A stretch of 64,000 nt of DNA, taken from Folioceros fuciformis (taxonomy: Eukaryota). The stretch's first letter is position 1. Each line of letters opens with the position of its first letter. A program made the position numbers and the translations under genes. Shown here one piece after another: positions 1-64,000 of this stretch. The notes beneath the pieces were generated by a model. The model was not told where the DNA came from, did not search any database, and saw nothing but the letters and a program-made list of their open reading frames with translations. The stretch covers positions 1 through 64,000 of the forward strand of contig JBNGIO010003079.1 in NCBI GenBank assembly GCA_049999805.1, written 5' to 3'.

Positions 1-177
1 TCAACATCTGAAGAGATTCGAACAGATCTTGCCTTTCAACATCTGAATCTCTTCAATCGTAAGACTGTTTAAACTTAACATACATTATATATATATACTT
101 AGCATGAATTCATATATATATGGGGTGGCCAGCCCCTACATTGATATATGCGCATATCCTTGCAACAATGCACCCAA

Positions 178-610
178 ATGCCTTCCCTTGGGTGCTTCCT
201 CCCTAACATGCACACCAAGGCTAATGGTCATCATTCCACTTTTTGGTGGCTCACTTCACGAGAGATCGATGAAAGGTGCAGCTTCTCTTCTCCTCCACCT
301 GCGATGCGAGGGGGTGATCACAACGCATAGTATGTAGATGCCTCCCCATCATGTGCGAGGGGGTGATCACAACTCATAATAAGTAGATGCCTCCCCTTGG
401 GTGCTTCTTCCCCATCATGCACACCAAGGCTATTGGTCATTGTTCTACTCTTTGGTGGCTCACTTCGCACGAGATTGACAAAAGGAGTAGCTTCTCTACT
501 CCCACTCCCTCGATGCGAGTGGAACATAATATATCCCAAGGTGATGCTCCATGGAACATAATATATCCTAGGGTGATGCTGAATGTGAGTGGAACATAAT
601 ATATCCCATG
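178..610. repeat. Diverged ~209-bp-period direct duplication followed by three GGAACATAATATATCC copies; probable decayed repeat/TE remnant
   Basis: Segments starting at 178 and 387 align (atgcc.cccttgggtgctt...catgcacaccaaggcta.tggtcat...ggtggctcacttc). The short motif recurs at ~521, ~553 and ~591. Confidence 0.75.
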
Positions 611-2437
611 GTCATCACCTGACAAGTTTCATGATATCAATCCAACTATCGTCTGTGTCACGACATTGCAACCTTCTTATGAACAAAAGACCATCAAGAT
701 GCAAGTTCGTAACACAATGTTTAAGTTTTCAATGCACTATCAACTTTGTGACCAAACTGTTTTTATCAGAATCCACTAATTGTCTCTTGATCTTAAGTTT
801 CTTTAGCAAACTATCAAAAGAATGCTTGTCCATTCTTTCCCGACCCCTACATACCCGCAACATTCCGTTGCCAACTACCCAGGTGAATTTTCTCAACTGA
901 TATAAACCGTACACAAAGTTAACTACTAGATTAACTACACCCACCAACTATTCTTTCATGATAACTTTTCATCTACTAATTGCCCTAATTGCCCATGGTC
1001 AAAATGCACTGGCTCTATCTTCACCACACACTCGTTTGCCAGGACTTGTCAACTTGTACGATATCACTCTACATAGCAAGTTCACACGAAAGCAACGTTC
1101 TAGCAAACTTTCTTCGTCAACGTTCTAGCAAACTTTCTTAGTCATTCTAAAGACTTTCTAAGTCACATAGGCCACCTCGTTTGAACCCTAGTATTGCTTA
1201 TACAACATTAAGTTTTACTCACCAATTGTCTATGAGTGTCAAAGCCTTGATGAGTTAGGACTGTAACCGACAACAACATCCCTATTATCAAGGTGTGCGA
1301 GTGATTATCATGGCCCAAAGGAGTAAGTGTCAAGCCCTTGGCAAGTGAGTGTTAAGGCCCTAGCGAGCAAGTGGTAAAGCCCTAGTGACCTAGGTAGAAT
1401 TCCTATCGTCATGGCCATGGCGATCTAGCATCCGTGTTGTCAAGGTCCTAGCAAGTAAATATTAAGACCTTGGAGAGGAAGGACCCTTGTAATTGTTGCC
1501 ACACAATCCCTAATATTAAAGTCCTAGCTACTAAGCATTATGGCCTGAGCTAGATAGCACCCCAATGATCTAGGGCAGCTATGGCCCATGTCATCGAAAT
1601 AGAGTAGGCCCTAGGTTTCTTTATGACACCAAGATAAAGTAGGGTAATGTGTTATGCATGACCTTGAAGCCCAAAAGTGTGTCCGACCGTGTCGTGTTTG
1701 AGACCTCGTAGCTTTAGCTTTGTGTCATAGAAGCATGTATCCGACCCTACCTTATTTGTGAAAGTCCCCAACTTATGGCATATCAAAGAGATTAGAGAGT
1801 TTGTGCCCTTTTTCTCAAGAAAGCACACACCACTTGTGTTTGCTTTGATGTCCAAACAAATGAAACCCCTCTTGCCAAAGAAGACATGTTGTGGGTAGGG
1901 TGAAAACATGCTTGCTAGAAGAGTAAATATAGGAAACGCTCTGCCATTGAAAGCGAAACACAACAATTTTGTTTTGCTTACACGAAACACAACTCACTCA
2001 CTCACTATTCTTGCCTTTTGCATTCTAGCTACACTTCTCCTTGTGCTCCCCCCTCTTCATATTTATGCCCTCTAGATTTTCGTAGTGGGTTTGGGAACGA
2101 GGGGGTTCGCAATCCGCCCTATACCCTAAACGCAAGCATAAGTGGTAGAGATGGTAGTCATGTAGGCTATGACAATGCTACCAGTTTGGTTGTGCCTGGT
2201 GTACAAAAAGTTGCTGTGCTTTGGTATAATGATTGGTATGCCAAATGGACAACGAAATCGAGGCAATCCACATAGCATATGCAATAAAATAGGAGAGAGG
2301 TTGTGTCCCCTTGGCATGGCATGCCCAACCAACATGTGCTGTGGTTTTATGTTATCGTAGAAGCATGTGTCCAACCTCACTTTATTCGTGAAGGCCTCTA
2401 TGCCATAAACTCAGCCTTAAACAAAAAACGTCAAGCT

Positions 2438-2860
2438 GGCAGTGAGCTTTAAGGGCAGAAGCTGGAAGCCGCCCAGGCTACATCAAGAATTGCTTTTCTA
2501 CGCCCGAATCTATGCCATAGAAGCATGCATCCAACATCACCTTATTTTTTGGCGGTGAGTTTTAAGGGCAGCCTCACGGACTACCTCAAAAAATGCTTTT
2601 CTACGCCCGAATCTATGCCATAGAAGCATGCATCCAACATCACCTTATTTTTTGGCGGTGAGCTTTAAGGGCAGCCGCCCGGAGTACGTCAAAAAATGCT
2701 TTTCTACGCCCGAATCTATGCCATAGAAGCATGCATCCAACATCACCTTATTTTTTGGCGGTGAGCTTTAAGGGCAGCCGCCCGGACTACGTCAAAAAAT
2801 GCTTTTCTACGCCCGAATCTATGCCATAGAAGCATGCATCCAACATCACCTTATTTTTTA
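2438..2860. repeat. Tandem repeat, ~103-bp unit, ~4 copies
   Basis: tgcttttctacgcccgaatctatgccatagaagcatgcatccaacatcaccttatttt recurs at 2491, 2594, 2697 and 2800. Confidence 0.95.
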
Positions 2861-3406
2861 ACCCCCGAATCAGCTTGTGGTACGCTTCTTTGTCATAGAA
2901 GGGTGTGGCCACTTTGGCCCATATTCGTTTTTGTCGTGTTACATCCGTCACGATATGAGAGAAAACAAATTTACAATTCGACACTCGCTTACGTTTAAGA
3001 AACCATGGCTAATGTACGGGACCATACCACTTAAAATTCTGGAATTCTGGAGATTTAAACAAACAATTTATTTTAAGTACACTAAGGACGGAGATGGCGC
3101 AGGCCATGCCAAATGGCAATGCCATCTAGATGGTGGAGAGGGTTAACCGTGGGTGAATGAATGGGGCCCACGTCAGCAGTTCTGTTAACGTGGATGCGCA
3201 TGATGAGTGTACATGATAACTTTTGACGAGTTTGTTTGATCCAGCCATGATGAAGTACGTGACGGAACCAGCTCCGTATCAGTGATCCGATCTTAAGGGA
3301 TGGTATTACCAACAGGTGGCGGTAAGACGAAGATGACGGAGATCTGAGGGAACAGATAATTTAAATACGGCGACCTTGGACTGACTAAAACCTGGTAGAG
3401 TGAACA

Positions 3407-6400
3407 CTACTCGCTCTGAGAAGCTTCGTCATCACCTCCTTCCAGGGCAGCAGATCCATGTCCGGCCTTGTAGGCGGCCATCTGCTCTTGGTAGCGGTCT
3501 CTGGCAGCCTTTGCCTTTGCCTCATAAGGCTCCCTTTCTTTGGCTGCAGCCAACGTGGGGAAGCAGACATTCAATTACCCCATCACCCCTGTTCGAGGTC
3601 GTTTGGAAGCAAAGCAAAGGGAAAACTGCAAGGATTGTGCGCCCGTCACATGTACCTGACATATTTTTCCACCGCTCGCCCAGAATCCTCCCTACTTCCC
3701 CGAAAGAAGCTCCTGGCTTGGAGTTTTTGACACTCTAAGAAGCAGCCAAAGCGATCAGACGGGCCTTAGGGGCTACAGTAACAGAACATGACCAGGCTGA
3801 GAAAAGGATATAAGGCGCAGTGGCATAGTACCCCTCTATGTTCCATTGAAAATGACATAAAGCTTGTGAGTGCCCGCTTCGGTGCATTTGGATCCTTTTT
3901 CTTTCTTTTCTTCTTCTGCCCACCATCTCTCTCTTCCACATCCTTCTTCTTGCTCTTTGTGGGAGGTCGTGCAGATCCTTCTTTTCTTTTCTTCTCAATC
4001 TTGGATGGCCTTTCCTGCAGAGTAGACCATGGTGATGAGCACACACACGTAAGTTGGCTATCACGGCTCAACCAAGACGTCACCTCTTCCTCCTCTAGAG
4101 GACCAGCGCTTGCACTGGCACTTGCATCAGAGTCGTCGTCCTCTGAAGCATCAGTCGGAGACCCTGAATCATCCTTATCCGCCACGAAATCCTCATCCTG
4201 AAGGAATGAAAGGTTTGAATCAGAAAATGAAGAAAAGATATGCACAGCAACAGAAAACTCCAGGTTGTACCTCCTCGTCACTGTTAGCATAATCCCCATC
4301 AGCTTGACGAGCATTACGAATGCGAGTAAGATGAGGGTCTACTCCTTCATCATCAGAGCTCGCCAATGCTGCCACCACTCCACTTGTACCTTTCGTATCT
4401 CCCAGATTTAGGATATTCAGCTTCTTCGAGCTGCAGACGAACAGACATTGTCAAAAAATAAAGGACCATATGGAGACAAACCCACCAACGCCCACGATGT
4501 ACGTGACAACAGGCAGACCTGATGAAATTGAAGAGATTATGGTACTCATTTCGCTGAATATTGCGAAACTGATATTCTTGCTCGCTCTTCAGTCGAAGAA
4601 TCAAATCAAAATAGTGTGATGACATGCCAGTTGCACCTGCTGCCCCATGCCGCTCGAATTCCACGTACTCGATCTACAGGAAGGATAGCACTGACTCCTC
4701 ATTTCCCAGGAAGAGAAGATGAACTTGCTAAGGCATGCAAAGTCATCTACTTATCTCACCTCATCATGAAGAACAAGAGTAGGAGGCTTCGGCAAAAAGA
4801 AGAAGCTCTTCTCGAGTGGGTACAAATTGCCTTCCTCCGCCTTAAGAGATGCTCGAACAGCCGTACTTTTTTGACTGCTGAGAAATTTCCCTGGTCTGCT
4901 TACCTTCGTGCCAGAGAGTCCACATAGTATCTGGGCGAACACGTCGTGTGTATATCCCTGGGGGGATAAGTGACAAGGGAAGATCAATAAGTCAGTTCGT
5001 TCACCCAATTTTCTCTCGTGAATCACAAGGTTCCAGGTTCTAACCTTGTAGTGGGAACTTAGCCTATCCTTATACTTGGTGCTGAGGAGTTCCTCGGAAA
5101 TGGAAATGGGGCACTCTGACATTTCTTCAGTTGGAAACTAAACGAAGAAGGTTGTGGCTCAGGATTCCATGGTTCGAACTGAGAATGCATTGACCACGGA
5201 ATGCGCAGCAATAAAGTATCCGACCTGTAATACTATGTGCGGGTAAAATGTTTGGCCCTTTCTGATTGGAGGATCCAAGGTAATCACCACAAATGTGAAC
5301 GCTTGCGTTGGCTGTCACGAAAACAAGCAACACTGGATTAATAAAAGCAGACATGATAAGTATTGCGTTGTAATCACAGTAGTGTCCATCCACAATACAC
5401 ACACAGCACCGTCAGGACGTGGGACGTCTATACCTTCGGTAACACAAAGAGGCGAACTATGCTACTGTACTGAATCTTGAAGTCATTTGCACCCTGAAGC
5501 CTCAAGAACGATATGTGAAATTCCACCGTGTACTTGCCCCTGCAACCGTTCGATTGGAGAGAAAACTGAGAAGAGGCTCGAATGAAGTAGAACCGCTTTG
5601 ACTGTCAAATGACTTGACTTGTACCAATGAGCAATACCTTGGAGTCAAAATGCCGACTTCTTCAAACGTAGCAATAGCTTCCGCACCTGATGGCCCCACA
5701 TCGGCCATCGCCAAGATCTTATCACGAAACACCTGGAGCATTTCACGCCTTTAAGCTCTGAGCAACGCAAACCTTCAAAGAGCCATCAAATATAGAGCAA
5801 AGAAAAGCAAGAAAGCCATCGAAATTTGTTCACTCCACCTCTGCAGAAGGGCGCTCCTCATCACCGACGTACGTGGCATTGGTGTTCGGTACGTGGAAAC
5901 TCAGCTCCATAAGTGTATCTTTCTGGATAGCACGAGAGGGGTTGAAGTCAGATGAAAAAAATCACCCAGCACAGAACCCCTTCTGATCATGCATGAGTAT
6001 TCTGTACCTCATTCGCTCCAGTGGTGTCATCCACATGAAACTCCAGCACAACATCATTCTTCCCGGATATCTGTGTCTGTGATACGTCAGCTATGGACAC
6101 CTCAAAGGCGTGCTTGTCCCCAACAACGAAGGACAGAGTATTTCCTGCAACAAAGTGATATCAGTTGAGCAACAGCAAGCTGACCTCTCAGCAAAAGCTG
6201 AAGAGAAACAAATACCGTCAAGCTTGGCTTCTCCCCAATTCCGGCCCGCAATGGCCAGCTGCTTATTCTCAGGCATGACATCCATGTGTAATGACATAAA
6301 ATCATTGAGGCTCTGGACATCCTGCGAATCATTTTGAGCAGCTGGAAGACGTCAATGAATCGCAGACAGAGTGACACGGTATGCGGACCTGACAGCTGCA

Positions 6401-6750
6401 ATAGCCCGGGAAATCAACCTGCTCCCGAAACCCATTGAACTGGACATTTGAGCCTGCTTTCAACCTCAGGCCCAGCTGATAGCCTCGTGGAATCCGAGTC
6501 CACCACAGCCCAGCTAGATCAACTTTGGATACTTCCACAACCTTGCCACCTCCTTGCTTTTTCCACACGAAACCTCCAATGTGGATTCGGAACTGCCCTG
6601 AATGCTGCACAGCGCATCACGTTCCAATTGAGCCAACATAGTGATAGGGACTCTAGTACGAAATTTACTGATTAAATGGCCCACACAACTTACCTGCCCG
6701 GAGCGTCCTCCAAGCAGGATGTTGTTCACGACCGGCCCAGCGTCGCCCAT
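3407..6750 (-). CDS. SSRP1: FACT complex subunit SSRP1 (multi-exon)
   Basis: Exon peptides include [50 protein letters not shown] and [18 protein letters not shown]. An acidic tract precedes the HMG box [19 protein letters not shown]...[15 protein letters not shown] at 6750, TAG at 3407-3409. Confidence 0.95.
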
Positions 6751-7202
6751 TGTTTCTCCGGCCAAAGGACCGACCTACTCGGGGTTCGTGCTGCACAATC
6801 TCTTCCACTGCTAAGTATACAGCAATTTCCTATTATGTTTTTAATGGGTCAAATCCTTGGTCAGGACATCCCGTTCGCCGGCAACAAGTGCACACACGAT
6901 ATGCTATATTGCGGAGAGCTATCATAGCTGGCACTGGCACATGGTCGTGTGCTTCGTTGAACAACCCTTCTGGAGCGTCAGATTCCAGCAGCCTCATCTT
7001 ACATGTTTTCCAAGGAGCCTAGCATTTCCTCGTCTCGACGACAATGTCACGGTGCCCACAGCATCGGGAGATGACAATGTAGACGCTCATCATGTGAAAC
7101 TAATGCTGCGAAGCTCGTCTACCCTAGACTGTGCAGCCGAAGTCCAGGGATGACGTCTACATTGAGGCGAGCCTTTACATGGACGTCAGAAGACTTGGCG
7201 CA

Positions 7203-9277
<2,075 letters not shown>

Positions 9278-9832
9278 TCTTGCTGGATCACTGCACGGGA
9301 TCTGGAAGTCGCAAAGCAGATCTACTCAATTCCGCAGAGGAGCAATCGAGACGCTGCCCGGATCAGTCAAACCTCGAGAAGGGACTTGAAGTGGAGAACC
9401 GAAGAAAGGGCGCAGAGAGGAACGAGGCGGCGATGGTGAAGTAGCAAGCGGGAGTGCAAGAAATATGCAGTCGGAATTTGGCGCGAGTCGTGAGACGAGA
9501 CTGATCACAACGGAATAGCGCGGCGGTGTCTGGAGCAAGGCCGAAGAAAGCGAGCAGCCGTGCCACTGCCACCTTCCGCTTCCTCTGGCCTCGCCACATG
9601 GGCAGGGGTCATTGCACTCATCGCGACACGTCATTTGCGTCTCTTGTTAGTCATCTCTTTTCCGCTGTTGGACATGCAGAGACCGGGAAAAAAGAGAGTT
9701 CGAACCTGCTGACGACCAGAGAAGCTTCGGAGGACGAAAAAGATCCTCCTCACGCGAATTCTAATATGACTTTGCATGTAAAATATGAAGATATGTACAT
9801 GCCGGATTTGAGCTTCACGACTGCAATGGGAT

Positions 9833-12800
9833 CTACAGAATGAATCTCGAAACGTCGGTTTTGTGAAGGAGGTCTCCTACGGATCGCCTGACCTTCTACA
9901 CCCCAACAAGTTCGATAACAAATCGCTCTGTCAGAACTCATTGATGGACTGGATGCGCAAATGTAGAGCAAACGAGGTTGGGATGTTGGAGTGCACCTCT
10001 TTGTCGACAGTGTATGTCTGGCCCGACCTTTCGGGAGCGTGGAAGCTGATGTCTTCAACCACCCTCTCTATGACCTACACGATTAAGGAGTATAGAATCA
10101 GAAACGCTTCGCTCTCTTCATCATGCGTTTAAGATTCAGGGTGAAGTGCACTTGCCGTGTGCAGTCTCCTTGCACCGATGTTGTCCAGAGACCTATTCAC
10201 CTGATGCAATAGCCATAGAGATGGAGAAAGAGGTCAGACCTTTGAGAGCCAAGTTAGTGCATCCATGGAGAGATTTTCCTTCACGCACCTCTGCCGCAAC
10301 AACAGCAAGCTCGTTGATTGCCTCGTCGGTAAATACCAGCTCAATGTCTTCAGTCTTCATCAGGAGTTGCTGTTGCTTGATCATATTGGTCTCAGGCTCA
10401 GTCAATATACGATAGAGATCCTGAACAGGCCACCGAGTAAGAATACTTCCATCTAAATCGGCTCAGACTGCGGCGGAAGACGTAAACTGCTGGCTAGTGC
10501 ACCTCTTGAGTAAGCCCTTTAAGCTCCACACGGATGGGCAGCCGACCCTGCAGCTCAGCCAGCATGTCACTAGGCTTGCAGGCGTGAAAGGCTCCACTGC
10601 AGATGAAGAGGATATGATCGGTGTTCACATTTCCGTACTTGGTACAAACCGTGCTGGAACATCAATATGTCATGTCAGCTCAGCAAAGCACACATATTAC
10701 AGGTTGTTTACGACGAAAAATATTCTGATGGAACCCGGACAAATACCTGCCCTCAATGATAGGTAGCAAGTCTCTCTGAACGCCTTCCGAACTAGCATCT
10801 GCACCATGTCTTGTCTCGCTGCTGGTTACAATCTTGTCTATTTCATCAATGAACACAATACCATCCGACTCTGCCAGCTGCGAGGATAATTTAGCAAAAT
10901 TCCTCGGCATTTGCACTTGCTCGACAACACCACAGAAACTTGGCCCAGGAAACACCTGTCACACCCTGCCCAACGCTGACCTGAATGGCATCGTTTGTAA
11001 TCTGATCCGAGTTCAAATGCTTTTCCATCTCCATTTCAATCAGTAAAGGCCTTGCTTCCCCAATAGTTATCTCTCTCCTTTCTGTTTTGTGAGACTTGAA
11101 AACCTTTTCCATCTGCAAGAATGAATGATGACAACGAACACATCAAGAGAGAGACTACTAGATTGGCACCATCCACAAGACATGAATCGATCCCGTCTAA
11201 CCACAAAGCCACATGTGGGAGCTGGAGTCCGCTAGCATGACCTCACATCAAAGGCTAGCTTACCCTGTAGATTAATTCATTGACTGCGAAACCACCACCG
11301 CTACTCGTGATCTCCATAGGGACACGGACTCTTCCATCAGGAATATCCAGCTGAATTTTACGATTATCTATACTGCCGGACCTGTACAATTTCCTGAACA
11401 TTTCCGATGCATCTCGTGAACTGCTTCCAGAGTCACCCTGCTCGACAGAACATCACAAAGCAAACTGCTCAGAGAAGCTCGCCAGGACCCAACTCTAAAG
11501 TGACTCCTACATGTCCATACAGCAGAAGCAAATCCGCACCTCTGTTGACTGTTGTGCGCCAATCAAAGTGTCAAGGATTCGATTTTCCACTGTCTTTTCA
11601 ATCTCCTTCGCAATCCTCGTGCGCACCTGAATAAGACCATTCAGACGAAACAATGCATAAACTGCCACGATATGGCTTCCTTTTGGCCCCCGCACTCAAA
11701 AACTAACAGTGGTTGCAGCTGAGACCGTACCTTCTGCCGCTGCAAGGATATCGCATTATCTACAAGGTCCCGGATGATCTGGTCCACATCACGACCATGA
11801 AAACCAACCTCTGTAAACTTTGTGGCCTCCACCTGCAATCACAAATAGTTCCAATCAAGAAGATGAACAAGAATCACTTCGACTAAATGGGCTGACTGTT
11901 CTGCGGATAAGCAAGAGCTGCTCTGCTATGGTGACACCCAGTGCGGGAGGATGTACATTACTTATCGACTAGATAGCTGTACCTTCACGAACGGCGCATA
12001 GGCCAATTTAGCTAACCGCCGGGCAATTTCTGTCTTTCCACACCCCGTGGGACCAATCATGAGAATATTTTTGGGCACAATCTCCCCCCTGAGATGCACA
12101 GGAACTTTGTGCCGTCGCCACCTGTTGCCTGTCAAGCATCAGATCAGCTATGAGAGCCTCCACATGTCACAGGGAAACTAGGAGTCCACAAGCATACTCA
12201 CACCTTCTGCAGATCGGCTGGAGGGGTAGGGGTTGTACAGACAAGCTAAGTAGTGGCTTTCACATCTGCTCACATGCAAGCACATTCCGGATGCAGTGCT
12301 AAGCATGACAACAGTGTAAAGATCACCATACAGAGTGACCTACACATTTGTGAAGTACATCACACAAGAGGCAGCGGCAAGGCTTGGAAGCGCGTACGCA
12401 GAGCCACTGCCACCGCGCGTTTGGCTTCAGTTTGGCCGACAATATACCGGTCCAGCATCTCCACGACTTTTGCAGGAGTCAGTGCATCCGCCCCACTATC
12501 ATCTGCAGCCAACGTGCACCCTCTGAAAACCTCCACATCCAGAGAGAATCACACACTCCACCACACCACAGCTGGGGCTCAATCCCACGCAGTACCTGAA
12601 AAATCCGCGACCGAGGCCCCCTCCACAACAGGGAAATCAGCATGATCAGGCGTTATCAGCACAGTCCCATCGACCTGCGCAGATCTGCAGCGCAAGGCCA
12701 CTGTCAACTACGATTCCAATCATACAGACACCCTAACCGGCACCGTCCCCCACATACTCCGTCCACAAACCCCATGCCACATCCACAAAACAGCATTCTC

Positions 12801-13031
12801 CAAACCTAATCCCAATTTCACAAGATCCACACGCAAGGTCCAGAAAGCCACTAACGTCGATAGCCGATGGATGTCACACAAGGACGCCGCAGGCAAGAAC
12901 TGCAGTGGAGCAGACGCGGCATGGCACCCTCCAGCCCTGGTGCTCACCCGCTGTCCGGGGATACGAGAGCCAGCCACGGCAGCGGCTACTGAGCCACGCA
13001 ACCGTAGCCTGCGAGCCACCCCCATCATCAT
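9833..13031 (-). CDS. hslU: HslU/ClpY AAA+ ATPase subunit of the HslUV protease, probably organelle-targeted (multi-exon)
   Basis: [86 protein letters not shown] and the C-terminus DVSRFIL*. The N-terminus is Arg/Ala-rich ([18 protein letters not shown]). Confidence 0.93.
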
Positions 13032-13904
13032 TTTCCCCAACCTGATCCCTGTCCTGCTCCGCAGCTCCAGCCTCCAAGCCCGTCACAACCTCCCGCATCC
13101 AACGTCCCACGGCACCAACTCCTCTGCACAGATCTGCATGCGCACGGGATTGGAATTTGCTCCCGCGACCGAACCGGAAGCAAGGCGAAAGTGCGCAAAT
13201 TGCCAAGTCGACGCAACACGGGACTCCTGCTCGCGATCCGGTCCCTTTGTTCCCGCAACGCAAACCTCCAGATTGCACAAAGCCGAGCCCAGAGGCGACC
13301 TGCACCCCCCTTGGACGCTGGAGATGGACTGGAATTCTTGGCACGGTCCCCCAGCGAGCCAGCGCCCGGCTCGGATCCGGGACGACACCCAGATACTTTC
13401 GTGGCTCGCCCTTCCTACTCGCTACAGTACCAGCTTTTATGTATCGCGCTTTTCTCAGCCCACACGAAACCTGGAAAGGCTGCAGGACTCCAGGTTTGCC
13501 ATCCGGAACTTTGCCCAGGAGTGTTGAATCCGGTTTGAGATTCGGGACGTTGTCAAGCTCCAATGGTCATGAATCTTCAACCTTCTATTTATTTATTTAT
13601 TTGAGAAAATAAGATGAAAAACCCATCTACCCTTGAAGAGGGAGATAAATTATGATAGGAATACAAAAAGCTAACTCCTGAAGCTATTTGGATATATATA
13701 ACATTTGCATAGTTATTCTATTATATGTATATATTATATGTTTATGCAAAGGTCTTATGTGAGTATTTCTGTTGCTGCTCTATTCAAGATACGTGTGTTG
13801 TATATTTATGCAAAGCTCCAAGAAAGAAGAGTTTGTATAGGGATTGTGTGGGCAAGATCTAGAGGGCAATAAGGGTAGACAAGCGTGCCATGCAGAGGGC
13901 ATAG

Positions 13905-14147
13905 GCAACAAGAATGGTGCAAGTGAGCAAATGGGCCACCAAGAATAGCACAAGCAACAAGAATGGTGCAAGTGAGCAAATGGGCCACCAAGGATAGCAC
14001 AAGCAACAAGAATGCTGCAAGTGAGCAAATGGGTCACTTAGGGTAGCACAGGCAACAAGAATGGTCCAAGTGAGCAAATGGGCCACCAAGGGTAGCACAA
14101 GCAACAAGAATGGTGCAAGTGAGCAAATGGGCCACCGAGGGTAGCAT
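13905..14147. repeat. Tandem repeat, 49-bp unit, 5 copies
   Basis: gcaacaagaatggtgcaagtgagcaaatgggccaccaag..tagcacaa starts at 13905, 13954, 14003, 14052 and 14101. Confidence 0.95.
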
Positions 14148-15619
14148 GGGCAACTATCATAATACTCTTCAGTATTGGTGTCCTACACATCTAAGTATGA
14201 TCTTCAATTAACAATCCTTCTATGCATTTGGTGGCTACGTTGGCCACCAAATGCACCCGGGTGGGTTAAATCATGCATTCAAAACCACCAATGACCGTTA
14301 TTGGGTTTGAACACTCTAGGCAATAGCATAGCCTTCTTCATTGCCTTCAAACCTCATTGCCCTGTGAGAGCTAAGATAGAGGCCACTAACGTGCTCCTTT
14401 GCCCACTTACATACCTCACAAAGCATTTGGATAGTTAGGAGCATCATATTGTTTCGCACTTGCTTTGAGCACCTGCTTTCTTCTGCACAAGCAAGCAAGT
14501 TATGTGTGAACTCCCAAATTTTTGGACCAATAAGTGTTGAAGATCCTCAACTCCCATTGCTTGACCAAGTCTTTTGCCCCCTCTAACCATAGGGAGAAGT
14601 CAGCATAACTTTGTGCCTAGGTCTACTCCTTGGATTCCAATTGCTCACCTTCAGAACCCAAGCGAAAGCCATGACGTAAGTGTTAAAGAAAATCGTGCAA
14701 CAACGGTAGCAACAAGGTGACAAGAGAGCTAGAGCATGAGCAAGCTCAAACACAACAACTTAAGAGAGAACTTAGAATGTTGAGGTGCATGTGGGTAGTA
14801 ATTAATTGATGGGTGGTAACCAGGTAACGGTTACTACTCAAAGCCTTAGACAATTATTCCATGGTTCACAATAGTTGTTAATGCATGATTATTCCATAGT
14901 TCATGTTAGTTGTCATGCCTCAAACAATTATCCCTTTACCATCCACATTATTTTGGTGGAACAAACTACCAAGGAGAAGAAAGAACGCGGAGCTAAGAGA
15001 GGCTTGCTAAAGGCATGTAGTGGACCAAGAGTAGTACACAAGGGAGCACAACTGGATGCACGATGCATAAAGTGACCTTGGTAAAATATTAATTGAGGCC
15101 TCCAAGCGTTTTCAGAAGCTAGAGATGTGCTACAAAGTCCTATAGAGGTGTTAGAGAAGCTCGCCGACCAGGAAGCAAGGATATTCCAAGTGCATGTTGT
15201 GAGCCTATACCACTAGAACAATGCCATATAGTTGCAAGAGCAAATTAATGATCTAGAGGGACGAAGTGACCAGCTTTGAGCAGAAATTGTGACTAGCTTT
15301 GAGCAGAAAACAGAGATAGAAAACCGATGACCAAGAATGAGTGAACGTCAAGAGTAGAGGGCTGCGACAACACAACGCAAATTTCAAGACACTCATTCTC
15401 TGTGATTGACTTTAGCCTTCAGAGCCAATAAAGGATAACAACGCCCTAATAAACTCATATGACTTTGTGTTAGGGAGTTGTTTATTATATTAGTAGCAAA
15501 CAAAGAAGAGGCTACACATTAAAGCAAAGGCCAAACAAAATGATCTGATAGTTATAAAGGAGTTGCATCAAGAAGTTGCTTGACTTGCACTTGTTGTTAG
15601 TTTGAAAACTACATTGACA

Positions 15620-15800
15620 TATGCTCTTTACAAAACAATGGATACGCGTTGTCATTAATTTATATTAAATAAAATAAAATAAAATAAAATAAATATATAA
15701 AATTTAATTAACATACTCTTTGCAAAAGCAATGGATACACGTTGTCAAAAGAAGTCAATTTATATTAAATAAAATAAAATAAAATAATTATATAAAATTT
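15620..15800. repeat. AT-rich direct duplication containing (TAAAA)n
   Basis: ctcttt.caaaa..caatggatac.cgttgtca...aatttatattaaataaaataaaat occurs twice. Confidence 0.8.
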
Positions 15801-16229
15801 ATGAAACTGATAAAAAAAAGGAAAGAAAATCCCATCCGACCCTTACCTTATCACGAGAATCTACCACAAGAAGGCCAAAGAGCCAGGGGGCTAGTCCCAC
15901 GAATGCCCATGAATTAAATTAAAATTCGTGACGCGAATCGTGGATGAGAATCCCGCTTGCTTAGGTTTGTATATGTACATACATACACGTATCTTCCTTC
16001 GTACTGGTTGTCAAGTGTATGTGATATTGCGCCGATTTGACCATCGACGACGCACAAATGGCGTTCATAAACTGCGTGTGTGGGCAGGCGACGAGGAAAT
16101 CCTGGCAGATAACGCTGGCCACTTTCTCCTGAAGTGTGGCCAGTCGAGCCCAGTCCAATCCAGTGCATTGCAGTCCAGTCCAGGCTGGGCCCCGGGGGAA
16201 CGGTGAGGCACGATCTCGTGGGAGTGGCT

Positions 16230-17449
16230 ATGGCGCCCCTTCCGCCACCGTCCTGCTGCGAGTCCTGGATGCCAGCCGCGTCTGCGTCGTCCGCGTCTGA
16301 ATGCGGGTTGGAGAACGTCGGGAGATGGCCGCTGGAGGTGCGCTTCAACGGGGGAGTGATCCGCGTTGTGCACCATGCGCAAGCGCGGGGCCTGCCGCCG
16401 CTGCTGTCCGCGCTGCACGGGCTGCTGCGAGGACACGGCCGCGCGCTGGCGGCGCGCCTGGCGGAGCTGCAACACGGAGCTGAGCAGGTTATTTGCAAGG
16501 TCCAGGATGTGGTGGACAGCGCCGTCTGCAAAGCCGTGACTTCCTGGTTCCAGATGCCTGCCAACGCGGTGCGGCAGCAGGCAAGATTCATCCCGCCTGC
16601 TTAGCGTGCAAGGATTGGATTGGATTGGATTGGCGTCTCTGCAGCTGCCTGGGATTCTTGCCATTTTCAGAATGTGTTCCCCCCCGATTGTTTGATTTCG
16701 AGCTTCCGGCCGCAATGTTGGAGTGTGGGATGTCGTCTTGGCGAATTTCGCGTTTCTCAGAGTTTCTTCGGCTGGCCTCGTTGGCTGGCTGGCTGGCTTT
16801 CTTGGCGTGGTCGACGTGGTCGAACTGGTTGTGGAAGGGTGTATAAAATCTTCGTGTGTGCAGAGAGGGAAGGTCGCCAGCGGGAAGCCCTGCTCCTTGA
16901 GAGCGCACAATTTTGCAGCCATTATTCCGGGAGATTCAGTAGCGGAAGTTGTGGTCACGAGCAGCATCTTTAACTTCTTGAACATCTACAACACGCTGCT
17001 CATCACTCGTCTTGTGCTCACGTGGTTTCCTAATCCTCCTGAAGCCATTGCGAATCCTCTCAGGTTAGTTAGCCCTTTGTTCTATTTCTTGGGACGGAAC
17101 AAGTTGTATGGCCTAGGGACGAAACACTTTCTGACATGAGCGTGGGTGTTGTGATTGCAGCACCATATGTGACCCCTATTTAAACCTATTTCGAGGCATT
17201 ATCCCACCACTGGGGGGTACCCTTGATCTCTCTCCGATTCTGGCGTTCCTCGTTCTCAATGTTTTCACGAATACGGCTTCAGCTCTTCCGGCCGAGCTAC
17301 CACGAGATGGCAACAATGCAGGTCCTGGTGCAACTGCATTCACGGATAGTGTTGCGGACGGAGCCACATGGAGACAGCGTGCGCAGTCGAAGAAGGCAGG
17401 GATTCTTAGAAAGCAGGTTATCGCTGCTGATAAGGAAAAGAGTAGGTGA
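16230..17449 (+). CDS. YLMG2: YGGT-family plastid membrane protein, YLMG2-like (multi-exon; 5' exon structure uncertain)
   Basis: NFAAIIPGDSVAEVVVTSSIFNFLNIYNTLLITRLVLTWFPNPP splices to TICDPYLNLFRGIIPPLGGTLDLSPILAFLVLN. TGA at 17447-17449. Confidence 0.85.
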
Positions 17450-17647
17450 AGAGTTAGGAAAAGGATAAGTGTTCGACAATGAACAGGTTCTTGTGCTTAA
17501 TGTCATTTCGATCTGGGCATTCCATATACGTCCCGAGAGTCGCCTAGTTCTCTAGTCACGTGAACGTGCAGAACAACTGCAACCACTATATGAGATCCTT
17601 CGCTGTGGCAGATTGAAGTATCCCTCGTAATTCACCCAAAAATCTTC

Positions 17648-20600
17648 TTACACTTGGATCACTGCGTATCGATCCGAAAAATCATGTCCTTTCTGCTTCT
17701 GGAACTGAATGTAGCGCTGAGTGTTGTTAAAGAACGCATCTACCGCGGGATCCTTGGCTGCGTTCTCACTTTGCATCTCCGTCACAATCAGCTCTATAAG
17801 GCCCTGAATGATAGTGCTCGTCACTTGTGGATTACCTTTCTCGTAATAGTACATGTACCTGAGGAAGCCTAAGTTAGACAATTGCCCAGTTTGCGCACCC
17901 TGCAAACGTAAGTGAAATCCTAGGGCTCTTACTTGTTGAGAATCTCGACAAACAAAGTCATTGGACCGTTGCTGCCTCTGGTAGCACTTGACATTTGTTG
18001 TGCAGCGTTTGCAATTCTCAGAGCCCTCTTGAGGCACAGTAACACCCTGCACAAACACCACATTAGTTCTCTCATCTCTTTGCGGGGCAGGTACGGTCTG
18101 CAGGAAAACTTGTGGGAAAGCTAGACAAATCAATACCTTTCGCCATCCTTTGTGCCACCTTCAACCTCGACCCAAAACAAGTGAGAGCATGCAAAAACTG
18201 CTCTACATTGGTCTGGCTTCTTTAAAAGCTTGGCAGAATACTGGAAGAAGTGCGGCGCGGCATGTCAGCTCTTGCAAATCATTGTCCAAGTCAAAATTGA
18301 CATGAAATCCATTTGGTACGAGAACTCACCCCCGTGGCCTTATGGGTTAGCGTGTCCCTATTCTCTACACCAAAAACGTTAGTTCTCTGCAGAGTACCGA
18401 TAATCAACTGGATTGCCGTTACTTGAGCCTTTGAGTCCTGCACAGTCCAAATTCAGCAAGAGCGTCTGTTACAAAGTCGAAACTCAACAAAAAGCGCCTT
18501 GCACAAAGTGCAACCAAGTACGCTGGGTAGCCTCAAAAAAGTTGGCACTCCAACATGCCACTATTGCAACTCACCGCAATCTCTTCTTCGTAAATCATGA
18601 AGGCCTGAGTGAAGAACTCGTACGCAACAGGTTCAAGGAAGCAATCATTAGCAGCCTGTTACAAAGAACAAGCAGATCCGTTCACAACCGGAACCCCTGG
18701 TATCAATCACAATAGGGAATCCAACAAAGTTGACAGCGAATGTTGAACCTCAGCACACTGAAGGTAAAGCCGGAGAGCTAGTTCAGGTGTGGGCACCACT
18801 GCAAGGTCCTCGACTGTCTGTACACAAGAAAATACGTACTCGTGCTTAAGAAAAAACACAAGTATAATGCAATAATACGACCAAAAAAGCAACAGCAGGT
18901 AGCTGGGATGCCCCAAATAAGATGAGTGACCACCTGGTGCAAAAATTGAAATATTTTATTTGATGACACTGAAGATTGCTCTGTGGCAGCCTGGCTTTGA
19001 ACGGACCTAACAAGCTGCACAACCACCAGCCAACCTCACAACGTAGAATCTCACAGCATATAAACCGCATAGCCTTATGCCCAACAAACGAAGCCAGTTC
19101 CCTGCACCCATCAAGCCTCCAGTTGCAGGCCTGGCCATTTCAAAACAAGCCGTACCTTCAAGGCTGCGAAAATGAGAGGGGGCAGGGTAAATTCTCTGCG
19201 CTTTGGACCACCTTGACTGAAATGCTTCCTGGCAGTGTTGAGGATCTGGCACATACAATTCAAGCACAACTCACATCAGGACCAACAAATGTCCAAAGCA
19301 GAGTCTGCTGAACTCCATGTACAGAACGACACTTCAGAATCCGATAAGCAATATGGAAGACAAAGACCAGTCCAGAAAACTTACTTTGAACATCTCGTCG
19401 ACATCATCATTGACAAGCATGTGAACTAATCGTGCCACTAAATTTTGCTCTTCTTTGAAATCTTCTTCATCCAACTACCACAAAAAAAAAGGCAGAATAT
19501 AAGTTGAAACTCCTGAACGCACGAACCATCATGCGACAGGTTCATGCGTCATTTGGGGAAGACACAAGCGACAAAAACCTCACTGCGTACCTCTTCAACT
19601 GCCGGGGCACCTTCACCGTCTTTGATAAGTTCCTTCAACAATTCAAAAAGCGCTTCAACCTGCAAGGAGCAACAGACACGGACACCGAAGTTAAGTAGCA
19701 AGCCGATGTCCATGGAGGGGAGATATCATTCAATCATAGTCTCAAACCTTTTCAGCTGACGTGATAAGAGTGTTGTTTTTCATTATACTTTGAATGATGA
19801 CAACAGCCATGACCTTGTTCGTATCATAACTCAGATGCTCCATAATGCGAGGGTAGTTGGTTAGCTTCAAAACTGTGACTACATCATTGTACTTCTCCAA
19901 TGGTGCAGACAAAAGGGCAACAATCTGCTTTGTTGCCTTAATATCTTTCACCTTCCCTTTCCCTTCAAGCTTCTTCACACAAGCACCCTGAAAGACGCCA
20001 AACAGAAATGTCACACTGTTCTGCAAACAAAGTGGGAGAACACCATGGGATCAATAAAGAAGCTGTAGTACCAGCACTTGATCTACATAATCAAGACGAT
20101 CAATGTGGACCCGGAGAGTGAACGTCAAAAGAGCAACATGGAGACTGACAGCTCCAACCAATGGCATATCGGGTTGTGCCTCAATAACCTACAAATATCA
20201 CATACATGGTGAAATATCAGAAAGCTGAAGATACGGTCACCCCCACCTATATCCTCATTCAAAATCCTGCTCACCAGCCCTCAAAATGCGCTCAGCAGCC
20301 TTTGGGAGCCAGGTACACCAAAATTATAACCTAAAAAACCCATCTAGGTGATCCATTGAAGGACGAACCTTAACAACAGCATGGCTCAGCTTGGTGAAAG
20401 CCTCCACCTGCAAGAATTCTGGTAGCACCTGCCCACTTTCACCTTTCCAGTAAGAATTCCACCAGGGCAGCGACATTGTAAAAGGAACCCAAAAGAGAAA
20501 CTCCGTACCTCTGGTGAGGATACAGCATAGTTTGAGAGCCGTTCCATCAGCTGTGACATGACAGTCTTGATATCCACAGTTGGCTGATACAAACACAAAA

Positions 20601-22871
20601 TAACCCAACTGATCTTACCGAAAGAAACATACCATTGCCTGGGAACAAAATGAGCCACGAAAGTGGTCGCTGCAACCAGCACTAGAGATCAACCCACATA
20701 AGTTGAGGACCACTTACTGACCTGAAGTTGAGGACAAGCCCCCAGCAGTGTTTCTAAAGTCTGAAGATGGAAGTCATCAGGGAAAACTTGAATGATGCAA
20801 TCCATCAGGTAGTACTGAGCCAGCTCATCCTTGCAATTGACAACCTGCACAACCCTTGCACGCCTTTGTTTAATGCAACCACATACGACATGTAACTGCG
20901 TGGTTTTGTTCCCCAATACACTGCCTAGTATTGCTTGAAATCTCACCTGCTCGAGGACCCGAGGTAGAACGACGTCCTTGTACATCTCCAGATCCACGCC
21001 TTCCAGTTGACTTAAGACATGCAAATTTTTACCAACCTGCATGACTAGAAAACTACAGTTAATTTCTGGAGCACTTCACCTTATCCATCTCCGGCCGTGA
21101 TTGCAAACTGGAAGCAAACACCCTTCCTGTACAACACCCTCTTACCAAGTCACGCAGCTCACTTCTTTCCTTCTCCCGTTTGTCCTTCTCCCGAGCAGGT
21201 CCCTGCAGACCAGAAAATTTCTCATGAAGTAGCTGGCACTGACAGCATCACCTGACCTCACGTATCTCTCACAAGCACTCCTGCATGAGCACGACTACTG
21301 TTTAGAAATGCCCCAACTAGCTCGGTCAGTCAGGTCCTGCACAAGCGTGCAACATTAGAAAAGCGGACCTGATGTTGCATCCGGACCCACAGCTTATTCA
21401 TTTCAGTGAAGTTTTGCAAAACGAACTCCACTGCGTCCATCACAGTTCCACCGTCCCTGAAAGCAGGAGACACGTCGGCAGGGGCCACAGACAAGTTACG
21501 ACAGCACACGAGTTTACAAGAACAGATTTGTTTATGGCATTGCAAAATTGATCCAGTAAGACAGAAACTCAACCACACCCTACCCTTAAGAGCCAATACC
21601 AGACAGTTTGAACCTGCTAAAGAAATGGATACGTACCCTTCATACTCCGAGCCAACATCGGGAAGCTTGTCCCTGCTGATTTGTGACAGATAGCTTCGTA
21701 AAAACAGTCCTCGTATCGGGTGTTGAACCCCACGGCTCATTTCCACAAGGTCTCTCAGCACATCTTTCGCAGGGGCCTCCTTAGACTTGATATACACTGA
21801 ACCAACTGTACAAAGCAGGTACCTACAGATGTAGACTTTTGGTTAACTACGAAGAAACTTCTATCAAAAGTTCTGTCAAAAGACCTTCCCATGGCCAACA
21901 GTAGGGAAACTGTCGCAGCAGCCAGTGCATTCAGCCAGAAAACAACGACTTACAGGCGTGGCAGTATGTTGCCAGCATGTTGTACAAGTTCATACAGATC
22001 AGCATTTGTACGGCCCCTCTTGGTCTCCTCCCTGAAAAAGACCTCCAGCTGTCGTAGTTCATCAAAAGTTCTCATGTCTATGATGGTTAAGGGCAAGCAT
22101 AGGTTCTAGCTCCAACACTGAAAACTCATAGAAACCCAGAGGGATACAAAGCTCGTAATACTTTTGAGGTGACAATTTTGACGTCCTCAACTCTGACAGC
22201 ATCTGAGCTGAAAATTTCAGAGCATCACGGAGATTGTTGGCATCCTGCATCCATAAGCACGTGCCGCAAACCACTAGATCTAGTCAGGCAAACTAATAAC
22301 AGAACCATCTTCAGTTGTCATGAACGAAATCGAGGCACGGACTGAATTACAAGTTAAGCCGAGGAGAAAATAAACTCTACCACCGCTAATCCACAGTGGC
22401 ATGCCCACAACAAGACTGTATAAAATTGCATACAAGCTGCCCGCGTGAGAAGGCACCGAAAACCCACATAGCGTAACGGCTAGATGAATTAGCTCAGGAT
22501 TCGCACACGAAGTCGGATCCTTCCACACCCATCCTTAACTGACTTAATGCGGTTCATGCGTCACGGCTACAGGGACTATCGAAAATCGACTGTCACTGCG
22601 CTGCGTTTTCATGCAAACCGACTTTTGGACTTCGAAGGCCACACAAAATTTTCCATCCAGGTCAACCTGACTTCATAGTCCTAATAAGAAGTAAAACCAC
22701 TCCCATTCCCGAAAACACATCCGAAGGCAAGCCAAAGCTGAATTCAGACACATGAGCCAAAAAACAAACCAGGGCTCTGTGCATGAAGAACGCATGGTGC
22801 TGCACGAGGGCCATGGCGTCCGCCAACCATTTCTCCTGCTCCTCCCCACTCGTGGACGTATCGTGCTGCAT
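17648..22871 (-). CDS. VPS35: Retromer subunit VPS35 (multi-exon)
   Basis: [98 protein letters not shown]. Confidence 0.96.
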
Positions 22872-23852
22872 CCTGCACCTGGAGGCGGTCTCCGCCTCGT
22901 ACACACTGTCCGTAAAATGCTTCTGCTCGCCACACCAAAAGTTTGTGCTTGCTAAGCCTAAAACAACATCAGTTTTGTCCCCTCACGCTTCCAAAGCCAA
23001 GATCGCGCCATTTCAAATTCCTGCCACTCGAGCTCCCGCATCTTCCCCGCCTTGCACGCACAATTCCCCGCAGCGTGGAGCTCGAATTCCGCAGCGGCTT
23101 CCTGTGCTGCAGTCTTTCCCCATCACTGCGCCAATCCGGGACGGGAAAAATGCTGAGAGTAAATGGCGGTGCGAACATAAACCAAATGCAGACGAATCCG
23201 GGAGGCCGGCGATCCGGCTCTACCGCGCAATCGACCGGACGAAAGGAAGGGACAGAGCAGCGACGCTGAATGAGAGGGGAGGGACGGCGTGTGACGGAGA
23301 GAGTGGGCTGAGCTGTGACGGCCAGCGCAACGGGATCAGGACAAGAGCCTCAGCCCGACCCGTGATCCTTCGTTCTGTATGTACATACGTGCAAGCCTTT
23401 CTACGGCGTCTATGTAGACGACGTTTAAATTACGAACAGCTTGGCGGCAAGTATGGTTCAAATATGTATATAGCGTCTGTGTGTGTGTGTGGAGGCCAAG
23501 GCCGAGGCTCACAGATCCGGTCTTTGGCCCTTCTGTGTCACGCGTTCCACGCTCCAGTGCTGCCGTGTGCTTTGAAGCCCTAGGGATCGTGAGGCGGTTC
23601 TTGTTTTGGAGCAGAGCAGCTGGCGAGCGAGGGATTTGTGGAATTTCTGGCGGTGTGAGGTGATTCTTGTGAGGGATTGGGAGCAGGATTGTATCAGTGA
23701 ATGTCAGTGTCGAATTCCTCCACTTCAGATCTCGACAATGTGCGGAGTTCTGTTTCCTTTGTTGTTTTGCTGACATGAGCTGCATGTGGTGTTGACAACA
23801 GCGTTTGAAGTACAGCGTGTGTGCTGTTTCTCCTTCCTCCAAGCTGGCGGAG

Positions 23853-25516
23853 ATGGAGGAGCAGGCCGGCGTGGCTGCTGAGCAGCCGCAGCACGGGCCT
23901 TACCTTATCGAGCAGCTTCAGGTCAGGCATGTTTTGCTGTGTGGTGGCTTTGGGCGGAGCTTGTTAGTGAGAGAGAGACCTGAAAATGGATTCGAATGCG
24001 GACTTGCAGACTGTAGGCATAGCTGCAGCGGATGTCAAGAAGCTCAAGGAGTCGGGGCTCTGGACAGTTGAGGCTGTGGCTTATGCTCCGAAAAAGGATC
24101 TCATCAAAATCAAGGGATTGAGCGAAGCGAAAGTGGATAAGATCACCGAAGCGGGTGCGTTTTAACGGTCCCTATCTCGAGAGTGGGAGCTTTGACTGGA
24201 GTCTTTAACCTGCACCATGCCTTTGCGACAGCCATTAAGCTCGTGCCAATGGGATTTACAAGTGCCGCCATGATGCATCAACAACGAGGGGAGATGATTC
24301 AGGTGACATCAGGATCGAAGGACCTGGATAAGATTTTAGAAGGTCAGTTTTCTGTAAAACGATGGGACAGTTAGTAGGCCACACTGCGAGTATCCATCCC
24401 CAACGAATCTGCATTGCTTTGGCAGGTGGATTTGAGACTGGTGCAATCACAGAGATCTATGGTGAATTCAGGACTGGGAAAACGCAATTGTGTCACACCC
24501 TGTGCGTGACCTGTCAGGTTCGTACTCATTCCGCTAGGTGAGGTGCAAGAAAATGTATGCTTGTTACCCCTACCTCCTAAGCTGTTTGCATATCCAGCAG
24601 CTTCCATTGAGCCAAGGAGGTGGAGAGGGAAAGGCGCTGTTCATTGATGCTGAGGGCACGTTCAGACCTAGCCGGTTGCTGCAGATAGCTGAAAGGTAGT
24701 GGAGCTGAGTAGCCACATGTTACGTTCCAAAATGCTCCAGAATGTTAAAGTTGAGGCTTCTGATTCATACGGTCGTTACCTATCTGTGCTTCTACAGGTA
24801 TGGATTGAATGGCCAAGATGTTCTGGACAATGTTGCTTATGCCCGAGCGTATAACACGGATCACCAGATGAGGCTGCTTGTTGAGGCTGCTTCCATGATG
24901 GCTGAGACTCGGTGAGTTAAAACGTCCATCCTGTCTCCCATTTTTCTGTTACTTTCCACTGTCTTCTAATCATCTCCCTGCCATACCCCAGGTTTGCCTT
25001 GATCGTCATAGACAGTGCCACGGCGCTCTACCGCTCAGACTTTTCAGGCCGTGGAGAGCTCGCAGCCAGGCAAAATCATCTCGGGAAGTTCATGCGAGGC
25101 CTTCAGAAAATGGCAGATGAGGTAAACTTGCAGGCTATCTTTCAATATCGAACGTCATATATTTCGAGGTATCAGAAACTATTCTCGCATGTTACAGTTC
25201 GGCGTGGCCGTGGTAATCACGAATCAAGTTGTTGCGCAAGTTGATGGGATGGCCTCCATGTTCGGACCCCAGGTCAAGCCTATTGGAGGCAACATTCTCG
25301 CTCACGCTTCCACAACCAGGTGAAAACTGGTTTCCCGGTCACTGGCATGCCCTTGGGGTTCTGTGTATTTACCGCTCAACAACTGTGAACAGGCTTGCAC
25401 TGCGTAAGGCGAAAGGCGAAGAGCGGATTTGCAAGATCGTGTGCTCTCCATGTCTACCCGAGTCAGAAGCAAGGTTCCTCATATCCACGGAAGGAGTTAC
25501 AGATGTGAAGGAATAA
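23853..25516 (+). CDS. RAD51: DNA recombinase RAD51 (multi-exon)
   Basis: [29 protein letters not shown] (RAD51-type rather than DMC1-type), Walker [11 protein letters not shown], Walker [26 protein letters not shown], and [16 protein letters not shown]. Confidence 0.93.
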
Positions 25517-25630
25517 AGCGCAAGCAGTTTTAATATGTACAAGATGTACGGCGGCACAAGCGTGCCCAGAGCAGAATTTCACTGACGGCCGATAGGAATA
25601 GCGTTGAAGACGAGCCAGATCTCCAACTCT

Positions 25631-26935
25631 TCAGTTGGATACCATGGTTTCTGTCTCCTTCACAAATCCCTCACCAGTCCATTCCTTATCCGAAGCCAGT
25701 CCCCTCCGTACTGCCTTCTTCTTTTCTATAGCTTCTCTCTGAAGCCTTACAAGTTCAGTATGCGTTGTAAAATACTGTAGAGACGCACCACGGAAATCCT
25801 CAATGGAATTAAAACTGTGTTTTGCCATGAACGCCTTCAACTCATCACACATTGTCTTGATATGGGAATAGCCGTGCACCATAACTCCTGTGCAAACCTG
25901 CACCGTGTTCGCTCCCAGGAGAAGAAACTCCGCAGCATGGTTTCCGGATTCAACACCTCCGATTCCAGACAGAGACACATCCTTGCCTGCGAAATCAGAC
26001 CTGATCATCTTGGCAATGGACATGACCTTGGCCAGAGCAATAGGTCGGACAGCCTTGGACGAGTACCCTCCCGGGGTCGAGTACCCTTCCACGCAGGGCT
26101 CTGGTCGGAGAGTGTCCAAGTTCACTCCCATCACGCTCATGACAGTGTTGATGGCGGACACGCCCTCGCAACCTGCTTCCAACGCAGTGCGCGATGGCTG
26201 CGTGATGTCGGTGACGTTTGGCGTCATCTTGGCCCAGACAGGCACCGTCGCCTTGTTGTTGATCCAGCCGCATACCTCCTCCAGCAAGACACAGTCTTGA
26301 CCTATAGCCGCACCCATCCTCCTCTCCGGCATGCCATGCGGGCAAGAGAAATTGATCTCCAGAGCATCAACACCAGCATCCTCCACTCTGGCCACGATCT
26401 CCTCCCAAGCAGCTCGGTTATACTCTTCCATCACGGAAGCGATGAGGACGCGGTCAGGATACTCCTTCTTCAGCCTCCTCATCTCCTCCAGCATTGTCTC
26501 GAACGGCCTGTCACTGATGAGCTCGATGTTCTCCCACCCGATCACCTCCTTCTTGCCCGTTCCATTACTGCTGGCATGCATGCGCGCATAGCGCGGAGTC
26601 ACGTTCACCACCTTGGAGGAGTCCAGAGCCACGGTCTTGGCTATCACCGCGCCCCAGCCCTCGTCGAATGCCCGCTTCATCACTTGATAGTTCGTCCCTG
26701 GCGGGCCTGAGCCGATCACAAACGGATTAGGCAGCTTCAAGCCGTTCACGGTGACGCTGAGATCAGGACCTGCCGCATCCTGGCTGCTAGTCCTCACTTT
26801 CAGCTGAGGCCAGCTCCGCCTAATCCGACCCGATGCTCCCCGTTCAACTCTCTCAAGATGCCGCCTCACCTCCCCTCCTACCTGATCTGAAGAGGACACC
26901 AAGCTGGATGCTCCAAATTGCTTCAAACTTGCCAT
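25631..26935 (-). CDS. PYD1: Dihydropyrimidine dehydrogenase (plastid PYD1-type), single exon
   Basis: Uninterrupted ORF with PDLSVTVNGLKLPNPFVIGSGPPGTNY, GWENIELISDRP, EINFSCPHGMPER and WAKMTPN. Transit-peptide-like N-terminus; first ATG at 26935. Confidence 0.95.
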   Translation of the reverse strand: MASLKQFGASSLVSSSDQVGGEVRRHLERVERGASGRIRRSWPQLKVRTSSQDAAGPDLSVTVNGLKLPNPFVIGSGPPGTNYQVMKRAFDEGWGAVIAKTVALDSSKVVNVTPRYARMHASSNGTGKKEVIGWENIELISDRPFETMLEEMRRLKKEYPDRVLIASVMEEYNRAAWEEIVARVEDAGVDALEINFSCPHGMPERRMGAAIGQDCVLLEEVCGWINNKATVPVWAKMTPNVTDITQPSRTALEAGCEGVSAINTVMSVMGVNLDTLRPEPCVEGYSTPGGYSSKAVRPIALAKVMSIAKMIRSDFAGKDVSLSGIGGVESGNHAAEFLLLGANTVQVCTGVMVHGYSHIKTMCDELKAFMAKHSFNSIEDFRGASLQYFTTHTELVRLQREAIEKKKAVRRGLASDKEWTGEGFVKETETMVSN

Positions 26936-27520
26936 AATCCGCCTCGAACAACCGCTCTTCTCACAGAAAATCAAGCGCAAAGCTGAGGCACTTCAAGCAA
27001 GCGTTCATCCCAAGCTACGCCACCACAGAAAAGAATCAAAAACGTAGCCGAACCGCAAGGAACACGCTCTCCTCCCCGGACTGCTGCCACCGGCCAAGTC
27101 GACGTCGACGGATCCCGTACGATCCCGCTCGCTCGCAGAATGCAGCTCAAGCTCACGCATGCAGCGTGCAGTCATGTCACACGCTCCACATTCCTACTCC
27201 CCTTCCTTGAGGCCGAAGTTCCTCGCACCGCAAAAACAGTGAGCGTTTTGCCGCCAGGTAGGCGAGCTCCGCGTGACTGACACGATTCGTGAGTCGCGTT
27301 TCATTTTTTCCGCCTTCCCTGCACTGCCTCACCTTCTGTGTCTCAGATATTTTTGGTCCTTGGAAAACAGCTTAGCACGCAAGACCTAAGGGCCGGGCTC
27401 GGGCCTAAGCCGGGCAAATTATCTTGAATTTGTTTCAGGGCTTCCTTCTTTTGGTTAAATGGTTAAGGGTACTGTATTGGACGGGACGGGACGGGACGGG
27501 ACGGAGAGGAGAGGAGGACT

Positions 27521-27528
27521 TAGGGTTT
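27521..27528 (-). promoter_or_regulatory. Telo-box (AAACCCTA) in the divergent PYD1/RPRD intergenic region, near GGGCC site-II-like motifs
   Basis: tagggttt at 27521-27528; gggccgggctcgggcc near 27390. Motif match only. Confidence 0.35.
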
Positions 27529-28052
27529 TTTTGGCTACACACCCTAAGATTAGGGGTGTCGGTGTGGCAGAGGCAGAGGATGGATGTTTAAATTTATTAA
27601 AAAGAAGAAAGATAAAGAGCTTTGGTATGGAGTAGCTAAAGCTAAAGACATGAGGCATTCTAGAACAATAATGTACGTATTGACGTAGGCGCAAAGGGAT
27701 ATGTGGACCACGGAATGGGGAGAATCGCGAAAGTGGTAAGGCCGGGGCAGGACGGGCCGTGAGGGTTTTGGGCTTTCTTGGTGACGAGGAGAGCGCCCGT
27801 AATTTATGTGGTCGAAGCAGGGCTTGGCAGATGGGGATGGCTCGGGCTCTGCGTGCTGGTTGACGTCCTCGGAGCCAGAGCTTTGGGATTGAGGTGAAGG
27901 AGGTGTGTCACAGCTGGAACTCAAATTCAGGGCTTCATTTTTTTTGCGGAAGCCTGCAGCGTCGCGTCTTGGTAGTGCTGATTTTCGGTCTTGTGCTGAC
28001 ATTTCAGGTTGCGTAATTTCGGTGTGAAGCAGGGTTCGGTGGTGCGGGGAAG

Positions 28053-30437
28053 ATGAACGCTTTCGCGGGCCACATCTTGGCTGACAAGTTGAGCAAGCTC
28101 AATAGCTCGCAGCAGAGTATTGAGAGTATCCGGAAAGCGGCTGTGTTTTTTTTTTTTTTTTGTGTTGTTGTTTTTTTTCCTGGGTTGAGTCTTGCTGGTC
28201 GATTTGCCGCAGTTCGTGCGCTTGGAAATGTTTCTTGTTGACCTATTCCAGCTTTGTCGCACTGGTGTATATTCCACCGGAAGAAGGCCAGGCAAGTTGT
28301 GGAAACATGGGAGAAGGAATTCTACCACGCTCCCAGAGAGCAGCGATTGCCCTTCCTGTACCTTGCGAATGATATTTTGCAGAACGGTAAGAAAAAGGGG
28401 ACTGAGTTTGTGACGGAGTTTTGGAAGGTCCTCCCGAACGCCCTTCGGGATGTGGCTGAGAAGGGCGAGGATGCGGCTCGCAATGCTGCGTTTCGGCTGG
28501 TGAGGACTGTGTTCTCTGGATTGGTCCGGGATTTCTTTTTTGCTCCCCCCCCCCCCCCTTTTGGATGAGTTTGTAGGTTTTGTCTGTCTCACGTTTCTGT
28601 CCATGGCAGGTTGACATCTGGGAGGATAGGAAGGTTTTTGGAACCCGGCCTCAAAGTCTCCGGGAAGAATTGCTCGGAAATAAGCCAACTCATGCTCCGC
28701 TGAGAAATCTTGATGCTCCACCGCCACCTGTTAAGCCTGTTAGTGTTTTTTTCTTGGATTGCTACTCTCCTGTCAGGAAGGTTCTTGAGTTTGTGGATGG
28801 ATTTGCTTGTCAAGTTGCAATGCGAGTGTGCTGATAGGGTTTTGGTGACAGAAATTATTTGCAGGTGGATATCTGGAGAAGGTTGCAGCAGCCCTTCAGG
28901 TTGTGCAGGAGGGTGCCAAGGAAGAAGAAGCAGCACTGGTGAAGTGTAACCTTGTCATCAGCCGGATTGAAAACCTGGATAAGCAAGCTCAAGTTCCAAC
29001 TGGTTAGGACCAAGTTGAACTGTTTGCTCGTCATCCTGACGTGCCTGGGAGTTGCTTAGACAAAACTTTCCTGCTGTTTTTTTATACAGGCGAGGAGAAT
29101 GTAGTACTTGAGCTGGAGAAGCAGCAAAATCTGTTGTCGGTGCTGATTGAGCAGCTTGAAACTATTGAAAAAAGCCGTGACGTCCTTGTCTCACATATTA
29201 GGGAAATTCTTCAAGAGCAGGTACTTGGGACATACTCCTTGCCGTGTACTTGCAGTCTCGGTGTTATTGGTGCGTACACGGCTGATGAGTACCTGTTGAC
29301 ATGCCAGGAAAAGAAGCTGGAGAGTCTTAGAACATCAGTCCAGGTATTTTCCGACTTTTTACGGGAATTGCACCCATCGATCTCCAGACATGCATGTTGT
29401 GCTGAGGCTGTGGTTTTTGGGTGTCGCATCATGTGCAGATAGCGCAGGCACAAGCGGAGCAAGCTGCGAATTTGAAGCATCGTTTACTCACCGGCAGTCC
29501 AATCGGGGGCCCTAGCGTGTCCCCCATTCGAGAAAACGGACCAGAAGAAGAAATACAAGCTGGAGCAGATATGGATGAGCACCAGGACGACGTTCTAGGT
29601 CATGACATGCTGGAGATGAGGGCCACAACAGCTGTCACCCCACCTCAGCTGTCAGCCCCACCCCCTCCTGTCCTCGAGAGGACACCATCACTGGAGGACG
29701 ATGGGACCAAGGTGCCAAATCCTGCTGCAGCAGCGGCTGCAGAGGTTGCGGCAAGGTTGGCTGCGAATTCTTCTTCTGCGGCTATGCTGACATCAGTGTT
29801 ATCCTCCTTAGCAGCACAGGAGAGCGCATCGCTGGGGCACTCCTCTCCTCTCAACCAACAGCAACTTCACGATGCTCTCCTGGTTGGGGGTGGCCATATT
29901 GACAAGAGGCCAAGGCTTGACAACAGCCTGAGCATGGGAGACGGAATGGGATTATCTTTAGTAGATGGGGGCAGCCAGTCTGGGAGCTTCATGCAGCATC
30001 AACAGAACATGAATAGTCAAACTGGGCATCAAAACTCATCAGGTGCAGGTTTGCAGCAACTTCAACCACAGCAACAGCAGCAGCAGCAGCAGCCACCTGC
30101 ACCTCCCAGCTCACAGCATCAGCCGCCCCAGCTCCACAAGCAGATGGCAGGACCACCCCCTCTCCCTCAATACATCCATGGTTCTCAGGGGCAGGTGCAG
30201 ATACCACCTCCAGGGCCTCTCCCGCCCAGCCAGTATAGTTATACTGGAGGTCCAGGAATGCCCGTGATGCAGGCTGGCCCTCATGGTGGTATGATGCAGA
30301 GTGTCTCCGGCGCTCCTCGCCTGCAGCCGCCTCATCCTCCCAATTCCTACCAGCCTCTCCAGGCCCCAGGAGGGATGGTTGGATTCTACAGTCCACCTCC
30401 CATTCCAGCCCCTCCGGCTCCTGTTCCCCGGCAGTAG
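28053..30437 (+). CDS. CID-domain RPRD/Rtt103-like Pol II CTD-binding protein with coiled coil and Q/P-rich tail (multi-exon)
   Basis: LADKLSKLNSSQQSIE-TLSHWCIFHRKKARQVVETW...LPFLYLANDILQN, LVDIWEDRKVFG, AAAEVAARLAANSSSAAMLTSVLSSLA, then a polyQ/Pro C-terminus. Confidence 0.9.
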
Positions 30438-31202
30438 TTTCTGGTGCACATCCTTATGTTGTAATAGGTGAGACTACGTTGTTGCTGCTTGTATACTATC
30501 TAGCGTAGTAGCAGTATCCTTTTCCTCCTCCAGTAGTGCTCTTGTTGAAGACTGTGTAGCAGCAAGTCAACCACGGGTGCTCTTGCGGGGATTGCGTGCT
30601 GATGACGTCTCCGAGGTTGCTTGGCATGATGGACGTTGAGAGGAGCCAGCCACCTTCTTCTGTCAATTTCACCAATTTTTGTTTCTTCAGGATCTGTCCT
30701 CCATAGCTTAAGTGTAACATGTGTAGTCTTCTTTTTCTGTAAAATGTTGACTGGGGTTCCTTTCCTCATCCAGTCTCGTCTCTCGTGGTGTACGTGGATC
30801 ATTGTTTGCCGCCTACTTGACCACTAGTTCACGTCTTGCCTTGCGACATGCTTTCTTTACCTTTGTGTGTGGCGGCTGAGCATAACTCAAGCCCGATCTT
30901 AACAGGCCACGGCATCCGAGTGTGGCATCTATGATGATCACCGTACGCCCGGTAGCCTTGACAACTGGACATGCCCATGTTCTCCCTCTAACATCCACTC
31001 CATCCATGGTAGTAGGCTTTCGATACGAAAAAATCGTTCTCTTCTTCGTTCGTGTTGCTGTTCGTTCTTGGACCTCTTTGCTATTTGTTCTTCTTCTATC
31101 TTCTTGTTCTCCCTTTTGTCTTCTTGGGTTCCTTCTGTTTTGTTTTTCTTCTTTTACTTCTTCACCTCCAACACACTTGTGATGTAGAGTCTTGAGATTC
31201 AC

Positions 31203-31311
31203 ATTGTGTTGTATGGTTTGTTTCCTCTGCATCCCTCCTCCCATCTGCCATTTGTGCTATTGTGTTGTATGGTTTGTTTCCTCTGAATCCCTCCTCCCAT
31301 CTGCCATTTGT
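31203..31311. repeat. Tandem duplication, 56-bp period
   Basis: attgtgttgtatggtttgtttcctctg(c/a)atccctcctcccatctgccatttgt at 31203 and 31259. Confidence 0.9.
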
Positions 31312-32488
31312 AGCACACAAGAAGATGTGGGATGTGTCACACCAAGGTAGGAAATACGTGACGCGGAGCTTTATGTATGAATGGGATGGGGATGCTACAG
31401 GTGGTGGGCCCGGAGGTGGGAAGGCAGGAGACGAGGACGGGCTGCTAACTGGCGTCAAACGAGCAAGCAGATGGAGCCGGTGGCGGGCGGCTCATAACAA
31501 TTTTGCCTACGTGTGACTGGACGCAGGAAAGACTTAAAAGGAAGTGAGATTAGGCCGCTCATTTTTGACCGCTCTTCTCCTCCCAGGCTGGTTCTCTGTT
31601 ATTTTTTCCTTTCTGGGGCGAGTGGGTTGATTCTCGTGCCTGAGGACGCCCCACGTATGGACCCAGGGTTCATGTGCAGGAACGGAACAGGACATATGGG
31701 GGACGGAATGGAGGGGACGGGACGGAATGGGATTAGAGGTCGCCGCCGTTGCGGACTTCAACATTTGTGTCCCTCGGACCAATGAAAGTGCTCTCTCGCG
31801 TACGTCAGCCAGCACCCTGACGCGGTTGCATACCACAGGCTCCTCCATGTCATTCGGGCCTTCTTAAGGACGAGCTTCTCCACCGACTGTCACACCTTCG
31901 CTGGATTCCAGTCGGACACATTCCTGACCCTGCCTGGCAATAATCCGACTCTCAGGCTGGTGACAATGCCGGTGAGGCAGCTCGCGTTTGATCTTTCTTG
32001 CTTCACGTGTTCTCCACTAGTACTGCAAAGTTCTACCACGACGCAAGGATGCAAGGATTCCGAATTGTGTGATTGCAGTGCTCTTGTGTGCTAGGGAAAT
32101 TTTGGAGCAATGTGATGTTGCAGGAATGCTTACTCCAGGTTTTGTAGATTCGTTGAGGGAGATGATTCTTGGCATGAATGAATGCCTTCTCCCATCAGGA
32201 TGGATGGTTTCGCATATTCAGGGATTGCTTGTCGAGAGGCGGATACGAGGGACTTGGTGATCTTGCTACACTCTGCTCATGACAGAACTGTATCCGGTTT
32301 GTGCAGAACCAGAGACAACTGACAGGCGCTAGTAACCGAATGTGCGGAGCAGATCGGCAGCAGTAGCTGCAGCGCGGCATTGTGTGAAGGAAGCTGGCCT
32401 AACGTCAGGAGTGCCCCTTCTCGACCTCGCATTCACGCGCCTCGCATTCAGCGGACCGAAGCGCGCTTCGCAAGTCTCTCGTCACAGT

Positions 32489-34138
32489 ATGAGTGGAAGC
32501 GTCTCGAAAGTGATGGCCTGGGTGCCTGCCCTGGCGATGCGGAACGGTGGCAACATGAGCTGCCTCCACGACAACGCGTTTCAGTACGACGCGAATTTCA
32601 GTGGCAGCTCTGATCTCCGTTCGCTGTGCGGTGGCGCTCCCTGGACAGAGCGACTGGTCGCAGCGGTGGATCAGGTACTGGCGGCCAGCGTGTTCAAGGC
32701 TTTGGATGGAATAGGATTGGATATCAGGCGTCCAAGTCCGAACACGGCCGCATTACCGTTCGTAAAAAGTCCGACACCCGTCGTGGTAGCTATTACCTGT
32801 TACTTGTTTATGGTATTCATATGGTCCCTTCAAATCAAGCGGGCGGGCTTGAAACCCAGACACCACGATCCCATGCCGTTACGGTGTCTTGTCATTGGCC
32901 ATAACCTGTTCCTTGCTGCACTGAGCATCTTCATGGGCGTTGGATTGATCCTCGAGGCCTGGAAATCTGGGTAAGCTTCAGTCAGGGCCATTCGGTTCCT
33001 GCTTGAGAAGTTAATGTCATCTGCTGCTCTAAAAGTGACGTGACCGTCTAACTTTTCTTACATACTGGTTATTGTACAGGTATTCTTTGTGGGGCAATCC
33101 CTACAAGGATGCTGACGTCAAGGTAAACGTCAGATGGAATTTTCTTCTTGGTTCGTGTTACCAGAAAATTACAAGTATACTGATAGAGACTCAATCTGCT
33201 TATTCTGGTGTAGATGGGCTTCTACATCTATATCTTCTACGTCTCCAAGCTCTACGAGTTTGTTGACACGGTAATGCACTTTGATGCTGCCGAGCAATCG
33301 GTACTGCTGTGTGCAAGATGTCTGTTAGAATAGCACGCTCCCCAAGGGTGACAGCTCATGTTGAAGTCATGGGTTGCAGGGTATAATGCTCTTGAAAAGG
33401 AATCTTCGTCAAATCAGTTACTTGCATGTCTACCACCACGCAAGTATCTCGTTCATATGGTGGATAATGGCGTATCGCTGCCCTGGTGGCGATGGTACAT
33501 CTCTCTTTCTTCCTAGTTGCTCCTCCAGTTCAATGTCATTAGCTTGAGCTGCAGCATATTGCCACAGTTTCTGATTTGTTCCCCGCCAACGAATTGCAGC
33601 ATATTTCTCAGCAGCGTTCAACTCTTGGATTCATGTGGTTATGTATGTGTATTACATGCTCGCTGCAATAATCGCCAAGAATGAAGCAAAGAGACGAAAG
33701 TACCTTTTCTGGGGCAAGTAAGTGCGATGTGCACGCCGTTCTCCTGTCCATTGCTGCCCTCCCGACTACTTGTGGAGTAATGGGTGTGCCCCTCCCCGCA
33801 GGTATCTCACCATGATGCAGATGTTTCAATTCATGTCCTTCATCGGACAAGCTGTCTACGGGATGGTCAAACCAGGTCTCTACCCAAAGGGCTTGAGTGC
33901 GGTGAGTATGATCCCCTTTGTCGTCATTCTCCTCCTGCACTCTTGTTTGTTAGCTGTCTGCTGTGCTCGTTTCCTAGAGTAGCAGAGCACATGCGATCGA
34001 AACTGTGTTGGTCTGACCCACGTTTTACTACTGCAGTTACTGTTTTTCTACTCGTTGTCGCTGCTGCTGTTCTTCAGCAACTTCTTCTTCAAAAAATATT
34101 CCAGACCCAGACAAGCGTCAGCGCACAAGCTTGACTGA
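32489..34138 (+). CDS. ELO/GNS1-family fatty acid elongase, resembling bryophyte delta6-PUFA elongases (multi-exon; start uncertain)
   Basis: YIFYVSKLYEFVDT, His box QISYLHVYHHASISFIWW, NSWIHVVMYVYY, KYLFWGKYLTMMQMFQF; ends ...HKLD*. Confidence 0.9.
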
Positions 34139-34536
34139 CGTAGGGGAAAGCAGGCGATGTGTTGAAGAACTTAGGAGTAAAGTATATCGGCTGTGTCAGC
34201 TCACCTAGCCGATCAGTGTGACGCCAAGTTTTGTAGTTTTCTCACTAATTAGCAGTGAGGTTGAAATGTGTCTCCACAACTCCGTTCCGTCCCTAACGAC
34301 GTTACCCTGTGAGTTGCTGTAGAGGGAGACCGCAAATTAGACCTGAACAATGTTTTATTCTGTAAACACATAGTCATTTTCCTGTTGGATTTCGGCTACA
34401 AAACTTCTGAATCCTATTCCTCTGCCAGGCTCTCAAGAATATCCTATTCTACCAAGTAGCGGCTTATAGAGGCTGGCCTGAGTGTGACGAAGTGTATCAG
34501 CTCTGACAAATTGAAAAGGTAATGATGCTTTCGAAA

Positions 34537-35524
34537 CTATAAGATTTCCACCTGTGACGCCATCTTGCATTGAGTGAAGAGCCGGCGCTGTTTGCGATCC
34601 TGCTTCACAGCTAGCACCAGGCAATCAGAGTGCTTCATGCAGTACTTGGGAGTGTCTTCTTTCCCCAGGATCCTGCAGTTATCCCAGACCTACCCCTGTC
34701 AAGATTTCAAGGCCTCAACATCACATCAGACCACGCAATCTTCTGGATGCGACTTCCAGGCTACGAGAACTCACCTCCATAACAGTCCTCGTCTGTGCTG
34801 TCCCAGGATTATTGCAGAGGCCTTCAACTTCTTGGTCACCGACACTATGGTAGGGCCTTGATCACCTTCAACAACTATGATCTCCACTCTTGCCTGCATC
34901 TCATGCAAGAAAAACTTGTCTCCGTCAGCCTGGCATGCATCGAGGATTCCCATGGATCTACAGACCCGAGTACACAGAGTCGAATTTCGCGCAGCCTGAT
35001 CAGGATTGGTGTTCAACATTCATTGAGAACTGCTACACACCTCAGGATTTTGACGGTCACACAACTCCTTGAAGGACAGAGCAAGCTGATAACCTTTGAG
35101 CCGGAGGAGCCTGCGAGTCCTGTCCACAACCTTGGCCCCGCCCTTAAGCAGGGATGTTGCACTGTGAGCTGCGCACCCACCACCACAGCCAGGGTGTTGG
35201 CCAAGGACGATTAGACTGAGCTCGGTTGGAGGAAATAACCCATAAATACTACACTGAATGCAAATTGTGCGCCCAAGCTGCAGGCAGGCAAAGAGGAGGA
35301 GGGCAACGAGGAGGCCGAAGAAGAGCACCGGAGGAAGAAGAACGGGCAGGGATAGAGGGGTGCACATGCAGCAAGGTGATAATGTCTCCCCTGCGGACCA
35401 CATTGAGCATGGCCCAGCGCAATGCAGCCCTTGCAGGCTTCACATCATCCACCACCACCACCATCCTCCTCGCCTCCTGCCCATTCGCCTGAGGCCGCAA
35501 GCACCCGCTTTTATCCCATTCCAT
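34537..35524 (-). CDS. Universal stress protein (USP/adenine-nucleotide alpha-hydrolase-like; multi-exon)
   Basis: RRMVVVVDDVKPARAALRWAMLNVVRRGDIITLLHV, VEIIVVEGDQGPTIVSVTKKLKASAIILGQ, YCMKHSDCLVLAVK. Confidence 0.85.
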
Positions 35525-36660
35525 GCACCCCACTCTCCTACCTCCCCCCTTCCTCCCTCCTCTCCTACTTCTGCCTACTAGAGAAACACACACATTTTTC
35601 CACCTCTGCCTCCACAACCACCTTCAATTCCCCTTCCTTCCCCAACCCACCATATCCGCCTCCAATTCCAATTCTGCGACCCCGCCAGGCACTGGCGCCG
35701 CCATCACATCCTTCCCCGTCCCTTGCGGCCTCCACCCGAGGACTCACTTGCCTGGGGCCGGCATCGGGGAATGGATTCCGTTACGGTAGCCCCGCTGCCG
35801 AACCCGGCGCCCGCATCGCCTCCCCAGGCAGGCCGGCTGGGGCCAGGACACCACAGCAGCGGCAGCGACGTAGGCACCTGTCCCGTCCAGCCTAGCCACC
35901 GTGGGGCCATAACGCTTGCTATTCATAGCCGGCCGGCGACAGTGATGGAGCATGGCTGCCCTTCTCGCACCCAGCGCCCGGCCTAGAACTCCTCGCCTTC
36001 TGACGGGCGGGAAGGCGGGCGCGCAGCCCTGCAAGCCCGGGTGCCTACTGGGGCTCGAGTTCCCATTCGGCCTCCCAGCCTATACAGGGGGCTACGTGGC
36101 GACGGACAGCAGGACGACCCATGGAGACCTAGCCCGGGTGGTTCGTACTCCCAGCCCGGACAAAGGGTCCACCGCCTGCCTTGGGAACAGGATATCTTCG
36201 GACCGACCGTAGAGATTTTGTGTTCTGGATTCTGCACTGGCTTCTGTTCCGTGATCTGAATTATTATGACCTCACGAAAAGCCTGAACATTTTGCTACGC
36301 CAAGCCCCTGCCCTCAGCTCGCCTCGCCAAGCTCTCCTTGGCGCAACAACATTTACTGCCCAGGCCATTCGCCGCTAAAAACAGAACAAAGAGAGCGTCC
36401 CACATGTACGTTCTATGCCCTAGAACGTACATGTGGGCTCCCTCTTTTTGTTTCCCTGGAACTTCTACTAGGGGGGTCACTCAACATTGGCGTTTGTTGC
36501 CTTTAGGACTACAGTATGCATACATAGTCGCCGGACCTTAGATAACATAACCATGGCTGATTTCCATGAGGCCCATAAAATCCAGAGTAACTCAGATCTT
36601 ATAAAAGCTTGATGCATGCTTTTAGATGTCCATGGGCACACGATTTCAACAAGTTTCTAT

Positions 36661-37050
36661 GACACTAGCTTGTGAGCAGCATGGATTGGGCGCACAAAGA
36701 GAAGCATGTTCTCAAGAACAGAATGTGAGTAGCGAGCAGAACTCCATGCGTGTGACACCAGCTTCCTAGCAACATGCGTTGGGCGCACCAAGAGAAGCAC
36801 ACTCACAAGAACAAAATGCAAGTAGCAAACAAAACTCCTTACATATGACACCAACTTGCTGGCAAAATGCATTGGGCGCACCAAGAGAAGCACGCTCACA
36901 AGAATAGAATGTGAGTAGCTAGCAGAACTCCATGCGCGTGACACCAGCTTGCCAGCAACATGCATTCGGCGCACCAAGAGAAGCATGCTCACAAGAACCA
37001 AATGCAAGTAGCAAACAAAACTCCTTGCATATGACACCAGCTTGCTAACG
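36661..37050. repeat. Tandem repeat, 93-bp unit, ~4.2 copies, alternating A/B variants
   Basis: gacac..(a/g)ctt starts at 36661, 36754, 36847, 36940 and 37033. Confidence 0.92.
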
Positions 37051-38898
37051 GCATGGAACTGTGCATAGTGAACAAAGCTCCATGCATAAAACATCACCTT
37101 GCTAGTGATATGGAACTTGAGGTTGAGCCTGATCTTGTAGGTCGGGACACAAACAAGAAGCTAGTACTTTGTTCAATACTTGCTTCTACAACAACCTTGT
37201 GCGTTGCCTTGAATTTTATGGAGAGGGGCGCAAGGGGCTTCACAAGTGATACCTAGATTGTAAGAGTACTTGCCTACTATTTTACGTCATGTCTAATGCG
37301 CGGGGTGTGTGGAAATGAGAGTGAAGTGTTAGGGAAATAAGAAAAGACATACCAATACAGGCTTGTAGCCTTGCCACTCTTGATTCCGATGCTGGTGCTA
37401 AAGATCATAAACTTTGCTAGAGGTGGTCTTTTGCGAAAGTTTCAAGAGTTTGCTGCAACTCCCTATCTTTAGGGATAGTACTTGTTGTTATCCCTTTCTT
37501 TAATGATATCAGAAGTTGAATTTGTTACAATTTGGTCATAGAATGCAGCTCTTAGAGTTTACACTAGCCATATTCTCTACTGCCATGAAGTTTCACCTTC
37601 GTTTCGTTCAACTTGTGGCATGCTCTCTCTCCTCTTGCAATTGTAGGATGCCACTTGATAACTCTAGAATGCATCTTGCCCGTTGCCCACCTACAAAGCA
37701 ACGTATCTTGCTACACACGATATCGCGTAAAATGTCATGTTTTCGGTGGCCTAAGTAGCCAATTTTCCACCCCTTTAGGATTCAGGGTTGACCATGAACT
37801 CTACTCGACAACATTTCTCTCTATGGTGACCTTTTCTTCATTCAAGGAGAACAGGTTTTTGTTGCAAAATGTGGTCATAACAAATCGCACAGGGGTCTTG
37901 GTTCGCAAGCCTATTGTCCTCAACTTATCAAGGTGGGTGGTAGAGGGAATTACATCAACCTAAATTTACAAGTACACCCGTTTGTACAATAAATACATCG
38001 TTATCTCCTTGCCATAGGGACCCACAATGCCATGTGCAAAGCATTTTCCAAGCTTTTGCAAACTTGCACCAAGGCAGGTTACAACAAGAAAACCGAGCTT
38101 GGTCCTTCTCTATCATGTATTGTAGCGTGCTTTCTTCACAGTATTTTCATTGTATTATTACAAGTATTTGCTAATGCTAAATATAATAAGACAACAATGC
38201 TAAGGGAGGTAGCATTAGTGACTTTCACTATGATATCTTAGGTACTGTGCATAGTTGTTAGGCTAGAAGGCTTTAAAGATTAGCTAAAATCATGTGATTA
38301 ATTTTGGTGGCTTATCTCACCTCTTTCACCATCTTATTTTTCGTAAGTAAAAAAAAGTCCTTGCAAGATATCTAAATAATAATTATTATTACAATAGTAT
38401 TATGTAATACATGCTATAATAAAACATAAAGATAATATGTATCATTAATTTAAATATGCATAGAGTACAATGCAAAGGGGTGATATGTATGGAGAATAAA
38501 GGGATGCACAACAAATAAAGTCCATAAGTATACTTCCATGTGATACCTTTTCAAGGTTTATCAAGGAGTGTACCAAGGTTTATTAGAGTAATAGGAATGG
38601 TGTTCTCCCTCTTTCCTTTGTGGTGGCCTTCTTTTGATAATGTGTATCCATTGCTTTGCAACGAGCATTAGCCAATGAAGTTTTTAGAACAGCAACAAGC
38701 GCAGGTCAAGCAGCTTCTTCGGCATCGGTGGTAGGTAAGCCTTTTGTTATCCACATCATGACATTTTGGGAGTAGTAAGTAATTTTTGAAAATGATTTTC
38801 GCAGGGGAGAGTACCTCTTTTTGCCTTTGGCCCTCATAGGGTTGTTCCTCCGATCTTTGGAGTAGATGAGACTTGTTGAGTTGAAATTAATCCAACAC

Positions 38899-39047
38899 TA
38901 TATTGTTATGGATATTTACCGTTTGCCTCATAGCTTTTATAAACTAATTCCAAAGCAACAACATTAAGATATTATATTGTTATGGATATTTATCATTTAC
39001 CTCATAGCTTTGACAAACTAACCCAAAAGCAACAACATTAAGATATT
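38899..39047. repeat. Tandem duplication, ~74-bp period
   Basis: tatattgttatggatattta...ctcatagcttt...aaagcaacaacattaagatatt occurs twice. Confidence 0.85.
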
Positions 39048-39808
39048 TAGAAAACAATGCTTATACCATTTAAGATCAGTGACCGTTCTACGAAAAATAT
39101 TGCAAAATAAATTAAGTAAATTTGCTATATAGAACACCTCAAATTTAAATCTACAATGGGACGCTATTTTAGCACTATTAAATACGAGCCTTTCTCTATA
39201 ATCCATAAAAACATCCAACTAGGACATATATGCAAAGTAGCTCTCTTTAAAAGAAGTCCCTACTTTATATTTATGAGTAATATTTATAGGATTGGGGTAA
39301 ATTTTATAAGTGGATTTTTAAGCCCACAATTAGAACAAGAAGAGAAACCAAAGCAAAGATAAATATACTGCGAGTATTGAATTGGACAATGCAAAAGGTG
39401 ACAATAATCAAAAGAAATCCTCACCCCCCATTTCGGAGGGATTCACAACCCAAGACATAGAAAGAAGACATTCAAAGGCCCTAAATACTCATCGTCTGAT
39501 GAGCTGGAAAGCCGAGTATAGAAGATTTGTGGGTGGAACGAGACTGTACTGTTGGTAGTAGTTGAGGTGGTTGCCAGTTGGGTTTCAAGGCCAACCGTCT
39601 TCTAAAAAACGGAGACGAGTGACTCGCACTGCTCTACACTACACACCATCCAACAACCAACAAATCCCAAACACATACTTTCACGTCGTGCAGAGATGCT
39701 CACGTTGTCTCAACAGGAACAGGATGCAACAGCTGAGCAATACAGTACTCCATCTACATCCCAGGGGACTATACTTCCAAGCTCTTTCTATCTGTGTGTC
39801 CTGTATCA

Positions 39809-42800
39809 TGAAACCAAGAGTGTCCGAGATCTGCCTCTGTTCGTCTTGAACAACGTAGGCTGCGGCCTTGGTTGAAACTGGAGGTGCTCCTCGTCCCCAA
39901 CCATAAAGCTGTGCACCAGTCCGTCCTCATCTGTCCACCAGCTCACATGCTGATGCATCTCTCGGGTCTAGCTTCACTGCTTCGTTGAAGGCGTGGCATG
40001 CCACCTCCAGATTTCTCCACGTTCGACAGGCTCCCAACAGAGTGTGCCAAACTGCCGCACTTGATGATACAGGCATAGTTCGTATCAAATCTAGTGCCTC
40101 ATTCAGTAGTCCTGCGCCACCCAGGAGATCCACCATGCATGTGTAGTGGCTCTCTGTGGGAGTGATGCCGTCATGACTCCTCATGGCCTCGAAGTACTCG
40201 CGGCCCTCGTCCACTAGACCAGCGTGACTGCACACTGTTAGCACACTAAGGAATGTGATGCCGTCTGGCTGGATGTTGTCCTCTTTCATTGTGCGGCTCA
40301 AGTCAAACACCACCTCACTGTTCCCCTCACAGGTGTACCCTGAGATGAGAGCGTTCCACATCACGTCGTCTTTTTCAGGCAAGGCATCAAACACCTGCTG
40401 TGCGTCAACGGTGCTGCCAGACTTTCCATACATATTGATCAAACTCCCGGCTATGAATACATCCACCTGAAGCCCTTGCCCCGCAATCTGTGCATGTAGT
40501 TGCCGTCCCATATGCAGGGCGCGCTTACATTTGCACATGCCTGTAGGAGGCACACGAATGTCACCGGGTCAGGCACACCCCTGCCTTCTTCTCGCATGGC
40601 ACTGTAGAGACGAAAGGCTTCTTGACCCATACCCTGCTGAGAGTACCCTGCAAGCATGGCATTCCATGTCACCACGTTTTTTTCACCAAGTCCGGCAAAC
40701 ACTTTTTCTGCGTCTCCCACGCTGCCACACTTTGCGTACATGTTCACCAGACTGCTGGCTACAATTAGATCAGCTTGATGTCCCCCTTCGCGGATCTGCT
40801 TATGGAGTTCCTTTCCCTTCTCCAAACCGAGGGCGCCAAAAGTTGTACATGCCTGCAAGAGGCACACAAATGTCGCACAATCAGGTAAAGCCATGCCATC
40901 ATCTTGCATGGCTCTGTAGAGGCAAAAAGCTTCTTGCACCATATCCCGCTGGATGTACCCTGTTATCATGGCATTCCACATAGCCAAATTTTTTAGACCG
41001 AATTTGTCAAACACTCGTCGAGCGTCCATCAAACTGCCACACTTTGAGAACATGTTTACCAAACTGCTGGCTACAAACGCGTCACCTTCGTATCCCCGTT
41101 TTCTGATCTGCGAATGAAGCTCCTTCCCCTTCTCCAAGGCTGGAGTGCCCACACCTGCACAAGCCTGCAGGAGGCACATGAATGTCACAGAATCAGGTGA
41201 AGCCATGCCCCCTTCTGGCAATGCACTGTACAAACAAAGGGCTTCCAGCCCTGTGCCCTGCTGGGCATACCCTGCTATCATGGTATTCCAAGTCACAAAA
41301 TCTTTTTGACCAAGTCCATCAAACACTTTCTGGGCATCCTCCAAACTTCCACACTTTGCATACATGTTCACCAAACTGCTAGCTACGAACCCATCAGACT
41401 CATGACCTTGTTCTCGGATCTGCATATGAAGCTCCTTGCCTTTCTCCAGAGCTGAGGAGCCCACACTTGCGCATGCCTGCAGGAGGCATGCATATGTCAC
41501 GGAATCAGGTACAGCCATGCCTTCCTCTTGCATTGCACTGTACAGACCAAGGGCTTCCTGCCCCATACCCTGCTGGGAGTACCCTGCTATCATGGCATTC
41601 CACGTGACAACATCCTTTTGTTTGAGTTCCTTGAACTCTCGGTGGGCATCTTCAAAGCTGCCGCACTTTGCATACATGTTCACCAAATCGTTGGCTATAT
41701 ACACGTCTGCTTCATGTCCTCCTTCTTTGATTTGCTCGTGGAGCTCTTTGCCCTTCTCCAGAGCTTGGGGCCCCATACTTGCACATGCCTGTAAGAGGCA
41801 TGAAAACGTCATCAAATTAGGTGAAGCGAAGTCTTCCCCTATGAGAGCACCGTAGAGACGAAGGGCTTCCTGCCCCAAGCCCTGCTTGGCATACCCTGCT
41901 ATCATGGCATTCCATGTCACCACTTCCTTCTGACCAAGACCATCAAACATTATCTGAGCATCGTCCAAGCTCCCACACTTAGCATACATGTTCACCAAAG
42001 CATTAGCTACAAACCCATCGCCTTCATGTCCGTGCGCCTTGATTTGTGCATGAAGGTCTTTCCCCTTCTGCAGTGCCAGGTTGCCCACACTTGCACATGC
42101 CTGCAGGAGGCACAAGAATGTCACAGAATCGGGGACAACACCACCCTCTTCTTGCATTGTAGTGTAGAGACGAAGGGCTTCATGCCCCTTGCCCTGCTGG
42201 GAATACCCTGCAGTCATGGCATTCCAAGTCACCAGATCTTTATGACCAAGTCCATCAAACACTCTCTGAGCATCCTCCAAGCTGCCACACTTGGCATACA
42301 TGTTCAACAAACTGCTAGATACATACACATCACCTTCGTATCCTTCTTCTCTGATTTAGGTGTGAAATTGCCTCCCCAGCCCCAACGCATGGGTTCCCAC
42401 ACTTGCACAGGCCTGCAAGAGGCTCACATATGTCATGGAATCTGGTAGGACTACACCTTCTTCATGCATAGAACTGTAAAGACGAAGGGCTTCCTGCCCC
42501 ATTCCCTGTTTGCAATACCCTGCTATCATCGCATTCCATGTTACTACATTTTTTTGACCAAGCCCGTCAAACAACCTCTGAGAATCCTTCAAGCTGCCGC
42601 ACTTGGCATACATGTTTACCAAGCTGCTAGCAACAAACACATCACCTTCGATTCCTCACTCTCGAACCTGGGCATGACGCTGCCTCACCTTCTTCAACCC
42701 TGGTGTTCCCAAATTTGCGCATGCCTGCAGGATGCTTGCATATGTTACAGAGCTGGGTACAGCCGTGCTTCCTTCTACCATAACGCTGTAGAGTCGAAGG

Positions 42801-43875
42801 GCTTCCTGCCCCAGCCCCTGCTGGGCATGCCCTGCTATCAATGCATTCCACATCACCCCATCTTTTCAACCCCATCAAGCCCAACTCCATCAAACACTCT
42901 CCGCGCTTCTTCCAAGCTGCCACACTTTGCATACATGTCCACCAAGCAACTAGAAACAAACAAATTATCCCCAATGCCACTGGCCAACACATCAGCATGC
43001 ACCTGCTGCCCAGTTTTCAAATCCAATCCTCTTCCACAAGCCTGAAGTGCTGCTACAAACACATGCCCATTTGGCCTCACACTAGACCCACACATTCTCC
43101 GATACAACTCTATGGCCTCCTTGTATCGTCCATGTCTGACGTGTGCAGAAAGTATGGCAGACCACGTGAACGTATCCGGCTCAGCAACAGCATCAAACAC
43201 CTCCACCGCATCTTGCAACCTGCCATGCGAAGCGTACATTCTCAGGACGTGAAATGCCAGGAAAGTGTCTGACTCGTACCCCTTTCTCACCACAAAAGCA
43301 TGTACCCGCCTACCAAGCACAAGATCTTTGCTTCCAACACATTCTTTCAGGACAGCATACAAGAGAGACCCTGAAACCTCACAATCTGCCTGTACCAGAC
43401 CTTCCAAAGCCTCCACAGCCTCAGTGAGATGCCCCTCCTTACATAGCCTGCTGACGGTTTCAACAGTCACGCCCCTACCGTCACCTGCAGGCCTGCGACA
43501 GTCAGGATCATCTAGTAAGCTCCTGTTAAAGCCACAACGACCCATCCCCATATCCAGAGCAGCAAGCTGTACACCCACCCAACCGGGCTTGCAGAAGTCG
43601 TTTAACCAGAGAACCTCGTGAGACTGCCAGTCCAGGAAGTCTGGCCACCAGAGGCTCATCGCGATCAGCACGTTATCCCACCAAACTGTTGGGTCCTCGA
43701 AGAATTGTCTCCACAAAGCTTCCTGGCGAGGTGGGCAAGCCCTGTCTCCAGCTACACATCTTCTTTGCCTTGCAAAGATACATAGCTTCCAGACTTGGTT
43801 GTGCGCCAGCAGTTGATTCCTGGAGGACATGCGAGCAGAAGCTCTTCGTAAAATAACCATCACGCCACCGGCCAT
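39809..43875 (-). pseudogene. Disrupted PDF-motif + PLS-class PPR-E gene with WW-type PG-box; paralog of 44083-48177
   Basis: PPR reading frame is split across ORFs 42853-44064, 42656-42856, 42356-42640, 40451-42328 and 39927-40553. An in-frame TAA lies at 42356-42358, E2 is partly deleted, and SWWTDEDGLVHSFMVGD is out of frame at ~39893-39943. Confidence 0.88.
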
Positions 43876-44082
43876 GGCATGGCCTGAGCCATGCATCCAA
43901 GCCGCACGAACCCATCGCTTGTAATCACTGCCTCTCATAAATGCAGGTGAGCCAAAAAGACGAACGGATTGGATACAAACGCATGTTAGAAACAACTTAG
44001 CTACTTCCATGAGTAATGAAAGCAAATCGAGTGCGCAGCGACAGTGAGCGCTTGTTGCATCCATGGCGGGCCAGCGTGTGTC

Positions 44083-47000
44083 ATGGCTGCTGGCCTAACA
44101 GACATTCTGGGAAGAGCTTCGGCTCGTCTGTCGTCGAAAAAAAAGCTTTGTTCGCACAACCAGCTCGAGAGATGGAGCAACTTGGCACCGAAGCCAAGTG
44201 GACTCCTGGCTGCAGACGGATCTTCCAGCGAGGGTGGTCGCCAGGAGTATTTGTGGCGGCAGTTTTTCTGGGACCCAACATTGTGGTGGGATAACAGGGA
44301 ACAGAAGAGAAGCTTCCGAGCTCCTGACTTCCGGCACAAGCAGTCCCAAGAGGACCTCTGGTTGAACAATTTTCACAAGCCAGCATGGGTGGATGCGCAT
44401 CTTGCTGCACTGGATATGGGCATGGGGCGTGGGGTCTCCAACAGGAGGTTGCTGGATGATCCTAACCACGAACGTGTGGGCGTCACGACCGAAACTTTGA
44501 GCAGGCTATGTCATGAGGGCCATCTCACCGAGGCAGTTGAGGTTTTGGAGGCACTGGTGCAGACAGAGGTCTGTGTTTCTGGATCTCTCTGTTACGCTGT
44601 GCTGAAGAAATGTGTGTTGAAGAAGGATCTGGTGATGGGTACCCGCGTGCATGCTCTCACGCTGAAACTTGGGTACCAGTCAGACACGTTTCTGGGTTTC
44701 CACACCCTGCGGATGTATGCTGCTCATGGCAAGTTGCAAGATGCGGTGGACGTGTTTGAGGCCGTTGCGGAGCCTGATGCCTTCACGTGGTGTGCAATTA
44801 TTTCTGCGCATGTGAAGCATGGACAAGACAAGCAGGCTGTGCGACTGTATCATCGGATGCGCCGGTCCGGTGTGAAGCCAGATGGGCACGTGTTTGTAGC
44901 AGCGCTTCAGGCTTGTGCAATGGGATTGGACTTGATATCTGGACAGCAGGTGCATGCCGATGTGTTGGCCACTGGTATGGAGCGTAATTTGTTCGTTTGT
45001 AGTTGTTTGGTGGACATGTATGCCAAGTGTGGCAGCTTGGAAGCCGCTCAGAGAGTATTTAATGGACTTGTTCAAAAGGATGTGGTGACGTGGAATTCCT
45101 TGATAGCAGGGTACTCCCAGCAGGGCATGGGGCAGGAGGCTCTCCGTCTGTACAGCGCCATGCTAGAAGAGGGCCTGGTTGTACCCAACTCCGTTACTTT
45201 TGCATGCCTTTTGCAGGCTTGTGGCAGTGTGGGTAACCCTGCGCTGGAGACGGGGAGGCAGCTTCATGCCCAGATCGGAGAACGAGGACATCAAGCTGAT
45301 GTCTTCGTGGCCAGTAGTTTGGTAAACATGTATGCCAAGTGTGGTAGCTTGAGGGATGCTCAGGGAGTGTTTGATCAACTTGGTCCAAAAAATGTAGTAA
45401 CATGGAATGCCTTGATAGCAGGGTATTCTCAGCAGGGCATGGGGGAGGAAGCCCTTGATCTTTACAGTGCTATGCTAGAAGGAGGTATGGCAGCACCCGA
45501 TTCCGGGACATTTGTGTCCCTTCTGCAGGCATGTGCACGTGTGGGCACCCTCGCACTGCAGAAAGGGAAACAGTTGCATTCACAGATCAGAGGAGTCGGT
45601 CTTGAAGCGGATGCGTCTGTAGCCAGCAGTTTATTGAACATGTACGCAAAGTGTGGCAGCTTGGAAGACGCTGAGAGTGTGTTTGAGGGGATTGATCAGA
45701 AGGATGTGGTGATGTGGAACTCCATGATAGCAGGATATTCCCAGCAGGGCATGGGCCAGGAAGCCCTTCGGCTGTACAATACAATGCAAAACGAAAGCAT
45801 CTCTGTACCAGACTCTGTTACGTTCATCTGCCTCTTGCAGGCATGTGCAAGTTTGGGCACCCAGGCATTGCAAACAGGAAAGCAGCTTCATGCAGAAATT
45901 AAGGAACGAGGTCATCAAGCTGATTTGTTTGTAGCCAACGGTTTGGTGAACATGTATGCGAAGTGTGGGAGCCTGGAAGATGCTCAGAGAGTCTTTGATG
46001 GACTTGGTAGAAAAGATTTGGTTACGTGGAATGCTATAATAGGAGGGTATTCCTATCAGGGTATGTTGTCAAAAGCCCTTTGCCTCTACGATGCCATGCA
46101 GGAAGAGGGCCAAGCTGAACCTGATTCTGTGACCTTCGTGTGCCTCTTGCAAGCTTGTGCAAGCCTGGGCGTCGCAGCATTGGAGAATGGGAAGGAGCTT
46201 CATATGCAGATCAGAAAGAGAGGACATGAAGCTGACGTGTTTGTCGGCAACAGCTTAGTGAGCATGTATGCAAAGTGCGGTAGCGTAAAGGATGCACACA
46301 GAGCGTTTGATGGACTTGGCCAGAAAAATGTGGTGACATGGAATGCCTTGATAGCAGGATATTCCCAACAGGGTATGGTGTGGGAAGCCCTTGGTCTTTA
46401 CAGTGCTATGCTAGAAGGAGGTATGGCAGTACCTGACTCCGTGACATTTATGTGCCTTCTACAGGCATGTGCAATTATGGGCACCCTGGCATTGCAAGAG
46501 GGAATGCAGCTTCATGCACAGATCAGAGGAGCTGGATATGAAGCCGACGTTTTTGTAGCCAACAGCTTGGTTAACATGTATTCAAAGTGCGGCAGCTTAG
46601 AAAATGCTCAGAGAGTCTTTGACAAACTTGGAAAAAAAGATTTAGTGACATGGAATGTTATGATAGGAGGGTATTCACAGCAGGGAATGGGGCAGGAATC
46701 TCTTGATCTATACAATGCTATGCAGGACGAAGGCACGGTTGCACCTGACTCGGTGACATTTGTGTCCCTCCTGCAGGCATGTGCAACCATTGGATCCCCG
46801 GCCTTGGAAAAGGGGAAACAACTTCACGCAGAGATCAAATCACTGGGATATGAGTCTGATGTTTCCGTATTGAACAGTTTGGTGAAAATGTATATAAAAT
46901 GTGGGAGTTTGGAATATGCGCAGGGTCTGTTTGACGGAATCGACCAAAGAGATGTGGTGACTTGGAATGCCATGATAGCAGGATATTCTCAAAACGGTAT

Positions 47001-48177
47001 GGGGCAGGAAGCCATTCGTCTCTACAGTGCTATGCAAGAAGATCGCAGGGCTGTGCCTGATTCCACGACGTTTGTCTACCTCCTGCAGGCGTGTGCACGA
47101 ATCGGCTCTCTGGCATTGCAGAAGGGTAGGCAGGTTCATGCTCAAGTCAAGGAACGAGGGCATCAAACTGATGTCTTTGTGGCCAACAGTTTGGTAAACA
47201 TGTATGCAAAGTGTGGGAGCTTGGAAGATGCTCAAAGAGTGTTTGACGAACTCGACCAAAAGGACCTGGTAACATGGAATGCCATGATAGCAGGGTATTC
47301 CCAGCAGGGTATGGGACAAGAAGCCCTTTGTCTTTACCATGCTATGCAATCACAAGGCATGGCTGTGCCTGATTCCGTAACATATGTGTGCCTTCTCCAG
47401 GCATGTGCAAAAGTGGCAGCTTTGCATTCAGGAAGGCAGGTACATGCACAGATTGTAGCTCAAGGGCTTCAGGTGGATGTGGTTATAGCAGCCAGTCTGA
47501 TTGACATGTATGGGAAGTCTGGGAGCATGGTTGACGCACAGCAGGTGTTTGATGCTTTGCTTGAAACAGACGTCGTCGTCTGGAATGCTCTCATTGCAGG
47601 CTACGCCAGTCAGGGCGACAGTGACGTGGTCTTTAACTTGGTCCAGAGAATGGAAGACGATGGCATACAGCCAGACGGCATCACACTGTCCAGTATACTA
47701 ACAGTTTGCAGTCATGCAGGCCTGGTGAACAAGGGATGGGAGTGCTTCGAGGCCATGAGCAGACACTACTGCATCCCTCCTACCGAAATACATTACACAT
47801 GCATGGTAGATCTCCTAGGCCGTGCAGGCCAACTGAATGAGGCACTAGATTTAATAAGCACAATGCCTTTACCGCCCAGTGCTGCAATTTGGCACACCCT
47901 GTTGGGTGCTTGTCAAAAATGGAGCGATGTGGATGTGGGACTCCATGCCTTCAACGAGGCAGTGAAGCTAGACACAAAAGATGCTGCAGCATATGTGTTG
48001 ATGTCGAACGTATACACCGGTGCCCAAATGTGGGACTGGGCACACAAAATGCAAACAAAGAGAACAAGAGTCAGGGCATGGAAGCCAGCAGGCCTGAGCT
48101 GGTGGACGGACAAGGAGGGACTGGTGCATAGCTTTTCGGTTGGGAATACGAAGCTTCTTCCCAGCATGCAAACGTGA
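44083..48177 (+). CDS. Intronless PLS-class PPR protein: targeting peptide + OSB-type PDF motif + ~32 PPR motifs + E1-E2 + WW-type PG-box, no DYW catalytic part
   Basis: Repeating P (DVVTWNAMIAGYSQQG), L (PDSVTFVCLLQACA) and S (VFVANSLVNMYAKCGS) motifs, then P2-L2-S2, E1 AAIWHTLLGAC and E2 AAAYVLMSNVY. Ends KPAGLSWWTDKEGLVHSFSVGNTKLLPSMQT*. Confidence 0.95.
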   Translation: MAAGLTDILGRASARLSSKKKLCSHNQLERWSNLAPKPSGLLAADGSSSEGGRQEYLWRQFFWDPTLWWDNREQKRSFRAPDFRHKQSQEDLWLNNFHKPAWVDAHLAALDMGMGRGVSNRRLLDDPNHERVGVTTETLSRLCHEGHLTEAVEVLEALVQTEVCVSGSLCYAVLKKCVLKKDLVMGTRVHALTLKLGYQSDTFLGFHTLRMYAAHGKLQDAVDVFEAVAEPDAFTWCAIISAHVKHGQDKQAVRLYHRMRRSGVKPDGHVFVAALQACAMGLDLISGQQVHADVLATGMERNLFVCSCLVDMYAKCGSLEAAQRVFNGLVQKDVVTWNSLIAGYSQQGMGQEALRLYSAMLEEGLVVPNSVTFACLLQACGSVGNPALETGRQLHAQIGERGHQADVFVASSLVNMYAKCGSLRDAQGVFDQLGPKNVVTWNALIAGYSQQGMGEEALDLYSAMLEGGMAAPDSGTFVSLLQACARVGTLALQKGKQLHSQIRGVGLEADASVASSLLNMYAKCGSLEDAESVFEGIDQKDVVMWNSMIAGYSQQGMGQEALRLYNTMQNESISVPDSVTFICLLQACASLGTQALQTGKQLHAEIKERGHQADLFVANGLVNMYAKCGSLEDAQRVFDGLGRKDLVTWNAIIGGYSYQGMLSKALCLYDAMQEEGQAEPDSVTFVCLLQACASLGVAALENGKELHMQIRKRGHEADVFVGNSLVSMYAKCGSVKDAHRAFDGLGQKNVVTWNALIAGYSQQGMVWEALGLYSAMLEGGMAVPDSVTFMCLLQACAIMGTLALQEGMQLHAQIRGAGYEADVFVANSLVNMYSKCGSLENAQRVFDKLGKKDLVTWNVMIGGYSQQGMGQESLDLYNAMQDEGTVAPDSVTFVSLLQACATIGSPALEKGKQLHAEIKSLGYESDVSVLNSLVKMYIKCGSLEYAQGLFDGIDQRDVVTWNAMIAGYSQNGMGQEAIRLYSAMQEDRRAVPDSTTFVYLLQACARIGSLALQKGRQVHAQVKERGHQTDVFVANSLVNMYAKCGSLEDAQRVFDELDQKDLVTWNAMIAGYSQQGMGQEALCLYHAMQSQGMAVPDSVTYVCLLQACAKVAALHSGRQVHAQIVAQGLQVDVVIAASLIDMYGKSGSMVDAQQVFDALLETDVVVWNALIAGYASQGDSDVVFNLVQRMEDDGIQPDGITLSSILTVCSHAGLVNKGWECFEAMSRHYCIPPTEIHYTCMVDLLGRAGQLNEALDLISTMPLPPSAAIWHTLLGACQKWSDVDVGLHAFNEAVKLDTKDAAAYVLMSNVYTGAQMWDWAHKMQTKRTRVRAWKPAGLSWWTDKEGLVHSFSVGNTKLLPSMQT

Positions 48178-48671
48178 ACTCGATGTTCCTAACATGACCT
48201 CTTCGCTTTTCAGACAACCACAGGTCTGCGTAGTGCAGCCTGCACCTGTCATTTGCAGGCACGCACTTCTGCACTGCCAACTTCCGCCTTTGCCCCCCGT
48301 ACCGTTTCACACAACGGCTCGTGACCTAATGAAGGTGTGGAGATTGGAGATCTTACTTGGATGGATACAGAGCTAGGATTTGCATCCAAATTTTGCTCAA
48401 AAGGTCACTAAACGGAATCCACCTAATTTTAGTATGTATTACCTATATAATGGGTCCTAGTCCCTTTCTTTTTTTTAAAATTTGTCTTAATACAAAATCA
48501 AAGAAATGGAGATGTTGGGACCTTAGCGAAGAAGCCAAAGTGGTGCTTTTTGTTTTTGACGAGAAGTTGGAGCACAGGTGTATCTATATGTGATCCGTTT
48601 CCGGACTTAAGCAGGGCGACAAGCCGTAGAGGAAGGCAATAAATTGCAGTCCCCAGGATGCAAGGCTATCC

Positions 48672-48679
48672 TAGGGTTT
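48672..48679 (-). promoter_or_regulatory. Telo-box-like motif upstream of the symplekin-like gene
   Basis: tagggttt ~85 bp upstream of ATG 48760; a similar ctagggttg lies at ~56010 upstream of symplekin. Motif match only. Confidence 0.3.
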
Positions 48680-48759
48680 GAGCTGGTAAGTCGTAGCTCC
48701 AGACAAGCTCGTAGTGTGAGCAAGGAGAGGAGAGGGAAGGTGAGAGTCGGAGGGGAGGG

Positions 48760-51700
48760 ATGGCCGCCGAGGGCGACCGCGTGAGGGCCCGAGCGCGCGT
48801 CCAGGTGATGGCGCTGATGCACGAATGCAGACACGCCGAGGACTGGAAGTGCAAGCAGGAAAGCCTGCAGCGCGCTCTGGACCTGGTGCTGCAGGAGGTG
48901 CCGGAGCAGCTCACGAAGCTGTTGCAGCTCCTGCTGGAGGAGCTGCATGGAGGCGGTTGGGAGCGGCGGAGTTATCTGGCGAAAGTGATGGAGCTCGTAG
49001 GGTGCAGGTTCTTCAACGAGGTGCCCGTAATGGTTACGATCATGCTGCCGACCCTGGTGCTGCTGCTGCGGGATCACGTTCCTGAGGTGGTGATGGAGGC
49101 CATGGTTGCAGCTCAGAAGCTCTTGAAACGCGGCTTCCGGGAGCTGGTTGTGCAGGAGAGGGAAGCCGGGAAGGTGGATGACTCGCTGGTTGAGGTCTGG
49201 CGGAGAATGGTTGGCGTGAAGGAGTTGGTGGCTCCTATGCTCGGCGCTAGCCATGATGTTCGGGTGCGCTCGCGCGCGGTGAAGTATTTCGAGCACCAGG
49301 CGTTGCTCTTCTCGCCGGATCCTGAGAGGTCTGGGAAAGAGGAGGAGTGTAGTGTGGCGTGGATCGAGGGACGGGTGCACCCCGTGCTGGTCGTGAGTGA
49401 ATTAGGGCAAGAAGCTGCGAACAGCGTGGATCTGCTGTTGACCATGTTGCGGGAGCCCGCGGCTTCGAAGTTGACCAGTACTTTGGTGCTGGTGCTGTTT
49501 AACAGCTTGGAAAGCATTGCTAGGAGGCGGCCGAGTTTGTTGAAGACGATCCTGCCGGGGTTGATGGATTTCGCGCCACGGTGTGAAGGTTTGAAGGAGG
49601 TCCTGGGTCGGGAATGTCTCATGGCGAACGTGATGCGATGTCTGTGGATCAATTTGAACCGCCTCCTTAAGTATTGCCAGATTTGTGCTCCAGACTTGCA
49701 CAAGCGGTTGGTGCCGCTGGTGAGAGAGATGCAGTCGGAATTTATGCCTCGACTCAGCCGAGGCCAGCGGGTAGAAAACGAGAGGGGCGGTATGGATCGG
49801 CGGGCAAGGTTGCAGGCATCTTCTTCCTCTGCTAACCCGGAGCCGGAGCTTGATCCTGGTTATCTGGATGGGGTGCGGAAGCGGGCTTTCACGCAGGAGA
49901 ATGGGGGGGCCAGGGTTGAGGGAGCCGTCGATCGTGCTAAACGATCCAAGCTGAGCGCAGGTGAGCAGGAGTTAGACTCGGCGACCAAGGTTCAGCAGGT
50001 CGTGCGATCGGATGCACAGGATGGTAGGATTCCTCAGCAGGAGTCTATGGAAGTGCAGCAGGAGCTGGTTGAAACCCAGCAGAAGCAGGTTGAAAGCCAG
50101 CAGGAGCAGGTTGAAGCCCAGCAGGAGCATATGCTGCCTCCGGAGCAGAGCCAACTCCAGCAGCTGATCGGCATGATCGCCGCAATGTTAGCAGGAGGAG
50201 AGCAAGGGGCGCAGTCATGTAGGATTCTGGTTGACAGTTTGACCACAGACATGCTGGTCGACGTATGTATTGCGAATTTCGTTCACCTGCCGGCAGTTCG
50301 TCCCCCGGAAGACATATTTAGTGCGAATTTGGCTCAATTGCCGGGAGTTGGTCCCTCGGAAGAAAGTGATTCCGAGCCCAGTTCAGCAGACCACACATCA
50401 GGGCCGGCCGATGTGTTGCCTGCCGTCCCGGTTGTGGAGCCACAGCGTACAGCACCGGAGGAGGAAATTTTTGTTTTGGACGTCGTGCCTGCTCCTACGT
50501 CCGCAGGCAGCACTGCACAGGCATTGCTGCCTCAGGCCTTGTCAGCTGACCAGACAGCGAGCTCACCTGTGACAAGGAGCGAAGAAGTGAACAGCGTGAG
50601 AGACCCGAGAGCCGCAACGGCCATAGCCACCGAAGCCACGACAGTGAGTGTCACTAGGGACACAACACCTAGTAACGGGACTCAGCCGGCAGCAGATCTG
50701 CCCAGGGCTAGGTTTGTCCCAATGAGGCTGGGGAGGGAATCACCCTCAGGATCAGAAATCAAGGAGAAAGGCAGCGATAGTGAATCACACCTCAGCCCTG
50801 CAGCACTTCCTCCCTACAGCACATGGCAAGCAACAGCAGCAGCAGCTACAGCAATTCCTCCAGATCCTCGAGGCGTCGAGGCAGACACTGGTAGCCAACA
50901 GGCAGAATCTACAGTAGAAAATGGCCCCGAGCATGAAAGGGTGCCGAATAGTGGCATCACTCCCTCGGGAGATGTAACCACGGATGAGCCACAAGATCTT
51001 TGCAAAGCATCTGTTGAGCGCATTCGACAAAGCTACATGGCAACTTCAGGTGATGGGGGCTTGCAGGCTGGTTTGATTTCTCTTCTTGAAGGTAACGCCT
51101 CCGCGCCTGTTTTCAAAGATTATTATTCGCGTCACGACGGACATGCTCTGGCCATGGACGTCCTTGCTCGCATTTGCAATTCATCAGGTGACCGTGCGGC
51201 CTACGAGTTCTTCTTCGGAAGACTCTGCCATCGCATCTTGCACGCCTTCCCTCCAGACTCCATGCTCCTCGCCAAGCTAGTGTTTGAGGCCCCGCAAGTT
51301 CCAGCATCCACCCTTTCCCTCCTGAACAGCCTCCGCCAATCCGAGGGCCGGATTGGGCAACTTCTGTTCATCATCGGCCTGCTCTTCAGGCGGGATCGAC
51401 CTGACGAATTCCGTATGCGAAAACAATGTCTGGAGTTTGTGCTTCACTGCGCAATTCACGGATTCAGTTCGCTGCGATGCGGCGCGATCGAATTGGTGGT
51501 GAAGGAGCTGCACAGCCTGCCTTGGTTCTCAGGAAGGATAGAGACCTTTGCGATAGCGGTCCTCGACCAATCGAAGTTAGTTCAGGGGAACAACGTTAAG
51601 ACAGTCGCGCTGTACATGGAGCTTTGCCGCCAAAAGGCCGAATTGTTGGCCGCTTTGTTCCCAATTTATGGGAGTCCCTCGGCGTCGTCGACCTTCCGAC

Positions 51701-52056
51701 ACGCCGTTAAATCCCAAATTACTGAAGTTGTCAGAGTCATCCGAAGGAGCCCGTCTGTGTCGGTCCTGAAGCAAATTATAAACAAATATCGACATGCATC
51801 AGGGTGCCAACATTTGATCAAGCTTATGGATGATCCCGAGGCTAACACAGGGACGATGGTGGTGAGGGGCAAGGAGGTGACGAGAAAATCAAGGGGAGGT
51901 GATGGCGGACAGGGAAGGGAAAAGAGAGGTGACAAGGGGCAGGGAAAGGAACGTTACAAAGGAGAGAAGGAAAACGGGGACGAAAGGGGCGGTAATGAGG
52001 AGAAGGGAAAAAGTTGCAGGGTCTCCGAGAGAAAGGGAAAAGGAGCAAAAGGCTGA
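48760..52056 (+). CDS. Diverged, C-terminally truncated symplekin paralog, single exon
   Basis: Collinear with 56144-60094: RSYLAKVMELVG/RKYLAEVVELVG, ECSVAWIEGRVHPVL/ECNVAWISGGHPIL, HDGHALAMDVL/HKGHELALHVL, RIETFA/KIETFA. It lacks the final ~270-aa block. Confidence 0.85.
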   Translation: MAAEGDRVRARARVQVMALMHECRHAEDWKCKQESLQRALDLVLQEVPEQLTKLLQLLLEELHGGGWERRSYLAKVMELVGCRFFNEVPVMVTIMLPTLVLLLRDHVPEVVMEAMVAAQKLLKRGFRELVVQEREAGKVDDSLVEVWRRMVGVKELVAPMLGASHDVRVRSRAVKYFEHQALLFSPDPERSGKEEECSVAWIEGRVHPVLVVSELGQEAANSVDLLLTMLREPAASKLTSTLVLVLFNSLESIARRRPSLLKTILPGLMDFAPRCEGLKEVLGRECLMANVMRCLWINLNRLLKYCQICAPDLHKRLVPLVREMQSEFMPRLSRGQRVENERGGMDRRARLQASSSSANPEPELDPGYLDGVRKRAFTQENGGARVEGAVDRAKRSKLSAGEQELDSATKVQQVVRSDAQDGRIPQQESMEVQQELVETQQKQVESQQEQVEAQQEHMLPPEQSQLQQLIGMIAAMLAGGEQGAQSCRILVDSLTTDMLVDVCIANFVHLPAVRPPEDIFSANLAQLPGVGPSEESDSEPSSADHTSGPADVLPAVPVVEPQRTAPEEEIFVLDVVPAPTSAGSTAQALLPQALSADQTASSPVTRSEEVNSVRDPRAATAIATEATTVSVTRDTTPSNGTQPAADLPRARFVPMRLGRESPSGSEIKEKGSDSESHLSPAALPPYSTWQATAAAATAIPPDPRGVEADTGSQQAESTVENGPEHERVPNSGITPSGDVTTDEPQDLCKASVERIRQSYMATSGDGGLQAGLISLLEGNASAPVFKDYYSRHDGHALAMDVLARICNSSGDRAAYEFFFGRLCHRILHAFPPDSMLLAKLVFEAPQVPASTLSLLNSLRQSEGRIGQLLFIIGLLFRRDRPDEFRMRKQCLEFVLHCAIHGFSSLRCGAIELVVKELHSLPWFSGRIETFAIAVLDQSKLVQGNNVKTVALYMELCRQKAELLAALFPIYGSPSASSTFRHAVKSQITEVVRVIRRSPSVSVLKQIINKYRHASGCQHLIKLMDDPEANTGTMVVRGKEVTRKSRGGDGGQGREKRGDKGQGKERYKGEKENGDERGGNEEKGKSCRVSERKGKGAKG

Positions 52057-52222
52057 GGTGATGAGGGACTAGGAACTTGGTGAAAGTTTTCAGGGAGGTG
52101 ATCAGAGGCAGCGACGGAAAACGTGGAGCTTCAGAGTGGACGACCTTGCTTGTGACCCACATTTGTAGGTACCGTTCTTCGTGGGTGGATTGGGAACTGA
52201 CTGACTTGTGCAACATTGTTGT

Positions 52223-53611
52223 TTAGCTTTTGTGTTCCCCTTTCCCAGCAAGCAGAGGGGGAAGAATGGAGATGATGCCGATGAAGAAGAGCGTTGCCAC
52301 CGTCTTGAAGTCGTATAGTTCTGCGAAGGATTGCAGTTCTCCTAAGGAGAGACCAGCCTGTTTAGACACACCAGTAGTGATGCAGGGTTAGTGACAGGCA
52401 CAGCGGTGACGGGCAGCAGGAAAGGGAAAGCAGAGAAGAGAGGGCAAGTGAATTACTTACCCTGACGGTGACGAAGGCAGCAGGAATGAGGCCGATGAAG
52501 GTTGCCAGGAAGAAGGTGGAGTAAGGAATGCCCACGATGGGAGATGCAACGTTGATGAAAGTGTTAGGAAGAGTCGGGGTTATGCGTAGGAATAGCATGT
52601 AGTTGAGGAGGCTGCTCTTCCTCTTGGAGACCTGGAATCCGAGGCAGTTTCGGACATTCCGTGAGGCACAACCAACAATGAGTGGAAAGGAAGCGGAGAA
52701 GGAGTGAGCAACAGGACTAGGAGGAGTTATGAACCTCGTCCCGAAAGAGTTGCAGCTTGTCAGGCCACATCCAGAATGCGATGGGCTTGCCGATGTGCAC
52801 AGACAGGTAGTAGCAGGCTGAAGCTCCGGCTGTGGCTGTGATGACCACCAGAACAAGGCCCGGTACGACCCCGAACAAGGCTCCAGCAAGCAACGACATG
52901 AAAATGGTGCCTGGAATCATAAAAGTCTGCATGAAGACATAGGTGACGAAGTACCCCAGCACAACCTGTGCAGTGTAGTCCTCAGAATAAGCTGCCAAGT
53001 AGTCCCTACAGTGAGGTCACAACAGCTCACTGTCAAAACTCCATTAACTCACAGTACAGTGCTCACACATGACTCCTGCACAGTTCAGGTCTTTCTTTCT
53101 TCAACGCATTCACAGTTTAGGTCTCCGTTCTTGAACAAGGAGTTCTGCATACACACCGTCAACTCGATTGAACAACAATAAAAGTGGAACTCAGCTTCAA
53201 GCCTTTGTTTCTCTTCCACTACGAGTATCCTCGTACTGAAAAACCATGCGAACACAACTCTTCTTTCCCATCTTTTTCTATAATAAATTCCACTTGACAT
53301 ATTCAACACAACATGCAACCACATCTGGGTGTGCCCTCGTACCTGAGACTACGAAGCTCATCGATCGTCCTTGGGAATTCTAGCCGGCTGTAGTCCACAG
53401 ACGGCATGGTGAAGTAAATCGCGGACAATAAAACCGCGTAGGCCAGAAACAGTGAAGAGACTGCCATCATTTCCTTGCGAGTCAGAGGACTGCTGCTCCT
53501 CTTCTGCTGCCGCCCACTGGCCTTCAAATCGGCCTCCAATTTCCTCTCTTCCTCCGTCTCATCTCTGCCCGATGTGGTTGCAGCTGCGGCCAATCTGCTC
53601 CTTTCAGTCAT
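52223..53611 (-). CDS. DedA/VTT (SNARE-associated Golgi protein) family membrane protein, TMEM41-like (multi-exon)
   Basis: LEFPRTIDELRSLR, YVFMQTFMIPGTIFMSLLAGALFG, LLNYMLFLRITPTLPNTFINVASPIVGIPY, AGLSLGELQSFAELYDFKT. TAA at 52223-52225. Confidence 0.92.
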
Positions 53612-54282
53612 CTTGTGTCTGCCAGTCCCGCATTAACACACCACACTTGTTACGGAGAGGGCGACCTCCCTACTCAACCCCAACCCCGAACCTTGGTCAG
53701 CAGGCATAGCGATGGGCTCGTTTCCGCTCCACGAAGCAAGAGCCCTTGCTCCTCCTGTCCTCCGAGTCAAGGTCACGGCAGAGACAATGCTCTCCATCCT
53801 CTTGCATGCTACCAGATCTAAGACGGGAATCAAACTCCTACACACGATCATATTCCGTTTAACCACTTCATCTCCTGCAGGTAAATTTCATTTCATGTTT
53901 CACGCCATCATAGGCAATGCTAATTTTGGCCGACAGTAACAGCTTCAAAGCTCCAAAGATGCTGTTCTTCAGGAACGCATACTCTGGGTCGCTCAGTGCA
54001 GATGTGTTCATTACGTTCTACGGCTTTTAGTGCAGGTCTTTACAACGAGAAGCGGACATACTTCATTGGAAAGACGGAAACCAGCTACCCACCAAGAAGA
54101 AGAGGGATAATTTACTCAAGGGCACTTTTGTCAGGCCACTCAAAAGTATCAATCACCCAAAGAACTTAGAACCATTTTTGCCAATGCCTTCTACAGGGCA
54201 ACGGATACCCTCTAGCCAAAGAAAGTAATAAGGAAGGGGACGGACTAGTTCTTGGTGAACCCTTTGCCCATGGTTTTCCCAG

Positions 54283-54961
54283 GTCTCAATAGCAAAGGGG
54301 GATGAGTCTCAATAGCAAAGGGGATGAAGGTGTGCGGTCTTCGGCCCATCTTGGGGGCGTTAAGAATCACATGTTTGCAAACATCGTCCCAGATTAGGTC
54401 ACTAATAACCACATTTGCAAGAGATTAGGTCACTAATAACCACATTTGCAACAATACAAATGGATTGATCTAAAGGGAAAACGTTAGTGAGCTGGGTGTA
54501 AAGGTGCCCACTACATGGGGGCATCTTTAGTGAAAAAACCTTCCTTCACTAATGATAGAAAACATGAGGTCCCAAAACATTGTGCACAGCTATAATATAG
54601 CTACCCACATGCCAACATTGTGCACAGCTATAATATAGCTACCCACATGCCTAATATCAGGCCAAGTGTGTTCCTGTGTCAACAAGAGGGGCCCTATAAC
54701 TACACGCAAAAGGAGAGCAAGCAAAGCATGGACTACTTGCAAGCCCCATTGAAAATGCAGTACAAAGGAAAATGTTGTTGTTGCGGGCGTGCAACACTTA
54801 GATACTAAGATGAGTACAAAGGAAAATGTTGTTGTTGCGGGCGTGCAACACTTAGATACTAAGATGACGTAGAAGCCACTAACCAGCTCTCTTTCCTAAG
54901 GAAGTATGGAGATTTATGTCACTAACCAGCTCTCTTTCCTAAGGAAGTATGGAGATTTATG
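54283..54961. repeat. Cluster of five unrelated short two-copy tandem duplications (22-54 bp)
   Basis: Pairs at 54283/54306, 54391/54422, 54576/54614, 54759/54813 and 54877/54920. Confidence 0.93.
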
Positions 54962-56143
54962 ATTCTCAGTGAGCTTAGAAATGGGGGAGTGCCAATTGTA
55001 AATGCAAACAATGTTTCTCTTATATACATGAGTCAAGCCTTTAAAGGCCATCCTTGGTAAGAGAGGAAAGGATTTGCAGGATATGCAAATTGAGGAGAAG
55101 AATTGGCCAGACTTAAGGAGGCTTGCAAAGGAGAAACTCCCCCTTCAATGCTTGTGATGCACTTCGAAGAGGATGCAATCAAAAGAATGCAACATCATCA
55201 TGTAGTGATTAATGTGGTATGGTGTGCTTGTTATGCATTTCTAAGAGGATGCACCCCAGAGAATGCACTCCAGAGAATGCAACACCATTAGTGAATGCAC
55301 TCCAGTGAATGAACCATGTGATGTGTTGTGATTGTGATGCACTTCCAACGGGATGCACTCAAGAGTATAGTACCATCACGCAATGATTGATGTGTAATGT
55401 AGTGTGGTGTGAATAGTTATTAACTATTGAACCATGTATAAGTACGATGTTTAGTGGCACAACAAGTCAGAGAACAAGATGTGGGTAAAGAGAGCCTAGT
55501 GATGCTAAATCACTAATTACACAATCAAAGGGGCCTAAGCATATGTTGTTTCTCCAAAAGCTGTGCAGATATTGCTTCTCCAAAAGTTGTACAAGGCTCT
55601 TGTACAAATCTCTTAGCTTAGACAACAAAAACTAGAGACTGAACAATTGTATGAAAAAGGTACCCCAATAGAAGGAGGGGATAGGTGAGATGCACACCAA
55701 ATCCCCCACCAAAATATTTCTAAATGAATGTGGAGCCCAACTACGACCGCAACCACGTTGGAGACCGACCATGACACAATGTAATCCCTCCATGAAGAAA
55801 GATAACACCTTTTGCACTTAAGGGGAAGAGGTAAAGAGGAACAACAATCCAAAGTGGTTATGCGGAATAATAAATTGGAGAGGAAATGTAACCTGGTGAG
55901 CGATAGAAGCTGAGTCGGGCGCCTATGTGGATCACAACAAACAGCATACTGTACGTACGTACGCATATATATGTTGGTAGTGGGCCAACGTCGAACACTA
56001 AACGCTAGCCTAGGGTTGATGTTATTGCTTCGTTTGCCGGCACTAGGCCGAGGGTGCGATGACGACGACGGGCTGGAGGGGCAGGAAGGACGAGGCCTGT
56101 AGGATCTGAGCGGCGCGGTGGATCGGGGACAGCGCCAGCCGCC

Positions 56144-59100
56144 ATGGCGTCGGTGCGAGAGCAGGCGGTTGCTCTGCTCAACGACGCCAAGCTCCAGGCG
56201 GACTCGTCGTCCAGGGTGGATCACCTGAAGCAGTTGATGGAGCTGGTGCTGTACCGGGATCCCGACCTGCTGGGGGAGTTCGTGCCGCACTTGCTGGAAT
56301 TCCAGTGTGAGCGGGGCTGGTTCCTGCGGAAGTACCTGGCGGAGGTGGTGGAGCTGGTAGGCATGAAGTTCTTGAAGCACGTCCCGGTGATGGTGCCGGC
56401 TCTGCTGACGCTACTGAGGGATTCGGCGGCTGCGGTTGTGCAGCGGGCCATCATCACCGCCACGCATCTCTTCGGCTACACCTTCGAGCAGCTGGTTTTG
56501 CAGGGGATCTACTCACGGCAGGTGGAGAAGTGGCTGGTTGATGCCTGGGCGGGCATGCTGAAGGTGAAGGAGGTGGTGCTCACCACCGTGGTGTTTGACG
56601 GCAACGACGTGATCCGGCTGCATGCCATCAAGTTCGTGGAGAGCGCCATTCTGCTGTTCACGCCGGATCCTAACAGCTCGGCCCGGCCCTCGCTGCAGGC
56701 GGAGGGCGCGTCCAAGGAGTGCAACGTGGCGTGGATCTCGGGAGGTCATCCCATCCTCGGCGCCAGTGAATTAGGTCAAGAAGCCAGCCGGAGCCTGGGG
56801 TTGCTTCTGGGCCAATTGAGGGCTCCAGATGTGTCGTCTCTTCCCGGCCCTGTCGCCATTGTCTTGTTGAACAGCTTAGGTAATATTGCAAAGAAAAGGC
56901 CCACCCTTTTCGGAAGAATTCTGCCTGTCTTGATTGCTTTAGGTCCCAATTGCGACGCCATCAAGGGATCTCAGGTCACCAGCGTCATCCACACTCTTAG
57001 AACCAATTTGCTAGGGTTGCTCAAGTGCACGCATCCCGGAGCTGCTCCCTGGCGAGAGCGCCTGGTCGACGCGCTGCGGGCGATGAACGCCGGGGACTCT
57101 GCGGAAGCCGCCCTTCGCCAGGTCGGACGGGTGCTGCGTGGGGCTGACAGGGAACCGGGAGGGGTTGTGGATCGACGACCTGCCGCTCCTGCTGCCAAGG
57201 ATGAGCGGTTGCAGGTTTCCTCGTCTCTCTTCATCAACTCCACGGACGCTGGGCGCAAGAGAGCCATGGTGCACGAGAATGGGAGTCAGGCAGGGGATGT
57301 GGAGGATTTGGTCAAAAGGTTGAGGCCGAATCCTTCGGCTGCTGCTGGTGCTGCGATGGCTTCCTATCTCTCGCATATGCAATCGGAGGGGCAGCGTAGG
57401 GTTCTGGGATTGAACGGGAAGGGAGCGGGAGCGGTCTCCCTGCAGCAGCAGATCAATTCCATGATCGCAAATGTGGTGTCGCAGGGGGGGCCGTATGAGG
57501 CGACCGTCGATGTGCTCATCGGCAGCATCCCGCCGGAAGTGCTTGTGGACATTGTCGTCGGTAATATGATTTACTTGCCCACGCGCCCGCCTGCGCAATC
57601 TTTAAATCCCGCGGCCGATTCCGCATATTCTGTGGACGGACCAGCCGCGACGGCTGGCCTGCGATTCCAGCAGTCTTCGTCGCATTTTGTTGTCGACGGT
57701 CGGCCGCAGCATCTGGAATCCCGTTTGCAACCTGATCTTCGGCGGGATCCAAGACGTGGGCTGGTTGCGGGGACCAGTCCATCTTTAGAGATAGACGCGG
57801 GAGTAGGAGGAGTTGCGGGCGTAGGGGCAGTAGTAGCGAAAATCGAGAGAGCGGATCTGGTGAAGATAGAGGAGTCGACATACCCTGGCAGCAGAGATCC
57901 CAGGGGAGCGGGTCGGGGTCAGGCATCTCATTTGCCTACGGCTAAATTCAGGCCTATGCCCATCAAAGTGGAGTCAGTTGACAATGCCCCTCAAGCTCAA
58001 GGAAGTGAGGATGGAGCATCTTCAGCAATGGGTTTATACGGAGATCTTTTAAGGCCCCCTTTAGTCATATCTGCTCACTCCGTTCCCCCTTCACATATCC
58101 TCAGGCTTGAGGATCTCACCACTGCGCTCAGTGCTGCTAAAGAGGGACAGCGTAGTGTTGCGACGTCCGTACCAGGGCCTATACCTGTTCTCCCTCTCCA
58201 CGTTGAGCAGCAGTCTGCCCTTTGCAAGAGGGCTGTCATGCGAATTTTGGAGAGTTACAAGGCTGTTGAAGCTGCGGGGAGAGGTGACTTGCGCATGGCA
58301 ACGCTTGCTCGATTGGTGTCTCAGTCTCGAGAGGATGGTGTGCTGGATGTGTTCCGGAAGTATTTGTTGGCAGATTATCATGGCCACAAGGGTCATGAAC
58401 TTGCTTTACATGTGCTCTATCAGCTCTATGTGGGGCAAGCTTTCGATTCGGACAGCCCTCCAAACCTTTCGGAGATACATCCTGCTTATGAGAGTTTCCT
58501 TCTCTCACTGGCTGAAGGTCTCAAAGACACACTGCCTCCTTCTGACAAGTCTTTGAGTAGATTATTTGCAGAGTCACCAGTGCTACCTGGATCAGGTCTC
58601 AGGTTGCTCGAAGGTCTTTGCATTCCCTCCTCTCAGGTAAGGGATGAGAAGGAAGTTTTGAGTGCCGAACGCATAACCCAGGGGCTAAGTATTATTTGGA
58701 GTCTCATTCTGCAGAGGCCTCCAGTCAGGGAGACCTGTTTAAGAATTGCACTGCAGTGTGCAGTACACGAGCATGAGGCTGTAAGAACTAAGGCTATCCG
58801 ACTTGTTGCAAACAAGTTGTTTCCTCTTAGCTATGTTGCACCCAAGATAGAGACCTTTGCAACAGACATGTTGCTTTCTGTTGTTGATCCGAGAGAAGTG
58901 CCTGGTAAGGTACAGGACAGCATGGATGTAGATGCATCGACCATAGTACAGGATATGGAAACCAAGATGATGAGTGACCAGGTGAATGGCGTGGAAGCGA
59001 AACAGAGTGACGTTTTGGGTTCTGTTGTTGCTGATGAGATGACTGGTGGGGATGATGGTCAGAGGAGCAAGAGCAACCCAGCTGTGACAACGGCAGAGGC

Positions 59101-60094
59101 ACAACGTTGCATGTCTCTCTTTTTTGCCTTGTGCACCAAGAAGCATGCCCTACTAGGGCAGCTGTTCAGCGTATACGGCCGTGCCTCCAAGGAGTTCAAG
59201 CAGGCTGTGAAGCAGAGGATGCCACTTGTTGTGCGATCCATAGGGGCCTCATCTCCTGAGCTACTGACCTTAATAGCCAATCCTCTGCCTGGCAGCTCAA
59301 ATCTGCTGCTGGGCGTGTTGCATAGCATTTCGGAAGGCGGTACAATGTCCCAGGAGTTGATCTCCACAGTTAAACAACTGTATGAAAAGCTCCATGATGC
59401 TAGTTTTCTTATCCCAATTCTGTCCTCTTTTTCTAAAGAGGAGGTCTTGCCCATCTTTCCCCGCCTGGTGGAGTTGCCGCCAGAAACTTTCCAAAGCTCT
59501 CTCGATCGCATTCTGCAGGGTTCTGCTCATTCTGGTCCTGCAATGACACCAGCAGAGGTTCTACTTGCCCTCCATGATATTGATCCTCGTCGAGACGCAT
59601 TGCCATTGAAGAAGATAACAGATGCTTGCTCAGCCTGCCTTCAGCAGCGAACGGTGTTTACGCAACAGGTTCTGGCAAGAGTGTTGAATCAGATGGTTGA
59701 ACAGACTCCACTTCCTTTGCTTTTTATGCGGACTGTGATTCAGGCGGTAGGTGCTTTTCCTTCTCTTGTGGACTTTGTCATGGAAATACTCTCAAGACTT
59801 GTTAGTAAGCAGATCTGGAAAACTCCAAAGTTGTGGGTCGGTTTTCTCAAATGTGCAAATCAGACTATGCCACGCTCATTTCATGTATTACTGCAACTTC
59901 CAGCGCTTCAGTTGGAGGATGCTTTAAACAAACAGCCCACCTTGAGAGCTCCTTTGGCTGCCCATGCGATGAAACCAAACATCAGGGCAAATGTTCCTCG
60001 ATCATCTTTAGTTTTGTTGGGGATTGTCCAGGATGGTCCAGCTCCTGATTCTGTTGCCCCAAGTGCTACAGCACAGGCAGAAATTCCAACATGA
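56144..60094 (+). CDS. Symplekin (Pta1/ESP4-like) mRNA 3'-processing scaffold, single exon
   Basis: N-terminal HEAT-like region (AIKFVESAILLFTPD, IAKKRPTLFGRILPVL) and C-terminal symplekin block (VFTQQVLARVLNQMVEQTPLPLLFMRTVIQA...LVSKQIWKTPKLWVGFLKC). Confidence 0.95.
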   Translation: MASVREQAVALLNDAKLQADSSSRVDHLKQLMELVLYRDPDLLGEFVPHLLEFQCERGWFLRKYLAEVVELVGMKFLKHVPVMVPALLTLLRDSAAAVVQRAIITATHLFGYTFEQLVLQGIYSRQVEKWLVDAWAGMLKVKEVVLTTVVFDGNDVIRLHAIKFVESAILLFTPDPNSSARPSLQAEGASKECNVAWISGGHPILGASELGQEASRSLGLLLGQLRAPDVSSLPGPVAIVLLNSLGNIAKKRPTLFGRILPVLIALGPNCDAIKGSQVTSVIHTLRTNLLGLLKCTHPGAAPWRERLVDALRAMNAGDSAEAALRQVGRVLRGADREPGGVVDRRPAAPAAKDERLQVSSSLFINSTDAGRKRAMVHENGSQAGDVEDLVKRLRPNPSAAAGAAMASYLSHMQSEGQRRVLGLNGKGAGAVSLQQQINSMIANVVSQGGPYEATVDVLIGSIPPEVLVDIVVGNMIYLPTRPPAQSLNPAADSAYSVDGPAATAGLRFQQSSSHFVVDGRPQHLESRLQPDLRRDPRRGLVAGTSPSLEIDAGVGGVAGVGAVVAKIERADLVKIEESTYPGSRDPRGAGRGQASHLPTAKFRPMPIKVESVDNAPQAQGSEDGASSAMGLYGDLLRPPLVISAHSVPPSHILRLEDLTTALSAAKEGQRSVATSVPGPIPVLPLHVEQQSALCKRAVMRILESYKAVEAAGRGDLRMATLARLVSQSREDGVLDVFRKYLLADYHGHKGHELALHVLYQLYVGQAFDSDSPPNLSEIHPAYESFLLSLAEGLKDTLPPSDKSLSRLFAESPVLPGSGLRLLEGLCIPSSQVRDEKEVLSAERITQGLSIIWSLILQRPPVRETCLRIALQCAVHEHEAVRTKAIRLVANKLFPLSYVAPKIETFATDMLLSVVDPREVPGKVQDSMDVDASTIVQDMETKMMSDQVNGVEAKQSDVLGSVVADEMTGGDDGQRSKSNPAVTTAEAQRCMSLFFALCTKKHALLGQLFSVYGRASKEFKQAVKQRMPLVVRSIGASSPELLTLIANPLPGSSNLLLGVLHSISEGGTMSQELISTVKQLYEKLHDASFLIPILSSFSKEEVLPIFPRLVELPPETFQSSLDRILQGSAHSGPAMTPAEVLLALHDIDPRRDALPLKKITDACSACLQQRTVFTQQVLARVLNQMVEQTPLPLLFMRTVIQAVGAFPSLVDFVMEILSRLVSKQIWKTPKLWVGFLKCANQTMPRSFHVLLQLPALQLEDALNKQPTLRAPLAAHAMKPNIRANVPRSSLVLLGIVQDGPAPDSVAPSATAQAEIPT

Positions 60095-61218
60095 TCATTA
60101 GTGTGGATGTTAATGATCTGGATCTGGCCTCATGTTAAGCACGTTACCTTCTTAAAGGACCAGAGCACCAACATGGGGAGATGTCTGGAAGTATGCAGGA
60201 TCCCCAGTTTAAGTCTCTGGCCATGAAACTGTTCAAGGGGGAGACTTCCAGGACAAGCTGCAGGTGGAAGCTTGGAATGTAGAAATTGCTCGCTGTCTTG
60301 ATGTGGGCGGGACATTCCGGGTGAGGTGATTTTTGCTAAGGCTGGCAATGATTGGACTCCAAAACTAGCTGTGCAAGTTTCTTGGCTGATTTTGTAGAGA
60401 AACGTCAGCCCTGTAAGCTTGACAAGCAATGAAGCAGTCTAGATTCCACGAGCCCCTGTCGAGGCAGATTCGAGGCAGACAAGTTTGAAGAATGTCAACC
60501 AAGCAGGTACCTTCTCTTCCCACCTCTTGTCAGTGTCAACGTGGCTCATTTTATTTGATGCTTGATCCCTGTGTGCTGGTCAGTCAATCATCCCAAGTCT
60601 TTTAAGGATTTCTTGGGAAGTTGGTTGCCTTGTATGTTTGTCATTCTAGACCGCTTTCAGGTCCCCTGTTCTAATGTATACGTTCAAAACGTATGTTCTG
60701 CAGGTCCATGACGTTCATCCTCTCCGATAGTCTAAGATGAGGACTGCACTACCTATTTTGCAGCTAGCCTGGGTATCGCTCCCTTGGCACTGCTGCGCCC
60801 CCCGCATCATGCGGGCATTTTTGTTGTGAACCGACTCTAATTGCCCGCTCTCTCGGCTCGTTGTAATTGTATCACGAATAAAATGGGAATAATGCTCGTA
60901 ATTCGTTTCTTGTGTTGTAGACGTTTACATATTCCCTATCGACTGACAAACTCAAGACTCAATTAACGAATCTGTTCTGCGAGTTAAACGCGGCTCTCGC
61001 AGAACATTTTGTCTCATCCATGCACAGATATCTGTCACAGTTCTCCAAAACACGTACACATTTGCGAAATGCACTGCATCAAAGTTTGGCAGATTCCACA
61101 CTGCTGCGTTCGGCTCAATGTGATCAAAGCATGTGGGTTACTGTATCTGATTTGGTTCTATTAATTTAATCGTGAAATTTATCCTTTCCCGATTATGGGA
61201 CGTGTGAACAAGATATCT

Positions 61219-63681
61219 TCAGAACGTTCTGCCCCTGCTACTGTTCCTCTGCAACACGCGCACAGGAATGCCACCAAGATTGAAGTCTTCCTGAAGAGCA
61301 GAGACCAGAAACCGCAGGTCCGTGGCCTGAAGCTTCCCAACCCCACTCACAAAGACAACAAATGTTGGCGGCCTCGATTTCACTTGTGTCATATATCGTA
61401 CCTTTGGACCATGCCCTCCACCGACTTTCGGATGTCGGCTGATAACCTGTCAGCGAGGAGACTCAACCGAATCGTAAGGCCTTGGCTCAACCACTCAAGT
61501 GCGGACAGGAAAGCTATACTACTAGTACCTTCTGCAGCCACCTGTTGAGTTGTGCAGTTGACAGCCTGCGACACCACCTCTCGTAGCAACCAAATACATT
61601 GTTCATGATTTCTGTCCGCCCTTGCCCATCTTTGGCCGATGCGAAACAGACTGGTAATTCGTCAATCTGTAAGACAACGCACCACTTGCTCAAAACATGG
61701 CCTATTGGAGGGAAGTCTGCAGAACGATCTGCTCGAGTTTAGAAGGACTGCCTGAGGAAGGAGTAGTTTCAACTCCTTTGGCACTGCATGCAGAACCTTT
61801 TTGCGCAGCTTAGCGTTTTCATGACCCTCAAGCAGATCCATTTTGTTCACCACCACAACAAGACCCCGACCTTCCTTAACCACCCACTGTGCCAGAGCAG
61901 CTTCTGCATGAAGCAGGGTCTTCCTTGCAATTGCAATCTGAGGAATTGCCACCACAGAAGTACACAAGTAAACCAACGTCTAACTACAGGAGCTCGCATG
62001 GCCTAAGATGATAAACCGAACCAGTGATGACAAGAAAGGGATTGCAAAGAAATAGACCTCTTCAGCATCTAGCACGAGGGCTACAATGTGTGCCCTCATA
62101 ATACTTTCCCTTGCATGCATAGCACTCAAAGCGGCAGGTCCTTCCTCAAGGCGAGATCGTTGCATCCATCCAGCTGTATCAACCTGAAGGCAAACGATAA
62201 AGCTTTCCAGATCATGTCCACGTCCAAACGAGGCCATGCACCAAATGAAAATAGATCACTAACAAGGTAAACCGTCTCTCCTCCATACTCAAACTTAACA
62301 CGGACAGCATCCCGCGTGAGACCCGGCTCAGAGCCTGTGAGAACACGCTCCTGCTGGAGCAAAGCATTTAAGAGAGTAGACTTTCCAACGTTTGGCCGTC
62401 CTGCTATGGCCAGCTGCAGTGGGACCTTTTTCACAGTCTCTGTGCTGTCGAGATCGCCATTAACATCGTCAACTGCACAGCATGCAAAGGGAGGTAAACC
62501 AAACACTGTACTCAAACACCTTCAGATAAGACGACAACCAAGGAAACAGTTAAATAGCGGGGAGGCAACGAGAGTCCCATCACCTGCTCCTTCGTCAAAG
62601 GTTTCCTGCATGAAATCTTCGATCCAGGGTTGAAGAGCAGTGAACAGCTCACTCATGCCTTCCCCCGTCTCTGCCGAAACTGCAAGCGGATCACCAAAAC
62701 CAAGGCTGTGCGCTTCCGCTAAAGTTGCCAAAATCCCTCCACTTGCATCGTTGTGAATACCTTCTGCTTTATTCAGCAGAACGAGAACACGGATATGTGG
62801 AGAATGCCTCCGCAACCACTTGCCAATATCAGCATCCCCGGGTTGCAATCCGGCCCTGCCTGACAGTCATGCTACCCGCCGTAAACGTCTAGCAGGTATA
62901 ACAGGTTCTGACAAGTCCAGAGAGATTTAAAAATTATACAAAATCAACGGAAGCAAAGGAGAACAGCCAGGAACCTGCCATCGACGAGAAACAAAGCGAT
63001 TTGGCAGTTGCTCAGAGCTGCAGCTGTCAACCCAGCAGTTCTGGCCAAGAGGTTATTAGGTTCTGCCTCTGTCTCAAGGCCAGCTGTGTCAGCCACAATA
63101 AATCGCATGTCCCCCAGCCTCGCCATGCCCTCTCTCACATCGCGAGTGACATGAGCATCTGGTGTGTCGTACACCAAAGCCTCTCTTTTTCTTGTCAACC
63201 TGTAGGTCAAATCGTCAAGCCATTACATGAAGACACACACAAGCCAGGGAATTTTCGCTCGAAACAAGCTATCGCACCTGTTGAACAAAGCTGATTTGCC
63301 AACGTTCGGTCTCCCCACAATCATAACCTTCGGCAGCACCCTGACACGGGTTCTTCCACTTCCCTCTGCATCTAATCGAAAGGCCTGCCCCTCTCCAGCC
63401 ACCCATGACTTGTTGGCAGCATCGTCTACATGTCGAACTGGGGGGCCGGCCTCTGCAGCGAATGACAGTGCTTCTCGCTCGCATCTAAGCGCAGCTGTGC
63501 ACAATGAGGCACCATGTTTCCCCTCTGACCAAATCCAGCATTGCTTCACAACGTCTAAACCAACATTCCTAACACCAATCTTGCCTAACAAATGAAACCG
63601 ATCCAGCGGCTCATGCAGGCCAGGCTTGGAATGTCCAAGAGCAGCCAAGCTGGCATCCAACAGACTCCGCCATCGCCTCAT
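61219..63681 (-). CDS. der: EngA/Der double GTPase, probably organellar (multi-exon; start uncertain)
   Basis: Two G domains ([15 protein letters not shown]...DTAG...NKAE and [14 protein letters not shown]...DTAG...NKMD) and a KH-like tail [18 protein letters not shown]...FNLGGIPVR. Confidence 0.92.
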
Positions 63682-64000
63682 CAGGGTTTCCCTCAGGTCT
63701 ACAAATTCTCCGCTCAAGCAGCCGACTAATCTGTTGATGATATCCCCATATAGCACCGATAACTGCTTGTCTTCGGCTATCCTAATGCCCTAGCCAGGCG
63801 CCAGCATTTAGTGGGATCCCAGTCGCACATGCACGTGCCAACAGCTCCTGCCTATCCCCTCAGGGAGCTTCAAGTGATTTCGGAGAATTGTTTCGTACTC
63901 TTTCGATTCCGTTCCTTGTCAACAGAGCCGTACAAGCAACTGTGGAGCTTCTGCTAAGGATCCAGCACCGGGCCAGGACCGTGCTCCGCAGGCCCTCCTC

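Follow-up and report, generated by a model that had tools for sequence, protein, structure and literature searches.

The usual view of PPR editing factors is that they read RNA and nothing else, a targeting peptide being followed by a PPR tract and by E/DYW domains; PPR tracts read RNA 5'->3' from N- to C-terminus. The E-class factors of Arabidopsis are further members of the PLS-class RNA-editing factors. A PPR tract is joined to a second nucleic-acid module in PPR-SMR proteins (pTAC2/GUN1) and PRORP (PPR plus NYN), some of which are nucleoid-associated. To our knowledge, the PDF motif has been described solely as the part of OSB genome-maintenance proteins that binds ssDNA; among these proteins, Arabidopsis OSB2 is identical to pTAC9. 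The OSB1 and OSB2 biochemistry behind our functional reading is summarised in three reviews (PMC6963530, PMC4166229, PMC6451138): as related there, the PDF of OSB1 alone is sufficient for ssDNA binding (PMC6963530), and both proteins prefer ssDNA over dsDNA or RNA (PMC4166229). It should be noted that these Arabidopsis results concern C-terminal PDFs beside an OB-like domain, and that a PDF placed before a PPR array may behave differently.

The window analysed here is a stretch of 64,000 nucleotides of Folioceros fuciformis DNA (contig JBNGIO010003079.1). Its positions 44083-48177 (+) are an intact, intronless, nuclear-type gene for a PLS-class E-type PPR protein. We regard the identity of the parts of this protein as close to certain: a leader, one PDF, a flexible linker, the PPR array, E1 and a truncated E2. 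The gene lies head to head with a pseudogene paralogue, and the features of both are arranged as follows.

44083..48177, plus strand: coding sequence of the PDF-PPR protein (P0001), complete and intronless, 1364 aa plus stop (ORF list and translation)
44083..44250, plus strand: N-terminal leader, aa 1-56, transit-peptide-like by composition
44251..44403, plus strand: OSB-type PDF motif by sequence, aa 57-107 (profile envelope aa 54-111, 44242-44415)
44404..44487, plus strand: linker from PDF to PPR array, aa 108-135, of low model confidence
44488..47919, plus strand: PLS-class PPR array (Pfam; P-L-S triplet period ~101 aa)
47920..48102, plus strand: E1 motif, aa 1280-1340 (Pfam PF20431, E_motif)
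48103..48177, plus strand: truncated E2-like tail and stop codon, followed by no DYW domain (tblastn, Pfam)
43876..44082, no strand: spacer of 207 bp between two divergent start codons (coordinates of the ORF and of the paralogue alignment)
39855..43875, minus strand: paralogue of the same architecture, a pseudogene (tblastn of P0001)
43552..43725, minus strand: decayed PDF of the pseudogene (tblastn, 64% identity)

The ATG at 44083 matches the start of the paralogue, where residue 1 of P0001 aligns at 43875 in tblastn. A preliminary description of this DNA had placed an OSB-type PDF in front of the repeats of a PLS-E protein, and both halves of this description were borne out. Residues 57-107, translated from 44251-44403 of the plus strand, read exactly LWRQFFWDPTLWWDNREQKRSFRAPDFRHKQSQEDLWLNNFHKPAWVDAHL (51 residues); in a Pfam scan of the ORF they precede the first PPR motif, and PDF and PPRs share one open frame with no stop codon between them. 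The repeats were matched at E-values of about 1e-90 to 1e-166 (PPR_2 1.4e-166, PPR 4.6e-129, PPR_1 8e-90), each of the three models covering 13-16 stretches of the protein, and they form about 11 P-L-S triplets with repeat anchors ~101-104 aa apart. E1 scores 35.0 bits against a PF20431 cut-off of 27.3, while the DYW deaminase (PF14432) has no Pfam match in the 1364-aa protein. The C-termini of five DYW-bearing relatives align by tblastn up to 48141-48153 only, and nowhere else on the plus strand. The leader is rich in S, L and A with a net charge of +4 across its first 45 aa, a composition from which we infer organelle targeting.

Sequence comparison shows the window PDF to be a homologue of the PDF repeats that OSB proteins carry at their C-terminus. 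A word-indexed search with the 81-aa motif gave 23 candidates, none of which scored; exhaustive phmmer with the same 81-aa stretch (aa 45-125) against 1,835,955,588 representative proteins then recovered the family, with 616 matches at E<=1e-3, 158 at <=1e-10 and 15 at <=1e-30, the best E-values reaching 1e-66. Sampled matches are mostly SSB/OB-fold proteins with 2-5 PDFs at the C-terminus. An SSB/OB-fold match at E<=0.01 was present in 7 of 11 sampled non-PPR proteins, above the Pfam cut-off in five of them (P0012, P0024, P0032, P0044, P0027) and below it in P0004 and P0015. Some matches are labelled OSB1-like, OSB2-like or OSB3 by their sources. In BLASTP the window PDF shares 45% identity over 60 aa (E 1e-16) with Populus nigra 'OSB1, mitochondrial-like' (P0040, NCBI name), whose second PDF copy was also aligned, and 47% over 59 aa (E 4e-17) with Euphorbia peplus 'organellar single-stranded DNA binding protein 3' (P0046).

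The comparison with OSB PDFs that the preliminary description had proposed as a check came out clearly in its favour. An OSB-only HMM scores the window protein at 66.4 bits (aa 54-111, aligned to positions 4-60 of the 64 in the profile), against 16.5 bits for the best of 200 shuffled N-termini. For this HMM, 226 PDF segments were taken from 77 multi-copy proteins without PPRs among the search matches, rather than from Arabidopsis OSB1-4. The core aligns without gaps to 12 PDFs from 5 proteins of OSB architecture and keeps the full consensus LW...F..P..WWD.R..K....P..PDFKHK...E.LW......P.WV...L, with the Pro-Asp-Phe signature at aa 81-83. Across 28 sequences W58, P65, D70, P81, F83, W93 and W102 are invariant and further W/F positions nearly so; every invariant position is present in the window PDF.

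In spite of this likeness the protein is not a member of the OSB family. It shares with OSB proteins the ~50-aa PDF but, whereas those combine an SSB-like OB-fold with C-terminal PDFs, it has a single N-terminal PDF followed by a PPR array and no OB-fold: neither PF00436 nor any other Pfam domain was matched in aa 1-166 at E<=1. PLS-class E/DYW editing factors such as moss PPR56, as described in PMC10482289, share the P-L-S array, E1, the intronless gene and the leader; they have only a targeting peptide before the array, where our protein has a folded PDF, and differ from it further in its truncated E2 and missing DYW. In PPR-SMR and PRORP proteins the extra domain is an enzyme, sits at the C-terminus and has no sequence relationship with the PDF. 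Yet another comparison is offered by WHY1, a Whirly protein and plant organellar ssDNA binder which, according to PMC2532728, also binds RNA and acts in RNA metabolism; Whirly proteins are unrelated to ours in fold and sequence and have no PPR fusion, and they serve as a precedent for cross-talk between a DNA-binding module and RNA processing.

An AlphaFold2 model predicts the PDF region to be compact, with confidence (50 residues at pLDDT>=90), and composed of two helices (aa 50-63 and aa 101-113) with short strands between them at aa 68-70, 83-85 and 91-92. The linker, model residues 71-96 (aa 110-135), has pLDDT block means of 62, 51 and 59 and falls below 50 at aa 118-122. A sequence search of the PDB returned unrelated proteins, the best at E 0.18; Foldseek of the PDF model against the PDB gave no match at E<=0.001, VIA-align against 48,161 chains a best Z of 3.7 with none at Z>=5, and the ESM Atlas no usable match. 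As no solved structure resembles the model, the predicted fold offers no hint of function; such an absence of relatives is no proof of a new fold.

The preliminary description took the protein for a chimera. This holds in so far as the PDF is fused to the PPRs in one ORF, but it is no one-off: 29 other PPR proteins carry 1-3 N-terminal PDFs, at least 12 of them together with a DYW domain. Such proteins made up 11 of the 150 phmmer matches listed (out of 616 at E<=1e-3), 13 of 119 N-terminal homologues and 5 of 17 homologues found with a Ceratodon query. The named taxa are Sphagnum, Ceratodon, Calypogeia, Diphasiastrum, Adiantum and Pteridium, comprising at least nine named species, and in Pteridium aquilinum two transcriptome ORFs (P0073, P0134) show the same fusion. 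None of the 18 proteins returned by the Ceratodon PDF-PPR-DYW query (P0242, aa 1-260) was named Physcomitrium, which is weak evidence since that search was word-indexed. Judged by these relatives, the gene is a member of a PDF-PPR family conserved in the non-seed land plants (mosses, liverworts, lycophytes and ferns). These lineages parted more than 400 million years ago.

In the N-terminal part of the family's proteins, conservation is highest in the PDF: among 16 single-PDF members (120 pairs) mean pairwise identity is 49.6% in the PDF, 19.7% in the leader, 27.3% in the linker and 31.5% in the next 40 aa. In P0033, P0088, P0139, P0300, P0305, P0073 and P0201 the PDF begins at aa 3-25, which leaves too little room for a transit peptide; truncation of the gene models or a different mode of targeting may lie behind this. 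Closer to the window, contigs of two other organisms span 44272-44802 at ~90-93% identity, which shows that related species have kept the region. A tree was made of 105 PDF segments, 35 of them PPR-linked. In it the PPR/OSB label changes 3 times, shuffled labels need 29.5 changes on average and none of 500 shuffles goes as low, and all 35 PPR-linked PDFs lie within one clade of 95% SH-aLRT together with 7 OSB PDFs. By this clustering and nesting they look like OSB PDFs and not like a divergent look-alike. Pfam holds no PDF model, and an OSB survey of 2026 demanded PDF and OB-fold together in its methods (PMC13393729); PDF-PPR fusions thus stayed invisible. None of the papers listed in full-text searches of the literature deals with such a fusion, and the family is apparently undescribed so far.

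How might such a protein work? The preliminary description suggested a factor that binds DNA as well as RNA and is tethered to nucleoids, transcription bubbles or R-loops, a reading that leans on the biochemistry of OSB1 and OSB2. In the version that we favour as an inference, after import into the organelle and removal of the leader, the PDF would keep the property of the OSB1 and OSB2 PDFs, sequence-independent binding of single-stranded nucleic acid with ssDNA preferred. It would then act as an accessory anchor concentrating the factor at the nucleoid or transcription site, and there the long PPR tract would bind the particular nascent RNA that it recognises. It counts against this that the window PDF is only weakly basic, with 8 K/R against 7 D/E as counted by eye. 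The anchor role itself we put forward tentatively, as somewhat less likely than not; the explanation as a whole, comprising the PDF-PPR identity, the family and the organellar anchor mechanism, comes just short of an even chance. The further suggestion that a deaminase is recruited to ssDNA does not suit this gene, which encodes none, and is conceivable only in trans or for the DYW-bearing relatives. Editing of a target C would likewise need a DYW protein in trans.

A PDF standing beside PPRs could instead bind RNA and not DNA, with no link to the nucleoid. Given its position N-terminal to the tract and the polarity of PPR reading, it would clamp ssRNA just 5' of the PPR footprint, raising affinity or keeping the target unfolded. 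The homology and conservation data cited for the anchor speak for this too, and a linker of ~25 aa makes the PDF adjoin the first PPR. RNA is a poorer ligand of OSBs than ssDNA, but PMC4166229 does not describe RNA binding as absent, and a precedent is given by WHY1, from an organellar family of ssDNA binders for which RNA binding has been reported as well (PMC2532728). Against it stand the ssDNA preference of OSB PDFs (PMC4166229) and the PPR-linked PDFs themselves, which by keeping the OSB consensus and nesting among OSB PDFs give no sign of a change in specificity; we consider the clamp unlikely, though worth serious attention. Distinctly improbable in our view is a role of the PDF as a protein-protein or oligomerisation module that docks OSBs or other PDF-bearing proteins, or dimerises PPR factors. 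OSB2 is a reported tetramer (PMC6963530), and PDFs can be arrayed in tandem, with as many as 13 matched stretches in a single protein, as is often seen in interaction repeats; the reviews, however, assign ssDNA binding and not oligomerisation to the PDF (PMC6963530, PMC6451138). The invariant residues also speak against this role, being mainly aromatic (W58, F83, W93, W102). Aromatic residues are typical of base-stacking surfaces.

It is also conceivable that the family is functional elsewhere while the PDF, perhaps the whole gene, is a decaying relic that does nothing specific here. The truncated E2, the missing DYW and the pseudogene twin indicate that the intact gene may itself be decaying. 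The inverted paralogue has HSPs in three frames (-2, -1 and -3, at 63%, 65% and 61% identity) and in-frame stops at 42658 and 42358 and, in the last HSP, at 40571 and 39929. No run on record as RNA contains the stretch among the listed holders. The hope of the preliminary description that RNA would confirm an unspliced exon has yielded a hint only: in run X3, which is RNA by guess, a contig is colinear with 44141-44619, with no differences and no gaps; X3 lacks cover over 43884-44140, where the DNA run X1 continues, which is at most a weak indication. What makes decay improbable is that the 1364-codon ORF is still open, that the region recurs in the ~90-93% identical contigs of two other organisms, and that the PDF has every invariant position, unlike the pseudogene copy (66.4 versus 40.7 bits with the OSB-only HMM). 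The latter retains LW..FF.DP..WWDN and PDF, while the basic core R..K..P / KHK is gone. Moreover, PPRs of the E type are established in other plants as working editing factors even where they lack DYW.

A chance resemblance, or an artefact of assembly or gene model joining two unrelated genes, was ruled out, and we give it a negligible probability. It is contradicted by the phmmer E-values, by the single continuous ORF in raw DNA, by an independent DNA contig (run X1) that spans 43500-44735 across the PDF-PPR junction with 0 differences, and by the same fusion in the other named species, including the two fern transcript ORFs.

A PDF before a PPR tract suggests that RNA editing is physically connected to organellar DNA or to transcripts just being made at the nucleoid. 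The PDF is, moreover, a mobile domain not confined to OSBs. A wider reading, which we hold to be decidedly unlikely, is that an ancient PLS/DYW subfamily reaching from liverworts to ferns uses its PDFs to couple site-specific editing co-transcriptionally to organellar ssDNA at the nucleoid, bubble or R-loop; in the boldest version of this, the DYW deaminases of the subfamily would act on ssDNA as well as RNA. If the PDF raises on-target affinity or recruitment, it might be of use in engineered PPR editors.

The OSB-type PDF (Pro-Asp-Phe) motif that the preliminary description placed before a PLS-class PPR array is encoded as claimed: its 51 residues are the exact translation of window positions 44251–44403 (+). 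The protein that carries it, P0001, is encoded by an intact gene lying head-to-head with a paralogue:

39855–43875, minus strand: inverted paralogue of the PDF-PPR gene, a pseudogene, aligning to nearly the whole of P0001
43876–44082, no strand: spacer of 207 bp between the two start codons, from their coordinates
44083–48177, plus strand: uninterrupted P0001 ORF of 1364 codons, from ORF listing and translation
44251–44403, plus strand: PDF motif, aa 57–107 of P0001, by translation
48175–48177, plus strand: stop codon of P0001, downstream of the region aligned by the C-termini of DYW relatives

Pfam content of P0001 is restricted to PPR-type families and one E motif (PF20431, aa 1280–1340, 35.0 bits versus a cut-off of 27.3). 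There is no Pfam match to the DYW domain (PF14432), and in tblastn the C-termini of five DYW-bearing relatives align on the window only up to 48141–48153, before the stop. We therefore assign P0001 to the E-type PLS-class PPR proteins, with a shortened E2, in agreement with the identity first proposed; it differs from the DYW type by the absent DYW domain. Without an OB-fold and with its PDF at the N-terminus, it is not an OSB either. The first 166 residues have no Pfam match even at E ≤ 1. Pfam holds no PDF model (the OSB-like proteins scanned matched SSB only), and PDF-PPR fusions are probably unannotated for this reason.

An exhaustive phmmer search of 1.84 billion representative proteins with aa 45–125 gave 616 matches at E ≤ 1e–3, including 158 at ≤1e–10 and 15 at ≤1e–30. 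Most of the matches listed are proteins of 200–600 aa in which the query matches 2–5 times towards the C-terminus, and 7 of the 11 non-PPR matches scanned contain an SSB/OB-fold family at E ≤ 0.01 (five of them above the Pfam cut-off). This combination, SSB/OB-fold with C-terminal PDFs, is the OSB architecture according to reviews (PMC6963530, PMC4166229, PMC6451138). Source names among the matches include ‘protein OSB1, mitochondrial-like’ (Populus nigra), ‘organellar single-stranded DNA binding protein 3’ (Euphorbia peplus) and ‘protein OSB2, chloroplastic-like’ (Phalaenopsis equestris). By BLASTP the PDF of P0001 matches both PDF copies of the first two, with 45% identity (E 1e–16) and 47% identity (E 4e–17), respectively, over 59–60 aligned aa. 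A profile built solely from OSB-type PDFs (226 segments from 77 non-PPR, multi-copy proteins), akin to the OSB1–4 profile proposed at the outset, scores P0001 at 66.4 bits over aa 54–111, while the best of 200 shuffled N-termini reaches 16.5. The whole consensus is kept and the core is gapless in the alignment with OSB-type PDFs. Every sequence feature tested is present, which places the motif in the PDF family.

Two database proteins show other arrangements: P0043 (Coptis chinensis, 1526 aa) has a kinesin motor domain and three matched PDF stretches, and P0004 (Kingdonia uniflora, 1160 aa) has 13 such stretches and a sub-threshold SSB match. They may be gene-model fusions or further PDF domain combinations.

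Other fusions, for which a scan had been suggested, appeared in three result sets. PPR proteins with an N-terminal PDF account for 11 of 150 among the phmmer matches listed, 13 of 119 homologues of the N-terminal 330 aa and 5 of 17 homologues of a Ceratodon member (one of the five being weak); besides the two window copies, the matches listed in these three sets comprise at least 29 PDF-PPR proteins. By source name they belong to mosses (Sphagnum compactum, S. jensenii, S. fallax, Ceratodon purpureus), a liverwort (Calypogeia fissa), a lycophyte (Diphasiastrum complanatum) and ferns (Adiantum capillus-veneris, Pteridium aquilinum). In Pteridium the fusion is present on mRNA, both of its entries being ORFs from a transcriptome. 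Members carry one to three PDFs (three in P0005 and P0170, two in P0033, P0300 and P0301), and at least 12 have a DYW domain. None of the PPR matches named Selaginella, Ginkgo or angiosperm contains a PDF; as it was the PPR part that brought these matches in, this is weak evidence of absence.

Over the 120 pairs formed by 16 single-PDF members whose leaders reach 40 aa or more, identity averages 49.6% in the PDF, versus 19.7% in the 40-aa leader, 27.3% in the 40 aa after the PDF and 31.5% in the next 40. A quick maximum-likelihood tree was also made from 105 PDF segments: 33 from 26 PDF-PPR proteins, both copies in the window and a random sample of 70 OSB-type segments, with PPR proteins P0162, P0183 and P0299 omitted for partial motifs. 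The PPR label requires three changes on it, as against a mean of 29.5 after shuffling (as few in 0 of 500 shuffles), and one clade with 95% SH-aLRT holds all 35 PPR-linked segments together with seven OSB segments. Its alignment has only 65 columns, and resolution is poor; a single ancient fusion, or a small number of them, would fit this tree but is not proved by it.

Sequencing runs also cover the junction. A DNA contig of run X1 equals 43500–44735 without differences, and a 479-nt contig of run X3, which has the same organism label and is guessed to be RNA, equals 44141–44619 without differences or gaps, so the PDF-PPR junction is colinear in these data; no run matching the stretch is on record as RNA. 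Contigs of X4 and X8, under two other organism labels, span 44272–44802 (PDF and first PPRs) at ∼90–93% identity (9 differences in 92 nt, 14 in 205, 23 in 290), indicating that the region is kept, and orthologues are present, in related species. That the fusion is chance or an artefact is hardly credible; sequence comparison confirms PDF plus PPR as a real, conserved combination, a family rather than a one-off.

An AlphaFold2 model of aa 40–135 (window 44200–44487; 28-row alignment) has a mean pLDDT of 78.3, with 50 residues at ≥90, and predicts the following elements of P0001:

aa 50–63: helix
aa 68–70: short strand (WWD)
aa 83–85: short strand (FRH)
aa 91–92: short strand
aa 101–113: helix
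after this helix: low-confidence stretch, pLDDT <50 at aa 118–122

Since a compact, confident part is followed by a low-confidence stretch, the PDF looks like a small independent helix-strands-helix domain with a flexible linker to the PPR array. Foldseek found no solved relative at E ≤ 0.001, VIA-align against 48,161 chains none either (best Z 3.7), and the PDF stretch has no sequence match in the PDB; the fold itself seems structurally uncharacterised.

The observation of a PDF on a PLS-E protein stands, and the interpretation first given to it is supported in part. The leader of P0001 is S/L/A-rich with a net charge of +4 over 45 aa and is probably an organellar presequence; in that case the PDF would stay in the mature protein. 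Reviews state that the PDF of OSB1 suffices for ssDNA binding and that OSB1 and OSB2 prefer ssDNA to dsDNA or RNA (PMC6963530, PMC4166229). No consensus position is lost in the PPR-linked PDFs, and in the tree they fall among those of OSB proteins. From this homology and the leader, the role that we tentatively consider the most likely is that of a sequence-independent single-strand-binding anchor; it would gather the factor at the nucleoid or the site of transcription, and there the PPR tract would meet its nascent RNA. Since P0001 has no deaminase, editing would require a DYW partner in trans. That the PDF instead binds RNA on the 5′ side of the PPR footprint is rather unlikely, and a role as protein-protein module appears more doubtful still.

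A further reading, of low probability, is that the family is functional but the P0001 gene a relic in decay. Its ORF is uninterrupted. The neighbouring paralogue, starting at 43875 (–), 207 bp from the plus-strand ATG, is a pseudogene: its alignment to P0001 is broken across three reading frames and runs through in-frame stops at 42658, at 42358 and at two further positions close to the end. In its PDF the basic core (R..K..P and KHK) is gone, and the profile score is 40.7 bits versus 66.4 for the intact copy; a six-frame profile scan of the 64 kb found these two PDFs only.

The combination is apparently undescribed: our literature search found no description of the fusion, an early mention in the founding paper (Zaegel et al. 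2006) being possible. A 2026 OSB survey demanded PDF and OB-fold domains together and so could not report PDF-PPR proteins (PMC13393729). The fusion adds an architecture to PPR editing factors.

Elsewhere in the window, tandem long intronless ORFs at 48760–52056 (+) and 56144–60094 (+) both contain Symplekin/PTA1 N-terminal domains, the Symplekin C-terminal domain being found only in the second (1316 aa). Genes this long without introns are unusual for a land plant; the two ORFs may be retrocopies or a sign of an intron-poor genome. An intronless 449-aa ORF at 25631–26980 (–) carries a dihydroorotate dehydrogenase domain (E 2e–34).
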